Source of the DNA: an uncultured Candidatus Saccharibacteria bacterium
GTDB taxonomy: Bacteria; Patescibacteriota; Saccharimonadia; CAILAD01; BJGX01
Length of the DNA: 64,000 nucleotides
Direction: 5' to 3'
NCBI GenBank assembly: GCA_964481235.1
Contig: CAYZYH010000004.1
Location: 2,124-66,123 of the forward strand
Part shown: positions 1 to 64,000 of the stretch, piece after piece
How the letters are laid out: each line of letters opens with the position of its first letter
Numbering within the stretch: the first letter of the stretch is position 1
Notes under the pieces: model-generated
Seen by the model: the letters and a program-made list of their open reading frames with translations, nothing else
Databases searched by the model: none
Told to the model about the DNA's origin: nothing
Position numbers and translations under genes: made by a program

Positions 1-645
1 AAGGGTGAGGTGACTGCTGCTGACATTAAGACGGTATCAGGTGTAGAAGTTGCTAATCCAAATCAGGTAATTGCTAATTTAGACAATAGTAAGAGTAAGC
101 TAGAGATGGAATTGCAGATAGAAAAAGGCAGAGGTTATGTTGCGGTAGAAAGTCGTGCTAGCGAAAAGCTACCAGTTGGCATGATAGCAGTGGATGCCAT
201 ATATACTCCGATAAAAAGGGTGAGATACAATATTGAAAACACTCGTGTAGGACAAATGACCAACTTTGATAAATTAATTCTAGATGTAGAAACAGACGGA
301 ACCATGGCTCCTTCAGAGGCCGTAGCACAAGCTGCCGAGATTCTAGTAGGTCACTTCCAAGTATTGGCTGGTCATGATGTAGTAAGTGTCGGAACAGGCG
401 GTATCGTGACAGCTGCAGAAAAACAAGAAGCTGATATGGCACAAATATCTATAGATGAAGTCAATTTTAGCCCACGCACAACCAACGCATTAATGAACAA
501 CGATATTAAAACTATAAAAGAAATAATGGAGCTCAAGGCGAGTGATTTAAAGGAGCTTAAAGGTTTTGGACAAAAGGCTTATGAAGAAGTTCTTGAAAAA
601 TTAGAAGAACTAGGTGTAAATAATGTAGTAAAGGAAACGGAGTAG
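1..645 (+). CDS. rpoA: DNA-directed RNA polymerase alpha subunit, C-terminal part (5' truncated by window edge)
   Basis: Frame 1 is open from nt 1. The translation matches the rpoA dimerisation region plus linker and alpha-CTD HhH region (…ISIDEVNFSPRTTNALMNNDIKTIKEIMELKASDLKELKGFGQKAYEEV…). Followed by rplQ as in the canonical rpoA-rplQ pair. Confidence 0.85.
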   Translation, partial: KGEVTAADIKTVSGVEVANPNQVIANLDNSKSKLEMELQIEKGRGYVAVESRASEKLPVGMIAVDAIYTPIKRVRYNIENTRVGQMTNFDKLILDVETDGTMAPSEAVAQAAEILVGHFQVLAGHDVVSVGTGGIVTAAEKQEADMAQISIDEVNFSPRTTNALMNNDIKTIKEIMELKASDLKELKGFGQKAYEEVLEKLEELGVNNVVKETE

Positions 646-651
646 AATAAA

Positions 652-1194
652 ATGCATCGCCACGCATTCGCAGGACGAAAACTTTCTCGCGCAGCCGGCC
701 CTCGCCGGGCTCTTTTGCGTGGCCTTCTTGACAGCTTGATTCTGTATGAGAGAATCGAAACCACCCAAGCCAAAGCTAAAGAACTTGCCCCGTACTTTGA
801 ACGTCAAGTTACTTTGGCAAAAAAACAAACCCTTGCTGCTTATCGAATGATCCTTGCCGAAACTATTAATCCGGTTGCCGCCCAGAAGCTAAATTTTGAT
901 CTGGTAAATGGTTTTTCGTCTCGACAAGGAGGTTATACTCGTATTATCAAGACCGGCAATAGACTAGGTGATGGTGCAGCTATGGCTGTTATAGAGCTAG
1001 TACTAGATGAGAACTACACTTCTGAACAAGCAAAATCAAAAGACTCGAAAAAACCAGAAAAATCTACTAAATCTACGAATGAATCAAAAGTTAGTAAGTC
1101 TGCAAAAAAGGAAGAGACCGTAAAAACCAAGATTACGGGAGTCAAAAACCTTACTGCACAAAAGCCAAAATCGGCTAGAAGGATGGCAAAATGA
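652..1194 (+). CDS. rplQ: 50S ribosomal protein L17 with Lys-rich C-terminal extension
   Basis: MHRHAFAGRKLSRAAGPRRALLRGLLDSLILYERIETTQAKAKEL… is typical L17. About 60 extra K/S/E-rich residues at the C-terminus. Confidence 0.9.
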   Translation: MHRHAFAGRKLSRAAGPRRALLRGLLDSLILYERIETTQAKAKELAPYFERQVTLAKKQTLAAYRMILAETINPVAAQKLNFDLVNGFSSRQGGYTRIIKTGNRLGDGAAMAVIELVLDENYTSEQAKSKDSKKPEKSTKSTNESKVSKSAKKEETVKTKITGVKNLTAQKPKSARRMAK

Positions 1195-1628
1195 AAACAT
1201 ATAGCCTAAAAACTGCCAAAGCTACTCAAGATTGGTATATTATTGATGCCAAGGGTCAAACTTTAGGTAGGCTAGCTACACAAATAGCTAGATTATTAAC
1301 GGGTAAAAATAAACCCAGCTATACTCCTCATGTTGTAGGTGGCGACATAGTGGTTGTGATTAATTCAGCCAAGATAGAAGTAACTGGTCAAAAACTTACT
1401 GATAAAATATACTATCATCACACCGGATACCCAGGTGGTATACGCGAAATAAGCTTGCGCGACCAACTAGTAAAAGACCCCAATGCTGTTATTGAGCACG
1501 CTGTTGCAGGTATGTTGCCTAAGAATAAGTTACAGGCACAGATGCTCAAAAACCTTAAAGTTTACGCAACTTCTGAACATCCTCATGCCCCACAAAACCC
1601 TACATTAATTGAAATGGAGAAAAAATAG
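1191..1628 (+). CDS. rplM: 50S ribosomal protein L13
   Basis: MKTYSLKTAKATQDWYIIDAKGQTLGRLATQIARLLTGKNKPSYTPH… L13 signature. 4-nt overlap with rplQ. Confidence 0.9.
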   Translation: MKTYSLKTAKATQDWYIIDAKGQTLGRLATQIARLLTGKNKPSYTPHVVGGDIVVVINSAKIEVTGQKLTDKIYYHHTGYPGGIREISLRDQLVKDPNAVIEHAVAGMLPKNKLQAQMLKNLKVYATSEHPHAPQNPTLIEMEKK

Positions 1629-2050
1629 TGGCCGAAAGTACAACCAAGTCACCTGCAAAAAAGCAACAGTATTATCCTGGAGTCGGACGTCGCAAACGTT
1701 CAATCGCAACAATTAGACTGACTGTTGGTAAAGGTGTTATTACTGTTAACGATAAAACCCCTCAGGAATATTTTGGCACCGATACTTACGACGAAGTGCT
1801 AAGATCTCCACTTGTTCTGTTAGCAAAAGATAAGAGCGTAGATATTAACGCTCGAGTCGCTGGAGGTGGTTTGAAGGGACAAGCCGAAGCAATTAGATTG
1901 GGGATAGCCCGCGCTTTATTAGGTATGAGCGAAGATTTTAAGGTTAGTTTGCGAAGAGAAGGCTATCTTACCAGAGATGCTCGTGTAAAAGAGCGTAAAA
2001 AACCCGGTCTTAAGAAAGCTCGTAAAGCGCCTCAGTTCTCTAAGAGATAA
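1628..2050 (+). CDS. rpsI: 30S ribosomal protein S9
   Basis: GTG start. …GGGLKGQAEAIRLGIARALL… and basic C-terminal …KKARKAPQFSKR are typical S9. Canonical rplM-rpsI pair. Confidence 0.9.
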   Translation: MAESTTKSPAKKQQYYPGVGRRKRSIATIRLTVGKGVITVNDKTPQEYFGTDTYDEVLRSPLVLLAKDKSVDINARVAGGGLKGQAEAIRLGIARALLGMSEDFKVSLRREGYLTRDARVKERKKPGLKKARKAPQFSKR

Positions 2051-2055
2051 CAATC

Positions 2056-2092
2056 AAGCAAGACCATATTTTTTAAAGGGTCTTGCTCTTGT
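2056..2092 (+). terminator. Hairpin after rpsI (putative intrinsic terminator)
   Basis: Inverted repeat caagcaagacc…ggtcttgctct directly after the rpsI stop. T-tract is weak. Confidence 0.35.
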
Positions 2093-2168
2093 ATTAAAAT
2101 TATTCATATTTGTATCTAAACTAACACGCTGCTAGCTTGCACAGTAAATTCACACTATAATAGTACTT

Positions 2169-3155
2169 ATGTCACCCACAATTAAGACACTACTAAAACT
2201 ATCTGCTATTACCGTAGTAATAATCATCGTTTCTAGTGCACTACTTGGCTACTTTGAACACATAAGCGTTCAGGAAAGTTTATACAGATCAATATATATA
2301 GCCTTAACTCATCACGATAATTTTCATGCTGAGCAGTGGGGAGCTAAAATAACTACTGTAGTTCTTATAGCAGCAAGTTTATTGGTAATCGCATATTTGC
2401 TAAAGATCCTCGCAGACTATATGATGAATCTAGGAGACGGATTAAAACGAAATAAAGTGAAAGCAAAACTTGTAAATACTAAAGATCACTATGTAGTTTG
2501 CGGATTAGGTCGGGTAGGTAGCCACATAGCCGACGAGTTGGCCAACGAGAATATAAAATTTGTAGGTATAGACAGAGATGAGGAGGCAGTAAAAAAAGCT
2601 GTCGCTAAGGGCTACACGGCATTTGTTGGTGATAGTACAAAAGAAGATGTATTAAAAAAAGCAAAAGTAGAAAAAGCCCACGGTATTGTTGCTGCACTCG
2701 GTGACGACTCATGCAACCTATTTATCACACTTACTTCAAGACAACTTAACCCATCTTTGTATATTGTAGCCAGAGCAAACAGAGAAGAGAATGTTGATAG
2801 AATTGAGAAGGCTGGTGCCGATAAGGTGGCTATGCCTAACCAAATTGGCGGTTTTCATATGGCCACAATGTTAATAAGACCTGGAGTGTTAGATTTTTTT
2901 GAGGTACTTAGTAACAAATCTAGTGCAGAGTTACAAGTAGAAGAGATGGTTGTTGCCAAGGGCTCTAAGCTGGTTGGTACTCGCCTTGGACATTTTATGC
3001 AGGCTAGCAACACTGGTACAACCGTGTTGGCACTCAACAGTCATGAGGGATCGAGTAAAGTTAACCCAAGTGGTCAGGAAATACTGTATGCTGGTGATAG
3101 GCTCATTATGATGGGTACTCGCGAACAGTTAGATCAATTGGGCCGCTATATATAA
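2169..3155 (+). CDS. Membrane protein with TrkA-N/TrkA-C (RCK) domains, putative ion channel regulatory subunit-like
   Basis: Two N-terminal TM helices, then a Rossmann-type TrkA-N (VVCGLGRVGSHIADELANENIKFVGIDRDEE…) and a TrkA-C-like C-terminus. No canonical GYG filter seen. Confidence 0.6.
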   Translation: MSPTIKTLLKLSAITVVIIIVSSALLGYFEHISVQESLYRSIYIALTHHDNFHAEQWGAKITTVVLIAASLLVIAYLLKILADYMMNLGDGLKRNKVKAKLVNTKDHYVVCGLGRVGSHIADELANENIKFVGIDRDEEAVKKAVAKGYTAFVGDSTKEDVLKKAKVEKAHGIVAALGDDSCNLFITLTSRQLNPSLYIVARANREENVDRIEKAGADKVAMPNQIGGFHMATMLIRPGVLDFFEVLSNKSSAELQVEEMVVAKGSKLVGTRLGHFMQASNTGTTVLALNSHEGSSKVNPSGQEILYAGDRLIMMGTREQLDQLGRYI

Positions 3156-3164
3156 AATATTCTT

Positions 3165-4058
3165 ATGAAAGATTTTTCTTTTACTGCTCAAGAAGCGCAG
3201 GAGGGTAAGCGAGTAGATTTTGTATTGGCTGAAACTTACCCCAAGTTTAGTCGTGCTAGATGGAGAGAACAAATACAGTCGGGCAGAATAAAGGTTGATA
3301 GCAGGGCAGTAAAAGCATCAGAAAAATTGAAGAATGGTTCTCTAATAAATGGTGAATTCCCCACAATAAGTAACCAGAACTTGTTGATTAGCCCTGATTC
3401 AGTGCCAGAAATTATCTACAAAGACGAAGATGTGTTGGTTATAAATAAGCCCACTGGATTAGTAGTTTATACTACAACTAACAACCCACAACCATCAGTA
3501 GCAGGGGCTTTTAAAAGCTTAATTAACGATAGTGATCCAGTAAGACCAGGTATTGTGCATCGTTTAGATAAAGATACTTCTGGTGTAATGATTCTGGCTA
3601 GAAACGATCACGCCAAGGAATTTTTATTATCGGCTTTTAAACAGAGAAGAATTGAAAAACACTATACAGCTTTAGTGGTAGGGAGACCCAATAATGATCG
3701 CGCTAGACTGGAGTTACCAATCAAGCGTGGTATAAAAAATCCACAGAAGATGAGCATACACAGTTCTGGCAAGTCGGCAATAAGTGAGTACCAACTTATT
3801 AAGGAGTACAATGGCTATAGCTTACTAGATGTCTCAATTCTAACTGGTCGCACGCACCAAATTAGGGTACAATTTGCACATATTGGTCACCCGATTGCTG
3901 GTGACAAACAATATGGAAATAAAAAAGCTGATAGTCTATTTACGAGACAATTTCTACATGCTAGCTCAATAAGTTTAGAGCTACCATCTAGAAAACCGAA
4001 AGTTTTTAAGGCTAATCTACCTGCCGATTTAGAAAATATTTTAACTAAACTATCATGA
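3165..4058 (+). CDS. RluA-family pseudouridine synthase (RluD-like)
   Basis: S4-like N-terminus. Catalytic motif HRLDKDTSGVMILARN and a C-terminal …HQIRVQFAHIGHPIAGDKQYG. Confidence 0.8.
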   Translation: MKDFSFTAQEAQEGKRVDFVLAETYPKFSRARWREQIQSGRIKVDSRAVKASEKLKNGSLINGEFPTISNQNLLISPDSVPEIIYKDEDVLVINKPTGLVVYTTTNNPQPSVAGAFKSLINDSDPVRPGIVHRLDKDTSGVMILARNDHAKEFLLSAFKQRRIEKHYTALVVGRPNNDRARLELPIKRGIKNPQKMSIHSSGKSAISEYQLIKEYNGYSLLDVSILTGRTHQIRVQFAHIGHPIAGDKQYGNKKADSLFTRQFLHASSISLELPSRKPKVFKANLPADLENILTKLS

Positions 4059-4918
4059 GATTTGTATATACTAAAAAAACCATCCAATCTCTTAATAGTA
4101 TTGGAGCAGACCCGCAACATGCCTACCTATTACACGGGTCTAGGGGATCGGGTAAATATCTTGCTTCACTAGACTTGGCAGCCAAAATAATTGGCGATGA
4201 AAAAATAACAAGCATAGAAAACTTTGCCCATCCCAACCTCTTTGTTATTAGACCACTAGCTAACAAAAATAATATCACTATTGCTCAAATTAGAGAATTA
4301 AATGATAATATGTGGCGAACAGCTAGTGGAGAGAATGCCTACAAAGTAATAATAATAGTTGGCGCAAATAAACTAACAACAGAAGCTGCCAATGCCTTGC
4401 TAAAAAACCTAGAAGAAAGTCCTAAGAATACGGTCTTTATACTTATTACTAATATGTTATCTCAGGTATTACCAACCATCCGATCAAGATCACAGCTAGT
4501 TTTTTTTGAGCCAATACCGTTAGATCTAGCAACTGAATTTTTGAATAAGCAATTAAATATAAATAAAGAAGACACCAAAAGCTTAATGAAACTAGCCCAT
4601 GGTTCTTTAGGAAAAGCAATTGAACTAATAGATATAGAAAAAAAAGAACATACACTTAGAGTTCATAAATACGCCGAGGACTTTTTAAGCGGTAATATCA
4701 CTAAGCGATTTCTGATTGCTAAAAATATATACAATGACGATTCTATTAAAGACTTCCTCGATGAGCTCATCTATGAAATTAGAGATAAATCTACTATACT
4801 AGGTGGTGTAATGAGTCTGGAGATAATAATGAAAACTGTTGATCAGCTCCAATCAAATATTAATAACCGAACAGTCTTAGAGAACCTAGGACTGCAGCTT
4901 AATGTAGTACAGGAATAG
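4055..4918 (+). CDS. holB: DNA polymerase III delta' subunit
   Basis: AAA+ clamp-loader N-terminus (LLHGSRGSGKYLASLDLAAKI) and …TIRSRSQLVFF sensor motif. Confidence 0.7.
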   Translation: MRFVYTKKTIQSLNSIGADPQHAYLLHGSRGSGKYLASLDLAAKIIGDEKITSIENFAHPNLFVIRPLANKNNITIAQIRELNDNMWRTASGENAYKVIIIVGANKLTTEAANALLKNLEESPKNTVFILITNMLSQVLPTIRSRSQLVFFEPIPLDLATEFLNKQLNINKEDTKSLMKLAHGSLGKAIELIDIEKKEHTLRVHKYAEDFLSGNITKRFLIAKNIYNDDSIKDFLDELIYEIRDKSTILGGVMSLEIIMKTVDQLQSNINNRTVLENLGLQLNVVQE

Positions 4919-4925
4919 AACCGGT

Positions 4926-5615
4926 ATGACTTTTGAATATTTATTAATGATTTTAGTGTTTTGCGTGGTAGTTTTGGCAATAATTAATAAGCGGAGTACG
5001 GTTACAGATTATTTAATAAACAATCTATCAACCAATCTACCTAGCCAAGACGAAGCTCTCGATACATTGCTAGATGTTGCTGGTCGCTATTATGCAGAGA
5101 AAAACTATCTTGCGGCAGAAAAAGCCTACTTAAAAGTTTTGCGCGTTGATCATAAAAATAGCCTAGCCTATAGTAGACTGGGTTTTGTTTACTCAGGCCT
5201 TGGCAAAAATGAAGATGCTATTGAGTGTTTTAAAATTGTTGCAGATACCTACCCTAATGCTGCTAGTTACCACAACCTTGCAATGATGTACTTTAAGACT
5301 CGAGACTTTCCTAGCTCTGCCGAAGCATTAGAAAAGTCGTTAAGTATGGAAATGCATGTGAATAGATTGGTTAGTTTGGCCAGAATTTATAGAATAATGA
5401 ATAAGTTTGATATGCAGCTCTCAGCACTTAAAAAAGCTCACAACCTTGAACCAAATAATATAGAGATTATGCAGCTTTTAGCTGAGGCCTTTATACACGA
5501 GAAGGATGAAAAATCTGCTCAAATCTTGTTTAGACAAATATTAAAACTTGACCCTAAAAATATTCGTGCTCACTCTGCACTGAAGCCCGCTAAGCAATTG
5601 AAAAAAGTAACCTAA
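4926..5615 (+). CDS. TPR-repeat protein with N-terminal transmembrane anchor
   Basis: N-terminal hydrophobic helix followed by repeated 34-aa TPR-like units (AYSRLGFVYSGLGKNEDAIECF…, YHNLAMMYFKTRDFPSSAEAL…). Confidence 0.6.
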   Translation: MTFEYLLMILVFCVVVLAIINKRSTVTDYLINNLSTNLPSQDEALDTLLDVAGRYYAEKNYLAAEKAYLKVLRVDHKNSLAYSRLGFVYSGLGKNEDAIECFKIVADTYPNAASYHNLAMMYFKTRDFPSSAEALEKSLSMEMHVNRLVSLARIYRIMNKFDMQLSALKKAHNLEPNNIEIMQLLAEAFIHEKDEKSAQILFRQILKLDPKNIRAHSALKPAKQLKKVT

Positions 5616-5731
5616 AATGATAAACTAAAGTTTGTATTTTCTTCTTAACTGTAGTGTTTTTCTTGTCGTTTTGTTAATAAAAAAATTTTTGTTTTAACAA
5701 AATGAATGGAGAAGTAGTAGCGGTTGAATGC

Positions 5732-5808
5732 GCCGATGTAGCTCAGTTGGTTAGAGCAGCTGTTTTGTAAACAGCAGGTCGTGGGTTCGAATCCCTCCAT
5801 CGGCTCCA
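5732..5808 (+). tRNA. tRNA-Thr (anticodon UGU)
   Basis: Acceptor stem GCCGATG/CATCGGC. D-arm GCTCAGTTGGTTAGAGC. Anticodon stem GCTGT/ACAGC with loop TTTGTAA. TTCGAAT T-loop, discriminator T, encoded CCA. One T-T mismatch in the T-stem as folded by eye. Confidence 0.75.
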
Positions 5809-5809
5809 G

Positions 5810-5884
5810 GCCTCGATAGCTCAGTGGTAGAGCGCTTCCATGGTAAGGAAGAGGTCGCGAGTTCAATCCTCGCTCGAGGCTCCA
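5810..5884 (+). tRNA. tRNA-Thr (anticodon GGU)
   Basis: Acceptor GCCTCGA/TCGAGGC. Anticodon stem CTTCC/GGAAG with loop ATGGTAA. T-arm GCGAG-TTCAATC-CTCGC. Encoded CCA. Confidence 0.75.
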
Positions 5885-5900
5885 GTAACTTCATATTTTT

Positions 5901-5987
5901 GCCGGGTTAGCGAAGTGGTTAAACGCATCAGACTGTAAATCTGACGGCCTTGTGCCTTCGGGAGTTCGAATCTCTCACCCGGCACCA
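5901..5987 (+). tRNA. tRNA-Tyr (anticodon GUA), class II with long variable arm
   Basis: Acceptor GCCGGGT/ACCCGGC. Anticodon stem TCAGA/TCTGA with loop CTGTAAA. Long variable arm and GTTCGAATC T-loop. Encoded CCA. Confidence 0.8.
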
Positions 5988-6078
5988 CGTCGATTTATTG
6001 CTCGAGTTTTCGCAAAATTATTAGACAATTCTGCTACAACTTATGCAATAAATCTCCTTTTCGAATCAAAATGTTATT

Positions 6079-6339
6079 TTGATTCGGCTAATAATCAAGC
6101 AGGACAATATGGCGCACAAATTAAAAAAATCAAAATCAGAAATAAGTTTGTCAAAAAAAGATAGTAAATTTCTCGGCGTAGCCGGAGGAATAGCTGATTA
6201 TTACAAACAAGATCCAGCCTGGGTGAGAGTAGGAGCTGTGGTCTTAATTATTCTTACTGGTATTCTACCAGGTTTATTAATTTATTCGGTTTTCTATTTA
6301 CTTATGAGAAATACTAGCGAGGATAAGAAAACCAAGTGA
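6079..6339 (+). CDS. PspC-domain membrane protein
   Basis: …FLGVAGGIADYYKQDPAWVRVGAVVLIILTGILPGLLIYSVFYLLM is a PspC-domain signature. True start may be the internal Met at about 6109. Confidence 0.55.
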   Translation: MIRLIIKQDNMAHKLKKSKSEISLSKKDSKFLGVAGGIADYYKQDPAWVRVGAVVLIILTGILPGLLIYSVFYLLMRNTSEDKKTK

Positions 6340-7634
6340 AGAAGTTGAATATTTTGGTTATAGGTTCTGGTGGTAGAGAACACGCACTTGCGTGGAAACT
6401 TGCGCAATCACCACGGTTAGAGAAACTATATGTTGCACCAGGCAATGGCGGTACTACTAGTCTTGCCACCAACCTTGCTCTTGATATCACTGACCACCAA
6501 GAAGTGATGCGGGCCTGTAAAGACAATAGTATCGACTTGGTCTTGATTGGCCCAGACGATGCTTTGGCTGCTGGTCTAGCAGATGACTTACAGTCTGCTG
6601 GTATCGCAGCATTTGGGCCAAGTAAGCTAGCTGCAAGAATAGAAGCCTCTAAGTCTTTTGCCAAAGATGTGATGAAAAGTGCTGGTGTACATACGGCTAA
6701 CTATCAAGAATTCACCGACTACACAAAAGCACTTGATTATATAAATAGTATTAAACCACCAATTGTTATAAAAGCCGATGGGTTAGCACTAGGCAAAGGT
6801 GTAATAATAGCTCAAGACCACAAAGAAGCGCAAGATGCCCTCAAAAGTATGATGCAAGAAGAAGCATTTGGTGAGTCTGGTCACAAAGTAGTTATAGAAG
6901 AATACTTGAAGGGTAGCGAGATAAGCACCCACGCCTTTTGTGATGGCAAAAATTACGTGATGTTCCCAAGTTCTCAAGACCATAAACCAATAGGCGAAGG
7001 CGATACTGGCCCCAACACCGGCGGCATGGGAACTATCGCGCCGGTACCATGGATAAGTCAAATATATATAGATAAATTGGGTGAACAACTAGTTAAGCCA
7101 GTTTTAGAGAAGTTGAAGGATCGAGGCATTCAGTATAGTGGCTTGCTTTACCCGGGCTTGATGCTCTCAGACGATAATTATAATGTTATAGAGTACAATG
7201 CGCGTTTTGGTGACCCAGAAACCCAAAGCTATATGCGTCTTTTTAAAAGTGATCTACTAGAAATATTATTGGCTTGCGCCAGAGGCGATTTGACTAAGCA
7301 AAATATTGAGTGGTCTGGTGGATATGCCTGCTGCATTGTGTTGGCATCTGGTGGATACCCGGGTGGTTACAACAAAGGTGAAGTGATAAGTGGTATTGAA
7401 GAGGCTGAAAAACTAGATGATATCGTCATCTTTCATGCTGGTACCAAACAAGATAGAAAAGACTTAGTCACCAGTGGTGGTAGAGTGCTCAATGTGACAG
7501 CCACTGGCAAGACTTTAGATGAGGCACTTGGTAAGGCGTACCGGGCTGTTAAAAAGATTCACTTCAAAGGTATGCAGTACCGCACCGATATTGGTAGGCG
7601 ACCAGTGCCAAATTGGATTAAAAAGCCAAAATAA
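6336..7634 (+). CDS. purD: Phosphoribosylamine--glycine ligase
   Basis: MKKLNILVIGSGGREHALAWKLAQSPRLEKLYVAPGNGGT… plus an ATP-grasp core. Full length, about 432 aa. Confidence 0.85.
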   Translation: MKKLNILVIGSGGREHALAWKLAQSPRLEKLYVAPGNGGTTSLATNLALDITDHQEVMRACKDNSIDLVLIGPDDALAAGLADDLQSAGIAAFGPSKLAARIEASKSFAKDVMKSAGVHTANYQEFTDYTKALDYINSIKPPIVIKADGLALGKGVIIAQDHKEAQDALKSMMQEEAFGESGHKVVIEEYLKGSEISTHAFCDGKNYVMFPSSQDHKPIGEGDTGPNTGGMGTIAPVPWISQIYIDKLGEQLVKPVLEKLKDRGIQYSGLLYPGLMLSDDNYNVIEYNARFGDPETQSYMRLFKSDLLEILLACARGDLTKQNIEWSGGYACCIVLASGGYPGGYNKGEVISGIEEAEKLDDIVIFHAGTKQDRKDLVTSGGRVLNVTATGKTLDEALGKAYRAVKKIHFKGMQYRTDIGRRPVPNWIKKPK

Positions 7635-7675
7635 GCTAAAATATATCTGTGAAGTAGATATTAACTGTCTTCTTA

Positions 7676-7712
7676 CGATTGAATAAACCGAAACAAAATT
7701 GTTTATTCAATC
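7676..7712. repeat. Perfect 13-bp inverted repeat (cgattgaataaac…gtttattcaatcg) in the purD/tRNA-Trp intergenic region
   Basis: Seen directly in the sequence. 11-nt spacer, no T-tract. Possible regulatory hairpin or purD terminator. Confidence 0.4.
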
Positions 7713-7790
7713 GAGAGGAGAAAGTGGTGTTCTAACTGAAGACGAATACTCATTTAGTGTTCGTCGAAAGCCTAAGCGCACTTTTGACGA

Positions 7791-7867
7791 AGGGGTGTAG
7801 CTCAGTTGGCTAGAGCGTTGGTCTCCAAAACCAAAGGCCGCGGGTTCGACTCCTGCCACCCCTGCCA
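7791..7867 (+). tRNA. tRNA-Trp (anticodon CCA)
   Basis: Acceptor AGGGGTG/CACCCCT. D-arm GCTCAGTTGGCTAGAGC. Anticodon stem TTGGT/ACCAA with loop CTCCAAA. T-arm GCGGG-TTCGACT-CCTGC. Encoded CCA. Confidence 0.8.
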
Positions 7868-9349
7868 AATTTTTGAATCAGGCTCATTTTGAGCCTTTTT
7901 GTTTTGTTCAGATAGCTCTCTAAAGGGGTTGTTGAGCACATAAGACAACTTTTTGTTGTTTAGTTCAACGTTCGAAATCATGTAACTCAGTAACTTCTGT
8001 CTAAGCTCGTTATTCGAACATCGAAACAGTTCTTCGGCTCGCTGTGCTAAGTCCAACAGGTATGAGGCGGTGACCTGGAAGCTCTTATTGTCTTTTGTAA
8101 GTTTCTTAAGTCTATCATTCAATATCTGCTGCTTGCCCTCTAGCTCATTTGCGATTTCGTCATGAAACTGCAGAGTAATACGCCTTTCTATACGGTCGTA
8201 ATAGAGTGTCTTCATTTTATCGTTGATGGCATCATATTCTTTGCGAGCTTGCTCAATGCTCTGCGTATAAAAGAGTTGCTGGTTTTCATGTCTATCTTTT
8301 AACATCGATATTACTTTTTCAACTATCTTCTCGGGCACACGTATGTTTGAAAGCTCCTTGTAAATATCGTGTAGAAGTAATGACTCTGCCGTGTTTGGAT
8401 TGCCGCAACTATGCTGACCTGTGCCGCTGCAACGTAGATATACCTGCTTACGACCGTAGTATGACGACACAGCACGCCCACAATTACCGCACTTTACTAT
8501 CTTTTTGAACGTGAACCAATGTGAATTATGTTTTGTACGGTCGTTACTTCGCTGCTCTTTTACCTCTTGGCATTTATTAAACAGCTCTCGGCTAATAAGT
8601 GGCTCATATTTGTGAGGGTAGCTTTTGGCTGCGTGAACCATGACGCCGTAGTAAAAGGTGTTATTTATTATTCGCTCCAAGTATGACTTGCCAACGGGTT
8701 TGTTGGATTTGACGGTGCCAGTAAAGCCATCTTTTCCGAGCTGAATTGCAATTGCGTCGTATGACATTCCCGTAGAACGTAGTTCAAAGGCTTTGATAAT
8801 AAACTTTGCTCTTACAGTATCAGGCTCTAGAGTAAACGTCTTATCATCTATTCGTCTTGTAATATAACCGATTGGGGGTCTGTGCACCCATATACCATCG
8901 CTAAGCATTTGCTCAAACCGACGCTTTACATTATCACTAATCGAGTCCGAATAGTATTTGGCCAAAGCCATACCAATACCAAGCCTAAACCAGTCTGCGG
9001 CAGAGGAATGCTGGGTTATTACTAGAGCGTCATGCGGGAAGTGAAGCTCGATTTTCCCTTGCTTTACTAACAACTGAAGTGCTTTTACTTCATCTTGGCT
9101 ACTATCTCTTGTGTAGCGGTCTATTTTATCGAACACAACCCAACAAGGGGCTTTCAAGTTTGTTATGTGCTCGACTAAAGCTGCGAACTTTTGTCTTTCT
9201 TCTTTGTGGGCACTTTCATCAAATTCGTGATATTCGTAATCTAGTTTATTTTCATCGGCATAATTAACTAGCCGACGTTTCTGAGCAGGCAAAGCTTGCC
9301 GCTGTTCTTCGTCTGATACTCTCGCAATTAGTATTAGTTTAGTTTCCAT
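7802..9349 (-). CDS. Large serine recombinase (phage-integrase type). Its 3' end overlaps tRNA-Trp in antisense
   Basis: N-terminal resolvase catalytic domain (KLILIARVSDEEQRQALPAQKRRL). Central recombinase domain. Zinc-ribbon CGNCGRAVSSYYGRKQVYLRCSG…HSCGN. The last 22 codons (…WQESNPRPLVLETNALAN) are the antisense of the tRNA-Trp 3' half. Confidence 0.8.
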   Translation of the reverse strand: METKLILIARVSDEEQRQALPAQKRRLVNYADENKLDYEYHEFDESAHKEERQKFAALVEHITNLKAPCWVVFDKIDRYTRDSSQDEVKALQLLVKQGKIELHFPHDALVITQHSSAADWFRLGIGMALAKYYSDSISDNVKRRFEQMLSDGIWVHRPPIGYITRRIDDKTFTLEPDTVRAKFIIKAFELRSTGMSYDAIAIQLGKDGFTGTVKSNKPVGKSYLERIINNTFYYGVMVHAAKSYPHKYEPLISRELFNKCQEVKEQRSNDRTKHNSHWFTFKKIVKCGNCGRAVSSYYGRKQVYLRCSGTGQHSCGNPNTAESLLLHDIYKELSNIRVPEKIVEKVISMLKDRHENQQLFYTQSIEQARKEYDAINDKMKTLYYDRIERRITLQFHDEIANELEGKQQILNDRLKKLTKDNKSFQVTASYLLDLAQRAEELFRCSNNELRQKLLSYMISNVELNNKKLSYVLNNPFRELSEQNKKAQNEPDSKIWQGWQESNPRPLVLETNALAN

Positions 9350-9378
9350 ATTCTTCCTTTCTAACTTACCATTAGTTA

Positions 9379-10521
9379 CTAGTTATTTGCAATGTTTGTT
9401 TTGAAGTATTCGAAATTTGTAGGTGTAAAGTGCTCTAAGGCTTCATCAATATGCACAAAAGCTTGTAGCCTATTGTGGTTGGGTTCTTTGAATATCGGCT
9501 TTAGACGGTACCAGGCAGCTTGTCCGTAGCGACCCTGAATAGTATCTCGAAGAGCAGTGATACTTTCTTGTCCATTGATTAGCAAGCCAGCAACGGCTGC
9601 TAGAGCTGCTTGAGGCGTTGCCTCATAATTATCTTCTATGTAGTTTTGAAGTAGCCCGTATGGTCTGCTTACGTCCAATGCCAGCATATCGATTGACTGG
9701 GTTATTTTCTGCCAATGCTTGATCAATACTTCTTGGCACAAATTAGCTTTGAATAACGATTCTAAATTAGTGTCTTCTAAGTTTGGATAGGCACGCTTTA
9801 TGGCCTGTCGGCCTACAAACCGCACTTCATAGCGAAATACTTCTAACGGCTTGTATTCATCCAACATTTCAAGCAGGTTCATTTGCATTCGGCCACTGTC
9901 TTCAAATGCTCTCTTGTCGCTAACCTTAGCTTTTCTTAGGTCGGCCATCTTGTCGTAAAACGCTATGTCTAGTGAATTACAGTGTACGTGCAGCACATGC
10001 CCGTCTCTAAAGTTTGTTCTTTGCAAATCATATATGCGACTAAAATCAAGCTTACCTAGTGTATTTAAAATTGTCTGACAGCCTGTATAGTCTAAGAAGA
10101 CGATATTCTTTGAGGGGTGCCATGCACCAACATCTGCCTTTGCCAGCTGCCACTTAAAGAATTTGTAATTCAGTAGCTCGTTAAGCTTGCTCTGCAAGGC
10201 GGTAACTATCTGTTCAAAATCTGTATCGACTAGTTCATCAAAGTTGTTTCCAAGCAACAGCTTTGGAGCCGAAAACTCAACCGCAAGCTGGTAAACAATG
10301 CCTTGCTTAGATGGCCGTTTAAAAAAGGTTAAACGGGGCATGTATTTACCAATCTTCTCATAAGTTGGCGTTGGGTTTAAGTATGTTCTGCCTGGGCTTC
10401 TGCTTTCAACCAGCTTTTCAATTGTGATTGGTGTAAACAGGCTCCCATCTAAAATACTCGGGTCATTTATTTTGATGAGTAATTTTACCGTGTCTACCAT
10501 TTTGTTCATCACTTTTTTCAA
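9379..10521 (-). CDS. Hypothetical protein of the integrated element, possibly a replication-initiation (Rep_trans-like) protein
   Basis: 380-aa ORF immediately downstream of the recombinase. Position and size fit mobile-element replication proteins. Family assignment is from memory only. Confidence 0.3.
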   Translation of the reverse strand: MKKVMNKMVDTVKLLIKINDPSILDGSLFTPITIEKLVESRSPGRTYLNPTPTYEKIGKYMPRLTFFKRPSKQGIVYQLAVEFSAPKLLLGNNFDELVDTDFEQIVTALQSKLNELLNYKFFKWQLAKADVGAWHPSKNIVFLDYTGCQTILNTLGKLDFSRIYDLQRTNFRDGHVLHVHCNSLDIAFYDKMADLRKAKVSDKRAFEDSGRMQMNLLEMLDEYKPLEVFRYEVRFVGRQAIKRAYPNLEDTNLESLFKANLCQEVLIKHWQKITQSIDMLALDVSRPYGLLQNYIEDNYEATPQAALAAVAGLLINGQESITALRDTIQGRYGQAAWYRLKPIFKEPNHNRLQAFVHIDEALEHFTPTNFEYFKTNIANN

Positions 10522-10774
10522 AAATTTCTTGGCACTTCTTTGTTATTGTTTGCTCAATGAGCTTGCCAGCCTCTTTGCTTATAGGGTAGTAGTAGTTGAG
10601 TTGCCGACTGCCTAGTAGCTTCGTCGGGTAAGTTATACGGTAGCCCGAACCATCTATGAGTTGATGGATTCCTAGTGAGCCAATATACAGACTTTTATCA
10701 ACTACACAACTAGCAAAGCCAACAAGACCATTTGTAGGCTTCACGGGTATGATTTGTACTTCACTTATCTTCAT
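10463..10774 (-). CDS. spoVG: SpoVG-family nucleic-acid-binding protein
   Basis: MKISEVQIIPVKPTNGLVGFASCVVDKSLYIGSLGIHQLIDGSGYRITYPTKLLGSRQ…YPISKEAGKLIEQTI aligns position-by-position with the SpoVG consensus (M.VTDVR…G.…AS…D…I…DG..G…P.….…P…….I…). Confidence 0.6.
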   Translation of the reverse strand: MKISEVQIIPVKPTNGLVGFASCVVDKSLYIGSLGIHQLIDGSGYRITYPTKLLGSRQLNYYYPISKEAGKLIEQTITKKCQEIFEKSDEQNGRHGKITHQNK

Positions 10775-10943
10775 TGTTTTTCCTTTTCTTCTTTACATCT
10801 TTCTGCTCAAGGTCCATTTGAATGAGTATGTCGAAGAAACCAGCAAGACTCTTTATGGCCTCGTCATCCATAGCAGCAACCAAGCCATTTTTTGCGGCTT
10901 TTGTATTTGGCTTTACTGCTGGTGATTTTTTCTTGTTAGACAT
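10761..10943 (-). CDS. Small basic/acidic hypothetical protein (60 aa)
   Basis: ORF only. Co-oriented with the flanking element genes. Confidence 0.3.
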   Translation of the reverse strand: MSNKKKSPAVKPNTKAAKNGLVAAMDDEAIKSLAGFFDILIQMDLEQKDVKKKRKNNEDK

Positions 10944-11035
10944 AAAAATAGCCTCTGTTTTGAGACTATCTGTTTGTGCTTGGGTTTTCGTTGTAGCAGG
11001 GCTACTTGGGCATCAAAAGGTATATAAGGGCTGGT

Positions 11036-11743
11036 CTACTTAAAATCCAAGTACTTTATTGCTATTTCATTTAAGTCGGATTTACTAACGGGGTTCTTAA
11101 ACCGAACACTACTCTTAGAAACATCGAAAAATACAGCTTTCAGTTGGGTTGTAAATCCAAGGTTCTCTATTACTTTGTGTATAGTTTTCTTTAGCACGAC
11201 ACCCTCTGCCTTAAGATCTTTCGTGTCAATACGCTTATTGGGGTTGGCATACACATAAGTAAAGAATCTCTCATTCTCACTATCAAAGTCTGGCTTTTTT
11301 AGTAAAAAGTTATTTATTGTTATCTCTCGAGATTTTTCTGAGTATCTAATCTCATAAACAGGGTCGCTTATCTCGGTTTCTGGAAGATTTGTTTTTTTGT
11401 AATCTCTTGCAGCGTTTTTATATTGCCCCTCATACATCCTAAAAACCACCTTATACTGAGGCCCGACTTTAAAAAATAAAAATCCATTCATTCCAGTTTT
11501 ATGGTCCAGGTCGGTTAGTGCATTCAGGTAAACGAGCCTATTAACAATCGCCGTTCTCTGTCTAGCGACCTCGTCAAATTCTAACTTCGAACCATAGAAA
11601 TTTGGCGGTCTGAAAGTTAGCTTGATGTAGTCCTCAGGGCTAGAAAGCTGTCTAGTTTCTTCGATTTCCTGGAGTACATTCCAGATTTTTTCTAAAGCCT
11701 TTCGAGAATACTTTGGAATCTTTTTAGTCATCACTTCACTCAT
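11036..11743 (-). CDS. Hypothetical protein (235 aa) of the integrated element
   Basis: Intact ORF with no recognisable motifs. Divergent from the excisionase-like gene. Confidence 0.4.
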   Translation of the reverse strand: MSEVMTKKIPKYSRKALEKIWNVLQEIEETRQLSSPEDYIKLTFRPPNFYGSKLEFDEVARQRTAIVNRLVYLNALTDLDHKTGMNGFLFFKVGPQYKVVFRMYEGQYKNAARDYKKTNLPETEISDPVYEIRYSEKSREITINNFLLKKPDFDSENERFFTYVYANPNKRIDTKDLKAEGVVLKKTIHKVIENLGFTTQLKAVFFDVSKSSVRFKNPVSKSDLNEIAIKYLDFK

Positions 11744-11762
11744 TTCCTAAAAATAGTAACTA

Positions 11763-11975
11763 ATGTATAGTAATAGTATGACACAACCAGGTACAGTCGA
11801 AAAGAAGAAGCCTAGATTACTTACCCTTAAGCAAGCAAGTGAAATGCTCAATTGTCATCCAAACACTTTGCGTGCCTGGGATGCAAAAGGCTATCTTGTA
11901 GCCGTTCGCTTTGGCACACGCAAGGACAGGCGTTATAAACGAGAAGACATTACTAAGCTGCTGGAAAAGAGATGA
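11763..11975 (+). CDS. Excisionase-family (MerR-like) helix-turn-helix DNA-binding protein, candidate recombination directionality factor
   Basis: …LLTLKQASEMLNCHPNTLRAWDAKGYLVAVRFGTRKDRRYKREDI… is an excisionase-family HTH signature. 70 aa. Confidence 0.55.
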   Translation: MYSNSMTQPGTVEKKKPRLLTLKQASEMLNCHPNTLRAWDAKGYLVAVRFGTRKDRRYKREDITKLLEKR

Positions 11976-12011
11976 AAGCATTTTTAGCTTAGTAACTTAT
12001 CTGATACTTAT

Positions 12012-12833
12012 ATGCAAAAATCATCTAAGAAACAGCCAGTCCACAAAAAACCTCTACTAATTGCTTCAATTTTTGTTGGATCAGTAATTTTGTTACTTTG
12101 CTTAGCTGCGGCTGTGGTCTATTTCGTTTCGCCCAAGGTTATTAGGCAGCCCCAATCAGAGCACTATCATTTTAGAATGCGAATTTTGGTCGATGGCAAA
12201 GCCGAAAACTTTTCAGAGCAGAAATATCAAACTGGTTATTCAAAAGACCTTTGCAACGCCAGCCTTACTGAGCAACCAATTCATTTCCACGACAACAAAG
12301 ATCAGTTTACGCACATTCACTGGGAAGGCATGACGGGCGGAATGGTGCTTAAATATTATGGCTGGAACTTTATTGGCGGACTGCCCAATATGCTGGGCTA
12401 CAAGCTAGATAATCTGCGTGACATTCAGCCAGTAACTACGCATGGCAATTATCTTCCAGTCATACCAAAAGATGCCAAATTTTACATTTACATTGGTGAA
12501 GAAAACAATTATCGCCAAGTTAGTTTTAATGACTGGGTAAACAAAGACTTAGAAGAAGTTTTTGACAAAGAAAGTAACTTTCCAGCTCATGAGAAAAACA
12601 AACAGTCTAGCTTGATTAACTCTTTCGTGCCTAAAGCTTTGGCACATGGAGGTGAAGCTGACGGAGCTGATGGCGAACCAGGCGAAGAAACACCGCAAGA
12701 AAAACTAACCAGAATAAACAATCTTATCGGCAATGTAGTAATCTTTGTGCAAAAAGACCCGCCCAGCGAGCAGCAAATAAAAGAACAGTTTCAGAAACTT
12801 GAACCACTATCGGAGAGCACATGCGGCGGTTAA
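12012..12833 (+). CDS. Membrane-anchored hypothetical protein (273 aa)
   Basis: N-terminal signal-anchor helix. Extracytoplasmic body with an acidic low-complexity stretch (GGEADGADGEPGEE). Confidence 0.4.
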   Translation: MQKSSKKQPVHKKPLLIASIFVGSVILLLCLAAAVVYFVSPKVIRQPQSEHYHFRMRILVDGKAENFSEQKYQTGYSKDLCNASLTEQPIHFHDNKDQFTHIHWEGMTGGMVLKYYGWNFIGGLPNMLGYKLDNLRDIQPVTTHGNYLPVIPKDAKFYIYIGEENNYRQVSFNDWVNKDLEEVFDKESNFPAHEKNKQSSLINSFVPKALAHGGEADGADGEPGEETPQEKLTRINNLIGNVVIFVQKDPPSEQQIKEQFQKLEPLSESTCGG

Positions 12834-13180
12834 CAGCAACCACTCTGAAAGTGGCTGTATTCTTTAGTATGAGTATATGCTTATTGCTACTCACTTACGT
12901 TTCGATTATTCCTCATAACAAGAATTATGTTGCAAACGCTGGGGCAAATCGTTCGCAGACTAGCTGTGATAATTGTACAGGCCATGCCCAACAAACCGTT
13001 CTGTATACCTTCAACCAAACAAAGCGTGTCGTGCGGTTGCAACCATTGCTACCGCCAATCCCATATTGGTTGCAAGCTCAATTGCCACTTTGGCTTTTAT
13101 ATGTGTTTCCGTTTTTAGCTATTGTTGCGATTGGCTATAGCCAAACCAGAATACTACTCAGTGTTCAGCTTAGATATTGA
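12821..13180 (+). CDS. Hypothetical membrane protein (119 aa)
   Basis: ORF with an N-terminal TM helix and Cys-rich segment. Overlaps the previous gene by 13 nt. Confidence 0.3.
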   Translation: MRRLTATTLKVAVFFSMSICLLLLTYVSIIPHNKNYVANAGANRSQTSCDNCTGHAQQTVLYTFNQTKRVVRLQPLLPPIPYWLQAQLPLWLLYVFPFLAIVAIGYSQTRILLSVQLRY

Positions 13181-13212
13181 AATCCCCATAGTTCACTTTT
13201 TAGATTAACTAA

Positions 13213-13896
13213 ATGGGGAGTTTTGTAATGTTTTTTAAGAAATATTTTAAGGTAATTTTAGGAGTCGTTGTCGTAGTTGGGATAGTGGGCTTTATCGGCT
13301 ACGCTCTGACACGTCCAGAACAAGCACCACAATCACAAACTGAGTCTGGCCCAGTTGGACCAAATGGCTCGAATAATGTCTATGGCAAAGCCGACAGCCC
13401 AGTACAGTTGACGGAGTATGTCGATTTTCAGTGTGAGGCTTGCTACTCATACTATCCAATCGTAAAGGAAGTAAAAGAAAAGTACAAAGACAAGGTAAAG
13501 TTTCAAATCAAGAATTTTCCTATAAGTAGTGCACACAAAAATTCCCTGCAAGCTGCTCAGGCAGCTCAGGCCGCAGCTAAGCAAGGTAAGTTTTTTGAGA
13601 TGCACAACCTTCTGTTTGAAAAGCAAAAAGACTGGGAAACCGACACCAATTTCCGACCAACTCTGGACAAATATGCGAAACAGATCGGTCTGAATATGGG
13701 TCAATTCGATAAAGACTTTAGTAGTGACGAAACCAAGGGGATAATCAACTTTGACCTGCAAGAAGTCACTAAGCTTGGTGGCAAGGGAACGCCTACTTTT
13801 GTGCTCAACGGCACGATGATTGAAAATCCTGGCCCAAGCGTTGAAGCACTTTCGAAACTACTCGATGCAGAACTACAGAAAGCAGGTATTCAGTAG
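13213..13896 (+). CDS. DsbA-family thiol:disulfide oxidoreductase
   Basis: Signal-anchor. Thioredoxin-fold CxxC active site (YVDFQCEACYSYYP) and a DsbA-like helical insert. Confidence 0.75.
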   Translation: MGSFVMFFKKYFKVILGVVVVVGIVGFIGYALTRPEQAPQSQTESGPVGPNGSNNVYGKADSPVQLTEYVDFQCEACYSYYPIVKEVKEKYKDKVKFQIKNFPISSAHKNSLQAAQAAQAAAKQGKFFEMHNLLFEKQKDWETDTNFRPTLDKYAKQIGLNMGQFDKDFSSDETKGIINFDLQEVTKLGGKGTPTFVLNGTMIENPGPSVEALSKLLDAELQKAGIQ

Positions 13897-13919
13897 CAGT
13901 ACGGTGATACAATAAGTCT

Positions 13920-14804
13920 ATGAGTCATCAACACGACACTGATTCGAATAGCCACTTTGGTATTGGGTTAATCCTCAATACTGGCTTTACTGTGTTTGAA
14001 ATGACGGTTGGAGTTTTGAGCGGCAGTTTGGCACTAGTAGCCGATGCCGCTCATAACCTAACCGATAGCTTAACGCTGGCGATCGCCTATGCTGCCGAGC
14101 GAATAAGCCGTCGTCAGCCCGATATTAAGCGTACCTATGGATATGGGCGGGTAAAAATAATCGCTGCTCTGCTCAATTCAGGTATTTTGATGGCTATCGC
14201 TACCTTCATAACAATTGAAGCTATCCAGCGTCTGTCGGAGCCTAAAGAGGTACCTGGCTTAACAATTGCAGTCGTGGCTACGATTGGCATTGCTATTAAT
14301 GGTGGGGTTGCGTATCTGCTCAGCAAACGTAAGCATGATCTAAATACCAAAGCTGCCTATACAAACATGCTTTATGATACGCTCAGCTCGGTTGGAGCAC
14401 TGGTTGCTGGATTGGCGATATACTTTTTCCATATATACTGGCTCGATAGTGTGGTTGGTCTGGCTATCGCTTTCATGCTTCTTATTGCTACCCTGGGCAT
14501 AGTCAAAGAAGTATTCCAGGTACTGCTAGAAGGAGTGCCAAAGGGAGTTGACCTGCAAAAATTACGCCAAGAACTGCTCAGTATAAAGGGTGTTAAATCT
14601 ATTGACGACGTGCACGCTTGGGCGATCGATAACGATAACTACGCCTTTAGCTGTCACATCGCTGTCGAAGAAAAAAACTTAAGTGACAGTCGTAAAATCG
14701 TTGAATCCGCTAAAGAATTACTAGATAAGGATTTTGGATTTGGGCACTCAACCATTGAGGTTGAACTAGACGGCTGCCAGCCCGAAGAGCACGGACACGC
14801 ATAA
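13920..14804 (+). CDS. Cation diffusion facilitator (CzcD-like Co/Zn/Cd efflux) transporter
   Basis: Six TM helices and a C-terminal cytoplasmic domain, including …HNLTDSLTLAIAYAAERISRRQPDIKRTYGYGRVKIIAALLN…. Confidence 0.8.
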   Translation: MSHQHDTDSNSHFGIGLILNTGFTVFEMTVGVLSGSLALVADAAHNLTDSLTLAIAYAAERISRRQPDIKRTYGYGRVKIIAALLNSGILMAIATFITIEAIQRLSEPKEVPGLTIAVVATIGIAINGGVAYLLSKRKHDLNTKAAYTNMLYDTLSSVGALVAGLAIYFFHIYWLDSVVGLAIAFMLLIATLGIVKEVFQVLLEGVPKGVDLQKLRQELLSIKGVKSIDDVHAWAIDNDNYAFSCHIAVEEKNLSDSRKIVESAKELLDKDFGFGHSTIEVELDGCQPEEHGHA

Positions 14805-14810
14805 TAAGTT

Positions 14811-15596
14811 ATGTTAGATGCTCTTATATTGGGAATTGTTGAGGGTTTTACAGAGTTTCTGCCCATTTCATCTACTGGACACCTAATATTAGTTGGTAAT
14901 CTACTAGGCTTTACTGGTGAAAAGGCTGCTACATTCGAGGTGTTTATACAGCTTGGAGCAATTCTGGCCGTTTTGGTTCTTTACCAAAGGCGGTTTACAG
15001 GCTTATTCAGCACCGAAACTAAAGGATTGGCTGGCATCAGAGGGTTAAAACTGCTAGCTATTACTACTGTTCCAGCAGTGATTGCGGGTTTTCTGCTTCA
15101 TGGAATTATTAAGGCAAAACTCTTTAATCCATTCACTGTAGCAATTGGCTTGCTAGTTGGCGGTGTTATTATCATTGTCGTTGAGCGTTGGCATAAGCCA
15201 ACCGAGGGCGTTGAGATTGATGACATATCTGAAAAGCAGGCTTTAAAAGTAGGACTGTTTCAATTACTTGCTTTGTGGCCTGGTTTTTCTAGAGCAGGGG
15301 CAACTATTATTGGTGGTAGACTAGTAGGTTTAAGTGACAAAGCCGCTGTAGAGTATTCATTCTTGGCTGCGGTACCACTCATGATAGCTGCCGTTGGGTA
15401 TGACTTGGTAAAAAGTATTCCTGCTCTTTCAACTAATGATATTGGCATTTTCTTTGTTGGTTTCGTAGCCGCTTTCCTCTCGGCTTTGGTGGCAATAAAG
15501 TTTCTGGTTGCAATTGTATCTCGCTATAGTCTGGCACCGTTCGGCTGGTATCGTATTGAGTTGGCTCTAATGATCTTTTTAGTGCTAGCTCTTTAG
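14811..15596 (+). CDS. uppP: Undecaprenyl-diphosphatase (BacA/UppP)
   Basis: MLDALILGIVEGFTEFLPISSTGHLILV… and …FSRAGATIIGGRLVGLSDKAAVEYSFLAAVPLM are UppP signatures. Confidence 0.85.
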   Translation: MLDALILGIVEGFTEFLPISSTGHLILVGNLLGFTGEKAATFEVFIQLGAILAVLVLYQRRFTGLFSTETKGLAGIRGLKLLAITTVPAVIAGFLLHGIIKAKLFNPFTVAIGLLVGGVIIIVVERWHKPTEGVEIDDISEKQALKVGLFQLLALWPGFSRAGATIIGGRLVGLSDKAAVEYSFLAAVPLMIAAVGYDLVKSIPALSTNDIGIFFVGFVAAFLSALVAIKFLVAIVSRYSLAPFGWYRIELALMIFLVLAL

Positions 15597-15801
15597 CAAT
15601 AAACCAAGCAAGCTAAAATGAATATGTAAGATGTCAGGTAAGCTACTAGACAGCTAGCAATTCACCTGATAGCTCAAATGTATCAACCAAAGATTTTAGG
15701 TTATAATCTTCATTAGAGGTAATTGCTGCCGTTTGTAATGCGTCAGCGATGCCCTGCCAAAGTACTTATGCTTAATTCACATAAATTACCACCCAGGAAA
15801 T

Positions 15802-16185
15802 ATGAAAACAATATTAGTAGATGCAATAAATGGTTTAGTCCTTGAAGATGGTAGTATTCTTGAGCCAATGCACAAACTACTTGAAAGTTATCCAAATAAC
15901 AAACTGGTATTGACAGGTGCAAATGATGAACAGTACAAGAAGTTCAAACTTGACCAAGTACCGTACGAAGTTTTTACCCTAAAACATGACCCCGAAAAAA
16001 CTGATCCAGTGTATTTCAAGATACTACTTGAAAAGTACGGACTTAAACCCGATGATGTTGTTTATTTTGAGCACAACGCAGAAGCGGCTAAGACAGCTAA
16101 ATCCGTTGGCATTACCACATTCTACTACGACCACACCAAAGAAGATATGGATACACTAAAGCAATTCTTGGATGAAAACCTATGA
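15802..16185 (+). CDS. Small HAD-like hydrolase-fold protein (degenerate), putative
   Basis: MKTILVDAINGLV… and C-terminal …VVYFEHNAEAAKTAKSVGITTFYY resemble HAD motifs I and III/IV, but the DxD is not canonical. Confidence 0.3.
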   Translation: MKTILVDAINGLVLEDGSILEPMHKLLESYPNNKLVLTGANDEQYKKFKLDQVPYEVFTLKHDPEKTDPVYFKILLEKYGLKPDDVVYFEHNAEAAKTAKSVGITTFYYDHTKEDMDTLKQFLDENL

Positions 16186-16250
16186 TGGTTGTTGTTTGAT
16201 AATTAAGTTACCATTTTAGCTTACTAACCCCTGCCACAAGTTGTTTTTAA

Positions 16251-16275
16251 AAAGACACGAAAGTGTCTTTTTTTG
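16251..16275 (+). terminator. Intrinsic terminator (aaagacac-gaaa-gtgtcttt + T7)
   Basis: Perfect 8-bp stem plus a T-run, seen directly. Confidence 0.6.
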
Positions 16276-16316
16276 AGGATTAAGTATATACATTAACTGT
16301 GCTACAATTTAAATAA

Positions 16317-17156
16317 ATGAAAGCACAAGCGAAATCGAAGCTATCTAAGTCACACGATAAGTTTGCACCTTTACGCTGGGTAATATTAGTAATATTAATA
16401 ATTACAGCCATATTACCAAATATTTCTGGCCCAGCGGCCCTAATAATATATTTGCTACCGACAATATTTGTATTTATGCACGGCGCAAGGTATTTGGGGC
16501 GTAAGAATATACTCATATTTTTTATGGTCACCTACATTATTACTTTTACAGCCGAGTATCTCGGGGTGAATACTGGGCATGTTTTTGGTGCTTATTACTA
16601 TAATTTGGTTGGTAATGGGCCGCTACTTGGTGGCGTACCGGTTCTTCTGATGCTTACATACTTTAGCTTGGCTTATAGTAGTTATTTAGTAATTAGAATA
16701 ATATTGGGTTGGCTAAAGGTAGTAAAGGGTTGGGGAATAGTAATACTAAGCTTACTAAGCGGTATGCTTATGACTCTATCAGATCTGGCCAACGACCCTA
16801 TCAACTCAACTGTTGATAAGATATATATATGGACCCAAGGTGGAATATTCTTTGGGGTGCCATATCAGAACTTTACAGGTTGGCTAGGAGAGACGGTAGT
16901 ACTATTTTTGATAATATCGGCAGTACTGGCATATATTACCAAGTCGCCCCACCTAAGAGTGTTACCAAGTAGTAGGTTTCTCACGGAGCCTATTGTGTTG
17001 TTTATCATACCTGTGGTGTCAGTTATCTTAAGCCCTATACTAACTACCAAACCCACCACTATTACCGAGCCAATGTCGCTTATAGCCTTGTTTGGTCTTG
17101 GTACCATCGCGCTATTAGCTTTAGTAAGGGCTGCTGCTAACAAACATCATATATAA
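16317..17156 (+). CDS. Polytopic membrane protein (279 aa), unknown function
   Basis: About 7 predicted TM segments. Possibly related to a membrane-protein family seen in carotenoid loci (low confidence). Confidence 0.35.
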   Translation: MKAQAKSKLSKSHDKFAPLRWVILVILIITAILPNISGPAALIIYLLPTIFVFMHGARYLGRKNILIFFMVTYIITFTAEYLGVNTGHVFGAYYYNLVGNGPLLGGVPVLLMLTYFSLAYSSYLVIRIILGWLKVVKGWGIVILSLLSGMLMTLSDLANDPINSTVDKIYIWTQGGIFFGVPYQNFTGWLGETVVLFLIISAVLAYITKSPHLRVLPSSRFLTEPIVLFIIPVVSVILSPILTTKPTTITEPMSLIALFGLGTIALLALVRAAANKHHI

Positions 17157-17255
17157 CTAAATATTGAAGTAAAAAAATTGTGTTTTATTGGTTATTTATG
17201 CCCTGCCATGGGGTATAATTAACATAACCGGAATTGAGGTTATTTAGCTTTATAT

Positions 17256-19028
17256 ATGGATAAAACAAATCAATCCCCCAAATCTTCAGATGTAGTTGAT
17301 CAAAACACCACTACAGATGAAAGTAGTAAGAAGCCAAAAGTTACTGCTTCTCAAGGTGTAACTATTGAAGAAGCCCAGAACTCTAGAATTAATACGGCTA
17401 AACGTATTAAAGAGGCTATGCTTAGTCAAAACAAAATTTCTCAAAAACAGCTAGACGCCATAGAGCATATTACTAAGCTACACAACATTAACTTTATAGA
17501 TTATTTAATATCACAAAATATTGTCAATAAAGACTTTATTGGTCAAACCCTAGCCAACTATTACAATACCTCATACATAGATCTAGAAAACAATCAGCCT
17601 CCAAAAGACCTAGTACTTAAGATACCCAAGAATGTAACTACTGAGAACCGAGTAATATTTTATTATGTAGACAAAACAAGAGCTGTGTTTGTTACCGACG
17701 AGCCAGGCCAGGTAGGGCTGAAAGAAAAACTAGCTATCTACACCAATGGTCTACCTGTATCTATTGCATACTCTCTAAGTGACGATATTGACGTTATTCT
17801 GGCTCACTATCGCAAGCCGCTAGCTACGCGATTTAACCAAATTATTCAAGAGCAGGAACGTGTTGCGCCAGAAATAATAGATGAAATTATCAAAGATGCT
17901 ATCGTGTTTGATGTGAGTGATATTCATTTTGAACCAGAAGAGAAAGTAGTTTTAATAAGGTTCCGAATAGATGGTGTATTGCGTGAGGCTGGTCAGATAC
18001 CTATTCAGTATTATGAGAATGTACTTAATAGGTTAAAGGTGCAAGCGAGAATGCGCATAGACGAACATGGCGCTAGCCAAGATGGCGCCATACGCTATAG
18101 CGTAGATGAAGAATCTGTAGATATTCGTATTTCTATTGTCCCAACACTTAACGGAGAGAAGGTTGCTCTAAGACTGCTCGCTGGCAACTCAAAGAACCTC
18201 AACTTCAAAAACCTCGGTTTTAATGTCTTTGATCTCAAGTTGATTGAAGCACAAATGCATCGGCCATTCGGTATGATAGTTACCACTGGACCAACTGGTT
18301 CGGGTAAAACCACTACACTTTATGCTATGCTAAAGCAGCTAAATAGCTCAGATATTAATATTACCACCATAGAGGATCCTGTAGAATACAAACTTTTTGG
18401 TGTAAATCAAATACAGGTAAACCGGGCTACTAATCTTACTTTTGCCGAAGGGTTAAGAACTATTGTCCGACAAGACCCAGATATCATTTTGGTAGGTGAA
18501 ATTCGTGACAAAGAGACGGCCAAAATGGCTGTAAACGCTGCGCTAACAGGCCACCTACTATTCTCTACCTTTCACGCCAACGACTCTGCCACGGCTATTC
18601 CTCGCTTTATAGACATGGGGGTAGAGCCTTTCTTGCTTTCATCTACTCTAAACGCCGTAATTGCTCAACGCTTAATGCGAACAATTTGTGTTACTTGTAG
18701 AAAGAGTTACTTGGTAAATCTTAGTGATATACAAAAAAAGATTCCTCATGCTGAAATGTATTTCAAAAGACCTCAAGTTACACTTTACTATGGCGAAGGC
18801 TGTGAATCTTGTAATTACTCGGGCTATAAGGGTAGGGTAGCATTATACGAAATACTAGTGGTATCACCAGCAATTAAAGAGCTTATAGTTAAAAATCCAT
18901 CCAGCAAATTAATATGGGATCAAGCCAGAAAAGAAGGTGCTCGTACGCTATTTGAAGACGGTATAATAAAAATACAAAATGGTCGATCGACCCTAGAGGA
19001 GTTAATGCGTGTCGCCGAACCAAAATAA
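17256..19028 (+). CDS. pilB: Type IV pilus assembly ATPase (GspE/PilB family)
   Basis: Walker A TGPTGSGKTT. Asp and His boxes. CxxC…CxxC tetracysteine (CVTCRKSY…CESCNYSGY). Confidence 0.85.
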   Translation: MDKTNQSPKSSDVVDQNTTTDESSKKPKVTASQGVTIEEAQNSRINTAKRIKEAMLSQNKISQKQLDAIEHITKLHNINFIDYLISQNIVNKDFIGQTLANYYNTSYIDLENNQPPKDLVLKIPKNVTTENRVIFYYVDKTRAVFVTDEPGQVGLKEKLAIYTNGLPVSIAYSLSDDIDVILAHYRKPLATRFNQIIQEQERVAPEIIDEIIKDAIVFDVSDIHFEPEEKVVLIRFRIDGVLREAGQIPIQYYENVLNRLKVQARMRIDEHGASQDGAIRYSVDEESVDIRISIVPTLNGEKVALRLLAGNSKNLNFKNLGFNVFDLKLIEAQMHRPFGMIVTTGPTGSGKTTTLYAMLKQLNSSDINITTIEDPVEYKLFGVNQIQVNRATNLTFAEGLRTIVRQDPDIILVGEIRDKETAKMAVNAALTGHLLFSTFHANDSATAIPRFIDMGVEPFLLSSTLNAVIAQRLMRTICVTCRKSYLVNLSDIQKKIPHAEMYFKRPQVTLYYGEGCESCNYSGYKGRVALYEILVVSPAIKELIVKNPSSKLIWDQARKEGARTLFEDGIIKIQNGRSTLEELMRVAEPK

Positions 19029-20196
19029 TCCTGTAAAAATAGACGGTGTGAGCAACGATAGGTCATCTAAAGATGCCCCCAAAGTTACTGTAGAAAAAAA
19101 ACCGGCTGAAGATGTAGAGAAAAAAACTAAATCCAAACCGCTTACCAAGCACGCTGTTAGTAGAGATGCTCGAGAGTATTTTACTGAGACATTAAGCATG
19201 CTAATTTCTACCGGTGTGACTGTGGGTCTCTCACTTGAAATACTCAGTAAAGAAGCACCTACCAAAAAAGTTAAAGCTGCAATACTTGCTATGCGTGACA
19301 AAGTTGACGAGGGCGGTACACTTTGGCGGGCTATAGGTGAGTCGGGTATGTTAAATGCCTCTTCAGTTGCGTTAATAAGGGCTGGCGAAGAATCTGGGCG
19401 ACTATCTGAAAACCTAAAGGTTGTTTCTGAGCAAACCCATAGAATTAACATGATCAACTCTAAGGTTCGCTCAGCACTTATTTATCCTACATTTCTTGTG
19501 GTGTTGATGTTAATTGTTGGTAGCGGCATAAGCTTATTTCTGTTACCAAGATTAGCAGAAATATTCGAAGGCTTAGATGTAGAATTAAACTTACTTACAA
19601 AAGTAATGATTGGCTTTGGGTTGTTTTGGTCGCACTGGGGCCTACTATTGTCGGGTATTTTTGTGGTTGCGGTTTTTATTATTGGTATGGGCATCGCTTA
19701 TGTAAAGCCTATCAGAACTCTAGCAGAGAAAGTACTCTATGTTATACCTGGTATAAAAACTCTCATTTATCAGTCCGAAATCTCTAGGTTTGGATTTATA
19801 ATGGGCTCACTATTAGAGGCAGGCCTACCAATTGTAGATGTGCTCGACTCTCTTGTAGATTCTTTTGCTACAGTCAGGTATAGCAATATTGCAAAAATTA
19901 TAAGAACGAACGTAGAAGAAGGTCAGTCTTTGGCGACTACTCTAGAGAAGATTCCAGATAGAAAAGCTTTGCCTGGCCCCATAAGACAGCTTATAGTAAG
20001 TTCTGAACAGTCGGGCAACCTTTCTGATACATTACTTAAAATTAGCAGTACCTATGAAGAAAAGGTTGAGATAACAGCCGAGAACCTTGAAACTGTACTA
20101 GAGCCTATTATCTTAATTGCAATAGCGGTAGGAGTACTCTTTATTGCCTTATCGGTAATATTGCCCATTTATGGCTTGCTCGGAGGAATTAAGTAA
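19009..20196 (+). CDS. pilC: Type IV pilus inner-membrane platform protein (GspF/PilC family)
   Basis: Two T2SS-F repeats and 3 TM segments. Translationally coupled to pilB. Confidence 0.8.
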   Translation: MSPNQNNPVKIDGVSNDRSSKDAPKVTVEKKPAEDVEKKTKSKPLTKHAVSRDAREYFTETLSMLISTGVTVGLSLEILSKEAPTKKVKAAILAMRDKVDEGGTLWRAIGESGMLNASSVALIRAGEESGRLSENLKVVSEQTHRINMINSKVRSALIYPTFLVVLMLIVGSGISLFLLPRLAEIFEGLDVELNLLTKVMIGFGLFWSHWGLLLSGIFVVAVFIIGMGIAYVKPIRTLAEKVLYVIPGIKTLIYQSEISRFGFIMGSLLEAGLPIVDVLDSLVDSFATVRYSNIAKIIRTNVEEGQSLATTLEKIPDRKALPGPIRQLIVSSEQSGNLSDTLLKISSTYEEKVEITAENLETVLEPIILIAIAVGVLFIALSVILPIYGLLGGIK

Positions 20197-20201
20197 TTAA
20201 T

Positions 20202-20657
20202 ATGTTTGTTAAAAAAAAACTTGCACTACACCAGTATGGTTTTACCTTAATTGAGCTCATACTTTCTATTGGAATAATTTCTATTATACTAATGTTAACA
20301 GCACCAGTACTGCAACGCTATGTGTTGCGCAACGACTTAGAAGTTATTAGTAGTATCATTATTCAAGATATGTATCGTGCGCAGAGCCTAGCTAGATCTG
20401 GAGAAAATGATGGTAATTGGGGCGTGCATGTGCAAAATGGCAGTATCACAGTTTTTCAGGGAAATAGTTATGCTACCAGAAACCAATCTAAAGATGAGGT
20501 TTATCCTTTTACATCATCTATTACTTTTTCGGGTCAAACTGAATTTGTTTTCGACAAATTCACCGGCAAGTTATCTATACCTGGTGCTGTTACGGTAGTA
20601 AACAAGGGCGACAACAAGACTATTACGGTAAGCTCAAAGGGAGTAATTGAATATTAG
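20202..20657 (+). CDS. Prepilin-type (pseudopilin) protein
   Basis: Class III signal peptide KLALHQYG|FTLIELILSIGIISIIL with the conserved Glu at +5. Confidence 0.7.
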   Translation: MFVKKKLALHQYGFTLIELILSIGIISIILMLTAPVLQRYVLRNDLEVISSIIIQDMYRAQSLARSGENDGNWGVHVQNGSITVFQGNSYATRNQSKDEVYPFTSSITFSGQTEFVFDKFTGKLSIPGAVTVVNKGDNKTITVSSKGVIEY

Positions 20658-22434
20658 CATGACATCAACAAATCGCACAGCTGCATCAATGCCAACGGGC
20701 TTTAGTTTGATAGAGATTTTATTGGCTGTAGCAATATTTGCATTATTTGGCACTGTTATGCTCAGTGCTTTTATATACGGCCGAGACGGAGTAAGACAAG
20801 CCGGTGAACGTACAAGAGCCACTGAACTCTCTAGTGCTGGTTTAGAAGTGGTTAGAAATATTGCTAATCCCAACTACTCTAATCTATCTAGTTATTCAAA
20901 CGGCACCAACTATTATATTAGTTCAGTAAACAACCAATGGCAGCTAACCACAATTCCTCAACTTGTAGATGGCAAATATACAAGAATAGTTAATTTTAGT
21001 GATGGACCAAATGGCTCACGTAAAGTTACTGTCACAGTGAGTTGGCCACGAACATTAGTGATTAGTTCTTCATTGAGCGTTGTAACATATTTTGCTAACT
21101 GGCGCCAACCAACCTCGGCACCAATCAAAAGTGGGCTTTTTGTCTATGCCGATGGCGGTACCACTACAGATAGGATGGAATATAGACAGCTATTAACAAC
21201 TGGCTCTTGGACTGCCCAGACTGTAATACCAGATGTAAGTACCACCACCAACAATCGAGTGCCACGTTCACTTAAGCTTTACTCGGCACAAACTGGCTCG
21301 GCCAAGATGATGGTCTCTAGGCACTATGATGGCGCCAGGCAATATATGTATGCTACTGCCTGGAACGGTAGTAGTTGGGCAACTCCACAGCTACTCGCCC
21401 AATGGACTTCTAGTAGCGCACTTAATTCTGGTAATTATGGAGGAGATTTTTTAGCCGACGGTTCATTTGTAGCAGTATATTCAGATGGTAGTAATAACCC
21501 TAAGTCTAGATCATTTAATGGCGCAACCTGGGGGCCAGAGGTTGGCTTGGGACAGATTGGCTCTAGCAGTAACTACATAACAGCAATGATGATTAAGGCT
21601 AGACCCGCATCTAATGACATGATGACAGTTTTTCTCACAAACGACTATCAGGTGAATACTAGCTTTTATGCCAATAGTGCCTGGTCTACCTATACCCAAC
21701 ACACCAATAGTTCTGCGGGAAATGGCTCTTTGCTGGTGGACTTTGACTGGAGTAACGTTAATACTAGCCAAGGTACCGTACTATATACTACTTCTAGTAA
21801 CAGTCGTGCTTTGCGTGCTCAAACATTTACTATTAACGGAAGTGGATCTGGTAGTTGGAGTTCTGTTATCACAAGTGGCAACATACCATCGGGGCAATCT
21901 ATCATCTCAATTCGGCAAATTTCGAGGCCAAGCTCTGCCAACGAGTTAGTAGCGTGTGCTAAGAGTGATATCAACCCTGGTTCAATATTTTGTTACGAAA
22001 TTAATCCTGGCGGTGTTGGTTTTGTTACGCCTACAAACAATCTTATTACCAACAACACTGATTACGGCGGGCAAATAACTTTTGATGTTGCTTATAAATA
22101 CGTTAATTCTAACGATGGCGTAATAGCTTACTCCGATAACACTCGAAGCGGTAAATTAAAGATATATAATAGCAGCCTAAACTCATGGGCAACAAGTGCA
22201 ATAGCACTACCGAACGCCAGTGACAATATTGGAAAAACTCGAATAGTAGGCAGACCAAATGCTGACGAAACCATGGTAATGGTGTCTGATGCTTTCCGTA
22301 ATTTATATTCAGTTGTGTTAGATGGAACCACTAATACATTATTTACTACACCATCAGGTAAAGCCTGGACTAATCACTTATCTAGCGGGCCTACAAACGA
22401 CGCTGTATGGTTTGATTTTGCTTGGGATAACTAA
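20647..22434 (+). CDS. Giant pilin-like protein (595 aa) with prepilin N-terminus, candidate pilus tip/adhesin subunit
   Basis: Prepilin leader …MPTG|FSLIEILLAVAIFALFG, then a 560-aa Ser/Thr/Asn/Trp-rich extracellular body. Confidence 0.6.
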   Translation: MNISMTSTNRTAASMPTGFSLIEILLAVAIFALFGTVMLSAFIYGRDGVRQAGERTRATELSSAGLEVVRNIANPNYSNLSSYSNGTNYYISSVNNQWQLTTIPQLVDGKYTRIVNFSDGPNGSRKVTVTVSWPRTLVISSSLSVVTYFANWRQPTSAPIKSGLFVYADGGTTTDRMEYRQLLTTGSWTAQTVIPDVSTTTNNRVPRSLKLYSAQTGSAKMMVSRHYDGARQYMYATAWNGSSWATPQLLAQWTSSSALNSGNYGGDFLADGSFVAVYSDGSNNPKSRSFNGATWGPEVGLGQIGSSSNYITAMMIKARPASNDMMTVFLTNDYQVNTSFYANSAWSTYTQHTNSSAGNGSLLVDFDWSNVNTSQGTVLYTTSSNSRALRAQTFTINGSGSGSWSSVITSGNIPSGQSIISIRQISRPSSANELVACAKSDINPGSIFCYEINPGGVGFVTPTNNLITNNTDYGGQITFDVAYKYVNSNDGVIAYSDNTRSGKLKIYNSSLNSWATSAIALPNASDNIGKTRIVGRPNADETMVMVSDAFRNLYSVVLDGTTNTLFTTPSGKAWTNHLSSGPTNDAVWFDFAWDN

Positions 22435-22446
22435 GGGCAATTAATT

Positions 22447-22974
22447 ATGAAAAACATTCACTATAACAATCAGACGGGCTACACCATAATAGAAATGCTT
22501 CTATATATTGCGGTATTTTCACTGATTATTGGCTCAATACTCGCTGTGGCCATCTCAATTACTAATCAACGTATTCAAAACCAAGTCAATCAAGAAGTTG
22601 ACGCTCAAGGACGTCTAGTGATGTCTAGTATCACCCAGAGCCTTCGTAATGCTAGTACTATAAACACTCCTTCGGTAGGAAATTCATCAGCGAGTTTGTC
22701 GCTAAATACTACTACAGCCGCAAATAATCCGACAGTATATGATAGCGTGATCGACCAAAATGTAAACAAGGTGCGCATCAAGGTGGGTAGTGCAAGCGCT
22801 GAATTCTTAACTAGCTCTAGGGTGAGTGTTAGTAACTTGAGCTTCACCAATAGAGCTATCTCTGGCGGTAGAGACTCAATAGAGATAAGTTTTACTCTCA
22901 ATTACTATAATCCTAGTAATAAATCTACATTACAGTATCAGAAAAATTTTTATGGAGTATCAACACTAAGATGA
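22447..22974 (+). CDS. Prepilin-type minor pilin
   Basis: …QTG|YTIIEMLLYIAVFSLIIGSILAV prepilin N-terminus. Confidence 0.65.
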   Translation: MKNIHYNNQTGYTIIEMLLYIAVFSLIIGSILAVAISITNQRIQNQVNQEVDAQGRLVMSSITQSLRNASTINTPSVGNSSASLSLNTTTAANNPTVYDSVIDQNVNKVRIKVGSASAEFLTSSRVSVSNLSFTNRAISGGRDSIEISFTLNYYNPSNKSTLQYQKNFYGVSTLR

Positions 22975-23396
22975 ATACACTATATACAAATCAACAATCA
23001 GGCTATATTACTCTAATAACAGTAATTGCCATAGCTGCAATTGGCTCACTTGTGGGCTTGCTACTGCTTTTTTCTGGCGTAACATCTAGCAAAACTAGCC
23101 TGAGTATTCAGCAATCTGCTCAAGCAAAGGCCGGAGCTGACGGTTGTGCAGAACTTGCCTTAGCTGCAATACAGGCAAACATTGTGCTTACTACACCGTC
23201 TAGTGCCAACTACACAATAGATGCTACAAACAAGACCACCTGCACCTACACCATCACCGGTACTAGCCCCAATTATGTGATAGATGCCGTAGGTGTTGCC
23301 GACGCTAGCGGCAAAAACATCAAAAAACGCGCCAATATTACATTAAATAGGGTTGGGCCAACTCTAAATATCTACAGTTGGCAAGAAATTCCTTGA
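22971..23396 (+). CDS. Pilin-like minor subunit (PilX-like), putative
   Basis: …QSG|YITLITVIAIAAIGSLVGLLLLF hydrophobic N-terminal helix. Overlaps the upstream gene by 4 nt. Confidence 0.5.
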   Translation: MNTLYTNQQSGYITLITVIAIAAIGSLVGLLLLFSGVTSSKTSLSIQQSAQAKAGADGCAELALAAIQANIVLTTPSSANYTIDATNKTTCTYTITGTSPNYVIDAVGVADASGKNIKKRANITLNRVGPTLNIYSWQEIP

Positions 23397-23419
23397 CAAA
23401 AAATCTATAAAAAAGCCTA

Positions 23420-23448
23420 TTGCAAAATAAGCATAAGTACTTTAATAT
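23420..23448 (+). promoter_or_regulatory. Sigma-70-like promoter for pilA (ttgcaa-17 nt-taatat)
   Basis: Near-consensus -35/-10 with 17-nt spacer. About 40 nt upstream of a strong RBS (aaagaaagagg) and the pilA ATG. Confidence 0.5.
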
Positions 23449-23489
23449 GATAGTAAGTAAAAATTACTAAAGAAAGAGGTTAAAAAAAG

Positions 23490-23948
23490 ATGTTCAAATT
23501 ATTAAAAAGTAAAAAAGGATTTACCTTGATTGAAGTTTTGCTAGTTGTTGCAATTATCGCAATTCTTGCCGGTATTGTTATACTAGCGGTTAACCCTGCC
23601 AAGCAGTTGGCCGATACTCGTAACGCCCAGCGTAGAGCCGATGTAAATACTATTATTAATGCAGCTTATCAGTACTCTATTGATAACAATGGTAACTTAC
23701 CATCAAGCATTCTGGTAGCTGGTACAGCCCCAGCGAACGATATTTGTGTAACTGGCGGAACTTGCACTGGCCTAACCGACCTGAGTGTTCTTACAGCAAA
23801 TGGTAAATATTTAGTATCTATACCAAAAGATCCGAGCACTGCTACAGCTAATGACACAAAATATACTATTGTAAAAGATGCTAACAATAGACTAGTTGTT
23901 TCTGCTCCAGACGCAGAACAAGGTGCCACAATTTCAGTAACTCGTTAG
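23490..23948 (+). CDS. pilA: Type IV major pilin (PilA-like)
   Basis: KKG|FTLIEVLLVVAIIAILAGIVILAVNP… is a classic T4a pilin N-terminus. 152 aa. Own promoter and strong terminator. Confidence 0.8.
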   Translation: MFKLLKSKKGFTLIEVLLVVAIIAILAGIVILAVNPAKQLADTRNAQRRADVNTIINAAYQYSIDNNGNLPSSILVAGTAPANDICVTGGTCTGLTDLSVLTANGKYLVSIPKDPSTATANDTKYTIVKDANNRLVVSAPDAEQGATISVTR

Positions 23949-23971
23949 TTATTCAGTATCCAACTACCAAC

Positions 23972-24000
23972 AAAAGAGCCCCTCTAAGGGGCTCTTTTGT
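23972..24000 (+). terminator. Intrinsic terminator after pilA (aaagagcccct-cta-aggggctcttt + T)
   Basis: Perfect 11-bp GC-rich stem with a U-tract. Confidence 0.7.
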
Positions 24001-24039
24001 TGCTTATTTAGCTTGATTTTGTCATAATCAAAAGTACTT

Positions 24040-24738
24040 ATGCCAGAACGTTATACACTATCTAATAGAACAGACGATAAAACCAAAGATAATGCCCCCA
24101 AAGAGAAAGGCGTTAAAAATAGCACACCTAAACTACCGAGTATTCCACCTATATATTGGCTTATTTTGACTATAATTGTGGTGGTGGTAACAAATATTGC
24201 AACCTATTTTATCGTAACATCTATCTATAACAAACGACTAAGTGATGCCGATAGTAAAACCAAAGATCTACAAACTAAGCTTAGTCAGGCTGAAGAAAAG
24301 AATAATAACCTCATAGGTAAAAATAATAAGAACCCCGGCTCAACCGACAGCAGTGTGTCTGAGGAAACTCGTAAAAAAATTCAAGCCCTGATAGACAGTA
24401 AGAAATATCAAGACATTACTGCATTACTTGGCGAAAACACCACAGTGGTAGTAGCAGGCTCTAGCACGTCACAACAGACTAGACAACAAGTTCTTGATTC
24501 GCTTGGCTATTTAAATAGTTCAACTGGTAGTTGGAACTGGAACTTAACTGCCAACCAGCTCCAACAGCTACAACAAGGTAACAATGCACAATACTTTGGC
24601 GACAATGCTATTGTAGGACAATCATCTGACGGTTATATAGTGGCTATTGTAATTAATGACAGCGGTCAGGTGAGCTCGGTATTTATGAGTCCGAACGCAC
24701 AAGATGCTGGCGTTTCATCAACTCCAGACAGTGAGTAG
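24040..24738 (+). CDS. Membrane-anchored hypothetical protein (232 aa)
   Basis: Single N-proximal TM helix. Coiled-coil segment, then a Ser/Thr/Gln-rich extracytoplasmic domain. Confidence 0.4.
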   Translation: MPERYTLSNRTDDKTKDNAPKEKGVKNSTPKLPSIPPIYWLILTIIVVVVTNIATYFIVTSIYNKRLSDADSKTKDLQTKLSQAEEKNNNLIGKNNKNPGSTDSSVSEETRKKIQALIDSKKYQDITALLGENTTVVVAGSSTSQQTRQQVLDSLGYLNSSTGSWNWNLTANQLQQLQQGNNAQYFGDNAIVGQSSDGYIVAIVINDSGQVSSVFMSPNAQDAGVSSTPDSE

Positions 24739-24778
24739 AGGTGTTTCGCAAAAATAGCAAATGGGTTAATATAGATAA

Positions 24779-25117
24779 ATGAGTAAGAGTTATAAGCAAC
24801 AAACTCTCGATGAATACAAAGGCGTGATTCAGCAGTTTAGAATGGCTGGTGTTACAGCAATTACACTACTTAGTGTGGGGGCAGTATTTTTTCATTATGT
24901 TCAAAAGCTAAGTTGGCTAGATGCTTTTTATTTCTGTACAATATCGCTCGCTACTATAGGCTATGGCGATATTACACCTACTACGCCCGCGGGCAAGATT
25001 TTTATTATGTTTTACGTGGTAATAGGTATTGGTATAATTGCTACCTTTGCAAATCTAGTTGTTAGACGAGCGGTCTTAAAACGTGAAATAAGAAGAATAA
25101 ACTCAGATAAAGAATAA
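24779..25117 (+). CDS. Small 2-TM potassium channel (Ion_trans_2 family)
   Basis: Canonical K+ selectivity filter TISLATIGYGDITP flanked by two TM helices. 112 aa. Confidence 0.8.
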   Translation: MSKSYKQQTLDEYKGVIQQFRMAGVTAITLLSVGAVFFHYVQKLSWLDAFYFCTISLATIGYGDITPTTPAGKIFIMFYVVIGIGIIATFANLVVRRAVLKREIRRINSDKE

Positions 25118-25129
25118 TAAGGATAAAAT

Positions 25130-25495
25130 ATGGCTCAAAAAAATGATACTACATTAACATTTATTAAAATTGGCAGAGTGATAACTTATATTGTTTATGG
25201 TTTCACTATGATTGCAATTGTTTCTTTAACATTTGGATTTTTCTTACTTCTATTTTCGGCCAACCCAACCACACCTTTCGTACAGTTTGTATACAAAATA
25301 GCCAATGAATTTTTACAACCATTTAGGGGTATTTTTCCTACCCACCCCGTAGGAGAAACTGGTTACTTTAGTGCAAGTGCATTGTTTGCGATTATTTTTT
25401 ATCTATTATTTGCTACAGGCGTAAGCGCCCTAGTAAGTTATTTAAATTTAAAAATGGCAACTCACGAGAGAGAATTAAAAAAAATCATCAAGTAG
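25130..25495 (+). CDS. Small membrane protein (121 aa), unknown
   Basis: Three hydrophobic segments. No motifs recognised. Confidence 0.35.
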   Translation: MAQKNDTTLTFIKIGRVITYIVYGFTMIAIVSLTFGFFLLLFSANPTTPFVQFVYKIANEFLQPFRGIFPTHPVGETGYFSASALFAIIFYLLFATGVSALVSYLNLKMATHERELKKIIK

Positions 25496-25535
25496 TTTTT
25501 GTATAAACCACTTTGGTTAGCTATAATAAAAAATT

Positions 25536-27149
25536 ATGACAAAGATAGAGAAACAAATTCTCATATTGCTGGCAATGGCACAGCTAATACTTACCCTAGA
25601 TACCACCGTAATGAATGTATCTATTTCTACTTTGGTAGTAGATTTGAATACCACGATAAGTGGCGTACAAAGTGCAATAACATTTTACACTCTAGTAATG
25701 GCCGCCTTTATGATTGCTGGTGCCAAGGTGGGCGATATAATAGGTCGCAAAAAAGCTTTTGTAATTGGGCTTTGTATATATGGTACGGGGTCGGCAATGA
25801 CTGCGCTGGCACCCAACATAACTGTTTTAAAAATAGGTTGGTCACTGCTAGAGGGTTTGGGTGCTGCCCTTATAATTCCTGCAATGATATCACTTATTGC
25901 TAGTAATTTTGGTGCTGGAACGCGTAGGGTAAAGGCCTATGGTGCTGTGGCCGCAATGGGCGCGGTAGGCGCTGGCATTGGCCCATTAATAGGTGGTTTT
26001 TTGACAACTTACGCAAGTTGGCGTTATGCTTTTGCGGCCGAAGTAGTAGTGGTTATATATATTCTTTTAAGAAAAGGTATTATAGTAGACTCAAAACTCG
26101 ATAAGGTAAAACCAAAACTTGACTGGCTAGGTGTTGGATTAATAGCTGCAGGGATGGTTTTGGTTGTGCAAGGTATATTATATGCAAGCACTTACGGGTT
26201 GTTGCGCGCTCGACAAGATTTTACAATAAACGGGCAGGTAGTTATTAATGCCGGTGGCATTTCTCCCACGATCTGTTTAATACTATTGGGCATAATTACC
26301 CTTGGATTGTTTGTGTTGTGGGAAAGACATCGTGAAAATAAGAAACTATTTCCATTGATCCATCTAGAGCTATTTAAAAATAGCGTTGTAAATGCTGGTA
26401 ACGGTTCTATATTTGCCACTCAGTTTTTGCTTGGTGGCACAATGTATGCCCTAGCACTGTTTTTACAGGTAGAATTGGGTTATGATGCTTTGAAAACAGG
26501 TGTAACAATGCTACCACTTTCTCTAATGATTCTAGTGTTGGCAAGCCGGGGATCAGTAATGTCTACAAAGTTTGCACCCCGCAAAATAGTGCAAGTAGGC
26601 TTTGTATTGGTTTTAATGGGTGCAATTTTACTCGGTATAAGAGCCGGCTCAGCAGATAGCGGCTGGGCACTAGTACCCTCATTAGCTTTCATTGGTTCTG
26701 GACTAGGCATAATATTTTCACAATTACAAAACCTAGTACAAAGCGCAGTTACTACCAAGGACTCGGCCGAGGCATCGGGGTTGTTTGCGACTTTTCAGAA
26801 TCTAGGAATGAGTTTTGGTACTGCTATTAGCGGGGTTTTGTTGGTGGGTACACTACTCATCGCTAGTACCAACGCGATCGACCAAAACACTACACTTAAT
26901 AATGCTCAAAAAGATCAGCTTAAGTCTGCTTACTCTACACAAGCCCAGATAGTGAGCAATACTCAAATAGAAGCTGTGACCGCCAACCAGCCGGCCGAGG
27001 TATCTCAGGCGGTGGTAGAAATTAATGCGCAGGCTCGACAAAAAGCCTTAAGTTCTACCTTTATATTACTAGCAGTTCTAAGTGGCCTTGGCTTGCTTGC
27101 AACAATTAAGTTACCAGCAAACAAACCAGGGCCAAAAGCCCTCGGTTAG
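25536..27149 (+). CDS. MFS transporter, DHA2 (EmrB/QacA, 14-TMS) drug:H+ antiporter family
   Basis: …LDTTVMNVSISTLVVDLNTTISGVQSAITFYTLVMAAFMIAGAKVGDIIGRKKAF… is DHA2 motif A/C architecture. 537 aa. Confidence 0.8.
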   Translation: MTKIEKQILILLAMAQLILTLDTTVMNVSISTLVVDLNTTISGVQSAITFYTLVMAAFMIAGAKVGDIIGRKKAFVIGLCIYGTGSAMTALAPNITVLKIGWSLLEGLGAALIIPAMISLIASNFGAGTRRVKAYGAVAAMGAVGAGIGPLIGGFLTTYASWRYAFAAEVVVVIYILLRKGIIVDSKLDKVKPKLDWLGVGLIAAGMVLVVQGILYASTYGLLRARQDFTINGQVVINAGGISPTICLILLGIITLGLFVLWERHRENKKLFPLIHLELFKNSVVNAGNGSIFATQFLLGGTMYALALFLQVELGYDALKTGVTMLPLSLMILVLASRGSVMSTKFAPRKIVQVGFVLVLMGAILLGIRAGSADSGWALVPSLAFIGSGLGIIFSQLQNLVQSAVTTKDSAEASGLFATFQNLGMSFGTAISGVLLVGTLLIASTNAIDQNTTLNNAQKDQLKSAYSTQAQIVSNTQIEAVTANQPAEVSQAVVEINAQARQKALSSTFILLAVLSGLGLLATIKLPANKPGPKALG

Positions 27150-27194
27150 ATTGGCGTGATATAATATATATACAAATAAGAAAAAGGAGTTAAT

Positions 27195-27614
27195 ATGCAC
27201 GGACCTATTGATTATATTGTTGTTAAATTTAAAGATAACAACTTTAGCGGAGAAATATTAGACGAGCTTTCTAAGGTTGTTAAAAATGGAACCATAGCAG
27301 TCTTAGATCTTGCCCTAGTAACAAAAAATAAAAGTGGCGAGGTAGCATCTATAGAGTTGAGTGACATGAAAGATGCAAACATCGTAAATTTCGCCAAAGC
27401 TAACGGGGTTGAATCTGGCTTAATTACTACCGACGATATAAATGAAATAGGTGATATTATAGACAATAATAGTTCTGTTGGCCTACTTGTAATTGAACAG
27501 CTTTGGGCGAAAGGTTTAAAACAAGCTATTATTAATGCAAATGGCGAGTTGATTGCTGAAGGTCGCATTCATCCAGATGCAGCCGACGAGCTAGATAAGA
27601 AAGGAGATAAATAA
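27195..27614 (+). CDS. Hypothetical cytoplasmic protein (139 aa), paired with a SHOCT protein
   Basis: ORF with a strong RBS (aaaaaggag). No motif recognised. Confidence 0.35.
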   Translation: MHGPIDYIVVKFKDNNFSGEILDELSKVVKNGTIAVLDLALVTKNKSGEVASIELSDMKDANIVNFAKANGVESGLITTDDINEIGDIIDNNSSVGLLVIEQLWAKGLKQAIINANGELIAEGRIHPDAADELDKKGDK

Positions 27615-27865
27615 TGCCAGGATTACTTAGAGGAATGGCCAGAACTGCCGTTATAGCTGGAACAGCTACTGCAGTATCAAACAACGTTAGTCGCAGGCAA
27701 GCTAATAGATGGGCTAATGAAGAACCGCAACAAGAATCGCAGTCTGCTACGGTAGATAGTAGCGATCAGATACAGCAGTTAGAAAAACTAGGCCAATTGC
27801 ACGATAGCGGAGTACTAACAGACGAAGAATTTGCTGCAAAAAAAGCACAGATTTTGGGTCTATAG
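27614..27865 (+). CDS. SHOCT-domain protein
   Basis: C-terminal …QQLEKLGQLHDSGVLTDEEFAAKKAQILG matches the SHOCT (short C-terminal) domain. Confidence 0.6.
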   Translation: MPGLLRGMARTAVIAGTATAVSNNVSRRQANRWANEEPQQESQSATVDSSDQIQQLEKLGQLHDSGVLTDEEFAAKKAQILGL

Positions 27866-27975
27866 CACTCTTATAATTATACAAAAGCAGTGCAATATAG
27901 TACTGCTTTTGTCTTGCGTAAAAATCTAAAAAAGTCTGATTATGGGCATATTATGTTATACTAATGCGGTAAATA

Positions 27976-28566
27976 ATGACTACGCAAATACCCCAAGAAC
28001 AACCTGATAATTTTGTACCGCTAGTTGCCAAAGCAAGAAGTGGTGATGAAGCAGCTTTTGAGCAATTGTATGAAGAGTATTTTTTACCTATTTATAGATA
28101 TATTCTTATTAGGGTGGGCGACAGTGAAGAGACCGACGACCTAACTCAGCAGGTGTTTATAAAGTTTTACAGAAACTTACATAATTGGCAAGACAAAGGC
28201 TATCAGCCATCTGCCTACATCTTTAGTATTGCCCGAAGCGTAATTGCTGACTTCTATCGCAGTAAGGGCAGAAAAGCTGTAAAGATACAAAACTCCGAGG
28301 AAGTACTCTTGCTTCTTGAAGATAAGTCACAAAACCCCCAGAATGACGTTATAAATACCGAAGAAATAAAACAACTTTATCGTAATTTAAAAAAATTACC
28401 CAATAACTACCAAGAAGCCCTAGTTCTTCGTTATATGGAGAATTTATCTAGTGCAGAGATAGCTATGATAATAGGAAAAAGCGATGTAGCCACCCGTAAG
28501 TTGCTATCTAGAGCTACAATGGCGCTATCAGAGGTTTCAAAACAGGAAGATAGAAAAAATGAATAA
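27976..28566 (+). CDS. ECF-subfamily RNA polymerase sigma-70 factor
   Basis: Region 2 (…YRYILIRVGDSEETDDLTQQVFIKFYRNLHNW…) and region 4 HTH (…ALVLRYMENLSSAEIAMIIGKSDVATRKLLSRA). Confidence 0.8.
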   Translation: MTTQIPQEQPDNFVPLVAKARSGDEAAFEQLYEEYFLPIYRYILIRVGDSEETDDLTQQVFIKFYRNLHNWQDKGYQPSAYIFSIARSVIADFYRSKGRKAVKIQNSEEVLLLLEDKSQNPQNDVINTEEIKQLYRNLKKLPNNYQEALVLRYMENLSSAEIAMIIGKSDVATRKLLSRATMALSEVSKQEDRKNE

Positions 28567-29026
28567 TAATAAGAGCAACAACAGCCCCGAAGAGTATGCT
28601 AAAAAACTAAATGAGTTTAATGGTTTTTCGATTAACAAGAGACACCTTCTCAATAATACTCTTCAAAGAATAGATAGGGAAAAAGATACTCCAAGAAGTG
28701 TAGTACCAGAAACAAAAAACAACCCTATGCTCAACCAACTAAGAGCATACATTATACCTGTGGCCACTTTTATGTTGGTGGTTATATTTAGCGGAGTATT
28801 TTTCTTTAGGAATAGTAACCCCAACATCAATAGCAATATTACTAACAAACTGAGTCAATCTGCTCCAAATGGTACAATCGAGAACACTTTTAATTCTGTT
28901 AGTGCTGATTTGGCCGATGAGAACAGTATTAATGAGCAAGCAATGAATCAAGGAGAGAATGTTGTGAAAGAGATGTCTAACGACATCAAGCAATTAGGAG
29001 ATATTAGTAATGACCCAAGTCTGTAA
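28559..29026 (+). CDS. Putative anti-sigma factor (single-pass membrane protein)
   Basis: Overlaps the ECF sigma stop by 8 nt. One central TM helix. Typical anti-sigma topology. Confidence 0.45.
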   Translation: MNNNKSNNSPEEYAKKLNEFNGFSINKRHLLNNTLQRIDREKDTPRSVVPETKNNPMLNQLRAYIIPVATFMLVVIFSGVFFFRNSNPNINSNITNKLSQSAPNGTIENTFNSVSADLADENSINEQAMNQGENVVKEMSNDIKQLGDISNDPSL

Positions 29027-29765
29027 ACATAATATTGTAATTATTACATTTACCACCATGCTATTTTTAACATCGATTGTTAGTATTTTTGGTCCACAAA
29101 CAACTCTGGCACAACAGAGTACTGATAATATATTTTGTAGTAGACTTAGCTCTATATCCTCAAGGCTGAATAGCCAGATCGATCAAAAGATAACTAGTAT
29201 AAATAACACCAGAGCTGATAAAGAAAAAAAACTCAATGAGATATTTTCAAAACGTGATCAAGATATATCAGACACACAAGCCAAGTGGGACAGTAATAGA
29301 CAAGAACACTATACAAAATTACTCGAGAAGTCTCAAACAGATTCTCAAAAACAAGCCATTAATGCTTTTAAAAGTAGTGTAGAAGTATCGATTGCTGAAC
29401 GTCGCCAATCTGTCGATAAAGTAGTAGACACCTATTATGATAATGTTATAGGAATTATTTCTGTACGTAATAATAGCATAGACGTAGCCATTGCCGATTA
29501 TAAGAGTTCTGTAGCTACAGCGCTAGCCAAGGCCCAAGCAAGTTGTGATGCAGGTAATGATAGCGAAACCGTACGTAAAGAGTTAAAAAGCGATATTGAA
29601 GGCGCACGGAACGAGATTCAGTCTATTGCGTTTGGAGAATCTAGCATTGTCGCTACAACTAAAGCTGTACAACTAGCAGGACAAAGCACGATATCCAGAG
29701 TGATTGAGCATTTCAATTATACTATGCAACAAGCTCAAACTACCCTTAAAGAATCAATAAAATAA
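29010..29765 (+). CDS. Secreted coiled-coil protein (251 aa)
   Basis: N-terminal signal peptide/anchor, then an extended Gln/Lys/Asp-rich coiled-coil. Confidence 0.4.
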   Translation: MTQVCKHNIVIITFTTMLFLTSIVSIFGPQTTLAQQSTDNIFCSRLSSISSRLNSQIDQKITSINNTRADKEKKLNEIFSKRDQDISDTQAKWDSNRQEHYTKLLEKSQTDSQKQAINAFKSSVEVSIAERRQSVDKVVDTYYDNVIGIISVRNNSIDVAIADYKSSVATALAKAQASCDAGNDSETVRKELKSDIEGARNEIQSIAFGESSIVATTKAVQLAGQSTISRVIEHFNYTMQQAQTTLKESIK

Positions 29766-29796
29766 AAAAGTGATAAATTAATAAATAGAAGTATTT

Positions 29797-31833
29797 TTAG
29801 AACACTTCTTTACGATTTTGCCACCGAGGCTTCAATACTTCGTAGTTTATCATTGAGTAAACTAGTAGATAAAACGAACATAGGCAACCTATAGGGTAGA
29901 GTAATGTAGATACAATACTCTGACGAGAGATTATAGTAATAATTAATCTGTTTATATAACTAAGTCCAATCGCTAGGGCTAAGAACCATAGACCTAGGTA
30001 AATGTTTAATACTAATAAGTAACTTATTAGTAGAGTTGGAAAGACCAAGACGAACAATCCAAACAAAACTAAGGCGATAGTTAAGGGCATGGAAAAGTGT
30101 AGTGCTGGGTAAAAACGCCTTAAGTTTTGCGCAACAATAAGTCTCAAACTAGCATGGTTTTGACTCATCGCCATGTCTGACCCTAGATAGAAGCCAGTTT
30201 TTAAACCCCTTGTCTTAGCAGCGGCTGCAAGGTCGAAATCTTCCAAGGGGCTTTTTCTTACAAGCTCAAAACCACCAAGGGCTAATACGCTAGATCTTAC
30301 GAAAGCAGTTATATTACTACTAGCATTAACTGATCTGGGGTGAGCCTTTGCCAAATATGCAGAAGGGTATAGACCAAGCATAAAGTAATGATTTTGACTT
30401 AGTATAATTTGTTGAGCAAAACTCTTATTTTGGTCTGATGGTAATATTGAAACTAAGCTTAGCTTTTCTTGCTCAATAAGACTAGCCATTACTGAGAGAG
30501 CGTTAGGTAATAGAATAGTATCAGCACTAAGAAGTAAAACTATTTCACCCGTCGACTTTTCTAGCAACTGCTGAGATACCCAGGAGTTAATGGTCCAGTT
30601 GGGTTTTAGTGGTTTTGTTTCTATAATCTTTAGCCTAGGGTCTTGAAAACCCTTGGCTATACTTAGAGTGTTATCTTGCGAGCCCAGATCGGTAAAAAGT
30701 ATTTCGAACTGAGGGTATTGCTGGCCTAAAAGTGAGAGGAGCGTAGAAGATATATTGTCACCTTGATTATAGGCGTGCATAATTATACTAATTTTTGGCC
30801 AATCAGTTAGTCGTTTTGTCTTTGGTCTAGCGAAAGCTCTTAGGTTATATATCGTTAGACCAAGTTGTATCAAGAAAAATACCAATAGAAAAAAACCAGT
30901 CAATGCAACGAAATATTCTCTAACACCGAACGGATCAAAAGCAAACAACAATATTTGAGTAATAAAAAACCCTACTATCATATTCAACCACATAAAGTTT
31001 TGCCAACCCCTATGAAACTGTGTAGATCTTGCATCGGATTTGTATTTAATAAAAAAACTAGCGTTTAAGACATACATTCCTAAAAACACACTAGCAAGTA
31101 AGCCAAGAGGAAAGTATGACACCGCAATAAACACACAGCACAATAGGTAAAGAGAAATGACAAATATATTGGTACGCCTGGCGCCCATCACTGTAGCTAT
31201 AGATTTAATATTAGCGGCTCTATCTGGCTTAATGTCTTGTATTGCACCAAAAGCTTGACTTGCCATACCCCATGCCATAAAGGCAATTATGGCTGGCCAG
31301 TAGTAGTTATTACTTTGTGCATATGCAAGCCCAAACACAAATGGTAGAACAAAGTGCAACGCTGAGTTGATTGAATCTAAAAAAGGAACTTCTTTAAAAC
31401 GAAGTGGTTTGGCACTATAGCTGAAAGCAAAGAATATAATAAGTACAAATAGTATTTTTGATATGGCAGTTCCAGTAGCTAAAAAATACAATGCAAAAGG
31501 TAAATTCAATAGTGCAATTGCTATCCATAAACTCTGGTGTTTTTGCTTAAGAAGTAAACCCCCTTCGATGGAATTTTTTCGAGGATTTTTAATATCTGAC
31601 TCGTAATCATATATATCGTTTACGCCATAAAGCATTAAATTGTAAGAAAACAAGAAATATACAAACCCAATTAGGCCAGGAAAACTTATGCCTTGAGAAG
31701 CAAGCAAGTAGCCCACCAAAAAAGGAAAAGCTGTGTTTATCCAGCTTACTGGGCGACTGGTCGCCAAAACTTCTTTAATTGTGAGTTTGCTACTTTTTTT
31801 AGACATATTATTTGTTACTTTTAAAATATTCAA
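29797..31833 (-). CDS. Fusion protein: UbiA-family prenyltransferase (lycopene elongase CrtEb-like) + GT2 glycosyltransferase (CrtX-like)
   Basis: N-terminal polytopic domain has both UbiA Asp-rich motifs (NDIYDYESD = NDxxDxxxD; DIKPD = DxxxD). C-terminal domain is GT2 (…ISIIMHAYNQGDNISSTLLSL…, D.D motif …LLLSADTILLPNAL…), followed by additional TM helices. Confidence 0.7.
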   Translation of the reverse strand: MNILKVTNNMSKKSSKLTIKEVLATSRPVSWINTAFPFLVGYLLASQGISFPGLIGFVYFLFSYNLMLYGVNDIYDYESDIKNPRKNSIEGGLLLKQKHQSLWIAIALLNLPFALYFLATGTAISKILFVLIIFFAFSYSAKPLRFKEVPFLDSINSALHFVLPFVFGLAYAQSNNYYWPAIIAFMAWGMASQAFGAIQDIKPDRAANIKSIATVMGARRTNIFVISLYLLCCVFIAVSYFPLGLLASVFLGMYVLNASFFIKYKSDARSTQFHRGWQNFMWLNMIVGFFITQILLFAFDPFGVREYFVALTGFFLLVFFLIQLGLTIYNLRAFARPKTKRLTDWPKISIIMHAYNQGDNISSTLLSLLGQQYPQFEILFTDLGSQDNTLSIAKGFQDPRLKIIETKPLKPNWTINSWVSQQLLEKSTGEIVLLLSADTILLPNALSVMASLIEQEKLSLVSILPSDQNKSFAQQIILSQNHYFMLGLYPSAYLAKAHPRSVNASSNITAFVRSSVLALGGFELVRKSPLEDFDLAAAAKTRGLKTGFYLGSDMAMSQNHASLRLIVAQNLRRFYPALHFSMPLTIALVLFGLFVLVFPTLLISYLLVLNIYLGLWFLALAIGLSYINRLIITIISRQSIVSTLLYPIGCLCSFYLLVYSMINYEVLKPRWQNRKEVF

Positions 31834-32101
31834 AGAGAGCAGGTACCATTAGTATTACAGCAACTAGGTAGCCAAAATCTTCTATAGGTATATTGCCAAC
31901 TTTATAACCCAATATAGAACTATTATTATACATCACAATCGGCAGAGTGGTGAGGTAGTTGTCGAATACAAGCATAGCAATGAGCAGGATTAGCCCGACC
32001 ACCATCAAAGCCTTGGGTTTTGGTGGGGTAATGCGCAAACGTACAAGTATTAATATTGATACCACCACTAAGCTGGTTACTAGTACTAAATAGCTAGTCA
32101 T
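31808..32101 (-). CDS. Lycopene cyclase domain protein (CrtYf/CrtYd-like half)
   Basis: 97-aa, 3-TM protein with the lycopene-cyclase-domain motif …IPIEDFGYLVAVILM…. Confidence 0.65.
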   Translation of the reverse strand: MTSYLVLVTSLVVVSILILVRLRITPPKPKALMVVGLILLIAMLVFDNYLTTLPIVMYNNSSILGYKVGNIPIEDFGYLVAVILMVPALFEYFKSNK

Positions 32102-32517
32102 GATCTTTTATTCCTAGACCCAACATTCCGTGTAGGGTGGCTCAGAGTTAGCTTGTCATTTTTTCGCTTATTATTATCAACTTTTCTAAATACCTCTAGC
32201 CTTCCAATTAGTTGATACAAAATCAGCGTCACATAGCATAGCATAAACAAAAAGACCACTTCTTCTATCGGTATATTGGGCGAAATAATATTTAATCTCA
32301 CTACGTAGTCTTGGTTTGTAGAAAATATTTTATTAATTACCCCAGCAACATCAAATATCAGTAGTAGTAGTATTGTATAGCCAACTGCTTTTGTGCTTGC
32401 AATTTTGTCATACCAAAACGCTAGTCTTAATCGCCAGTCGGCCAAAAGTAAACCAGCAATACTAAAAACTAGTACAAAAATATAGAAGTAATGTGTGTGC
32501 ACAAGTTGCATAATCAT
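32098..32517 (-). CDS. Lycopene cyclase domain protein (CrtYe/CrtYc-like half)
   Basis: 3-TM protein with …NIPIEEVVFLFMLCYVTLILY (PxEE motif). Adjacent and overlapping its partner half, as in heterodimeric actinobacterial cyclases. Confidence 0.65.
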   Translation of the reverse strand: MIMQLVHTHYFYIFVLVFSIAGLLLADWRLRLAFWYDKIASTKAVGYTILLLLIFDVAGVINKIFSTNQDYVVRLNIISPNIPIEEVVFLFMLCYVTLILYQLIGRLEVFRKVDNNKRKNDKLTLSHPTRNVGSRNKRS

Positions 32518-32573
32518 CTACCTATTATACTCCATATAAAAAACCCTCTCGTGTTAAGAGAGGGTATTTAAGT

Positions 32574-33095
32574 CTAAAGTTTTAGATGCAGCATAACTAT
32601 GAGCCAGTTGAGCATGGTATAGGCGTGCTGGGGGAACATTCTGTAGCCTCCAAGATATTGGTTGCCATCAGTCTTTGTGATATCTGCATAAGTACCGGTT
32701 TCGTCATATGTAAAGTCAATCCGTATCTTTCTACAATTGTTGCGAGGCGGCTTGTCAAATAGACTATCAATATAAACTTCTAGTTTAGTGTCTGGTAGTT
32801 TTTTGGCTCGTACTACACCGAAGTAGTCAGTAAAGTCTGGTGCAGGCTCAAATACTACAAGGCCTGGCGCCCAGTAAACAAGATAACCTAAAAATGTTTG
32901 CACATCATCGACCCGTCCAAACAGCACCTGTCGCGACAGTCGAGCTGGGTTTGCTTTATTGGTGAGCATTAATTCTACGCTTTTAATGGTGTTTATGCGC
33001 CCTCGTTTTGTTTTCAACCACCCAAGTTTACGCTCGCGCTCTATCACTTCTTCAATATTTGCAATCAAATCTTTTGTGGGGGTGATGGCACTCAT
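32574..33095 (-). CDS. Hypothetical protein (173 aa) embedded in the carotenoid cluster
   Basis: Intact ORF between the cyclase genes and crtI. No motif recognised. Confidence 0.35.
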   Translation of the reverse strand: MSAITPTKDLIANIEEVIERERKLGWLKTKRGRINTIKSVELMLTNKANPARLSRQVLFGRVDDVQTFLGYLVYWAPGLVVFEPAPDFTDYFGVVRAKKLPDTKLEVYIDSLFDKPPRNNCRKIRIDFTYDETGTYADITKTDGNQYLGGYRMFPQHAYTMLNWLIVMLHLKL

Positions 33096-33225
33096 AAATT
33101 TATTCCCATCTAGTAGTAGGTGCGGAGATTACTCAGATATTATAGTAATTAATCTCAAATTTGTAAATATTACTCAAAAACACTACCAATCAAAAAAGCT
33201 CTCTAAATATGCTATTATTTAAGTC

Positions 33226-34719
33226 GTGAAAAAGAAAAAAACAGTAATAATTATAGGTGCAGGTATTGGCGGTATGTGTACAGCGGCTAGGCTACTTAAA
33301 GAGGGCTACAAAGTTTCTATTTATGAAAAAGAGCCGTTAGTTGGTGGGAGAGCCAATCGAATCAAACAAGACAGCTACACTTTTGATACTGGTCCAACAC
33401 TATTAATGATGACCGACGTTCTTTACGACACTTTTGCATATTGTGGCAAAGACTTTGATGACTATATTGAGTTAATCCAGCTAGAGCCCAATTATCAAGT
33501 AGCCTTTGCTGACAGCTCACGTATTACCGTTAGCAGTAACCTCCCAAAGTTTGCTAGCGAGCTTGCCAAATTCGACCCTAAGGCCCCTGAGCAATTTTAT
33601 AGATTTTTTGCCGATGTTGCCGAAATATATAGGTTGTCGCGCGGTGGATTTATAGATAAAAACTTTGATAGTATTACAGATTTTATTAACTTTCGCTCTG
33701 GACTTAAATTATTACAAAAACGAGGACTTATAAGTCTTTGGAAGTTTGTAAGTCATTATTTTAATGACGATAGACTACGCCAACTATTTAGTTTTCAGAG
33801 TATGTACCTGGGTGTGAGTCCATATGAGGCACCGGCAGTTTACAGCGTACTTAGCTATATGGAGACTGGGCTAGGTATTTGGTACCCAAAAGGGGGGATG
33901 TATAGTTTGAGCCAGGCTCTAGAGAGGCTCGTAAAAGATATGGGTGGCGAAGTATATACCAATAGTCCTATTTCACAGATCAATATTGAAAATAGTATTG
34001 TCAAAGGGGTTGTTGTCGGTGGAGAAACTATAGAAGCGGATTTGGTAGTATGTAATGCCGATCTAATATATGCTTACAAAAATCTGCTACCCCCATCTAT
34101 AAAACTAAAAAGTCTGGGACGCAAAGCCGAAGATCTCAAGCAAGCCAGTTCGGCACTACTATTTTATTGGGGTGTTAATAACAAACTCGATGGCATGCTA
34201 CACCACAATGTTTATTTATGTAGTGATTTTAAAAACAACCTCGAAGAAATATTAAAAAATCATAAACTACCTAGCGATCCATCGTTTTACACCTATATAC
34301 CTACTAAAACCGATCCAACTCTTGCACCAAGAAACAGAAGTGTTATGTACATTCTTGTGCCAGTTCCAAATTTGCAAGCAGAAAACGATTGGGGTAAGGG
34401 CGTTAGTAAGATTCGTGCTCAGGTTTTGAAGCGCCTAAAAAATGAATATGGCAAAGACATAGAAAAAGATATTGAAACAGAAAAAATATTTTCACCGCAA
34501 GATTTTGAAACCAAATTTAATCTAACTGCTGGCTCGGCTTTTGGCCTAACTCATCACTTATTCCAGTCTGGTTATTTTAGGCCTCACAATATTGAACGTA
34601 GTGTAGAAGGTCTATATTTTGTGGGAGCGAGTACTTATCCGGGCGGAGGTATTCCTATGGTAACATTATCTGCAAAGCTTGTAGTCGAGCGAATTCTCGG
34701 GGATAATAAAGTGAATTAA
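33226..34719 (+). CDS. crtI: Phytoene desaturase (CrtI family)
   Basis: FAD-binding GxGxxG (VIIIGAGIGGMCTAARL…EKEPLVGGRA). …LRQLFSFQSMYLGVSPYEAP…GIWYPKGG… and C-terminal …FRPHN…LYFVGASTYPGGGIPMV… match CrtI along the full length. Confidence 0.9.
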   Translation: MKKKKTVIIIGAGIGGMCTAARLLKEGYKVSIYEKEPLVGGRANRIKQDSYTFDTGPTLLMMTDVLYDTFAYCGKDFDDYIELIQLEPNYQVAFADSSRITVSSNLPKFASELAKFDPKAPEQFYRFFADVAEIYRLSRGGFIDKNFDSITDFINFRSGLKLLQKRGLISLWKFVSHYFNDDRLRQLFSFQSMYLGVSPYEAPAVYSVLSYMETGLGIWYPKGGMYSLSQALERLVKDMGGEVYTNSPISQINIENSIVKGVVVGGETIEADLVVCNADLIYAYKNLLPPSIKLKSLGRKAEDLKQASSALLFYWGVNNKLDGMLHHNVYLCSDFKNNLEEILKNHKLPSDPSFYTYIPTKTDPTLAPRNRSVMYILVPVPNLQAENDWGKGVSKIRAQVLKRLKNEYGKDIEKDIETEKIFSPQDFETKFNLTAGSAFGLTHHLFQSGYFRPHNIERSVEGLYFVGASTYPGGGIPMVTLSAKLVVERILGDNKVN

Positions 34720-34722
34720 CCT

Positions 34723-35799
34723 ATGACAGAAACAAATCTTAAATCATACGTAGCAAAGGTAAAACAAGAAATTGATGCTCTGTTGAGCGATTTTTTGAAT
34801 CAAAAAATTGTTGACGCATCTAGGATTGGTAGTGAATACCAAAAGCTACTTAATGTTATTGCAAAACAAACTTTGCGTGGTGGCAAAAGACTCCGGCCAA
34901 GTTTGGCCATGCTGGGGTATGAAATTGCAGGTGGCAAAGACAGAGATAAGATGTTAAAAGCTGCAATGTCGTTAGAAATATTCCACAACTATTTACTTAT
35001 GCATGACGATATTATGGATCACGACGACAAACGTCACGGAGGTCTTAATGTTACTGGGGTTTATAAAAGAAGGTATTCCCGAACTCTAAATAGTTTAGAT
35101 GTTCAGCATGTGGCGAACTCTATAGCGATGTTGGCGGGGGATATATGTTGTGGTTTAAGCTATGAATCTTTGATAGCGTCAGGCATGAACCCTCAACAAT
35201 TAGTATCGGCAATATCAAGACTAAACACCGCAACATTCGAGGTAGCTGCTGGCCAACATCTTGACCTAATTGGTTCGGTAGGTAAGTCCCTTACTATAAG
35301 TGATATTAAGAAGATAAACCAATATAAAACAGCCGACTATACAGTAATAATGCCTTTGCAGTTTGGTGCAATACTTGCAGGTGGACCAGCGACATTACAT
35401 ACTCTGTTCGCGAAGTTTGGCAACAATGCCGGAGTGGCTTTTCAGTTGAGTGATGATGATCTAGGGGTTTTTGGTAGCCCAAAGCTTACTGGTAAACCAG
35501 TGGGGAGCGATATAAAAGAAGGAAAGCAAACAGTACTTATGCACAATGGTATTGAATTAACAAAAGGAACTCAAAGAGATTTTATTAAAAGGTGTATTAA
35601 CAATCCCAAATTAACTGCTAAAGATGTAAAAAAGGTACAAAATATACTAATTAAATCTGGAGCTAGACAGAAGACGGTATTGCTGGCCCAAGATTTAGCA
35701 AATGCCGCAATAGATATAACAAATGAAATACCCAACTCTAGCAATAGAACCCATCTATTAGCTGAATTTGCGCAATATTGCGTAGCTAGGAGTAGTTAA
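34723..35799 (+). CDS. crtE: Polyprenyl diphosphate synthase (GGPP synthase, CrtE/IdsA-like)
   Basis: FARM (LLMHDDIMDHDDKRHG) and SARM (FQLSDDDLGVFG) Asp-rich motifs. Confidence 0.8.
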   Translation: MTETNLKSYVAKVKQEIDALLSDFLNQKIVDASRIGSEYQKLLNVIAKQTLRGGKRLRPSLAMLGYEIAGGKDRDKMLKAAMSLEIFHNYLLMHDDIMDHDDKRHGGLNVTGVYKRRYSRTLNSLDVQHVANSIAMLAGDICCGLSYESLIASGMNPQQLVSAISRLNTATFEVAAGQHLDLIGSVGKSLTISDIKKINQYKTADYTVIMPLQFGAILAGGPATLHTLFAKFGNNAGVAFQLSDDDLGVFGSPKLTGKPVGSDIKEGKQTVLMHNGIELTKGTQRDFIKRCINNPKLTAKDVKKVQNILIKSGARQKTVLLAQDLANAAIDITNEIPNSSNRTHLLAEFAQYCVARSS

Positions 35800-35802
35800 G
35801 TA

Positions 35803-36639
35803 GTGAGTCAAAACCAGTACAGCGAAGTTTCGCAAGCAATTAACGCCATTATTACAAAGCAGTACTCTACATCATTTTCTGTGGCAATTAGGTTACTAGA
35901 CAAATCTATAAGAACAGACATATACAACATATACGGCTATGTTAGAGTTGCCGATGAACTAGTAGATACACTTAGACCAAAAGATAGCTTACGCATGCTA
36001 AAAGATTTTAACATTGAGACAACCCAGGCAATAAAGGTTGGTGTTAGCTTAAATCCAGTAATCCACGCCTTCGCTCAAACAGTTATCAAATACCAAATAG
36101 ATTATAGTTTGATACAAGCTTTTATAAATAGTATGACTATGGATATATCTAAAAAATCATATAACAAAAAACAATACAAAGACTATATATATGGCTCTGC
36201 CGAAGTTGTTGGCTTGATGTGCCTAATGGTTTTTCTTGGTGGTAACAAGACTAAATATAAAAAACTTACCCTAGGTGCGAAAGCACTAGGTTCGGCTTTT
36301 CAAAAAGTTAACTTTTTACGTGATCTAAATATAGATAACCAAGAGCTGGGTAGGATCTACTTTCCGAATATTGATATAGAAAATTTTCAAAGCGATCAAA
36401 AAAAGCAAATTGAGCAAGAAATACTTGCTGATTTTAAGATTGCTCAGTCAACTATCTATCAACTACCTTATTCGTCTAGATACGGAGTACTACTAGCTTA
36501 TTGGTACTATCGTTTACTGCTTAGAAAAATACAAAAAACTAGTGCTCAGGTGCTAAAAGAGAAACGAGTAAGGGTTTCTGATATTACCAAGTTACTACTC
36601 TATATTGTTGTGTTTGGTGAAAAACTACTTCATATATAA
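35803..36639 (+). CDS. crtB: Phytoene synthase (CrtB, squalene/phytoene synthase family)
   Basis: GTG start. …YGYVRVADELVDT…, …YGSAEVVGLMCLMVFLGG… and …AFQKVNFLRDLNID… are trans-IPPS head-to-head motifs. Confidence 0.8.
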   Translation: MSQNQYSEVSQAINAIITKQYSTSFSVAIRLLDKSIRTDIYNIYGYVRVADELVDTLRPKDSLRMLKDFNIETTQAIKVGVSLNPVIHAFAQTVIKYQIDYSLIQAFINSMTMDISKKSYNKKQYKDYIYGSAEVVGLMCLMVFLGGNKTKYKKLTLGAKALGSAFQKVNFLRDLNIDNQELGRIYFPNIDIENFQSDQKKQIEQEILADFKIAQSTIYQLPYSSRYGVLLAYWYYRLLLRKIQKTSAQVLKEKRVRVSDITKLLLYIVVFGEKLLHI

Positions 36640-36683
36640 AAATTCGGCTATACTATTAATATATAAAATGCTTTTTTAGTGCA

Positions 36684-38162
36684 ATGAAAAAACCCCCACC
36701 GAAACACATAATTATTGATGGTATTGTCTATGACTCCAACACCGGGGAAGTTGTCGGGCGTTCAAGGGGTGATTCCAAGTTGCTGCCAAAACAAAAACAC
36801 CCTGAGGTGCTAGACCTTCGTACCCCAGAAAGCATTGTAAATCAACCACAGGCTGCCATAAGTAAGAGGCAGGCCCAGCTTTCACTTACAAACCTTCAAA
36901 ACGAGCAAGAATTTTACGATAATAAAAACGCTAAATTAGAAAAATTAAAGGCTACAAAAGACAAACTAAAGAAAAAAATAAAGCTCCACACTAAGCGCAT
37001 AAAAAAATCACTAATATCTCCGGCCACCAAGTCATCTGCCAATAGTTCTGCTAAAAAAACTCCTAAACTGACCTTACAACAAGATTATTTAGAGTTTGTT
37101 TTGGTAAAGTCTATTTGGCCTCCTCCTTTATTTAGTTTGTGGCAAATGAGTCTGGTAAGAACTATTGTCAGTCCGCAGACCTGGCTTCTACTTAGCTTAC
37201 CGGTAATACTTTTGCAACTAAGAATACTACAAAATTTCACTACAAATGAAGTGCTGCAAAAAGCTAAGGGCGTGGTTAGTCCAGACCACTTTTCGGCTCT
37301 AGCATGGTCTGTAGGAGTGACTCTAACGCTATTCTTTTTAGGAGTAATAATTCGTTCAATAATATCAAATGCTGGTATAGCGATAAGGCTCAGACAGATA
37401 GATAATCGAACTTTACACCTTACAACAGCTTTACGCTCGGCAGTTCATTCTATGCTACGACAAGCTATTAACTATCTTTTACACCTGGTTATTATTTGTT
37501 TGGTGACTGCTTTTACTGTATGGGTTGCTATAAATATATTCAACTCGAATAATCATTGGCTAAGTACCAGTAAGTACCAATTAATAGTGTTTCTAGCAGT
37601 AATATGGTTGGTGGTTTTGGTTTTGCTTTATAGTAAACACTGGTTACAGGTAGGGCTTTTGGCGCGTAGTAGTAAGTCTAGTCATCTACAGCTACAAAGT
37701 CTCAAGCTGCTACAAATTAGCCCTTTAAGAAATTTTACCACTGGGTTTTTGGCTATTTGTGGTATTTTCTTGGGTTATAGCTCCATTCTATTGATAGATT
37801 GGCAAATTACTGATTTTTTCATTACTCATGTAAATAGTCCTACAATTTTGGTATTAATTGTTGTAGCAATTTTTACAGTAGTCATACTAACAACCATGCA
37901 GTATTACCAACAAAACACCTGGGCTAGGCAGTACTATTTTGTCGCCTCAAAGGCCATCAATAACCAAGAGTTACTTTATATGGAGCGCGAGAAACCCGCT
38001 AGCCTTTGGCCTTTATTTGTAGCTATTGGTTTTGCTGGGTTTATGGTGGGTCTTTATGCGATAATTGTTATTTGGCAATCCGCTCAAATTAAAGGCGTGT
38101 TGGCAAACTTTCACGCTGAAGTACCAAGTCAAATTAATTTCACTTTACCGGTTAAAGAGTGA
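36684..38162 (+). CDS. Large polytopic membrane protein (492 aa), unknown
   Basis: Lys-rich soluble N-terminus, then about 9 TM helices. Confidence 0.4.
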   Translation: MKKPPPKHIIIDGIVYDSNTGEVVGRSRGDSKLLPKQKHPEVLDLRTPESIVNQPQAAISKRQAQLSLTNLQNEQEFYDNKNAKLEKLKATKDKLKKKIKLHTKRIKKSLISPATKSSANSSAKKTPKLTLQQDYLEFVLVKSIWPPPLFSLWQMSLVRTIVSPQTWLLLSLPVILLQLRILQNFTTNEVLQKAKGVVSPDHFSALAWSVGVTLTLFFLGVIIRSIISNAGIAIRLRQIDNRTLHLTTALRSAVHSMLRQAINYLLHLVIICLVTAFTVWVAINIFNSNNHWLSTSKYQLIVFLAVIWLVVLVLLYSKHWLQVGLLARSSKSSHLQLQSLKLLQISPLRNFTTGFLAICGIFLGYSSILLIDWQITDFFITHVNSPTILVLIVVAIFTVVILTTMQYYQQNTWARQYYFVASKAINNQELLYMEREKPASLWPLFVAIGFAGFMVGLYAIIVIWQSAQIKGVLANFHAEVPSQINFTLPVKE

Positions 38163-38213
38163 GCAATGTATTATTATTTTAATGTATACAAGAGTACCAG
38201 ATATACCAAGGTG

Positions 38214-38243
38214 TTGACAAAAGTAATTTAAAAAAGGTATAAT
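38214..38243 (+). promoter_or_regulatory. Consensus sigma-70 promoter (ttgaca-18 nt-tataat), then a hairpin + T6 (38254-38273), upstream of secE
   Basis: Perfect -35 and -10 hexamers seen directly. A short hairpin/T-tract follows 10 nt later. Possible leader/attenuator or small RNA. Confidence 0.5.
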
Positions 38244-38350
38244 GTTACCAGTTAGCCGCCCTCGGGCTTTTTTAGATTACGAAATATTCTAAAGTATGTA
38301 AAACCTTAGAATAAACCAACAAATCACCTTAAAGTGAGATTATTTCATAG

Positions 38351-38539
38351 ATGAACAAAGTTACTAGCTATTTTTCTGCATCTTATGCAGAACTTAAAAA
38401 AGTTATTTGGCCAAGTCGAAAAACGGCTTTGGTTTTAACAGCAACTGTTATAGTTGGTGCTCTGGCAGTAGGTATTTACCTCACAATTTTGGGTTATGGT
38501 TTTCAGACTATATTACAAAAACTAATTTTTAAATCTTAA
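38351..38539 (+). CDS. secE: Preprotein translocase subunit SecE
   Basis: …YAELKKVIWPSRKTALVLTATVIVGALAVGIYLTILG is the SecE signature. Followed by nusG. Confidence 0.8.
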   Translation: MNKVTSYFSASYAELKKVIWPSRKTALVLTATVIVGALAVGIYLTILGYGFQTILQKLIFKS

Positions 38540-38555
38540 GCTAAGGAAAACCCCA

Positions 38556-39095
38556 ATGAAGCAACAAGACAGCACAAAGGCTTGGTACGTAATTCACACA
38601 TATTCAGGGTATGAAGACCAAGTAGCCGATCAGTTACGACAAAGAATTGAATCACTAGAAATGAAAGACAAGATTTTTGACGTGATTGTACCCAAAGAAA
38701 ATCAGATAGAAATAAAAAATGGTCGTCGTAAAGTAGTAGAGCGAAAGATCTTCCCGGGTTACATAATGGTGCAAATGATAGTCACCGAAGACAGCTGGTT
38801 TGTAGTGAGAAACACCCCCAATGTTACCGGCTTCGTTGGGACCAGCACCACACCATCGCCACTTGACGACTCTGAAGTTAAGTCTATTCAAAAACGTATG
38901 GGTGTAGAAGAACCAAAATACAACATTGACTTTAGTCTTGGCGAACTAGTTGCCATCACAGATGGTCCTTTTAAGGGTTTTGATGCTACAGTAAGCGAAA
39001 TTGATGAGCAAAAGGGTAAGATTAAGGTATTGGTCAGTATGTTTGGACGCGAAACGCCAGTTGAATTAGATAGCTTACAAGTCAAGAAAACTTAA
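38556..39095 (+). CDS. nusG: Transcription termination/antitermination factor NusG
   Basis: NGN domain (WYVIHTYSGYEDQVADQL…KIFPGYIMVQM) and a C-terminal KOW. Confidence 0.9.
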   Translation: MKQQDSTKAWYVIHTYSGYEDQVADQLRQRIESLEMKDKIFDVIVPKENQIEIKNGRRKVVERKIFPGYIMVQMIVTEDSWFVVRNTPNVTGFVGTSTTPSPLDDSEVKSIQKRMGVEEPKYNIDFSLGELVAITDGPFKGFDATVSEIDEQKGKIKVLVSMFGRETPVELDSLQVKKT

Positions 39096-39124
39096 ATTAT
39101 TAGATAACGAAAAGAGTATTTATT

Positions 39125-39553
39125 ATGGCAGCAACAAAAAAAATTAGTGCAAAAGTGAAAATGGTAATTCCAGGCGGTGGTGCAACTCCAGCACCTCCAG
39201 TTGGGTCATCACTAGGCCAACACGGCGTTAATATGATGGATTTCATTAACCCATTCAACGAACAAACTAATGACCGTAAAGGCAAGCCAACCCCAGTTTT
39301 GGTTACTATCTATGAAGACAAAAGTATGACCTTTACTATAAAAGGCACACCCACCACGACCCTTATTAAAGAAGCCCTAAAACTCAAAAAAGCCTCTGGT
39401 GTACCAAATAAAGATAAGGTAGGTAAGCTATCTCAGGCCCAACTTACCCAAATAGCCGAAGAAAAAATGAATGATCTTAACGCTAATGATGTAGAGATGG
39501 CCAAAAAAGTTGTGGCAGGTACGGCACGTAGCATGGGGATAGAAGTAGAGTAG
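39125..39553 (+). CDS. rplK: 50S ribosomal protein L11
   Basis: …KVKMVIPGGGATPAPPVGSSLGQHGVNMMDFINPFNEQT… is an L11 signature. Confidence 0.9.
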   Translation: MAATKKISAKVKMVIPGGGATPAPPVGSSLGQHGVNMMDFINPFNEQTNDRKGKPTPVLVTIYEDKSMTFTIKGTPTTTLIKEALKLKKASGVPNKDKVGKLSQAQLTQIAEEKMNDLNANDVEMAKKVVAGTARSMGIEVE

Positions 39554-39631
39554 CCTTATAAATTTATAAGTAAGATAATTAACAAAGTTAACAAGTGGGA
39601 GACACAAGTCATTAGTACCACAAAGGAGAAA

Positions 39632-40567
39632 ATGATGGCCGACAAAAAAATAAGTAAGAAACTAGAAGACAAGTCTCAAGCAGAAACTCTTGGACAAGAA
39701 TCTAATGAGAAAAGTTCTATATCAGTAACAGCTAAGGCTGGCAAGCATAGTAAAAAAGCAATTGCTGAGGCCGAAGCAAAAGCTAAAAAACAAGAACGGA
39801 AAAAATCTAGTAAAGAGACCAAGGAAGAAGCAAGGCCTAAAATAGTCCAAAAACCCAGAGTTATTAAATATTCTAAAAATCAAAAAGCAGCCCGAGCACT
39901 CGTGGAACCTACTAAATTATATGATATTAAAGAAGCTCTTGAGCTTTTACCTAAACTATCTAAAACTAAGTTTGATGCTACCGCTGAGCTGCATGTTGCA
40001 CTTAGTCTAGATACTAAACAAGCAGATCAAAACCTAAGAACAAGCGCTAGTTTACCAGCCGGTAGTGGTAAGAATGTTAAAATTGCCGTTATTGCTAATG
40101 ATAAAGATTCATCAACGGCAAAAAAATCTGGCGCTGATTTAACCAATGCGCAAGATATATTGACAGCTATTGGTAAAGGTAAATTTGATTTTGATGTGCT
40201 AATTGCTACACCAGAAAAAATGGCCGATCTTGGTCGTCACGCTAAAGTTTTAGGACCAAAAGGGCTTATGCCATCACCCAAAAGTGGTACAGTCACCAAT
40301 AACCCGGCTGCTGTGGTAGAAGAAATTAAAAAAGGTAGAGCTGAGATCAAAAACGACTCTAGTGGCATTGTTCATGTACCATTTGGCAAGCTTAGCTTTA
40401 AAACCACCGATCTAGAAAACAACTTACGCGCAATTTTAAGTGCAATAAAAACCAACAAGCCCAACGGAGTAAAGGGTACGTATATAAAAAGCATCTATGT
40501 AACCTCGTCTATGAGCCCAAGCATTAAGCTCGATCCCGAAGCCGCTTTCAAAGTATACAAAGTTTAA
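39632..40567 (+). CDS. rplA: 50S ribosomal protein L1 with ~80-aa Lys/Ala/Glu-rich N-terminal extension
   Basis: L1 core from …KNQKAARALVEPTKLYDIKEALELL… to the end. No in-frame Met precedes the core, so the extension is encoded. Confidence 0.85.
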   Translation: MMADKKISKKLEDKSQAETLGQESNEKSSISVTAKAGKHSKKAIAEAEAKAKKQERKKSSKETKEEARPKIVQKPRVIKYSKNQKAARALVEPTKLYDIKEALELLPKLSKTKFDATAELHVALSLDTKQADQNLRTSASLPAGSGKNVKIAVIANDKDSSTAKKSGADLTNAQDILTAIGKGKFDFDVLIATPEKMADLGRHAKVLGPKGLMPSPKSGTVTNNPAAVVEEIKKGRAEIKNDSSGIVHVPFGKLSFKTTDLENNLRAILSAIKTNKPNGVKGTYIKSIYVTSSMSPSIKLDPEAAFKVYKV

Positions 40568-40587
40568 GAGTATTAGTATTAAACTAA

Positions 40588-40617
40588 AAAACCAACCTCA
40601 TCAGGGTTGGTTTTTTA
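40588..40617 (+). terminator. Intrinsic terminator after rplA
   Basis: aaccaacc-tcatcagg-gttggtt + T6. Confidence 0.6.
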
Positions 40618-40707
40618 GTGAGGATCAAAACTCTCACGGTTGTTGTTGAGTTCTTTTGTCTGGTATGCTGTAAAAAGACTTAGTACCTTTAAAGTATTGG
40701 AGAAAAA

Positions 40708-41334
40708 GTGGCGATTGAAGCCGGAATTTTTTCAAATAAATCTGTCTTTAGTGAAAGATTTATAGACGACCATCAACTTCTAAAACAAAAAGTAGAACAT
40801 ATGAAGGGTATAGGCTTAAGAATAGTCTTAACCTCAGGGTCTTTCGACTTTTTCCACCTAGGCCACGCGCTTTATTTAGAAAAAGCTCGAGAATATGGTG
40901 ACTTACTAATTGTTGGTGTTGATAGTGACAACAAAGTTCGTGCACGAAAAGGCAGCAATCGTCCGCTATACCCCCAGGATGAGCGCTTACAGATTCTTGT
41001 ACGACAAAGATCGGTTGATATTGTAACACTAAAAAATATTGATGATGAGCACTGGCGTTTAATAAAGTGGGTACGCCCAGATGTTTTAATTGCTACTCAA
41101 GAAACATACTCACCAGAAGAAGTAGCGCAACTGTCGCAGTGGTGCGGTGAAGTAGTTGTACTTGAGCCACAGGCTCAAACATCTACAAGCAAGCGTCTGC
41201 GAGATCTTAATATTGAGCTAGGTGCTGAAATTTCTGAAGCTTTGAGTAAGGCGATGCCCGAACTAGTGGAACGCGTTATTCGTGACGCAACCGGTAGGCA
41301 TGATAAGGGCGATGCTAAGGATAATCGATCATGA
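40708..41334 (+). CDS. Cytidylyltransferase-superfamily nucleotidyltransferase (HxGH motif; RfaE domain II/TagD-like)
   Basis: GTG start. …VLTSGSFDFFHLGHALYLEKAREYGDLLIVGVDSDNKVRARKGSNRPLYPQDERLQIL… carries the (T/H)xGH nucleotidyltransferase signature. Confidence 0.6.
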   Translation: MAIEAGIFSNKSVFSERFIDDHQLLKQKVEHMKGIGLRIVLTSGSFDFFHLGHALYLEKAREYGDLLIVGVDSDNKVRARKGSNRPLYPQDERLQILVRQRSVDIVTLKNIDDEHWRLIKWVRPDVLIATQETYSPEEVAQLSQWCGEVVVLEPQAQTSTSKRLRDLNIELGAEISEALSKAMPELVERVIRDATGRHDKGDAKDNRS

Positions 41335-42173
41335 ATGAAGCTGTTATTCTTTACTGCCCAGTTCTACACGAAGGCTACATCCGATTCTTAAAAAAGCACA
41401 AAAACGGATTAGTTTACGTACTTGGTGATAGTTTCTTATCTCAACATAGAGATATCGTTAAAGACATCAGAGCTGTTAGCCCAGAAGAAGTTACTGTAGC
41501 GCTAAGTGCTCTGTTTGCAGATAGGCAAGTTATTATTCTAGAAGCAGACAACGAATCGCTAATAAGTAGCTTAAACTCAAATCGTTGGGTGTTACATATG
41601 CCTAACGAGGTACTAATGCAAGATTTAGCGGCCGAGTTCTTTACTGAAGCCAATATTGAGTTTGATACAATTTTTTTACGATGGGATAGTAAGAACTCAA
41701 CTGCTCAAACTCCTGTCTATACAGAAAAGGTAATAGATGTTAGTACCTTTACTCGTGAATGGATGTACAATGCATATAGATTCGCTGAAAAAAGTGCAGA
41801 CTGGTGGAGGCAAGTTGGTGCAGTCGCAATCACACCTTCTAATGAGATCTTGTCGGCTTATAATCAGCATGTACCTTATGAACTGATGCCCTATATTAAT
41901 GGCGACCCTAGATCTTCATTCAAAAAAGGTATCAATATTGAGCTAAGTACCGTACTGCATGCCGAAACAAGATTGATTGCTGAGGCAGCAAGACTAGGGG
42001 TTTGCTTAGACGGCGCTGAGTTATTTACCACAACCTTTCCATGCCCATGGTGTGCTAAAGTTGTTGCTTACAGTGGTATAAGACGTATCTACTTTGTCGA
42101 AGGCTATACTATGCTTGACGCCGAAAGCATCCTCAAAAGTCAAGGCATAGATATTGTAAAAGTCGAGATTTAA
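41331..42173 (+). CDS. dCMP/cytidine deaminase-fold protein with ~150-aa N-terminal extra domain
   Basis: C-terminal zinc-deaminase motifs HAETRLIAEAA… and …FPCPWCAKVV (HAE…PCxxC). N-terminal half unrecognised. Confidence 0.65.
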   Translation: MNEAVILYCPVLHEGYIRFLKKHKNGLVYVLGDSFLSQHRDIVKDIRAVSPEEVTVALSALFADRQVIILEADNESLISSLNSNRWVLHMPNEVLMQDLAAEFFTEANIEFDTIFLRWDSKNSTAQTPVYTEKVIDVSTFTREWMYNAYRFAEKSADWWRQVGAVAITPSNEILSAYNQHVPYELMPYINGDPRSSFKKGINIELSTVLHAETRLIAEAARLGVCLDGAELFTTTFPCPWCAKVVAYSGIRRIYFVEGYTMLDAESILKSQGIDIVKVEI

Positions 42174-42206
42174 AAAGCCCCCTACTTAATTGTAGGGGGC
42201 TTGTTT
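42174..42206. terminator. Bidirectional hairpin terminator between convergent genes
   Basis: aagccccctac-ttaatt-gtagggggctt flanked by A/T runs on both sides. Confidence 0.6.
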
Positions 42207-43165
42207 TCTTGTTTTATCGAACTCATTTTGAATCTAATAGGACGGTGTTCTGGGTTATGTACGTCACCAACTTTTAACTGGGCGTGAAGGTGAGCTACAC
42301 TACCTCCGGTATGCCACATTTGACCAAAGCGCATACCAAGAGCACCGAAATCTAGATTGTATTGATTAATGATTTTTGCAATAACAACGCCAAAATCTTT
42401 TTGAGACTCATAAGTCAGAAGTTCAAAAGACATTACATGCTCTTTTGGTATTAACAAAAGATCTATTAGGGCTCCACTGTAAGGGTTGTCGTTTGGCGTA
42501 ACTACCCAGTGATGTGTATCAAAAACTACTGACGAATCGTGATACCAATCTAGCCACTCCGGACAAAACGGGCAGAGGCCGTCTTGAAGAATTTGCTCCA
42601 TCTTTTCTGTTTGATCATCAAAACGTGATGCAGGAAGGTACACCAAAGGAGTGTATTCTTCATCTTGAGATCTTTTTAGATACTCTACTATAGCAAAGTT
42701 TGTATCTGTAAGATCGTCCCTGAGTCGTTGTGTATATTCAACCTTCCAAACTTCTGGATCAATTATTGGGAAATATGCTATATCTTGGTGTCTATCAGTA
42801 TCAATATAGACATCCACTAATGTAATCATTAACCTATCGGCCACCCCATGTCTAATGGCTTCATCATAGACCTCTGAACCACCAATAATGAAGATGTTAT
42901 CTGAGTTAGACATCAGCAATGCATCTTCTAGGGTGGCAGCAGTTTCTACTCCTGCCGTCTCAAACTCGGCGTTTCGAGTTAAGACGATGTTTTGCCTATC
43001 AGGCAGTGCACTACCAATAGAGTCGAATGTTTTCCTACCCATTATGACAGTGCCATTAGTTGTCAGTATTTTAAATCTCTTTAAATCTTCTGACAAATGC
43101 CAGGGCAAATGTCCGTCTACACCAATTACGCTGTTTCTAGAACGTGCAGCAATTAGCGTGATCAT
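42182..43165 (-). CDS. folA: Dihydrofolate reductase fused to a C-terminal GalT/HIT-superfamily-like domain
   Basis: N-terminal 160 aa is DHFR (MITLIAARSRNSVIGVDGHLPWHLSEDLKRFKILTTNGTVIMGRKTF…IFIIGGSEVY). C-terminal 160 aa has CPFCPE (CxxC), …HHW… and …VAHLHAQL… (HxHxQ), like GalT-branch HIT nucleotidyl-transferases/phosphorylases. Confidence 0.7.
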   Translation of the reverse strand: MITLIAARSRNSVIGVDGHLPWHLSEDLKRFKILTTNGTVIMGRKTFDSIGSALPDRQNIVLTRNAEFETAGVETAATLEDALLMSNSDNIFIIGGSEVYDEAIRHGVADRLMITLVDVYIDTDRHQDIAYFPIIDPEVWKVEYTQRLRDDLTDTNFAIVEYLKRSQDEEYTPLVYLPASRFDDQTEKMEQILQDGLCPFCPEWLDWYHDSSVVFDTHHWVVTPNDNPYSGALIDLLLIPKEHVMSFELLTYESQKDFGVVIAKIINQYNLDFGALGMRFGQMWHTGGSVAHLHAQLKVGDVHNPEHRPIRFKMSSIKQENKPPTIK

Positions 43166-43167
43166 AT

Positions 43168-44091
43168 TTAGACCGCCACCGGAATTCCGGCAATTGCCGG
43201 GTGCGGGTCGTATTCATTTAACACAAATAAGTCGCCGTGAAGTTTATGAACAAGACCACTATCGTGTGGCGTTGGTGGTACAAAGTCTCCGATGCCGTCA
43301 ACCAGTTGCATAGTAGGTAAGCGACGTGGCTTGCGAGACAACATCTCCTCGACCATATTTACCTGATCCTCGTAGATGTGGGCGTTTACAATTGTATGTA
43401 CATATTGACCCGGTGTGTAACCGAGTATTCTGCATAGTAACAATTGAAGAGCTGCATACTGCACCATGTTCGATGGTACCCCTACAGGCACATCGCCAGA
43501 TCGTTGGGTCATGTGTAGATGGAGTTTGTCGCCAATCACAGTTACTTGTACCCAGCCATGACAAGGGGCTATAGTTGCTTTATTAATTCTGCCCGAGTCA
43601 CGTGCTAGCCAAGCACCATACCACGGACTAACAACGTGAGTTTTGTCGTATGGAAACTCAGTAATCTGTTGCACCAAGTGTGCAAATTGATCGTATGTTT
43701 GGCCGGCTTCATCGGGCCAATCGTGAAACATAGCTCCATAGCTTGCTGGACCTATATCGCCAGTTTTTAGTCCGCGCTTTGCGCACTTCTCTTCGGTCAC
43801 CCAATCGCCCCACCAATCACAACCCCAGGCTGCAAAATCTTCGGCGGTACGCACTCCATTAATCATAGCGCCAAGCTCGTTAATAGGTTTCCGCCAAAAT
43901 CCTATTTTCCGCTCGGTAATGAGCGGAAAGCCATCACTTAGTAGATCGAATCGCATCTGCATACCCGTACACACTTTTGTACGTGGTCCTTGACGAGTGG
44001 TTGTCCACTCACCATTTCCTAAAATGAATTCAAGCAAAAATCGATATTGCGAATTCATTATGCGTTCGTCTTTATATTTAAAGTCTGACAT
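43168..44091 (-). CDS. thyA: Thymidylate synthase (ThyA family; dUMP-specific by conserved Asn)
   Basis: Nucleophile motif …IAPCHGWVQV… and …QRSGDVPVGVPSNMVQYAAL… (Asn retained). Full-length ThyA fold with an N-terminal extension. Coding GC is visibly higher than neighbours. Confidence 0.8.
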   Translation of the reverse strand: MSDFKYKDERIMNSQYRFLLEFILGNGEWTTTRQGPRTKVCTGMQMRFDLLSDGFPLITERKIGFWRKPINELGAMINGVRTAEDFAAWGCDWWGDWVTEEKCAKRGLKTGDIGPASYGAMFHDWPDEAGQTYDQFAHLVQQITEFPYDKTHVVSPWYGAWLARDSGRINKATIAPCHGWVQVTVIGDKLHLHMTQRSGDVPVGVPSNMVQYAALQLLLCRILGYTPGQYVHTIVNAHIYEDQVNMVEEMLSRKPRRLPTMQLVDGIGDFVPPTPHDSGLVHKLHGDLFVLNEYDPHPAIAGIPVAV

Positions 44092-44185
44092 TATGTTACA
44101 GCTTTCTGTGAAGGTCCACCTGTTTTTCAGGTCTGTTAGATGATACTACAAGACCAACTAATCTGCAAAGTGATATAATCAAACT

Positions 44186-45433
44186 ATGAACAAACTATTT
44201 GAGATTACTCAGGCCGAAACAAAACGCCAAAAGAGTACTCTCAATCTTATTGCCGCCGAAAATTATCCTAGTCCTAAAACTTTAGAGTTGCTAGGGAGTC
44301 TGTGGAACGACAAATATGCTGAAGGGTATCCTGGTAAACGTTATTATGGCGGTAACGTAAATGCCGATACGCTAGAAGAATTTGTTTGTCAAAAAGCTCT
44401 AGATGTTTTTGACAGCACTGGCGAGTATGGCGTAAACGTTCAGCCGCTATCTGGTAGCCCAGCCAATGCTACGGTGTATCTTACAGTTTTAGAGCCCGGC
44501 GATACTGTATTGAGTCTCAATCTCGCTAGCGGTGGACACCTAAGTCATATGCACGCTACCAGTAACTGGCTGAAGTTTTTTAAGTACGCCAACTATAGTC
44601 TGTTAAGTAGAAAAAACGGTTCAGGCATTGACGAGGCTGATTTTGTAGCCAAGCTCAAAGAGCATAAACCACGACTAACCATAATTGGGTTTAGCTCGTA
44701 CCCACGCAAGTATGAATTCACCAAACTATGTAAGTTAGCTCACGATGCTGGTTCACTTGTTTTGGCCGACATATCACATATTGCTGGGTTGGTAGCTACT
44801 GGCTTGCACGATAGTCCTTTCAAAAAAGACGGCGAAGGAGCCGATTTTGTAACTACCACCACCCACAAGACCTTGCGTGGCCCGCGCTCTGCACTTATTT
44901 TTGCCAAACACGAGTATATGCCTGCTATTAATAAAACCATTTTCCCTGGTACTTCGGGTGGACCACATCTTAATCAAATAGCTGCAGTCGGCCAGAGTCT
45001 ACTAGAAGTATTGGGTGAAGATAAGTATCCCGATAAAAAGCCTTTTAAGGATTATGCCGCGCAGGTAATTACTAACACCAAGGCACTTGAAAACGGCCTA
45101 GTAAAAATTGGTGTAGAGATGGTTTCGCCCACCCAAAACCATCTTTGCCTGGTAAAAGTACCAGGAAATATTGATAGTTTAGAGCTACAGAACAAGCTAG
45201 AAAATCTTGGCATTGTTACCAATCGCAATGCGGTACCAAATGATACTAATTCACCTTGGCGCCCAGGAGGTCTGCGGTTAGGTTGTGCTGCGTTGACTTC
45301 ACGTGGTCTAAGCACCCAGCAAGCTGAAGAGTTGGGCGAGTTGATAGGTAATATTATGACAAACGAGATAGATAACCTTAAAGCTAAAAAGATAGTTGGT
45401 AATATTCTTCAGTCGCTAAAATGGTACTATTAG
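44186..45433 (+). CDS. glyA: Serine hydroxymethyltransferase
   Basis: …LNLIAAENYPSPKTLELLGSLWNDKYAEGYPGKRYYGG… and the PLP-lysine region …TTTTHKTLRGPR…. Confidence 0.9.
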   Translation: MNKLFEITQAETKRQKSTLNLIAAENYPSPKTLELLGSLWNDKYAEGYPGKRYYGGNVNADTLEEFVCQKALDVFDSTGEYGVNVQPLSGSPANATVYLTVLEPGDTVLSLNLASGGHLSHMHATSNWLKFFKYANYSLLSRKNGSGIDEADFVAKLKEHKPRLTIIGFSSYPRKYEFTKLCKLAHDAGSLVLADISHIAGLVATGLHDSPFKKDGEGADFVTTTTHKTLRGPRSALIFAKHEYMPAINKTIFPGTSGGPHLNQIAAVGQSLLEVLGEDKYPDKKPFKDYAAQVITNTKALENGLVKIGVEMVSPTQNHLCLVKVPGNIDSLELQNKLENLGIVTNRNAVPNDTNSPWRPGGLRLGCAALTSRGLSTQQAEELGELIGNIMTNEIDNLKAKKIVGNILQSLKWYY

Positions 45434-45439
45434 CGCTTG

Positions 45440-45616
45440 ACCAATCAATTATTTCTTGATACACTAGTACTCGATTACCAAAGACTGTAGCAGTAAGCGA
45501 AGTTTTACTTAATTAGCTACACGAGGCAAAAATACTTTTTTAAGCTATCTTTGGAATCTCCAAAGATTTTTTTGTTGGTTAATCACGCACATTAAATAAA
45601 GGAAAGGAAGTAACTT
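45440..45616 (+). promoter_or_regulatory. rplJ (L10) leader region with attenuator-like hairpin + T-tract
   Basis: Long untranslated leader containing ctttggaatctccaaag + attttttt immediately upstream of rplJ. Confidence 0.4.
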
Positions 45617-46144
45617 ATGGCCAAAACCCGCGATCAAAAAGAACAAACGGTTGCAGAGCTAACCGAAGCTTTTAATTCAAACAAGTTAGCTGTGATGGCT
45701 GATTACCGTGGCTTAGATGTGCCAGCTATATCGGCCTTGCGTGCCAACTTGCGAGAGAACAATGCACGTTTTACAGTGGCAAAAAATAGCTTAGTAAAAA
45801 TTGCGCTAAATAATTCTCATCTCAATGTTGAAGATACAACTATGTTGGTGGGGCCCGTAGGTATTGCGTTCTCTAAAGACGAAGTAGGTGCAGCCAAAAT
45901 CGTATTTGATTTTGCTAAGACTAACGAAGCCCTAGAAATAGTTGGCGGAATTGACGAAGACGGTAACGCATTAAGTCGAGACGATATAGTGGCGCTTGCC
46001 AAGCTGCCATCCAAAGAGCAATTACTTGCCCAAACTGTCGGTACCATAGCTGCACCACTTAGTGGTTTTATGAGAGTACTAAATGGTAACCTAAGTGGAC
46101 TCGTATACGCCCTAAAAGCAATTCAAGAGAAAAAAACAACTTAA
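45617..46144 (+). CDS. rplJ: 50S ribosomal protein L10
   Basis: MAKTRDQKEQTVAELTEAFNSNKLAVMADYRGLDVPAISALRANLRE… is an L10 signature. Confidence 0.9.
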   Translation: MAKTRDQKEQTVAELTEAFNSNKLAVMADYRGLDVPAISALRANLRENNARFTVAKNSLVKIALNNSHLNVEDTTMLVGPVGIAFSKDEVGAAKIVFDFAKTNEALEIVGGIDEDGNALSRDDIVALAKLPSKEQLLAQTVGTIAAPLSGFMRVLNGNLSGLVYALKAIQEKKTT

Positions 46145-46168
46145 AACTTAATTTAAAGGAGAAACATT

Positions 46169-46693
46169 ATGGCAGAAGAAACTGCAAAACAAGAAGAAGT
46201 AAAGGAAGAAGCAAAAGCCCCAGAAGCTACTACAGAAGTACAAAAAGAAGAAAAACCCGAAGCACCAGCCGAAGTAAAAGCTGATAGCGAAGAAAAGAAA
46301 GAAGTACCGGCTAAATTTAAAAGCCTCGTTGATGAAATTGACAAACTAAGCGTATTAGATCTATCAGAATTTGTAAGCGTACTAGAAGACCACTACGGTG
46401 TTAGTGCAGCTGCCCCAGTAGCTGTTGCTGCTACTAGTGGTGCCGCTGCTGGTGGAGAAGCTGAAGCTTCTGAAGAAGCCAAAAGCTCATACAATATTAT
46501 GCTCACTGCTGCTGGTGACAAAAAGATTGATGTTATTAAGGCAGTTCGTGAAATATCTGGCCTTGGTCTAGCCGAATCAAAAGGCGTAGTAGACAGTGCC
46601 CCTAAAATGGTAAAAGAAGGCGTACCTGCCGAAGAAGCTGAGGCTGCTAAGAAAACCCTAGAAGAAGCTGGCGCTACAGTAGAACTTCAATAG
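46169..46693 (+). CDS. rplL: 50S ribosomal protein L7/L12 with ~45-aa acidic N-terminal extension
   Basis: Core from …[35 protein letters not shown]… to …[13 protein letters not shown]. About 45 extra E/K/A-rich residues at the N-terminus. Confidence 0.85.
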
Positions 46694-46716
46694 TTACAAA
46701 CTTAAGCACTAAATCT

Positions 46717-46743
46717 GAGCTCATTAAAATGAGCTCTTTTTTA
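46717..46743 (+). terminator. Intrinsic terminator after rplL
   Basis: gagctcatt-aaa-atgagctc + T6. Confidence 0.65.
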
Positions 46744-46853
46744 GTTTTTACTGAAATACATGACAAAAAAGTATTTACAAAATGTTTGGCATATGTTTGT
46801 TTTTTTGCTAAACTAATAAGTGAAAGAAAAGAGCTAAAATCAAAAGAGGTAAT

Positions 46854-47426
46854 ATGAGTAATAAAGACAAACAAGCAGAGTTGCAAGAACTCTCTAATCA
46901 AATGCACGCCGCCGAAGATAGTTTGCGGCAAGTAGAGAAGTTACTAAAAAAAATGGGCTTAAGTGGCAAAGATTTACCTAAGCCCACCGATAGCGAACCT
47001 AAACCACTGGTTAGCGTACCGCTACAAAGTGATCAGTCGACTAGTTCGACCGAACCAAGTGGTAAGATCATAGAAGGTCATTTCGATGGCCAAAATATGA
47101 TTGGGCCCGATGGTAAGACATATCCTGTACCTGCCAACTACGCCAGTAAATCCAAACTAGTTGAAGGTGACACCCTAAAGCTGACTATTGCTGCAGATGG
47201 GTCTTTTATTTATAAACAAATTGGCCCAATAGAGCGCAAAAAACTTATTGCCAAACTTGGTCTTGAAAACGGTCAATATATTGCCCAAGTAGGTGATAAC
47301 CATTTTCGTGTATTATATGCCAGCGTTACATATTTCAAAGCTCAACCAGGTGATGAAGTTACAGTAGTTATACCTGCCCATGGCGAAGCTAATTGGGCGG
47401 CCATTGAAGCAGTTATTGGTGCTTAA
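46854..47426 (+). CDS. Hypothetical protein (190 aa)
   Basis: Intact ORF with an RBS. Occupies the position usually held by rpoB after rplL. Confidence 0.4.
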   Translation: MSNKDKQAELQELSNQMHAAEDSLRQVEKLLKKMGLSGKDLPKPTDSEPKPLVSVPLQSDQSTSSTEPSGKIIEGHFDGQNMIGPDGKTYPVPANYASKSKLVEGDTLKLTIAADGSFIYKQIGPIERKKLIAKLGLENGQYIAQVGDNHFRVLYASVTYFKAQPGDEVTVVIPAHGEANWAAIEAVIGA

Positions 47427-47491
47427 TATAGAGTTATAATAGCCAAACAAAATCTACAGCCAAAGTATTGGTGTATAATAAGTGTTAAGTA

Positions 47492-48949
47492 ATGGAGGAT
47501 GAAACAAGGGTGTCTCGTTTGGCGCTATATCGTAAATATCGTTCGGCCGATCTTTCTGATGTGGTTGGTCAAGAACACATTACCAAAACTTTAGACCAAA
47601 GTCTAAAAAGTGGACAGATTTCGCATGCTTACTTATTTACCGGCCCACGAGGTGTAGGCAAAACCAGTGTTGCGCGCATATTGGCCAAAAGAGTGAATAA
47701 TTTAGGTTCTACTGAAGATACTGCACTCCAACTCGATATTATAGAGATAGACGCTGCTAGTAATAGGGGTATTGATGAGATTCGTTCGCTACGTGAAAAA
47801 ATTAATTCAAGCCCAACCAACTTAGAATATAAAGTATATATTATAGACGAGGCTCACATGCTCACTCGCGAAGCCTTTAACGCCTTATTAAAAACCCTTG
47901 AAGAACCACCCCCGCATGTATTGTTTATCTTGGCAACTACTGAGGCACACAAGTTGCCAGATACCATTATTTCTAGAACACAAAGGTATGACTTTAGGCC
48001 ATTTTCTGAAGAGACTATCACTAGACACCTAGGCGTAATAGCTAAATCAGAAAAAATCGATATTACCAAAGATGGTTTACAAACCATCGCCGAGCTAAGT
48101 GATGGTGGAATGAGAGACGCAATCAGTTTGTTAGATCAGTTGTCGGTTTTTAACGAAAAAATCGATGCAAACTTTGTTAGTCAACGAATGGGGTTGGCTA
48201 ACTCAAAACAAATCAAGACACTACTTGATGCTGCTTACCAAAACGACACCCAAACTGCTTTAGATGTTTTAACCAACCAGATGGCAAATGGAGTAGAGCC
48301 ACAGGCCTTCAATAATCAGATCCAAAGATCTTTGCGTGACCTGTTGATAAATACAGAAAAAAATAGCGAATACAACCAAAGTTTTATTCTTAGAGCACTA
48401 GACTTGCTTACTACGGCCGAACAACAATTTAAAATAATCTCGCATAGGAGTTTGCCTTTAGAGATAGCGATTGTAAAACTTAGTACAAACACACCTATGC
48501 CTCAACCCAGTCAAGAACTAAAACCTAACACCCAAAACATTGCCGATAAACATCCAAAGCTAGATAATAGCACACCAGAACCTAAAACCAACAAATTATC
48601 AGATACAACCCAAAAGATTAATAATGTAGACCTAACTAGTCGTTGCGCAAAGGGTTTGAGTATAATAAAAGAGCACAACAACTCGTTGTACGCCTTACTA
48701 AGATCCGGCAATGCCCATATTAAAGACAACAGTTTAATTGTAGATTGTAGATTTAACTTTCACAAAGAACGTATAGAGGAACATCGAAATCGTGAAATGA
48801 TTGAAAAAGTTATGAGTCGAGTTTGTGACCAGAATATTAGCTTGGTCTGTCGGCTCAACCAAACCAAGGTAAAAGAACCGATTAAAGAAGATAATGAATT
48901 GGTGAGCTCGGCTATGGCTATACTAGGTGGGGAGTTGGTAGATGGCTAA
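47492..48949 (+). CDS. dnaX: DNA polymerase III subunit gamma/tau
   Basis: AAA+ clamp-loader motifs: GQEHITKTLDQSLKSGQISHAYLFTGPRGVGKTS (Walker A), …IIDEAHMLT…, and the SRC region. Confidence 0.85.
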   Translation: MEDETRVSRLALYRKYRSADLSDVVGQEHITKTLDQSLKSGQISHAYLFTGPRGVGKTSVARILAKRVNNLGSTEDTALQLDIIEIDAASNRGIDEIRSLREKINSSPTNLEYKVYIIDEAHMLTREAFNALLKTLEEPPPHVLFILATTEAHKLPDTIISRTQRYDFRPFSEETITRHLGVIAKSEKIDITKDGLQTIAELSDGGMRDAISLLDQLSVFNEKIDANFVSQRMGLANSKQIKTLLDAAYQNDTQTALDVLTNQMANGVEPQAFNNQIQRSLRDLLINTEKNSEYNQSFILRALDLLTTAEQQFKIISHRSLPLEIAIVKLSTNTPMPQPSQELKPNTQNIADKHPKLDNSTPEPKTNKLSDTTQKINNVDLTSRCAKGLSIIKEHNNSLYALLRSGNAHIKDNSLIVDCRFNFHKERIEEHRNREMIEKVMSRVCDQNISLVCRLNQTKVKEPIKEDNELVSSAMAILGGELVDG

Positions 48950-50327
48950 TACACAAAAAAACAATCTATCATCAACCAATAATCATAGCAAAAACAACGA
49001 CTCGTTGGTTTTACCCCCACAGAACCTAGAAGCAGAATCAAGCTTGATAGGATCACTACTTATTGATAAAGATGCAATTATTAAGGTGGCCGACATTGTT
49101 GGAGCCGATGATTTTTATGTATCTAAAAATAGCATCATATTTGAAGAAATATTAGGGCTATTTGAGCGTAGAGAGCCTATTGATGTGGTTACACTTGCAA
49201 ATTCTCTAGACAAGAAAAAGCAACTAAAAAACGTTGGTGGAGCTACTTATTTAACCGAGTTAGTAAATAGCGTGCCATCAAGTTCTCACGTTCAGCAGTA
49301 TGCTAGAATCGTTGCAGAAAAAGCTACTTTGCGACGTTTGATTTCTGCAGCTAGCACAATTAATTCTATGGCATATGGTGAAGATGAGGCATTAGATTCT
49401 GTTCTGGACGAAGCAGAACAAACTCTTTTTTCTGTATCTCAAAAACACCTTAAGAAAAACTTCACCCCAATTTCTGAAATTCTTACTGAGAGCTTTGAGC
49501 GTTTAGATGATCTTCACAAAGATAAGACCACTTTACGTGGTATACCAACCGGCTATCGAGCATTAGATAATTTAACGGCTGGCCTACAAAATTCTGATTT
49601 AATCATACTTGCCGCCAGACCAAGTATGGGTAAGACCAGTTTGGCTCTAAATATTGCTCAACATGTAGCTGCAAGAGAGGGTATTCCGGTGGGTATTTTT
49701 AGCCTAGAAATGAGCAAAGAACAGCTTATTGATAGGCTGTTGAGTTCGGAGGCCGGAATTGATAGCTGGAAGCTAAGAACTGGCAATCTTGAGGATAGCG
49801 ACTTTGAAAAAATCAATAAAGCCATGGGCGTATTATCTGAAGCCCCGCTCTATATTGACGATTCAGCTATGAGTAATGTAATGGAGATGCGCACTAAAGC
49901 TCGTCGTTTGCAGTCTGAGAATGACCTAGGTCTAATTGTAATAGATTATCTTCAACTAATGAGTGGACGTAATAGCAGTAGCGAGAATCGGGTGCAAGAA
50001 ATATCTGAAATTTCTCGTGGCTTAAAGGGGCTGGCTAGAGAACTAAATGTGCCAGTAATAGCTTTGTCTCAGCTTTCTAGGAGTGTAGAAATGCGCTCAC
50101 CCAAAATTCCTCAGCTATCTGACCTTAGAGAGTCTGGTAGTATCGAACAAGACGCTGATGTTGTAATGTTTATATATCGTGAAGATTATTACGAGAAAGA
50201 GAGTGAGAAGAAAAACATTGCCGAAATATTAGTCCGCAAACATCGTAATGGTCCTACCGGCGAAGTAGAATTATACTTTCAACCTGAACAGATGTTGTTT
50301 CGTAGCGTTGATAAGGTACATCAGTAA
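48942..50327 (+). CDS. dnaB: Replicative DNA helicase DnaB
   Basis: N-terminal DnaB domain. RecA-like core with Walker A (ARPSMGKTSLALNIA) and …DYLQLM… motifs. Confidence 0.85.
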   Translation: MANTQKNNLSSTNNHSKNNDSLVLPPQNLEAESSLIGSLLIDKDAIIKVADIVGADDFYVSKNSIIFEEILGLFERREPIDVVTLANSLDKKKQLKNVGGATYLTELVNSVPSSSHVQQYARIVAEKATLRRLISAASTINSMAYGEDEALDSVLDEAEQTLFSVSQKHLKKNFTPISEILTESFERLDDLHKDKTTLRGIPTGYRALDNLTAGLQNSDLIILAARPSMGKTSLALNIAQHVAAREGIPVGIFSLEMSKEQLIDRLLSSEAGIDSWKLRTGNLEDSDFEKINKAMGVLSEAPLYIDDSAMSNVMEMRTKARRLQSENDLGLIVIDYLQLMSGRNSSSENRVQEISEISRGLKGLARELNVPVIALSQLSRSVEMRSPKIPQLSDLRESGSIEQDADVVMFIYREDYYEKESEKKNIAEILVRKHRNGPTGEVELYFQPEQMLFRSVDKVHQ

Positions 50328-50378
50328 CCAAAAAGCTTTTTTAGTTGCTAACACTACGTTATAATTAGCATAGCCATT

Positions 50379-50906
50379 ATGAAAAAAAATAAACAACCCG
50401 CTGTAGATGTCAAAAGAGTTGGTCGGTTTGGACTAGTTGGCATACTAAATACATTTGTAGATTTTGTAATTCTAAACGTTTTGGTAGTAACAATTTTGCC
50501 TAAAAGCAGTGTCTTGTTTACTATCACAATATTTGGCACCTCTATAGCTATTACCGGTATAATTGTTGCTGGCTTAATATCTGGAACTGCTGCTATGATT
50601 AACAGTTACATATTTAATATGCGTTTCACCTTTAGAAAAAGACATATTGATTCAAAACATACATTCTATTTCTTTGCCATTACTATATTTGGGCTATATG
50701 TTATTAGACCCGTAATTTTAAAAGTAATGACCGATATTTGGATATGGCCAGCCGATATTGCATACGCCATAACCTCTGGATTGAGATTACCACTTAGTCG
50801 TGATTTCGACGAAAGAAATCTAGCTCTTATGGTCGCTATCATGATTATTCTTGTTTATAATTATCTAATGTATAAGCATTTTGTATTTAATAATGAAAAA
50901 AAGTAA
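50379..50906 (+). CDS. GtrA-family membrane protein (polyprenol-linked glycan translocation)
   Basis: …VGRFGLVGILNTFVDFVILNVLV… matches the GtrA-like signature. 4 TM helices. Confidence 0.65.
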   Translation: MKKNKQPAVDVKRVGRFGLVGILNTFVDFVILNVLVVTILPKSSVLFTITIFGTSIAITGIIVAGLISGTAAMINSYIFNMRFTFRKRHIDSKHTFYFFAITIFGLYVIRPVILKVMTDIWIWPADIAYAITSGLRLPLSRDFDERNLALMVAIMIILVYNYLMYKHFVFNNEKK

Positions 50907-52464
50907 TTCAAAATTTTTAAACTTTATCCAAAAACACCAAGGATTATTAATACTGTTGGGTGTATTGGTGCTAGCTACAGCCTTTAGGTTATATCAGCTC
51001 AATAGTTTACCGCCCGGTTTACATCCAGACGAAGCGGCTAATGGTTTAGATATTGTACAGCGTATTTATAACCATGACTGGAGAATAATTTATAACACCA
51101 ATGGGCCAAGAGAAGCACTGTTTTTCTATTTCCAAGCTTTGTTTGTGCTTTTACTTGGCAACACCATACTTGCTTTGCGACTTGCACCAGCACTATTTGG
51201 AATTATTACGGTCTTCGTTGTTTACCTATACACCAAAGACTGGTTTGGACGCCGAACAGCACTACTTGCAGCCTTTTTAATAGCTGTTAACCCTTGGGTG
51301 AATACTGTTAGTCGTGATGGTTTTAGGGCTAGTATGGTACCACTAATGATAGCATTAGTAGCTTTTTTTGGTGGCAGAGCATTCAAAACCAATAAAACAC
51401 GCTACTTTGTACTGGCTGGGCTAGTATTTGGCTTAGGGTTCTATACTTACACCGCCTTTACTATGTTTAGCTTGGTGGTTGTTGGAGGACTAATATATTT
51501 AGGATTATTTAGACGAGACTGGCTTGCAAAAAATATTAAGAACATATTTATTGGGGGAGCGGTATTTCTAGTTACGCTTACACCTCTAGCATTAACTATC
51601 ATAAAAAATCCTGCTGATTCTACAGCTCGGGCAGGTGGTACAAGTTTTCTCAATAAAGACCTCAATAATGGCAAGCCTGTGCTGGCCTTACTAGAGAGCA
51701 CTGGAAAAACCCTACTACAGTTCAATTATCAAGGAGACCAGAATAGTCGCCACAACCTTCCTGGTGAACCATTAGTAAATACTTTTGTAGGTATCATGCT
51801 TGTACTAGGTCTTTTGGTAGCCTTTAGTAGGATAGGACGAGTAAAGTATGCTGCCATTTTGGCGATGTTCTTTGTAATGATGCTACCTGCGATACTGACT
51901 GCCGAGGGTCTACCACATGCACTTCGTAGTATTGGTACCGCAGCTAGTGTATTTACTATTGCCGCTATTGGTATAGATTATTTATTAACTCGTTGGTACA
52001 AGACCTTCCCCGTAAACGGGCCAGCAAGAACCACAGGGGTTATTAGTATTAGTATCTTATTGGCTTTAACGGCTATTGTTGGCTGGCGTCAATATTTTGT
52101 AGCCTGGGCGCAAGATCCCCAGACTTATTCGGCTTATAGTGAAAATATGGTAGCAATTGGTAACTTTCTTAACTCCGGCTCAAGCAAGCAAAATGATGGC
52201 AACTATATTATTGCTGGCGGTTACGAGACTATGCCAACCCAATATTTAACCACTAATAAATCTCGATACACATTACTTAGCTTGACCGACCTGCAAAACC
52301 AACCTATCTTAAACCAAAGCCTACTTTACGTTTTCCCAAGTAGCAGTGACAGCCAGAAGATTATTCAGGTATTACAAGCTAAATATCCGTCTGGTCAACT
52401 AAATTCGCACTATTCAAGCTTTGACAATCAACTATTATTTTATTCATTCAGAGTAAGTCAATGA
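50881..52464 (+). CDS. GT39/ArnT-like membrane glycosyltransferase (PMT_2 family)
   Basis: N-terminal …LPPGLHPDEAANGLDIVQ… is the DE-motif loop of GT-C ArnT/PMT enzymes. More than 10 TM helices. Confidence 0.7.
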   Translation: MYLIMKKSNSKFLNFIQKHQGLLILLGVLVLATAFRLYQLNSLPPGLHPDEAANGLDIVQRIYNHDWRIIYNTNGPREALFFYFQALFVLLLGNTILALRLAPALFGIITVFVVYLYTKDWFGRRTALLAAFLIAVNPWVNTVSRDGFRASMVPLMIALVAFFGGRAFKTNKTRYFVLAGLVFGLGFYTYTAFTMFSLVVVGGLIYLGLFRRDWLAKNIKNIFIGGAVFLVTLTPLALTIIKNPADSTARAGGTSFLNKDLNNGKPVLALLESTGKTLLQFNYQGDQNSRHNLPGEPLVNTFVGIMLVLGLLVAFSRIGRVKYAAILAMFFVMMLPAILTAEGLPHALRSIGTAASVFTIAAIGIDYLLTRWYKTFPVNGPARTTGVISISILLALTAIVGWRQYFVAWAQDPQTYSAYSENMVAIGNFLNSGSSKQNDGNYIIAGGYETMPTQYLTTNKSRYTLLSLTDLQNQPILNQSLLYVFPSSSDSQKIIQVLQAKYPSGQLNSHYSSFDNQLLFYSFRVSQ

Positions 52465-53234
52465 CTAAACATGATAGCTCAAAACCAATAGATTTAAGTA
52501 TTATTATTCCTACATACAAAGAGGCGTTTAGAATTGGCGATACAATGTCTCAGATAGCTCACTATTTTGCCTCTAAAAAACAAAGTGTAGAACTAATAGT
52601 GGTTGACGCTCAAAGCCCCGACGGTACAGCTGAAGCAGCTAAAAAGCAGGCCAAGTTGTTTGATAATTTTCAACTTATTGATGCTGGCCCAAAACCACCC
52701 AAAAAGGCTTTAAAAGGTAAGCAAGTAAAACTAGGTATGTTGGCAGCCAAAGGTAAGTATCTGGTTTTTATGGATGCCGATCTAGCAACTCCGCTCAAGT
52801 ATTTAAGTGATGTTGAAAAACTGGCCCAAAAAAATAGCCCGGTAGGTATCTGCGTGCGCAACCTTCAAAAAAGCCATACAGGTTTGCGAAAGTTTATATC
52901 GGGTAGCGCAAACTTTTTAGTACAAATGGTTCTATTACCAGGAATAAAAGACACTCAGTGTGGCTTTAAGGCTTTTAGCTCTGATGCAGCCAAAGAAATA
53001 TTTACTCGTCAAACAGTAGTAGGCTGGGGCTTTGATATGGAGATATTAGCGATAGCTAGACAATTGGGCTATCAAATAGAGACTATTGATGTACCCGACT
53101 GGCGTGATATTAAAGAGGGTAGTAAGGTGTCTACCTCAAAATTCTCGGCGGCAAAAGCAGCTCTACAAACATTTCCTGACTTAGTACATATTAAGTGGGG
53201 CCTGATTAGCGGTAGATATAAAAAGGCCAGGTAA
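52461..53234 (+). CDS. GT2 polyprenyl-phosphate sugar synthase (DPM1/ArnC/GtrB-like)
   Basis: …LSIIIPTYKEAFRIGDTMSQI…VVDAQSPDGT…FMDADLATP… are the GT2 DxD and acceptor motifs. Confidence 0.75.
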   Translation: MTKHDSSKPIDLSIIIPTYKEAFRIGDTMSQIAHYFASKKQSVELIVVDAQSPDGTAEAAKKQAKLFDNFQLIDAGPKPPKKALKGKQVKLGMLAAKGKYLVFMDADLATPLKYLSDVEKLAQKNSPVGICVRNLQKSHTGLRKFISGSANFLVQMVLLPGIKDTQCGFKAFSSDAAKEIFTRQTVVGWGFDMEILAIARQLGYQIETIDVPDWRDIKEGSKVSTSKFSAAKAALQTFPDLVHIKWGLISGRYKKAR

Positions 53235-54715
53235 TGAGCGCTACTCACAAATACTTATCACATAGTAAAAACTTTAATATTGCTATGGTAGTTCTTGCTA
53301 CAGTGGTGGCTACCGGCTTAAGGCTTTTGTATGTTACTAAATCAAGTATTTGGCACGACGAAGGCTTTTCAATATTACTGGCACGACGTACGCCCGATCT
53401 CATTTGGTCTGGTTCGGCGCGAGATGTACACCCACCCCTATATTACGAATTACTACATATCTGGATGAAGTATTTTGGTGATAGCGTCTTTACCATTAGA
53501 AGTCTAAGTGTAGTTGTTGGCATATTGCTAGTGCCGTTAGGTTATTTATTTGTAAAAAAGGTAGCAAATAATAGAGCAGCAATAATAACGGCATTTTTAC
53601 TGGCCTGTGCACCATTTTTAATACGTTACTCCCAAGAAGCCAGAATGTACGGGCTACTAAGCCTTTTTACTCTACTGGCCGTTTATGCTGCCACCTATAT
53701 TGCCGAAAAACCAAAGAATTTTTGGCCATATATACTGTATTGTTTGGCAATTACTGCGGGTATGTATACCCATTACTTTACAGCACTTGCAATCATGTCT
53801 ATATGGTTATATTTTGTGGTTTTACAGCCAATCAAAAAAATTAGATTCGGCAAATCTATTGTTGTATCGGCTCGGTGGTGGCTAGCAAATGCAGTAGCAT
53901 TAATACTGTTTATACCCTGGCTACCAAATATGATTGCGCAGTTGCGTAGAGGCCAGGGCTTAAGTTGGTTACCAAAAACCACCATCATGACCTATCACGA
54001 CACCATATGGCAATTTTTTACCTTTACAGATGCACACAAAATTTTTTATCTCATATACTTGTTGGTACCAATTATTATTCTTATTGCTTCTATCTACTTA
54101 ATTTACACCGACAAATCAGCTCAAAAGTACTCTAGGTTAGTAGTAAGTTTTGGAATATTACCAATCTTGGTTGGTCTTTTAGTGTCTATTCAGAAGCCAA
54201 TTTTTCACGAAAGATACTTTGTTTTTGCCGCAGTCGCAATTTATATAATAGTGGCAATGGCAATAGATCGATTTTCGCAAAAAAGAATTTGGTTATTAGG
54301 TATTCTTTTAACATTGGTAGTGGGTACCGAACTCATTGGAGTGCGCAACGTATATGCACAATCGGGTCATAAAATAGGCGAAGTAGTTGGTCAAATAAAT
54401 AACCAATATCAAATAGGTGATAAGATAGTTGCCGCCGAACTATACGTATATTTTGATAGTAGTTACTACAACACTACCGCACAACCAATTAAAATATACA
54501 CAGCAAATAGTAATTTAAACGGTTATGGCGAATCTGGGCTATTATATGATCAAAATGTTTATATTGATTCTTACAATAACATACCAAAGGGTAGAGTCTG
54601 GATTGTTGGCAAGACTGGTGAGCACGATTATTATCGTCAGATTCCATCTACTTGGGTTCTACTAAGTCAGGCAGAGTCGGGCTATAGCAAAGTTAGGCTG
54701 TATCAGGTAAAATAG
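53234..54715 (+). CDS. Second GT39/ArnT-like membrane glycosyltransferase
   Basis: …SIWHDEGFSILLARR… DE motif. Polytopic. Confidence 0.65.
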   Translation: MSATHKYLSHSKNFNIAMVVLATVVATGLRLLYVTKSSIWHDEGFSILLARRTPDLIWSGSARDVHPPLYYELLHIWMKYFGDSVFTIRSLSVVVGILLVPLGYLFVKKVANNRAAIITAFLLACAPFLIRYSQEARMYGLLSLFTLLAVYAATYIAEKPKNFWPYILYCLAITAGMYTHYFTALAIMSIWLYFVVLQPIKKIRFGKSIVVSARWWLANAVALILFIPWLPNMIAQLRRGQGLSWLPKTTIMTYHDTIWQFFTFTDAHKIFYLIYLLVPIIILIASIYLIYTDKSAQKYSRLVVSFGILPILVGLLVSIQKPIFHERYFVFAAVAIYIIVAMAIDRFSQKRIWLLGILLTLVVGTELIGVRNVYAQSGHKIGEVVGQINNQYQIGDKIVAAELYVYFDSSYYNTTAQPIKIYTANSNLNGYGESGLLYDQNVYIDSYNNIPKGRVWIVGKTGEHDYYRQIPSTWVLLSQAESGYSKVRLYQVK

Positions 54716-54760
54716 TAAAGTTATATTAAGCATTTATTTTACTAAAAAGGGAGAACTATT

Positions 54761-55069
54761 ATGGGCATGATGGACAAAGCAAAGATGGCGCAAAAGGCTC
54801 TTAAGCTACAGAAGGAGCTTAAGAGAATGAGAATAGAAGCCGAAGCAGGTGACGGCGACGTAAAAGTAACTGCAAAAATGCTAATCTCACAAACTAGCAT
54901 GAGTGTAGAGTTGCATGAAATAAATATTAAACCTGAAGCTGCAGAAGATATAAACAGGCTAGAGAGATTATTAGTCTCAGCAATTAACCAAGCCAATAAA
55001 GAAATTATGGCTGAAGCCACAAGTAAAATGCAAGAGATCGCTGGTAGCATGAACCTACCGGGGATGTAG
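54761..55069 (+). CDS. ybaB: Nucleoid-associated protein YbaB/EbfC
   Basis: …MAQKALKLQKELKRMRIEAEAGDGDVKVTAKM… is the YbaB fold signature. Followed by recR as in the conserved pair. Confidence 0.8.
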   Translation: MGMMDKAKMAQKALKLQKELKRMRIEAEAGDGDVKVTAKMLISQTSMSVELHEINIKPEAAEDINRLERLLVSAINQANKEIMAEATSKMQEIAGSMNLPGM

Positions 55070-55107
55070 TGTTGTTACCAGATTAATATTAAATTTACTA
55101 TAGTTAT

Positions 55108-55704
55108 ATGAACGAGATATTGCCCGAGAGTGTCAACAATCTTATTGAAGAGTTTACTAAGTTACCCAGTATAGGTCACAAAACAGCTGAAAGGTTGGTG
55201 TTTTATTTACTCAAAACAGAAGACAATAAAACTCTTGGTGAAGCGGCGCTTGCCCTCAAGGACGGTATAGTAAAGTGCGGTACTTGCCAAAACTTTAGTA
55301 CCAGCTCGACTTGCAAAATTTGCCTAAGCCCCAATAGAAGTAATAGTTCAATTTGTGTAGTATCTCAGCCGCTTGATATTGTTGCAATAGAAAAAACTGG
55401 TCTATACAAAGGTAAATATCACGTTCTACATGGAGTTATAAGCCCCATAGACGGTGTTGGGCCAGACGATATTGAGATTGCAAGTTTACTAAGTCGTATA
55501 GACAAAACTAAGCCAGAAGAAATTATTTTGGCTACCAATCCTAACCTCGAAGGTGAAACTACAGCACTATATATTGTACGTCAGCTCAAAGATTCGCCAG
55601 TACAAGTTACTAAGTTGGCACACGGCCTGCCAATGGGTGGCGATCTTGAGTACGCCGACCAAATGACCTTAGGTAGAGCCTTAGACAACCGACGAGCTTT
55701 TTAA
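55108..55704 (+). CDS. recR: Recombination protein RecR
   Basis: HhH N-terminus (LPSIGHKTAERLVFYLL), C4 zinc finger (CGTCQNFSTSSTCKIC) and a Toprim domain. Confidence 0.9.
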   Translation: MNEILPESVNNLIEEFTKLPSIGHKTAERLVFYLLKTEDNKTLGEAALALKDGIVKCGTCQNFSTSSTCKICLSPNRSNSSICVVSQPLDIVAIEKTGLYKGKYHVLHGVISPIDGVGPDDIEIASLLSRIDKTKPEEIILATNPNLEGETTALYIVRQLKDSPVQVTKLAHGLPMGGDLEYADQMTLGRALDNRRAF

Positions 55705-55780
55705 ACACCACATTACTAAATACAAATGATAACTTAGTAGTTTTTAAGATTTATAACTATTTATCAGGTATAATAAGGTA

Positions 55781-56323
55781 ATGAAGTTTAGAAAAGACAT
55801 ACTTATGATCGACTTTGAAACCACCGATGGTCGTCCGTCTATGGCCAAGCCCATTCAGTTGGCTGCAATATTGTTAGACAAAAACACCCTCAAAGAAAAA
55901 AAAGAGTTTAGTAGCTACATCAAACAAGACCTCGAGGGAGCCAACCCTCGTTCTAGTGCAGTACACGGTATTACTAAAGAGATGCTCAAGGATGCACCTA
56001 GTCAAGATGAGGTAATGCAGAAATTTCTAGATACTTTTGGTACCGATGTTTACTTGAGCTGTTGGACAACCATGCTAGATACTAAGATGCTCGAAGATAT
56101 GATGCAGAGTATTGGCCATGATTTTATGGAGTACGACTATCATATTCTAGACATATGGCCGATTATCTATGTATTTTTTGTACGTCAAGGCAAGGGTGAT
56201 ATTTATCGCTCAGAACAAACTTTTAGAGAGTTTGGCTTGCCAGCACGTAAATCTCACGATGCCCTAGAAGACTGCCGACACACCGCCGAGGTCTTAAGAA
56301 AAATAGTATTTGAGACAAAGTAA
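55781..56323 (+). CDS. DEDDh 3'-5' exonuclease (DnaQ-like)
   Basis: Exo I (IDFETTDG), Exo II, and Exo III (HDALEDCRHTAEVL) motifs. Confidence 0.7.
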   Translation: MKFRKDILMIDFETTDGRPSMAKPIQLAAILLDKNTLKEKKEFSSYIKQDLEGANPRSSAVHGITKEMLKDAPSQDEVMQKFLDTFGTDVYLSCWTTMLDTKMLEDMMQSIGHDFMEYDYHILDIWPIIYVFFVRQGKGDIYRSEQTFREFGLPARKSHDALEDCRHTAEVLRKIVFETK

Positions 56324-56329
56324 GGGTAT

Positions 56330-57700
56330 ATGTTGGTAATATACAACTCACTAACTAAATCAAAACAACCTTTTAAACCCATACATACTGGTAAGGCTAC
56401 TATTTACTCTTGTGGACCAACTGTTTATGACCACGTTCACATTGGCAACTTAAGAGCATTTATTACCGACGATCTTTTGCAAAGAGTCTTGAGAGATATT
56501 GAGAAACTAAAAGTTACTTGGGTAATGAACATTACAGACATCGACGATAAAATGATAGCTAGAATCAATAAATTAAATACATCAGATGATCCAATGTCTG
56601 CCCTCAATAAACTGGCCGACAAATATACCGATGCATTTATTGATGACATTGAAAGCGTCGGCATTAGACGTGCCGACATAGCTAAGCTACCGCGGGCTAC
56701 CGACCATATTGGGGCCATGCAAGATCTTATAAGAAAGTTATTAGAAGATAAAATTGCCTATATAAGTGATGGTAGTATTTATTTTAGTTTAGAAAAATAC
56801 ATAGCAAGTGGTAAGAAATACGGACAACTAGTTAGCGTAGATTACGAACCTAGGTCTAGAGTAACTGACGACCAAGACCAGAAAGAAGGTGTAAGTGATT
56901 TTGCACTGTGGAAGGCTCAAAAGCCAGGTGAACCAGCTTGGGACTTTATATGGCAAGACGAGAAATATCCAGGTAGACCTGGCTGGCATATAGAATGTTC
57001 GGTAATGAGTACAAAATACTTAGGGCAGCCTTTCGATATTCATACCGGTGGAGTAGATTTGAGGTTTCCACACAACGAAAATGAAATTGCACAGTGTGGG
57101 GGTGTACAAGCAAACTATTTTGTCCATAACGAATTTTTAAACATCAGTGGTGAAAAAATGAGCAAAAGTCTTGGCAATGTTACCGAGCTAAAAAACATGC
57201 CCAACCCGCTAGCCTTTAGACTACTGGTATTACAAGCTCATTACCGAAGCCATATGGATTTTAGTGAGCAAACCTTAAGCTCTGCTCAAGAAAGATTGAG
57301 TAATCTGCAGACCTATGTTGATATGCATATTTTGCGCAGTGCGCCACTTAAAAAATCAGACAACACTGGTGCAACCAAAAAATTCCTTCATGAGTTCACT
57401 CGGGCGCTAGAAGACGATCTCAATACCCCCGCCGCTATAGCAGCCTTTTCGCATATAGAAGGTAAAATTTTTACTCAAGAATCTCTGGCTGCTTTGCGCT
57501 CGGCTGATGATATTTTGGGGCTTAACCTCTTTGGTACCAAACCACTCACCAAGCAAGAACTAGATGTAGTGCATAGCTATGAACTAGCTAGAAAGAGCCA
57601 AGACTATACTAGTTCTGACACACTCCGTAAAGAACTTAAACAAAAATATGGACTGCTAGTAGCCGATACCGATAGTGGCAGTCTAATAAGTCGAATATAG
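56330..57700 (+). CDS. cysS: Cysteinyl-tRNA synthetase
   Basis: Class I HIGH (YSCGPTVYDHVHIGNLRAF) and KMSKS (KMSKSLGN) motifs. Confidence 0.9.
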   Translation: MLVIYNSLTKSKQPFKPIHTGKATIYSCGPTVYDHVHIGNLRAFITDDLLQRVLRDIEKLKVTWVMNITDIDDKMIARINKLNTSDDPMSALNKLADKYTDAFIDDIESVGIRRADIAKLPRATDHIGAMQDLIRKLLEDKIAYISDGSIYFSLEKYIASGKKYGQLVSVDYEPRSRVTDDQDQKEGVSDFALWKAQKPGEPAWDFIWQDEKYPGRPGWHIECSVMSTKYLGQPFDIHTGGVDLRFPHNENEIAQCGGVQANYFVHNEFLNISGEKMSKSLGNVTELKNMPNPLAFRLLVLQAHYRSHMDFSEQTLSSAQERLSNLQTYVDMHILRSAPLKKSDNTGATKKFLHEFTRALEDDLNTPAAIAAFSHIEGKIFTQESLAALRSADDILGLNLFGTKPLTKQELDVVHSYELARKSQDYTSSDTLRKELKQKYGLLVADTDSGSLISRI

Positions 57701-57751
57701 AAAAATAATAGTTATTTCAAAAATCATGGCACTATCAAGTACAATAATATA

Positions 57752-58999
57752 ATGCAACGTATTACAAACTTTTCGTCACAAAAATTATCAGATTACACCA
57801 ACCTAATAGACTCTACTCAGATAAAAAACATTGTAAGTTCCGCAAAAACCCTAAAAGGCAAAAAGATATATGAGATTAACTCAACCGCCGCTGGCGGAGG
57901 AGTGGCCGAACTACTCAACTCTCAATTGCCACTATATAAAGATCTTGGTCTAGATGTTGATTGGTTGGTGTTAGAACCCAACGACGAGTTTTTTAATATT
58001 ACAAAAACCCTACATAATTGTTTACAAGGTATGTGTAGTCCGCCAGATAATGCCGATCTAAATAACTATAGTAAGTACTTATCACAAATCGTTAAAGATA
58101 TTCCGCTAGATGGCGATTTGTATATCTTGCACGATCCTCAAACTTTAGGTTTGGCGCCATTTCTGAAAGAAAAAAAATTGGTATGGCGATGCCATATAGA
58201 TCTAACTCAAGCTGATTCTAATATTTTAAGTTGGGTAACGAAATTCTACAAATATTTCGACAGAATAATATTTTCGTTACAGCAGTATGCTAAAGATGTT
58301 GATAATCAAAAAGTCGCAATAGTACAACCCTCAATAGACCCTTTGAGTAATAAGAACCGGCCCGTAAGCGATCAACTCATCACTCGAATACTCAAACAAA
58401 ACTCTATTGACGGTAATTTACCATATCTATTACAGGTATCTAGGTTTGACAAGTTTAAAGATCCGCTTGGTGTAATTGATATTTTTCATCAAGTACTGAA
58501 GTATCTACCAGATACTCAATTGGTATTAGTTGGTGGTAGCGCTACCGATGATCCTGAGGGTAAAGTATATTATCAAAAAGTTCTTACCAAGACTAAAACG
58601 GTCGACTCTAGTAGAATTAAAATTATTAATAATATAGATGACGTCTCAGTAAATGCTTTACAAAGGGCAGCATCAGTGGTTTTGCAAAACTCAATTAAAG
58701 AGGGTTTTGGTCTAACAGTTACCGAGGCACTCTGGAAGAAAAAAATAGTGTTAAGCCGACCAGTTGGTGGTATTACCGTGCAAATAATTGATGGTAAAAC
58801 AGGATACTATTTGAGCAAAACAAATAAAGAGTCGGCTATGCAAATTGTAGATATTTTAAAAAATATAGGTAATTATAGCGATATTGGTAATAACGCCAAG
58901 TCATTGGTGCGGTCAAAGTTTATTACACCAATAATGTTAGCCGATTACCTTAAGCTATATTTAGATGTGATTAATAATAACCAATCAAAAATAAGTTAA
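57752..58999 (+). CDS. GT4-family glycosyltransferase (trehalose-synthase TreT-like)
   Basis: …INSTAAGGGVAELLNSQL… N-terminal motif. C-terminal GT-B …EGFGLTVTEALWKKKIV…. Confidence 0.6.
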   Translation: MQRITNFSSQKLSDYTNLIDSTQIKNIVSSAKTLKGKKIYEINSTAAGGGVAELLNSQLPLYKDLGLDVDWLVLEPNDEFFNITKTLHNCLQGMCSPPDNADLNNYSKYLSQIVKDIPLDGDLYILHDPQTLGLAPFLKEKKLVWRCHIDLTQADSNILSWVTKFYKYFDRIIFSLQQYAKDVDNQKVAIVQPSIDPLSNKNRPVSDQLITRILKQNSIDGNLPYLLQVSRFDKFKDPLGVIDIFHQVLKYLPDTQLVLVGGSATDDPEGKVYYQKVLTKTKTVDSSRIKIINNIDDVSVNALQRAASVVLQNSIKEGFGLTVTEALWKKKIVLSRPVGGITVQIIDGKTGYYLSKTNKESAMQIVDILKNIGNYSDIGNNAKSLVRSKFITPIMLADYLKLYLDVINNNQSKIS

Positions 59000-59030
59000 A
59001 AACCCAAACCTTTCGGTTTGGGTTTGGTAT
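58998..59030. terminator. Hairpin terminator shared by convergent genes (aaacccaaacc-tttcg-gtttgggttt)
   Basis: Perfect 11-bp stem, seen directly. Confidence 0.6.
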
Positions 59031-59031
59031 G

Positions 59032-59508
59032 TTATCGCTGCTTGTAACGCCTTCGAGCAACGATTCCAACACGATACCTGCTGAAGTAGGGGACGTAGCG
59101 CTCAATGAAGTCAGCTCTAGAGGGTACAATCTCTACCAAAACAAGATCTGGGAGATGCTCAATGAGCTGCTCAAAGTGCTCTACAGAAAAGCTACTGGTG
59201 ATATGTACGCAGTCACGATCTCTTGGAATGGTTGTGACTGCTTCGCGGTACGGGTCCCACTTCCAAATGCCCTTACAGGGTCTTTTTGGTGCCAGGATAA
59301 TGTCTCGCTCTTTTTTAATGTGTTGCTTCTTCTTTTTGCCGTCACCACTACCACTACACTTATCACACCAGCTCTTGGGAACCGGCGGAAAGAAGTGTTC
59401 GCATTCTTCTGGATCTTCGGTATCTAGCTGGATTGTTGCTTGACTGCTAAGTATGTCTGTCAAGACTGCTCCTTGTATGGGCGTTGAAGCAACTTTAATA
59501 TACCACAA
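59032..59508 (-). CDS. Hypothetical Cys/His-containing protein (158 aa). Coding strand uncertain
   Basis: GC-richer DNA with long ORFs on both strands. The minus ORF is longest, has an ATG, and ends at the shared terminator. It contains CDKC…H…C…CVH, a possible zinc-ribbon. Confidence 0.3.
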   Translation of the reverse strand: MWYIKVASTPIQGAVLTDILSSQATIQLDTEDPEECEHFFPPVPKSWCDKCSGSGDGKKKKQHIKKERDIILAPKRPCKGIWKWDPYREAVTTIPRDRDCVHITSSFSVEHFEQLIEHLPDLVLVEIVPSRADFIERYVPYFSRYRVGIVARRRYKQR

Positions 59509-59535
59509 TACAACAGTTATGTAAATACTTATAGT

Positions 59536-60099
59536 CTATTGTTTTGAACTGAAAAACTGTAAGAAATTATTATCTTTACTCAGTAGATTAGTTTCTTCTT
59601 GGCACCAGGGCGTGAACTCGGTAGTCTTGTCGCTTTGAGTACTAAAAGTAAGCCAGTCTACCCACCTTGTATTCATTACCTCTTCTGTATTGGGGGTGGG
59701 TTGAGAATTGTGTCTAACCACCATTACTGGGCAAAACTCATTTTCAACTACACCTTGGCGTTCGGCGCGGTATCTGTAGTTAGGAAAGATATTTATAATA
59801 CTTTGTTTATCAACATCTATACCAAGCTCGTACTTTAGTCTACGTACAGCAGCTTGTTCTACATCCTCATCGGGCAAAGGATGACCACAGCAAGTATTAC
59901 TCCATACTCCGGGCCAGGTGATTTTCTGCATAGAACGCTGTTGCAAGAGTACTTCTCCCTTGTCATTAAACAAAAAAACCGAAAAACCTCTATGTAACGG
60001 AGTGCTTTTAGTGTGTACAGTAGCTTTTTCAGTAAGCCCAATTGGAGTATTGCTTTCGTCAACTAAAATTACCGGCTCTTTATAGGTGGTTGTATTCAT
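59536..60099 (-). CDS. idi: Isopentenyl-diphosphate delta-isomerase, type 1 (Nudix)
   Basis: …HRGFSVFLFNDKGEVLLQQRS…KITWPGVWSNTCCGHPLPDE… is the IDI-1 signature. Confidence 0.85.
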   Translation of the reverse strand: MNTTTYKEPVILVDESNTPIGLTEKATVHTKSTPLHRGFSVFLFNDKGEVLLQQRSMQKITWPGVWSNTCCGHPLPDEDVEQAAVRRLKYELGIDVDKQSIINIFPNYRYRAERQGVVENEFCPVMVVRHNSQPTPNTEEVMNTRWVDWLTFSTQSDKTTEFTPWCQEETNLLSKDNNFLQFFSSKQ

Positions 60100-60147
60100 A
60101 TGCTACATTTTATACTTTGATTTGTCGCCATACAAGTTAATTATTTA

Positions 60148-60182
60148 ATGTAAAACCCCCGCTAGCAAAGCTAGCGAGGGTT
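60148..60182 (-). terminator. Intrinsic terminator on the minus strand at the 3' end of the GC-rich noncoding transcript
   Basis: Minus strand reads cccucgcuagc-uuu-gcuagcggggg followed by UUUU. Confidence 0.65.
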
Positions 60183-60880
60183 GAGTGGGGTTGTGAGAGA
60201 GTTAGGTCAGGCTCTCCCGATGCCGTCTTCATACCACGCCTGCGAAGCGTAGACAGCTTTGACCGTACATCACTGGTTTTACCCAATGTGGAGCTCTACG
60301 CCCCAGATCTAGTATGAGATCTTTATCCCCAAATCGTCTTCTTGATCTCTGCGCTGGCCGGCGCTTCGATCATGTCTAGGTGGTTATCCTAGACTTCCTT
60401 TTTACAAACACTCTGCTTCCCACGCAGTGTGCTCTTAAGGAATGGCCCTACGACGATTTAGTTTCCCACGCTTTCCATTCAACAGGTATGTTGATTGGTC
60501 TCCAATAACAGGCGCGTGAGTGGTCTTGGCACCCAGCCTTGCGAGCTGAGAGCTGTTCCACCTGCCTTTTCCGACTTTCATGAGTTGGCGCTCAATCAGT
60601 CACTAACTACCTTTGCCCCACCAAGGACTCGGCCTCTACTATTTCGCGTTTGGTCCCCCAAAAGGGCGCTACGTAGGTAGAGTGGAGATCTGGATAAGGA
60701 CAATGTCCCAACCCTGCGTGCACCCGGAGACAGGTGCTTTACGCATATCGACTCTCACGAGTCTGTCGGGCACTCCACAGCCCTGTTGTAAATTACTAAA
60801 AGTGTTAATAAATTACAACAGAACTGCAGGGTGGTTAGTTAATTATTTTATAAGGTGCAAAACTTCTGTTTTGTTTCTAC
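60150..60880 (-). ncRNA. Large GC-rich structured noncoding RNA candidate (~730 nt). Possibly RNase P RNA with extra sequence, or an unclassified large ncRNA
   Basis: About 750 nt with no ORF ≥60 aa on the minus strand and GC well above the flanks. Minus-strand σ70-like promoter at 60916-60888 (ttgact-17-taagat) and intrinsic terminator at 60148-60182. Weak RNase P-like motifs in order on the minus strand (GAAAGUCGG…GGCAGG…GGGUGCCAAG…GAAAGCGUGGGAAAC…ACGCUUCG). No match to rRNA, tRNA-like or SRP signatures by eye. Confidence 0.35.
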
Positions 60881-60887
60881 AAATACC

Positions 60888-60916
60888 ATCTTAGCAGAGT
60901 ACCAATAAAAAGTCAA
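60888..60916 (-). promoter_or_regulatory. Sigma-70-like promoter on the minus strand (ttgact-17 nt-taagat) driving the GC-rich ncRNA
   Basis: Seen on the reverse complement of 60888-60916. Confidence 0.4.
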
Positions 60917-61046
60917 TAGTCTTTGACAAAAAAGTTTTAAAATTACTGATTTTCTCGATATAAGATTATAGTATGTTAAAAACATAAGCATAATAGTGTC
61001 ATATTTTACTAACATATTCTGTAGCTATATAAAAACTCCCTCTAAA

Positions 61047-61697
61047 TCAAGAAGGAGTGGGGTTAAAACTACGGCCCATATTGGACCAAGGGTCGTTTTT
61101 ACTGAGTGGAAACTCATAAAACACTCGAGCACTCCACATATCGCAGGTATGGCAAAAAACCGCCAGCGGTGACATAGTACGAGCATTTGGAGAGTAGTCT
61201 TTATCTCTAATGCCTTCAACAAAGTGTAATGCATGCCAATGTGCGTCACTTAGCTCTATCTCGTACTCGGTAATGAGTCGCTTTTTGAATAATTCGCGGT
61301 TTGCCTTGCTTTCCATATTTGGTGCTATTAAGAATTTGCCATCTTGGCTGGTCTCTATAGAGCCATCATAATCAAGCTGTATTCGCCAGGCCTTCTCAAT
61401 ATCGTGCAAGAACAGCACCACAAGAGCATCAGACAAACTAAATTGTTCATCAACAGGTAGTAAACTCATACGCCCAGTGAAGGCGATAAAACGAAAAAGT
61501 TGTACCGCTAGGTTCATTACTTCTAGTACGTGGTCTAGGTATCCACCTCGCCAGGCTTGATGATTATGTGTAGAGCCTGGAGAGTTTTTAATACGCCAGT
61601 TGTTATCACTCAATACTTGCTGTAGACGGGCCCTATATGGCTCATCAATCATCGCCAGAAGTTCTTCTATGTCGTGGTAGGTTAGAGATTTACTCAT
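61047..61697 (-). CDS. HD-domain metal-dependent phosphohydrolase
   Basis: H…HD motifs (…GGYLDHVLEVMNL… and …VLFLHDIEK…) as in YfbR-type HD hydrolases. Confidence 0.6.
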   Translation of the reverse strand: MSKSLTYHDIEELLAMIDEPYRARLQQVLSDNNWRIKNSPGSTHNHQAWRGGYLDHVLEVMNLAVQLFRFIAFTGRMSLLPVDEQFSLSDALVVLFLHDIEKAWRIQLDYDGSIETSQDGKFLIAPNMESKANRELFKKRLITEYEIELSDAHWHALHFVEGIRDKDYSPNARTMSPLAVFCHTCDMWSARVFYEFPLSKNDPWSNMGRSFNPTPS

Positions 61698-61809
61698 TTT
61701 TGCCTATCTTTTGTAGGTACTTTAAAAACTTAGTATATCGCAAAAATTTTGCAAAATAAAACCCCGCAAATATTCTGAAATTTATCAGATTTTGCGGGGA
61801 TGTGGTGTG

Positions 61810-62226
61810 TTACCACCTAATAACGTTGCGACCATTGTGGAGTACGCCATGTGTTGGTCCCCAGAAACAATCAATGGCAAAGTTCTTGGGTGTAGAATAG
61901 CCATTAAGACCAAACCAACTTAGCAAAATATCTTCTACCAAACGGCTGACCTTTTTGCGTTGTTTTTTACTTAACCCAGATTCGCTAAACTGCACCACCA
62001 CCCAAACGCTTGGTATATTTACATCTTGTTGGTGAAACTTGTGGTGAGCGACCTGTACAGCAGCTTCTGGGGTATCGGCGTCTAGCCGTAGTTTCTTAGA
62101 ATTTGCAACAAATAGTGCCGGCAAATCTTGAGCAAAGTCAACCATCATTTGCTTACCAACGCTGCCACCACCAACCTGTTGGGTGGGGTGAAAGCGTGGC
62201 TTAGTAGTAATACTAATCAGTGGCAA
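61810..62226 (-). CDS. Tautomerase/MIF-superfamily protein, TTG start giving N-terminal Met-Pro
   Basis: AAGGAG sits 7 nt upstream of a TTG. Translation from there begins MPLISITTKP…, the Pro1 signature of the tautomerase/MIF superfamily. The annotated upstream ATG (62298) would add 24 residues without an RBS. Confidence 0.45.
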   Translation of the reverse strand: MPLISITTKPRFHPTQQVGGGSVGKQMMVDFAQDLPALFVANSKKLRLDADTPEAAVQVAHHKFHQQDVNIPSVWVVVQFSESGLSKKQRKKVSRLVEDILLSWFGLNGYSTPKNFAIDCFWGPTHGVLHNGRNVIRW

Positions 62227-62401
62227 GTATAAACTCCTTTTGAGGTACGACTGGTTTACAGTATTCACTCTAGTAGAATGATTATGCGATAATACCACTT
62301 AATCTTTACAAAATCAAGGATTGTTTACAAAATAAATAGCGCCTTTAGGATATTCCTAAAGGCGCAGTTTTTAGAGTAGATTATACTCTGGTTTGAAGGG
62401 A

Positions 62402-62644
62402 CTAACCCCAGCAGCTACCACAGCCACTTGCTTGCAAGTGGGTTAGGCGTAGAGCCAATTTTCTTGCCCGTCGATTCGCCTCATCCTCTTCAACAGTCTC
62501 ATCTGCTTCTAGGATTTCGTCGATTTCATCAAGCAATCTATCGGTCTCTGCCAAGTCGTGTGCCTCGTCTGAGCGTTTTGGGGTTTCAACTACTTCGGTA
62601 TCTTCTCGCGGGCGAGATTCGCGCCGCTTGAGCACACTACCCAC
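62402..62644 (-). CDS. Small acidic protein with Pup-like helix motif and C-terminal SGCGSCWG
   Basis: …AETDRLLDEIDEILEADETVEEDE… matches the Pup helix TDDLLDEIDDVLEENAEDF at about 12/20 positions, but ends …ASGCGSCWG instead of GGQ/GGE. Paralogous to the ORF at 63809-64000. Confidence 0.45.
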   Translation of the reverse strand: MGSVLKRRESRPREDTEVVETPKRSDEAHDLAETDRLLDEIDEILEADETVEEDEANRRARKLALRLTHLQASGCGSCWG

Positions 62645-62722
62645 TTGGATACCTCCTATCTCAAGCTGAGTTGAGTGGTATTATACATGGTTATGTATAA
62701 TAAATCAAACCCTCGTTAGCTA

Positions 62723-63226
62723 CTACGGGGTAGGTGAGAGGTCGTCTCCTAGGAGCATGTCGAACCCGCCACCGTCACCACCAAGCAGGCGTGCCAGTGG
62801 TGAGTCTACGTTCATCTTAGGGACGATACTCATGTCGTCCTCCAGGCTTCTGTACGCTCGACTTGCCGCAACATCTACGGCATAACCAGCAAAGTTGTTC
62901 ATCACCGAGGATGCCACAACAGCCTGGACCAGCTTGGGCGTGATCTCCAGCTCGAGGGTAACCTCTACGCGAAGCTCAACTCGGTATCCAAGAAGCTCTT
63001 GTACATAAAGCGTCTCAACAACAGTACTGCCTTCGGCCAGCTCATACTTGAGGTCGAGATGGTTCAGAGAGGGGATGAGTGGCGAGGTGACAGCCTGGAC
63101 AGCTTCCTTGAGCATGTCGTCCATCATGAACCCATCGTTTTCATCACCAATCATTTCTTCGGCAACAACAACCAAGTTGACGTTGACAGTTCCCTTCGAG
63201 AAGGGGTAACTCATAGCCAGTTGCAT
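62723..63226 (-). CDS. Hypothetical protein (167 aa), acidic C-terminal Gly/Asp-rich tail
   Basis: Intact ORF in the GC-rich island (…RVELRVEVTLELEITPKLVQAVVASSVMNNFAGYAVDV…GGDGGGFDMLLGDD). No family recognised. Confidence 0.4.
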   Translation of the reverse strand: MQLAMSYPFSKGTVNVNLVVVAEEMIGDENDGFMMDDMLKEAVQAVTSPLIPSLNHLDLKYELAEGSTVVETLYVQELLGYRVELRVEVTLELEITPKLVQAVVASSVMNNFAGYAVDVAASRAYRSLEDDMSIVPKMNVDSPLARLLGGDGGGFDMLLGDDLSPTP

Positions 63227-63479
63227 GTCTTGCTCCTTTACCTATCCAGGGCAGACAATTACCCACTTACCTGTAGTGCACTTTATTTATGCATACAAGA
63301 TAGGCTTACAAAACACAACATAATATGTTCTAAAAGCCTATCTCGCGCACATATTGAATTTTTAAAAATCATACAGTTTCGTCTTTTTTAGACTCATCAG
63401 GCTGAATACACATTCAGCGACTGCACCAGTTCTTTTCATGAGTGAACTGGCAATATCTCGTTGTTTTTACTATGAAAAT

Positions 63480-63821
63480 CTAGTTGGGCTCGGCAATTAC
63501 TGCGATAGATCTAAATATTAGGCCCGACATAACTGCAGCCAGAGCTACAATCATCATGGCCGAAACAAATAGATCTAGCACCAGTAGATCAGAATCTACC
63601 ACTCTTGGCTGGTAGATGGCTACTGCCGCAAAAGCCAACCAGTGGCTAGTACAGTAAGGGCAACTAAGCAGTTCACCAAACCATTCGTTATGGGCTTTTA
63701 CCCACAAGCGCAACGTCTTGGTTACCTTGGTCTTGGTAATAGTCATCGACATTGCCGAGACCGCCAAGGCTAGCATAACTACACTAACCACTTGAGTGGA
63801 GAGATCGTTCAATCCCAACAC
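63480..63821 (-). CDS. Small membrane protein with glutaredoxin-like CPYC motif (DUF1360-like)
   Basis: Three hydrophobic helices. …LLSCPYCTSHWLAF… sits between helices 1 and 2. Overlaps the upstream small Pup-like ORF by 13 nt. Confidence 0.4.
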   Translation of the reverse strand: MLGLNDLSTQVVSVVMLALAVSAMSMTITKTKVTKTLRLWVKAHNEWFGELLSCPYCTSHWLAFAAVAIYQPRVVDSDLLVLDLFVSAMMIVALAAVMSGLIFRSIAVIAEPN

Positions 63822-64000
63822 CCACAGCCACTACGCTTGGTGGGTTCAGTTGTCATTGTGCTGTTGAGAGCACGATCAATGGCATCAAGCGCACTATCAA
63901 CCTCAGGGACTTCCTCACGGACGTCCTCAAGGTCTTCAAATGTGCTATTGCTACCATTATCTCTAGGCTTACGGGTACGACGCGTGTCGAAAATCGACAT
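63809..64000 (-). CDS. Small acidic protein, paralog of 62402-62644 (Pup-like helix, C-terminal SGCGCWD). ATG at window edge
   Basis: …VPEVDSALDAIDRAL… and C-terminal …KRSGCGCWD share architecture and C-terminal motif with the other small ORF. N-terminus also Arg/Lys-rich. Confidence 0.4.
   Translation of the reverse strand: MSIFDTRRTRKPRDNGSNSTFEDLEDVREEVPEVDSALDAIDRALNSTMTTEPTKRSGCGCWD

Follow-up and report, generated by a model that had tools for sequence, protein, structure and literature searches.

In the window (the whole 64,000-nt stretch of DNA that was analysed), a GC-rich block lies between a gene for a protein with a weak HD match (E 0.095; termed HD-like here) and a NUDIX-type idi gene (PF00293, E 2e-22). 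The other neighbours examined encode a 158-aa Cys-motif protein and a TreT-like glycosyltransferase. The GC content of 60150–60836 is 0.511, compared with a window mean of 0.396 (sd 0.031, 687-nt windows), and values of at least 0.51 are reached by only 0.4% of the 687-nt windows. At the upstream edge of the block, GC falls sharply to 0.236 (60837–61018). The tRNAs of the window (GC 0.53–0.61) are similar to the block (0.51) in this respect. No other stretch of the 64 kb without ORFs of at least 100 aa is as long as 60100–61046 (947 nt); the next largest, of 698 nt, is the tRNA cluster. A GC-rich, ORF-free island between idi and the HD gene, as described in an earlier note on this DNA, is thus confirmed. 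The features discussed in the following are:

60137–61018, no strand: insertion of approximately 882 nt between the terminator of the HD-like gene and the idi promoter (blastn and alignment against the relatives L007 and L008)
60888–60916, minus strand: sigma-70-like promoter TTGACT-17-TAAGAT with TG before the -10 element, i.e., an extended -10 (consensus scan, 9/12 matches plus TG)
60837–60851, minus strand: left 15-nt direct repeat, ATAAAATAATTAACT in minus-strand reading, abutting the 5′ edge of the GC block (repeat search)
60150–60836, minus strand: GC-rich, ORF-free block of 687 nt, predicted body of a structured RNA (composition, fold z, no Rfam, protein or Pfam match)
60602–60839, minus strand: predicted 5′ domain, multi-branched, closed by ACUAAC/GUUAGU, with GUGA and GGGA tetraloops (MFE)
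60775–60829, minus strand: predicted long 5′ hairpin of about 24 bp including 4 G-U pairs, with an AU-rich apex (MFE helices 32–48/70–86 and 50–56/62–68)
60184–60562, minus strand: predicted 3′ domain of 379 nt, closed by GGUGG/CCACU, with about ten hairpins (MFE, z)
328–333/637–642, 345–353/618–626, 388–395/609–616 and 400–409/523–532 (RNA numbering), minus strand: predicted nested long-range helices of the 3′ domain (MFE)
60150–60182, minus strand: terminator-like hairpin AACCCUCGCUAGC-UUU-GCUAGCGGGGGUU, then UUAC (sequence and MFE)
60135–60149, minus strand: right 15-nt direct repeat, ATTAAATAATTAACT in minus-strand reading, abutting the 3′ edge of the GC block (repeat search)
60107–60135, minus strand: putative idi promoter TTGTAT-17-TAAAAT, downstream of the insertion and kept in L007 (aligned sequences)

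Several searches support that 60150–60836 is non-coding. The longest ORF has 49 aa on the minus strand and 93 aa on the plus strand, and reading through TGA, TAG or TAA, as in alternative genetic codes, opens no long ORF in the region. A search of 5.8 billion proteins with a 671-aa concatenate of all stop-free frames gave no hit at E ≤ 10, ten frames of the region gave no Pfam match, and in an exact look-up none of the region's ORFs was a called protein in any assembly. Four matches obtained with HMMER for a 95-aa frame against 1.84 billion representatives were rejected as artefacts; they are translated tandem repeats or LRR-like repeats, aligned in 5–6 stretches. The six frames of the block hold neither a coding-frame trace nor a fragment of a transposase or integrase. 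A significant protein hit revealing a degraded gene had been named in the earlier note as an outcome that would speak against an RNA; no genuine match emerged at the protein level. A degraded protein gene, or one or several small proteins (55-aa ORF 61015..60848; 48–49-aa ORFs on the minus strand), would nevertheless fit the presence of short ORFs, and a 55-codon open frame is somewhat unusual in DNA with a GC of 0.24. Besides the searches just described, two observations argue against this explanation: no convincing Shine-Dalgarno sequence can be read ahead of the short ORFs, and the predicted promoter falls within the 55-aa ORF. We consider it very improbable.

Transcription of the minus strand is predicted to start near 60880–60884. 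The promoter TTGACT-17-TAAGAT, already proposed in the earlier note, is present and has an extended -10; it is situated within the segment of GC 0.24, 37 nt upstream of the left direct repeat. Since such matches are common in AT-rich DNA (14 promoter-like matches were found here, 7.6 were expected), it is only plausible that this promoter is real. At the other end, the hairpin 60182..60154 consists of 11–13 bp, is GC-rich, has the loop UUU and is followed by UUUUAC with four U. It was not listed in a terminator consensus scan because its U-tract is short. The former description as a "clean intrinsic terminator" therefore holds for the GC-rich hairpin and the UUUU, but "clean" was slightly generous. 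Found at the two ends, the promoter-like site with its extended -10 and the terminator-like hairpin would fit a stand-alone unit.

Alternatively, the block could be a long cis-acting leader or regulatory element of the downstream gene idi, as it shares the strand of this gene and immediately precedes it, and a hairpin with a short U-tract could permit read-through. However, the spacer ahead of idi measures 75 nt in L007 and 17–240 nt in other relatives and contains no such leader, and no riboswitch or leader family of Rfam matches beyond chance level at E ≤ 10. Further, the promoter-like TTGTAT-17-TAAAAT (8/12 matches, below the threshold of the promoter scan) lies 3′ of the insertion and is shared with L007, which suggests that idi is independent of the inserted unit. 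A role as idi leader appears highly improbable.

For a syntenic comparison, loci that encode homologues of idi or of the HD-like protein were retrieved. In the closest relative, L007 (GCA_964552475.1; amino acid identity of 91% for HD and 82% for idi), about 11 nt are found at the insertion site; homology to the window ends at 61019 and picks up again at approximately 60136. The same absence was detected in L008, an independent Logan contig, so that two independent assemblies of the closest relative agree. Nor do L009, L010, L011–L015 and L016 carry the RNA in the region upstream of idi or in that downstream of HD. The gene located between HD and idi in L009 is the homologue of the window's 158-aa gene and not an RNA. 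With a terminator on one side and a promoter on the other, the insertion lies in intergenic DNA and interrupts no host gene. Because it is absent at the same locus in the closest and in more distant relatives, the inserted unit would be dispensable and possibly recent, and an accessory rather than a housekeeping gene is the best explanation. An assembly artefact is refuted by the block sequence, which is identical in three independent assemblies. The sole other copies of the block that were found are 100% identical; among these near-identical strains, 947 nt contain 0 differences (expected about 1.3), an SNP density too low to be informative.

Direct repeats, as known from target-site duplications or att cores, are present at both edges of the GC block, and the right repeat ends at the right edge of the insertion. 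The two 15-nt repeats agree at 14 of 15 positions, a match which arises between the AT-rich flanks in 1.5% of shuffles, and ATWAAATAATTAACT has only two exact copies in the window. Both the insertion and its exact bracketing by 15-nt repeats are new with respect to the earlier note. An insertion absent in the closest relative, combined with repeats bracketing its GC-rich body, suggests that foreign DNA arrived in the AT-rich spacer by integration or transposition. The block, lacking coding capacity, encodes no recombinase or transposase, the repeat search reported no terminal inverted repeats, and a second copy was found neither in the window nor in related loci. A 10-nt repeat, GAGTGGGGTT (60183/61055), was rejected as a deletion scar, since a repeat of this kind is expected by chance and the L007 junction does not agree with it.

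The minus-strand fold of the block reaches z-scores of −7.1 to −7.7 against shuffles, compared with −4 to −5 for the plus strand; 22 values obtained as controls in other parts of the window lie between +2.1 and −4.6. On one strand, thermodynamic stability thus exceeds what composition accounts for, with the caveat that the fold z-score is not fully specific here, because the neighbouring protein-coding stretch 59000–59535 reaches −5.2 and −6.7, largely from its own terminator hairpin. The latter stretch was rejected as a second ncRNA; it holds the conserved 158-aa gene, with in-frame indels. The arms of the long 5′ hairpin are only 76% complementary at the DNA level, and its stem would accordingly pair better as minus-strand RNA. 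Without this hairpin, the core of the 5′ domain is weak (z −2.45). The 3′ domain, folded alone without terminator and long hairpin, has a z of −5.77 on the minus strand versus −1.22 on the plus strand, an asymmetry which G-U pairs selected in RNA would produce, and its MFE and centroid structures are almost the same. Nearly all controls have a higher positional entropy and a smaller share of confident pairs than the block; against its own shuffles, the entropy of the block is only about 1 sd better. The predicted fold contains 2–3 GNRA tetraloops (shuffle mean 0.23), and the A-richness of unpaired bases did not discriminate block and shuffles. These predictions support an RNA-like signal on the minus strand, in the form of an unusually stable and well-defined fold.

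Known RNA families were searched using cmscan with Rfam 15 (4227 models), applied to the window at gathering score and to the region at E ≤ 10, as a whole and separated into its two domains. No family was found for the block at either threshold, whole or by domain, apart from chance-level matches to miRNA, His-leader and snoRNA models at E ≤ 10. This search, which had been recommended in the earlier note, also left SRP and 6S RNA without a match at E ≤ 10. ARAGORN predicted 0 genes in 59900–61200 and hence no tmRNA or tRNA-like element, tmRNA was also without an Rfam match at E ≤ 10, and TRF reported nothing in the region. A divergent RNase P RNA, considered previously, could account for GAAAGUCGG and short purine-rich motifs, whose order on the minus strand is plausible; the motifs listed at that time (GAAAGUCGG, GGCAGG, GGGUGCCAAG, GAAAGCGUGGGAAAC and ACGCUUCG) are indeed all located there in the order given. 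However, no bacterial A/B, archaeal, nuclear or type T model matches at E ≤ 10, and the P4 consensus strands GAGGAAAGUCCGG (CR-I) and ACAGAAnnCGGCUUA (CR-V) do not occur within 3 mismatches in 60100–61000; in the rest of the window, they are matched no more often than by chance. Approximately 730 nt would be about twice the usual length, and a housekeeping RNA would hardly be located on an 880-nt insertion that the closest relative (L007/L008) lacks at this site. We regard the RNase P reading as effectively refuted.

A divergent member of another described large RNA or ribozyme family (OLE, ROOL, GOLLD, HEARO/omega-RNA, raiA, tmRNA or an ORF-less group I/II intron) is hardly credible either. 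A size of 600–800 nt, an ornate multi-junction fold and an accessory, possibly mobile context would be like ROOL, GOLLD and ORF-less introns. Nevertheless, the models of OLE, ROOL, GOLLD, HEARO and raiA, and those of group I/II introns (RF00028, RF00029, group-II-D1D4), gave no match at E ≤ 10, which leaves the earlier suggestion of an OLE/ROOL/GOLLD-class RNA, as well as membership in HEARO or the introns, unsupported. As background, RF00028 represents some group I subgroups poorly. The intergenic site offers no exons to splice. Neither IscB/TnpB, nor reverse transcriptase or prophage genes are among the flanking genes examined, and the Pfam tables of the neighbours contain none of the partners of OLE, ROOL, GOLLD or HEARO (prophage/tRNA, OLE proteins, IscB).

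Homologues of the region were sought at the nucleotide level as well. blastn in distant mode detected no match in phages, plasmids or E. coli genomes. Eighteen degenerate patterns, obtained by back-translating stop-free translations of the RNA region used as pseudo-proteins, were searched on both strands of viral, GTDB-genome and JGI-metagenome collections and gave only chance seeds; an exact 15-mer scan of viral contigs yielded 64 chance seeds, 0 of which extended. A literature search found no described large ncRNA from Saccharibacteria or Patescibacteria. The lack of conservation among related genomes, which the earlier note had held to be damaging to its reading, was observed at the syntenic site and in every collection searched. 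Having no homologue in these collections, and hence no support from conservation or covariation, counts against a functional RNA gene; in our estimation it lowers the case for one but does not remove it.

Based on these results, the reading we favour, at a confidence somewhat short of an even chance, is a stand-alone gene for a structured ncRNA of a new family, specific to this lineage and probably acquired by horizontal transfer. A highly structured ncRNA of about 730 nt would be transcribed from the minus strand, starting at the TTGACT-17-TGnTAAGAT promoter (approx. 60881) and stopping at the hairpin and U-tract (60182–60150). It would comprise two domains, a 5′ domain opening with the long hairpin and a 3′ domain (379 nt) with a compact multi-junction fold, and may act in trans as a scaffold, RNP component or ribozyme. 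We infer transcription, a real fold and trans action as RNA, the latter by analogy with other large bacterial ncRNAs. The weak 5′ core, the common promoter type and the short U-tract count against an RNA gene. Of the interpretation given in the earlier note, the non-coding character and the structured-RNA signal on the minus strand stand, in contrast to the resemblance to RNase P.

The main rival is non-functional foreign DNA, i.e., a mobile or integrative remnant or a fragment from another organism, whose fold and signals would be incidental. Consistent with this, the insertion is missing in the nearest relative, it is an orphan in every collection searched, and 15-nt repeats at the edges of a GC block are typical of integration or transposition; adjoining coding DNA also reaches z-scores of −5 to −6.7, and promoter-like matches are frequent in AT-rich DNA. 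On the other hand, the asymmetry of the 3′ domain (−5.77 versus −1.22) is not predicted by DNA-level or random sequence, six frames contain no coding-frame or transposase/integrase trace, the window has no second copy, and reduced, gene-dense genomes would rarely keep about 0.9 kb of junk. We judge non-functional DNA to be unlikely, yet a serious competitor. Quite improbable is a miniature, protein-free mobile element carrying a new-class structured RNA as its sole cargo, with selection on the function of the RNA and found in one Saccharibacteria-like lineage so far. Integration of such an element at a 15-bp AT-rich core would leave direct repeats, and its RNA might be a ribozyme or a ROOL/GOLLD-like self-assembling scaffold, or might make use of a recombinase provided in trans.

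If the transcript and fold of the favoured ncRNA gene are real, a new family of large (>700 nt) bacterial ncRNA would be added, and its host would be a reduced-genome, epibiotic CPR-type bacterium. To our knowledge, almost no regulatory or accessory RNAs have been described in CPR-type epibionts. Its origin, a recent, repeat-flanked and protein-free insertion, would be unusual. Large ornate RNAs are rare, and several have proved to form unexpected RNA-only assemblies. The near-identical loci with and without the insertion, in this strain and in GCA_964552475.1, would provide a natural comparison for function. Should the block not be transcribed, it amounts to foreign DNA within a spacer, and interest would be limited to DNA uptake in this lineage.

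Among known systems, rnpB resembles the block, whose predicted RNA is likewise large and structured, contains a GAAAGUC-like motif and forms long-range helices, but the block has no covariance-model match, misses the P4 strands, is about twice as long and is part of an insertion which the nearest relative lacks. ROOL, GOLLD and OLE are large ornate bacterial ncRNAs with functions still to be established, and their families are defined by hundreds of covarying homologues; ROOL and GOLLD occur in prophages. The block resembles ROOL, GOLLD and OLE in its size (600–800 nt), its predicted multi-junction fold with GNRA loops, its apparent organization as a stand-alone unit and its accessory, patchy distribution in a possibly mobile context (for ROOL and GOLLD, PMC12286853). 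In contrast, it does not match their Rfam models at E ≤ 10, has no tRNA, prophage or OLE-associated protein genes among the neighbours examined here, and is a single sequence where theirs number hundreds of covarying homologues. ORF-less group II (class C) introns are likewise structured non-coding insertions of about 700 nt in a spacer downstream of a terminator. The block differs from them in having no match to domain V/VI or D1–D4 and no GUGYG...AY boundaries, in lying about 180 nt from the HD terminator instead of directly after it, and in its flanking 15-nt direct repeats, which are not a product of retrohoming. Small integrative elements with att-core repeats differ in other respects: no integrase or excisionase is encoded by the flanking genes examined here, the block is only 687 nt long, non-coding and without a second copy, and no empty site with a single repeat is seen, L007 being without all 882 nt including the left repeat. 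What these elements, such as those with the lambda-type 15-bp AT-rich core, share with the block is AT-rich 15-nt repeats placed at the exact edges of a compositionally foreign sequence.

Between idi and the gene of an HD-like protein, a block at 60150-60836 has a GC content of 0.511, compared to a window mean of 0.396 (sd 0.031, 687-nt windows). A GC content of 0.51 is reached by only 0.4% of the 687-nt windows in the 64 kb; the tRNAs of the window range from 0.53 to 0.61, and the 182 nt directly upstream of the block (60837-61018) have 0.236. The largest gap without ORFs of at least 100 aa in the 64 kb is found here (60100-61046, 947 nt; the second-largest is the tRNA cluster), where the longest ORF of the minus strand has 49 aa and that of the plus strand 93 aa, and readthrough of TGA, TAG or TAA opens no long frame in the region. 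The GC-rich, ORF-free island described in the earlier note is therefore confirmed. A GC content of approx. 0.51-0.52 recurs in just one other stretch of the window (62300-63300), which is protein-coding (genes of 80 and 167 aa) and is kept in the closest distinct relative (L007, GCA_964552475.1); thus, high GC alone is no marker of RNA genes in this genome. Of the flanking genes, idi is of the NUDIX type (PF00293, E 2e-22; homologs named isopentenyl-diphosphate isomerase), and the other encodes a 216-aa protein with a weak HD match; the best named relatives belong to Saccharibacteria/Patescibacteria. The following elements were located:

60916..60888, minus strand: promoter-like TTGACT-17-TAAGAT with TG ahead of the -10 (sequence scan)
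60851..60837, minus strand: left copy of a 15-nt direct repeat, ATAAAATAATTAACT
60839..60602, minus strand: predicted 5' domain, starting with a hairpin of approx. 24 bp including four G-U pairs
60562..60184, minus strand: predicted 3' domain with GGUGG/CCACU closing, four nested long-range helices and about ten hairpins
60182..60150, minus strand: terminator-like hairpin AACCCUCGCUAGC-UUU-GCUAGCGGGGGUU, then UUAC (sequence and MFE)
60149..60135, minus strand: right copy of the direct repeat, ATTAAATAATTAACT

The site proposed earlier as a sigma70-like promoter is present. The "clean" intrinsic terminator stands only in part: the hairpin exists, but it is missing from the list of a consensus terminator scan because its U-tract is short.

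Protein similarity exposing a degraded GC-rich gene, which the earlier note had set against its RNA proposal, was not found. Of 5.8 billion proteins, none matched a 671-aa concatenate of all stop-free frames of at least 35 aa on both strands at E<=10, ten frames of the region had no Pfam match at E<=1, and no called protein in any assembly corresponds to the region's ORFs. Searched exhaustively with HMMER against 1.84 billion representatives, the longest frame hit four proteins, which were judged artefacts because they are translated tandem repeats or LRR-type repeats aligned in 5-6 stretches. We see no evidence of a degraded gene in the sequence, and a small-protein or degraded gene is quite unlikely.

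The stability of the predicted fold was compared with shuffled sequences. The minus strand of 60140-60890 folds at -282 kcal/mol (z -7.7; plus strand -3.95), and separate shuffles of 60150-60839 gave z -7.1 for the minus and -5.1 for the plus strand. Among 22 control values from 690-nt windows elsewhere, z ranged from +2.1 to -4.6, the most negative one including a tRNA; the neighboring coding stretch 59000-59535 reached -5.2 and -6.7, mostly due to its terminator. Since strong terminal hairpins can inflate z, the core was folded by itself. Without terminator and long 5' hairpin, the 3' domain (379 nt) has z -5.77 on the minus and -1.22 on the plus strand, and its centroid and MFE structures are almost the same; the core of the 5' domain scores weakly (z -2.45 vs. 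-1.52). Nearly all control windows do worse than the region in positional entropy and in the share of high-confidence pairs, but its advantage over its own shuffles is only about 1 sd. MFE tetraloops comprise GUGA, GGGA and a C(GCAA)G-type loop, with an average of 0.23 GNRA loops in shuffles. This intrinsic evidence from a single sequence supports the minus-strand structured RNA proposed in the earlier note.

A covariance-model search, as suggested there, assigned the region to no known family. None of the 4227 models of Rfam 15 matched it at gathering score, and at E<=10 the region, whole or as two domains, gave only chance-level miRNA, leader and snoRNA matches, but none to RNase P (all types), tmRNA, SRP, 6S, OLE, ROOL, GOLLD, HEARO, raiA, group I/II introns, riboswitches or small ribozymes. 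Membership in the OLE/ROOL/GOLLD class, considered earlier, is thus not borne out, and a divergent member of any described family is very improbable. RNase P-like motifs are indeed present, but they do not make up an RNase P core. The P4 consensus strands are absent from the region within three mismatches, and RNase P RNA is hardly credible. ARAGORN found no tRNA-like or tmRNA element in the region, and tandem repeats were not found there either. In the literature, we found no large ncRNA described in Saccharibacteria or Patescibacteria.

Elsewhere in the window, Rfam matched a type III hammerhead ribozyme (RF00008; 63371-63426, minus strand; 48.6 bits, gathering score 48.5) in the spacer that separates a 167-aa gene from a DUF1360 gene. 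L007 has the same match at 2525-2579 (49.2 bits), and the spacer is 95% identical compared to approx. 80-87% for flanking DNA, which suggests a conserved ribozyme within an operon. Nearby, paralogous small proteins of 63 and 80 aa are encoded at 63809-64000 and 62402-62644 (both minus strand; L007 counterparts 1953-2144 and 3313-3558). Their Pup-like match (PF05639, E 0.003) is weak; they share a conserved D..LD.ID motif and a Cys-rich C-terminus that is invariant, GCG(S)CW[G/D], and adjoin genes of a 549-aa AAA ATPase and a DUF1360 membrane protein, an arrangement kept in L007. For a CPR bacterium, this could be an unusual system of Pup/ubiquitin-like tagging or of peptide precursors. An ordinary feature is the match to the L10 ribosomal protein leader (RF00557; 45460-45582, plus strand; 44.4 bits, gathering score 44) upstream of an rplJ-like gene.

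The region is 100% identical in two Logan assemblies of other samples, whose genomes are approx. 99.9% identical overall; the region is therefore not an assembly artefact, and the comparative information of these copies is nil. In L007 (HD-like protein 91%, idi 82% identical), gene order is unchanged and the spacer has only 75 nt, an empty site confirmed by an independent Logan contig (L008). Homology of both to the window ends at 61019 and restarts at approx. 60136. The window thus carries an insertion of approx. 882 nt (60137-61018) replacing about 11 nt of the relative. It is also absent at the corresponding places in more distant relatives (L009, L010, L011-L015, L016); the conservation among related genomes named as a check in the earlier note is lacking at this locus, and parsimony favors a gain in the window's lineage. 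The insertion separates the terminator of the HD gene from a promoter-like TTGTAT-17-TAAAAT, which is kept in L007, apparently a short distance upstream of the start codon of idi; idi is therefore probably independent of the inserted unit, and a leader for idi is highly improbable. Two short Logan contigs from the sister runs SRR16481187 and SRR16481186, L003 starting at window 60179 and L006 ending at 60976, each break approx. 40 nt within the insertion, from opposite sides, which could reflect low coverage, strain heterogeneity or repeat structure. A neighboring 158-aa ORF (59032-59508, minus strand; CxxCxGxG-like motif) is called on opposite strands in different Logan assemblies; in-frame indels and mostly synonymous-type differences to L007 mark it as a real gene. 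In L009 its homolog sits between the HD-like gene and idi, so the locus is rearranged among relatives.

The insertion is composite: a 167-nt AT-rich part, in which the promoter-like site lies, precedes the 687-nt GC block. A 55-codon open frame in the part with GC 0.24 (60848-61015, minus strand) is without Shine-Dalgarno sequence, overlaps the predicted promoter, is not a called protein in any assembly, and is probably spurious. The 15-nt direct repeats bracket the GC block exactly, both abutting the compositional boundary; an equally good match between the AT-rich flanks occurs in 1.5% of shuffles, and the window holds only these two copies. A target-site duplication or an att core would leave repeats placed in this way.

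In the collections searched, the region is an orphan. No homolog came up in phages, plasmids or E. coli genomes (blastn, distant mode), in IMG/VR, GTDB species genomes or JGI metagenomes (18 back-translated patterns from both strands), or in the window and all fetched loci (sensitive local search); an exact 15-mer gave 64 chance seeds in IMG/VR, of which none extended. The pattern scans demand near-exact runs of about 16-18 specified bases and may therefore miss relatives under roughly 80% identity.

Tentatively, at slightly less than even confidence, we favor an accessory stand-alone gene, acquired with a small repeat-flanked insertion, whose product would be a structured RNA of approx. 730 nt and of a new family. 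The promoter at 60916-60888 would drive transcription, which would stop at the 60182-60150 hairpin, and the RNA would presumably act in trans. Of this reading, the composition, the missing coding capacity, the strand-specific stability of the fold, the insertion, the direct repeats and the orphan status are shown; transcription, the fold as such and a role in trans are inferred. Its chief competitor, inert DNA of foreign or mobile-element origin, is possible but clearly less probable: it accords with the recent origin and the complete lack of conservation, but is at odds with the difference between the strands in the 3' domain and with the fact that coding remnants are wholly absent. A miniature mobile element with a large functional RNA as sole cargo seems doubtful; the repeats would fit it, but searches of the region, window and fetched loci (protein/Pfam, repeat, local) found no recombinase, terminal inverted repeat or second copy. 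If the accessory RNA gene is real, it would add a new family to the large structured bacterial ncRNAs of unknown function, a known general kind, among which its unusual trait would be the protein-free, repeat-flanked insertion.

Follow-up and report, generated by a model that had tools for sequence, protein, structure and literature searches.

The end of the DNA stretch analysed here (the window, 64,000 nt from an uncultured Saccharibacteria bacterium) harbors a cluster of genes encoding two small Cys-tailed proteins, a membrane protein of the DUF1360 family and an orphan protein, together with a predicted ribozyme (Table 1). Both small open reading frames (ORFs) are found on the minus strand where a first-pass annotation of the sequence had placed them, with the basic N-termini, acidic helix and C-terminal tails (SGCGCWD in the 63-aa protein, SGCGSCWG in the 80-aa protein) that it had described. 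The 63-aa gene begins with the ATG at position 64000; a near-identical 89.7-kb contig (L001), in which AAGGAGA and the upstream gene's stop codon lie ahead of this ATG, shows it to be the true start. The 80-aa gene begins with GTG and has GGAGG 7 nt upstream. Measured against a sister species (L003), pN/pS lies at 0.15–0.24 across the ORFs of the cluster (0.18 for the 63-aa gene, 0.15 for both the 80-aa and the DUF1360 gene, 0.24 for the 167-aa gene), so all of them are coding. The two small ORFs, which the first-pass annotation had allowed might be non-coding, are real genes under purifying selection, and the 63-aa ORF has homologs with a conserved neighbourhood. The elevated GC content noted earlier is also borne out: the genes of the cluster have 47–53% GC against 35–45% in the four flanking genes measured, the last two 1-kb segments have 46–48% against roughly 39% for the window overall, and both GC and GC3 of the cluster are atypical. 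A terminator-like hairpin probably marks the 3' end of the cluster.

Table 1. Features of the cluster, with coordinates given in the window.
Feature	Coordinates	Strand	Remarks
63-aa small protein, CxC-tailed Pup-like family	63809..64000	-	basic/Gly-rich N-terminus, predicted helix ~35-48, C-terminal CGCWD
113-aa DUF1360 membrane protein	63480..63821	-	PF07098 match; three hydrophobic segments; GxLxxCxxCxSxW
Type III hammerhead ribozyme (predicted)	63371..63426	-	RF00008
167-aa orphan protein	62723..63226	-	acidic, Gly-rich C-terminal tail; homolog in one sister species
Sigma-70-like promoter match, upstream of 80-aa gene	62680..62708	-	TTGATT-17-TATAAT, 10/12; consensus match only
80-aa divergent paralog	62402..62644	-	second-best family HMM match in window; tail CGSCWG
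Terminator-like hairpin	62339..62365	strand-neutral	12-bp GC-rich stem, flanking T-runs, bidirectional intrinsic-terminator-like

The 63-aa ORF falls in an unannotated family of at least 114 clusters at 50% identity, a count of the cluster representatives that reach E ≤ 1e-3 in a search of 1.84 billion proteins. The representatives of 113 of these clusters are 56–89 aa long, the exception being a repetitive protein of 1173 aa (P0100); the 48 members found in an annotated database have neither functional names nor Pfam domains, and the organisms, where named, are all CPR/Patescibacteria. This CxC-tailed family of tiny-celled CPR bacteria is previously undescribed, and a literature search on DUF1360, Pup in CPR/Patescibacteria, UBact and Pup-like proteins with Mpa found no description of the system. 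The members share a basic Gly-rich N-terminus, a Pup-like helix and a near-invariant C-terminal Cys-x-Cys. For the 63-aa protein AlphaFold2 (AF2) predicts a single helix with the remainder as coil, which fits a Pup-like disordered protein, as expected. The first-pass annotation had singled out an S-G-C-G-x-C-W tail and proposed looking for homologs that share it; homologs exist in number and their Cys tail is conserved, but its general form is C-x-C plus zero to three residues (129 of 143 members), of which SGCG.CW is merely a local version.

The conservation of the tail lies in the protein rather than in the DNA. Both Cys codons of the CxC alternate between TGT and TGC across loci and, at loci where the genes do not overlap, the Shine-Dalgarno sequence (SD) of the next gene, where recognisable, sits 3' of the stop codon of the small gene; for these reasons we consider the CxC to be selected at the amino-acid level and rule out a nucleotide-level cause, be it gene overlap or the SD of the gene that follows. 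A link to overlap exists for the trailing Trp only, a lineage-specific residue that occurs in those lineages in which the start codon of DUF1360 falls within the last nucleotides of the small gene.

The membrane protein that follows the 63-aa gene matches PF07098 with 33 bits (GA 21); four further partners score 23.9–32.1 bits and nine partners have E ≤ 1e-5. The gene of the membrane protein shares its first 13 nt with the end of the 63-aa gene, in keeping with the translational coupling to a CPYC-bearing membrane protein reported at first pass, but the Pro of that motif varies across the family, which has C-[PSHYT]-[YFN]-C. In an alignment of 17 sequences read with hydropathy, GxLxxCxxCxSxW is invariant at the start of the second transmembrane segment (TM2), after a basic loop; because the TM1–TM2 loop is basic, the CxxC would, by the positive-inside rule, face the cytoplasm. 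All 14 genome loci with the small gene, like all six further members looked up, have this gene downstream of the ATPase gene and upstream of the DUF1360 gene, which it often overlaps. The CPYC membrane protein, for which conserved counterparts were to be sought according to the first-pass annotation, thus has a DUF1360 counterpart downstream of the small gene in 20 of 20 cases. DUF1360 is also the sole recurrent Pfam family among the 132 neighbouring ORFs of 15 loci.

The ATPase of this triad is encoded just beyond position 64000 (549 aa; L001 6980-8629), with the 63-aa gene 15 nt downstream of it. Its best NCBIfam model is TIGR03689 (pup_AAA), at 303 bits and thus below the equivalog cut-off of 505, with residues 10–525 aligned to model positions 22–489 of 512, and its residues 194–529 align to residues 216–569 of the 609 of Mpa in the PDB. 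A profile of orthologs was needed for the N-domain because the N-terminal 230 aa of the single sequence gave no PDB match with phmmer; the best PDB match of the profile (10 orthologs) is the ARC N-domain (2wfw, E 0.019), and five of its eight PDB matches are Mpa/ARC OB domains. The N-terminus is coiled-coil-like and closes with a PPF/MPF motif, the pore loop is K-[YF]-[IV]-G, and the second loop is I-S-S as in Mpa. By these features the adjacent ATPase is of the ARC/Mpa type, with a single AAA ring preceded by a predicted coiled coil and an OB domain. Compared with the features of Mpa and its GQYL/HbYX proteasome-docking motif (PMC8755798), the 13 tails read end differently: they finish in LRQ plus 2–9 residues (e.g., RQVAA, RQAKA, RQASV, RQSN), and all 13 lack a GQYL/HbYX motif and a penultimate aromatic residue.

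The absence of pafA, dop and proteasome genes nearby, reported at first pass, extends well beyond the locus itself: such genes do not recur among the 132 neighbouring ORFs of the 15 loci, none occurs in the annotated loci, and a check of the PafA/Dop-sized ORFs of the window found no Pup ligase. The closest relatives of the ATPase (41–90% identity) come from CPR, as do all named homologs of the small protein, so that recent acquisition from the high-GC actinobacterial donor proposed at first pass is not indicated; an ancient link of the module to Actinobacteria is possible. The same neighbourhoods bear on the suggestion that both ORFs are precursors of ribosomally synthesized, post-translationally modified peptides (RiPPs), with the helix as leader and the Cys/Trp tail as core. 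Small size, a helical N-terminal part and C-terminal Cys and Trp would suit such precursors, and the first-pass annotation had proposed looking for radical-SAM, YcaO or peptidase partners beyond position 64000, where the ARC/Mpa-type ATPase stands. We reject this reading, which is almost certainly wrong, because no maturase or exporter recurs: no modifying enzyme (radical-SAM or YcaO), leader peptidase or transporter is recurrent in the 15 neighbourhoods or in loci L001-L003 and L085-L090, the conserved partners being an unfoldase and a small membrane protein. The supposed core, moreover, is conserved just as C-x-C with a variable middle residue, and what is invariant is this tail together with the N-terminus and helix.

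The other suggestion of the first-pass annotation, a repurposed Pup-like module, has fared better, both through the ARC/Mpa-type ATPase directly upstream and through profile comparisons. Counted position by position against the verified Pup sequence, AETDRLLDEIDEILEADETV matches EETDDLLDEIDDVLEENAED of Pup at 11 of 20 positions, where the first-pass annotation had given about 12 of 20. When the family profile is compared with 177,635 PDB sequences, Pup takes ranks 1 and 2, always on ETDDLLDEIDDVLEEN (E 0.4), hhalign of the family against Pup gives a probability of 55%, and Mycobacterium tuberculosis (Mtb) Pup scores 13.0 bits with the family HMM, a score that none of 5000 shuffles equals; the HMM alignment covers Pup residues 4–50, that is, TKRGGGGG plus the helix. 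In the reverse direction just 5 of 44 family members match the Pup profile, at E<1, and the 63-aa ORF has no Pfam Pup match. The sequence of the family helix thus appears to match the Mpa-binding helix of Pup weakly but specifically, with every similarity below family thresholds (the best Pfam score, 18.9 bits, against a GA of 27, besides the PDB E value and the hhalign probability above). Because the similarity rests on a short acidic helix, convergence with Pup is possible.

The 80-aa ORF links Pup and the family. When the family HMM is run over the 928 ORFs of the window, its best match is the 63-aa ORF (63.9 bits), and next comes the 80-aa ORF (20.3 bits, E 2e-5), which is aligned near full length from the RP motif to the Cys tail; by this comparison the likeness of the two ORFs exceeds chance. 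Pup, for which a profile check had been proposed at first pass (PF05639), is the sole Pfam match of the 80-aa ORF (18.9 bits, E 0.0029, below the GA), and against TIGR03687 it reaches E 0.0084 with 16.1 bits (cut-off 41.45). No other helix of the set is as Pup-like as that of the 80-aa ORF, whose tail, CGSCWG, is a CxxC variant. With one homolog (88% identity) and no relatives in JGI metagenomes, the 80-aa ORF is, to judge from these searches, a divergent paralog restricted to its lineage.

Set beside Pup and its receptors Mpa and ARC of Actinobacteria, the family shares a small protein of about 60 aa (in the family, predicted to be disordered), a basic Gly-rich N-terminal segment (QTKRGGGGG in Pup, KTKRPxGGG in the family), an acidic helix (DDLLDEIDDVLE in Pup, IDDVLAEVDKALE in the family, DRLLDEIDEILE in the 80-aa paralog) and a gene that adjoins an ARC/Mpa-type ATPase with coiled coil, OB domain and K-Ar-Hb-G pore loop. 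The differences are equally marked. The family lacks the PafA/Dop-binding C-terminal half of Pup and its GGQ/GGE ending, which, as noted at first pass, neither small protein has and which is found in 0 of 143 members; its neighbourhoods have no recurrent PafA/Dop or 20S genes, its ATPase has no GQYL tail, and it scores under the Pfam and NCBIfam cut-offs for Pup (PF05639/TIGR03687). In their place stand an invariant CxC end and an obligatory DUF1360 membrane partner.

The placement of the family between a Pup-receptor-type ATPase and a membrane protein suggests a Pup-like system without pupylation or proteasome. Our preferred reading, to which we give a probability of about 0.5, is that the cluster is such a system and that the CxC tail docks an unfoldase adaptor to DUF1360. 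Its core would be three genes, encoding an ARC/Mpa-type unfoldase without a docking motif, a disordered protein of ~60 aa and a translationally coupled DUF1360 protein with three transmembrane segments (3-TM). The small protein would retain the Mpa-engaging parts of Pup: its N-terminus, basic and Gly-rich, would be the "threader", and its amphipathic, acidic helix would bind along the coiled coil of the ATPase, whereas the ligase-binding C-terminal half and GGQ/E would have been swapped for a variable spacer and the invariant CxC. The latter may pair with the cytoplasm-facing CxxC of DUF1360 through a shared metal ion or a disulfide, a bridge that is pure inference from the co-invariance of the two motifs and the predicted topology. 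Should DUF1360 proteins outside this system have the CxxC as well, its function may be one that does not involve the small protein. With the bridge, DUF1360 would bear a ready-made, non-ligated Pup-like handle, which would bring the hexameric unfoldase to the membrane and enter its pore with the N-terminus first, so that the membrane complex, or whatever the Cys tail holds, could be remodelled or extracted without a proteasome, the small protein acting as a Pup-like adaptor or built-in degron.

The proposed bridge has a partial precedent in Hsp33, in which CxC and CxxC jointly bind one metal ion in a redox-sensitive manner; in Hsp33, as in the CXC of domain 3 of the copper chaperone CCS, the motifs lie within one protein, whereas the site proposed here would be formed jointly by the products of two genes. 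CxC motifs are known redox-active or metal-binding elements in their own right (the CXC of CCS domain 3, the CPC of Mia40, CGC peptides), and the small protein might instead be a soluble regulator or pseudo-substrate whose CxC is an independent redox or metal sensor that switches the adaptor, DUF1360 being a client or an unrelated co-expressed protein. All the evidence for Pup-like engagement applies equally to such a regulator, and no DUF1360 gene adjoins the 80-aa paralog. It is nevertheless unlikely in view of the strict and often overlapping succession of small gene and DUF1360 gene in 20 of 20 cases and the co-invariance of a CxxC at the predicted cytoplasmic face. Furthermore, in L009 and L087 the predicted cytoplasmic C-terminal tail of DUF1360 mimics the coiled-coil helix of the ATPase from the same locus, to a degree reached by 0 of 2000 shuffles; this suggests that the membrane protein touches the N-domain of the ATPase directly and argues for a physical ternary complex.

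Pup delivers with its N-terminus and helix and is conjugated through its C-terminus (PMC8755798). With the CxC of the family at the conjugation end and its N-terminus and helix at the delivery end, the small protein could also be a covalent Cys-based tag that is joined to targets by disulfide or thiol chemistry and feeds the unfoldase as a ligase-free analogue of pupylation. DUF1360, with its invariant Cys..Cys.S-[H]-W at the membrane interface, could conceivably catalyse the joining, although with about 110 aa and three transmembrane segments it would be a small enzyme. Enzymes of known conjugation types are missing, the chemistry is without precedent and the cytoplasm is reducing, and we regard such a tag as improbable. 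A broader proposition, which we put forward only tentatively and consider doubtful on balance, is that CPR carry a ligase-free, Cys-based counterpart of Pup, a Pup-homologous protein attached reversibly via a CxC metal or redox bond to a membrane protein or to clients and handing this partner to a proteasome-independent ARC-type unfoldase. If so, the Mpa-engaging Pup module would be older than, or separable from, the pupylation chemistry, and it could be a relic or the result of exchange between Actinobacteria and the Saccharibacteria that are their epibionts.

In the window species the core triad is accompanied by a second pair of genes. The 167-aa gene lies upstream of the 80-aa gene, as reported at first pass, and its acidic tail is also Gly-rich. 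The encoded protein has one homolog (83% identity), being found in this species and one sister species, and its gene has a GC3 of 0.60. No family match reaches significance or a curated cut-off in Pfam, NCBIfam, PADLOC or PHROGs, the AF2 model is poor (pLDDT 51), a Foldseek search of this model against the PDB gives nothing with E ≤ 0.001, and IMG/VR and JGI metagenomes contain no relatives. The pair is separated from the triad by a hammerhead motif within the 253-nt spacer between the DUF1360 and 167-aa genes. It matches RF00008 over the full model (1–54) with 48.6 bits (GA 48.5), its core (CUGAUGAG and CGAAAC) and GUC cleavage site are intact, the sister species has it too (L003 2525-2579, 49.2 bits), and the stretch is nearly invariant between the two species. 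By sequence, therefore, the element is a type III hammerhead ribozyme, predicted to self-cleave. Its cleavage would divide the transcript into a part with the core triad and a part with the add-on pair. The 80-aa paralog, with the 167-aa orphan, probably either competes for the ATPase of the triad or re-targets it.

With 114 clusters only, the module has a sporadic distribution, and several copies lie in contexts that resemble mobile elements or phages: restriction-modification genes plus recombinases at L085, Thy1/Phage_30_3 at L087, a faint HNH match and many small co-directional ORFs at L088, and Amidase_2 and Thg1 at L089. Because of these contexts its role could be conflict-related rather than one of quality control. 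The triad might, specifically, be a mobile or phage conflict module (defence, abortive infection or lysis control) with a holin-like DUF1360 effector that is checked or triggered by the unfoldase via the adaptor, a reading about the purpose of the module in the cell, with which the molecular mechanism proposed above would be compatible. Class I holins have three transmembrane segments, N-out/C-in topology and a charged tail, which DUF1360 with its inferred N-out/C-in 3-TM topology and charged tail would resemble; the DUF1360 partner matches a phage family of unknown function (phrog_781), and the variable neighbourhoods, the atypical GC and GC3 and the hammerhead within the cluster, bacterial hammerhead ribozymes being often phage-associated, point the same way. 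Several loci are nevertheless set among housekeeping genes, no match to the small-protein family was found in IMG/VR viral contigs with the one peptide pattern used, and PADLOC yields only generic AAA-domain matches (IetA, TRIP13) that are weaker than pup_AAA, with none for the small proteins, DUF1360 or the 167-aa protein; we therefore hold a conflict role to be quite unlikely. A known anti-phage system was rejected on the PADLOC result and on phrog_781 being the only PHROGs match. A viral origin was likewise rejected, the IMG/VR searches having found no relatives of the small family (one peptide pattern) or of the 167-aa protein and tblastn of the DUF1360 protein no match among GenBank phages.

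Pup with Mpa or ARC is regarded as a speciality of Actinobacteria plus a few other phyla, tied to PafA/Dop and the proteasome. UBact, a Pup-like tag that Lehmann and colleagues reportedly described in 2017 from Nitrospirae, Verrucomicrobia and some candidate phyla, has a terminal Gln/Glu, and its gene lies in a cluster with homologs of Dop/PafA and proteasome subunits. It resembles the CxC family as a Pup-like small protein outside Actinobacteria near an Mpa homolog and differs, going by its description, in this Gln/Glu end and these homologs, which CxC-family loci lack. In Corynebacteria, ARC disassembles pupylated ferritin independently of the proteasome, which provides a precedent for an ARC-type unfoldase acting on Pup-marked complexes without 20S proteasome; the marking is there a covalent pupylation by PafA, whereas the handle of the CxC family appears to be non-ligated and Cys-dependent. 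Across CPR/Patescibacteria, then, a receptor and a Pup-like partner seem to occur without a neighbouring ligase, a ligation site or a proteasome-docking motif; found instead are a Cys-x-Cys tail, which is invariant, and a small membrane protein as obligatory partner. If our preferred reading of a CxC-docked adaptor is true, the "recognition" half of a protein-tagging system could be reused under another chemistry of attachment, the widespread domain DUF1360 would gain its first functional context and an unannotated family of very small genomes a testable role, and the targeting of AAA+ unfoldases to membranes could be studied in a simple system of three proteins.

A minor observation concerns a further small gene of the neighbourhoods. 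In eight other loci a protein of ~97 aa, whose gene is missing in the window lineage, is encoded upstream of the ATPase and ends in GGQS. We rejected this ending as a true Pup-like C-terminus, as it is due to the SD (AGGAGG) and the ATGA start/stop overlap with the ATPase gene.

The last 1.6 kb of the window, which has a low overall GC content (~39%), holds four minus-strand ORFs, and these have the features that the first-pass annotation, a model's reading of the sequence alone, had listed: basic N-termini, acidic helices and the tails SGCGCWD and SGCGSCWG in the 63-aa and 80-aa proteins, and a CPYC motif in the membrane protein. The 80-aa protein is carried by two contigs in an exact-protein look-up; the 89.7-kb contig L001, with one differing position over the 2.3 kb compared, continues beyond position 64000. 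There, an SD sequence and the preceding gene's stop codon lie directly upstream of the ATG at 64000, which shows that this ATG is the true start. Beyond the window edge, and not visible at first pass, the gene of a 549-aa AAA+ ATPase begins the cluster, 15 nt before the 63-aa gene on its upstream side. A sister species (contigs L003 and L005; MAG GCA_964552475.1, 'uncultured Candidatus Saccharibacteria') encodes proteins 83-90% identical, and the low pN/pS of all five genes against it (see the table) therefore indicates that they are protein-coding and under purifying selection, so that the concern that the two small ORFs might be non-coding is not borne out. The cluster does have the higher GC content reported for it: 47-53%, with raised GC3, against 35-45% in the four flanking genes measured.

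Coordinates of the features discussed in the text (pN/pS against the sister species)
Feature	Location	Coordinates	Strand	pN/pS	Remark
ATPase gene	L001			0.12	549 aa
63-aa ORF	window	63809-64000	-	0.18	small CxC-tailed protein
113-aa ORF	window	63480-63821	-	0.15	DUF1360 membrane protein; 13-nt overlap with 63-aa ORF
Type III hammerhead ribozyme	window	63371-63426	-		between DUF1360 and 167-aa genes
167-aa ORF	window	62723-63226	-	0.24	
80-aa ORF	window	62402-62644	-	0.15	second small acidic protein
Strong hairpin	window	62339-62365			cluster end
Hammerhead ribozyme	L003	2525-2579	+		sister species
~97-aa gene	L085	5004-5300	+		
~97-aa gene	L086	4963-5259	+		
~97-aa gene	L087	5025-5315	+		
~97-aa gene	L007, L009, L011, L012, L018		+		
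DUF1360 gene	L009	8041-8457			compared with ATPase N-terminus
DUF1360 gene	L087	7221-7640			compared with ATPase N-terminus
190-aa ORF	window	46854-47426	+		
ORF-free GC-rich stretch	window	~60150-60880	-		~700 nt, between HD-domain and NUDIX genes
Large serine recombinase	window	7802-9349	-		Resolvase and Recombinase domains
tRNA-Trp	window	7791-7867			adjoins recombinase

The 63-aa, ATPase and DUF1360 (PF07098) genes form a three-gene module with strict gene order. In 13 of the species-level loci with full-length ATPase relatives, as in the window, the ATPase gene is followed by a 56-82-aa ORF, with a recognisable SD upstream in nearly all, and then by a DUF1360-like membrane-protein gene that often overlaps it; six of six further family members looked up, distant ones included, also lie directly between an AAA ATPase gene and a DUF1360-like gene. 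The small-ORF profile retrieved 48 proteins, all of 58-84 aa, from a 5.8-billion-sequence database, and HMMER, run exhaustively against 1.84 billion cluster representatives, gave 114 clusters at E<=1e-3 and 39 at E<=1e-10. The consensus is MLQDRFRKKTKRPxGGGxSSLETxDIxxQVPQIDDVLAEVDKALxKAxxLExQxRxQxxCGC, and C-x-C followed by 0-3 residues forms the C-terminal end in 129 of 143 members, in forms that include CGC, CTC, CRC, CVC, CGCW, CGCWG and CTCF; the GGQ or GGE ending, noted at first pass as lacking from both ORFs, occurs in none of the 143. Both Cys codons alternate between TGT and TGC, and in non-overlapping loci the downstream gene's SD, where recognisable, lies past the small gene's stop codon, so that CxC is selected at the protein level. 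The trailing Trp occurs in lineages whose small gene runs on over the DUF1360 start codon (GCGCW reads MWVLV in the other frame); of the SGCG.CW tail first proposed as conserved, Cys-x-Cys thus stands and the Trp is confined to these lineages. Homologs with a conserved C-terminus and neighbourhood therefore exist, and the 63-aa protein is a member of a real, previously undescribed family. Of the Pfam families among 132 neighbouring ORFs at 15 loci, DUF1360 alone recurs, and genes for Pup ligase, proteasome, radical-SAM, YcaO and peptidase do not; the proposal that these Cys-tailed ORFs are RiPP precursors is accordingly not supported.

The best NCBIfam model of the ATPase is TIGR03689 ('pup_AAA, proteasome ATPase'), which covers residues 10-525, nearly end to end, at 303 bits, under the equivalog cut-off of 505; PDB Mpa chains align residues 194-529 to 216-569 of 609. 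For an N-domain profile built from ten orthologs, the best PDB match is the ARC OB domain from Rhodococcus (2wfw, E 0.019), and five of its eight PDB matches are Mpa/ARC. The N-terminus is a heptad-like helix closing with a (P)PF motif, and the pore loop (K-Y-I-G) and second loop (I-S-S) have as their Mpa counterparts K340-F341-V342-G343 and V384-S385-S386 (PMC8755798). The C-termini read, from 13 orthologs, finish with LRQ and 2-9 further residues, and the GQYL/HbYX docking motif is present in none of them. The ATPase is thus an ARC/Mpa-type unfoldase not equipped for docking on a 20S proteasome. Full-length relatives, 41-58% identical, come from genomes labelled Saccharibacteria, Woesebacteria, Parcubacteria, Peribacteria, Uhrbacteria and 'Patescibacteria group'. 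One Saccharibacteria MAG (CAYQNM01; L013 and L014) has two paralogous ARC-like ATPases, with the small CxC and DUF1360 genes after the L013 copy only, and the relatives at loci L018, L019 and L020 have neither partner. In eight related loci a conserved ~97-aa protein (GFVVGSD...KLVVASVRGGLELARGLNVHFAIGT...), encoded directly upstream of the ATPase and overlapping its start, may be the module's fourth component; it has no match in Pfam, PADLOC or PHROG, the SD sequence of the ATPase (AGGAGG) together with the ATGA overlap accounts for its 'GGQS' ending, and the window lineage lacks the gene.

The 113-aa protein scores above the DUF1360 gathering score. An alignment of 17 partner proteins has three hydrophobic segments, a Lys/Arg-rich loop after the first and an invariant G-x-L-x-x-C-x-x-C-x-S-x-W at the start of the second, so that by the positive-inside rule the CxxC should face the cytoplasm, on the same side as the small protein and the ATPase. 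The CPYC motif is present in the window protein, but its Pro is not conserved in this alignment, which makes the glutaredoxin analogy weak. At loci L009 and L087 the cytoplasmic C-terminal DUF1360 tail is closely similar to the coiled-coil helix at the N-terminus of the ATPase from the same locus (for example LLRAALEKAREKLIEQDTTIKELQQ and the cognate ELRAVLEAAKGKLAEQNELLQQL; 0 of 2000 shuffles as high), and at L006 the resemblance is non-significant (132 of 2000). These resemblances suggest that the membrane protein directly contacts the ATPase N-domain.

Every single test of likeness to Pup was sub-threshold, and all pointed in the same direction. Pup is the only Pfam match of the 80-aa ORF (E 0.0029, 18.9 bits; GA 27), whose best NCBIfam match is the Pup C-terminal model. 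Against 177,635 distinct PDB sequences the family profile ranks Pup first and second, and four of its ten matches are Pup, each time over ETDDLLDEIDDVLEEN, the Mpa-binding helix; hhalign gives a probability of 55%. Pup of M. tuberculosis (sequence checked against PDB 7px9_G) scores 13.0 bits with the family HMM, against 7.7 for the best of 5000 composition-matched shuffles, in an alignment spanning residues 4-50, which takes in the helix and also the N-terminal TKRGGGGG, the latter matching the family's KTKRPxGGG. AF2 predicts a chain that is unstructured but for a single helix (residues 35-48), as expected of a Pup-like disordered protein. Residues 21-51 of Pup become helical on the Mpa coiled coil and the disordered N-terminus enters the pore as a threader (PMC8755798). 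Exactly these two parts are conserved in the family; Pup's C-terminal half, with PafA/Dop binding and the ligation site, has no counterpart. Since the adjacent gene is of the Pup-receptor type, it is in our view likely (probability roughly 0.6) that the part engaging the ATPase is homologous to that of Pup, or at the least functionally equivalent to it; the similarity could reflect either homology or convergence. The first-pass idea of a Pup-like module thus survives for this part, and membership of Pup itself fails on score, C-terminus and enzyme context.

By analogy with Pup and Mpa, the small protein's helix would bind the ATPase coiled coil and its N-terminus would enter the pore, while its invariant CxC would be joined to the invariant DUF1360 CxxC through a shared metal ion or a disulfide. 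The DUF1360 protein would in this way carry a Pup-like handle, attached without ligation, by which an unfoldase independent of the proteasome is recruited. The zinc site of Hsp33, which pairs CxC with CxxC, is an intramolecular precedent for a metal bridge, and Corynebacteria have proteasome-free remodelling that depends on ARC. Rival readings make the small protein a soluble redox- or metal-sensing regulator, or a covalent Cys-based tag. Another casts the triad as a conflict module of mobile elements or phages, in which DUF1360 would be a holin-like effector; the family is sporadic, and several loci lie in RM/recombinase or phage-like surroundings. The system is best described as a Pup/ARC-like pair that differs in its attachment end, has a membrane partner and lacks pupylation machinery. 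Among the 48 family members found in the annotated protein database, none has a Pfam domain or a functional name, the source-named ones all being called 'hypothetical protein'; PADLOC and PHROGs gave generic matches at most, and full-text literature searches found no description of a Pup-like/ATPase/DUF1360 system.

The 80-aa ORF is the second-best family-HMM match among 928 window ORFs (20.3 bits, E 2e-5), from the RP motif through the Cys tail; the protein is a divergent paralog whose tail is of a variant CxxC form (CGSC). The 80-aa and 167-aa proteins have one known homolog each, both from the sister species; the latter has no family match at a significant level and no structural neighbour, and its model is of low confidence. 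The hammerhead ribozyme, which reaches the Rfam gathering score with its core intact, is kept nearly invariant in the sister species, and a scan of ten further related loci at the gathering threshold found none. The 80-aa gene is preceded by its own promoter-like site. With ribozyme, 167-aa gene and paralog so restricted to this lineage, they appear to be an add-on gained by the core triad. A 7-bp hairpin (CCAGTTC...GAACTGG) lies just upstream of the hammerhead.

Some triad copies lie in surroundings resembling mobile elements or phages: restriction-modification genes and a serine recombinase flank L085, Thy1 and Phage_30_3 L087, a faint HNH match and runs of small co-directional ORFs L088, and Amidase_2, Thg1 and ADP_ribosyl_GH L089. 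Elsewhere in the window, the 190-aa ORF is the third-best family-HMM match (15.7 bits, E 4e-4), over its N-terminal KRAKIKRGNMSNKDKQAELQELSNQ...LRQVEKLLKK, probably a chance coiled-coil or basic match. The recombinase and tRNA-Trp, distant from the small-protein cluster, may delimit an integrated element. The ORF-free stretch has a sigma-70-like promoter (TTGACT-17-TAAGAT, read by eye), a 3'-end hairpin followed by a short U-run, and a predicted RNA fold with z = -7.97 against shuffles; it has no Rfam match even at E<=1, and the sister species lacks it, the HD-domain and NUDIX genes there being 75 bp apart. The stretch is a candidate for a large non-coding RNA with structure, or for an insertion of ribozyme-like type.
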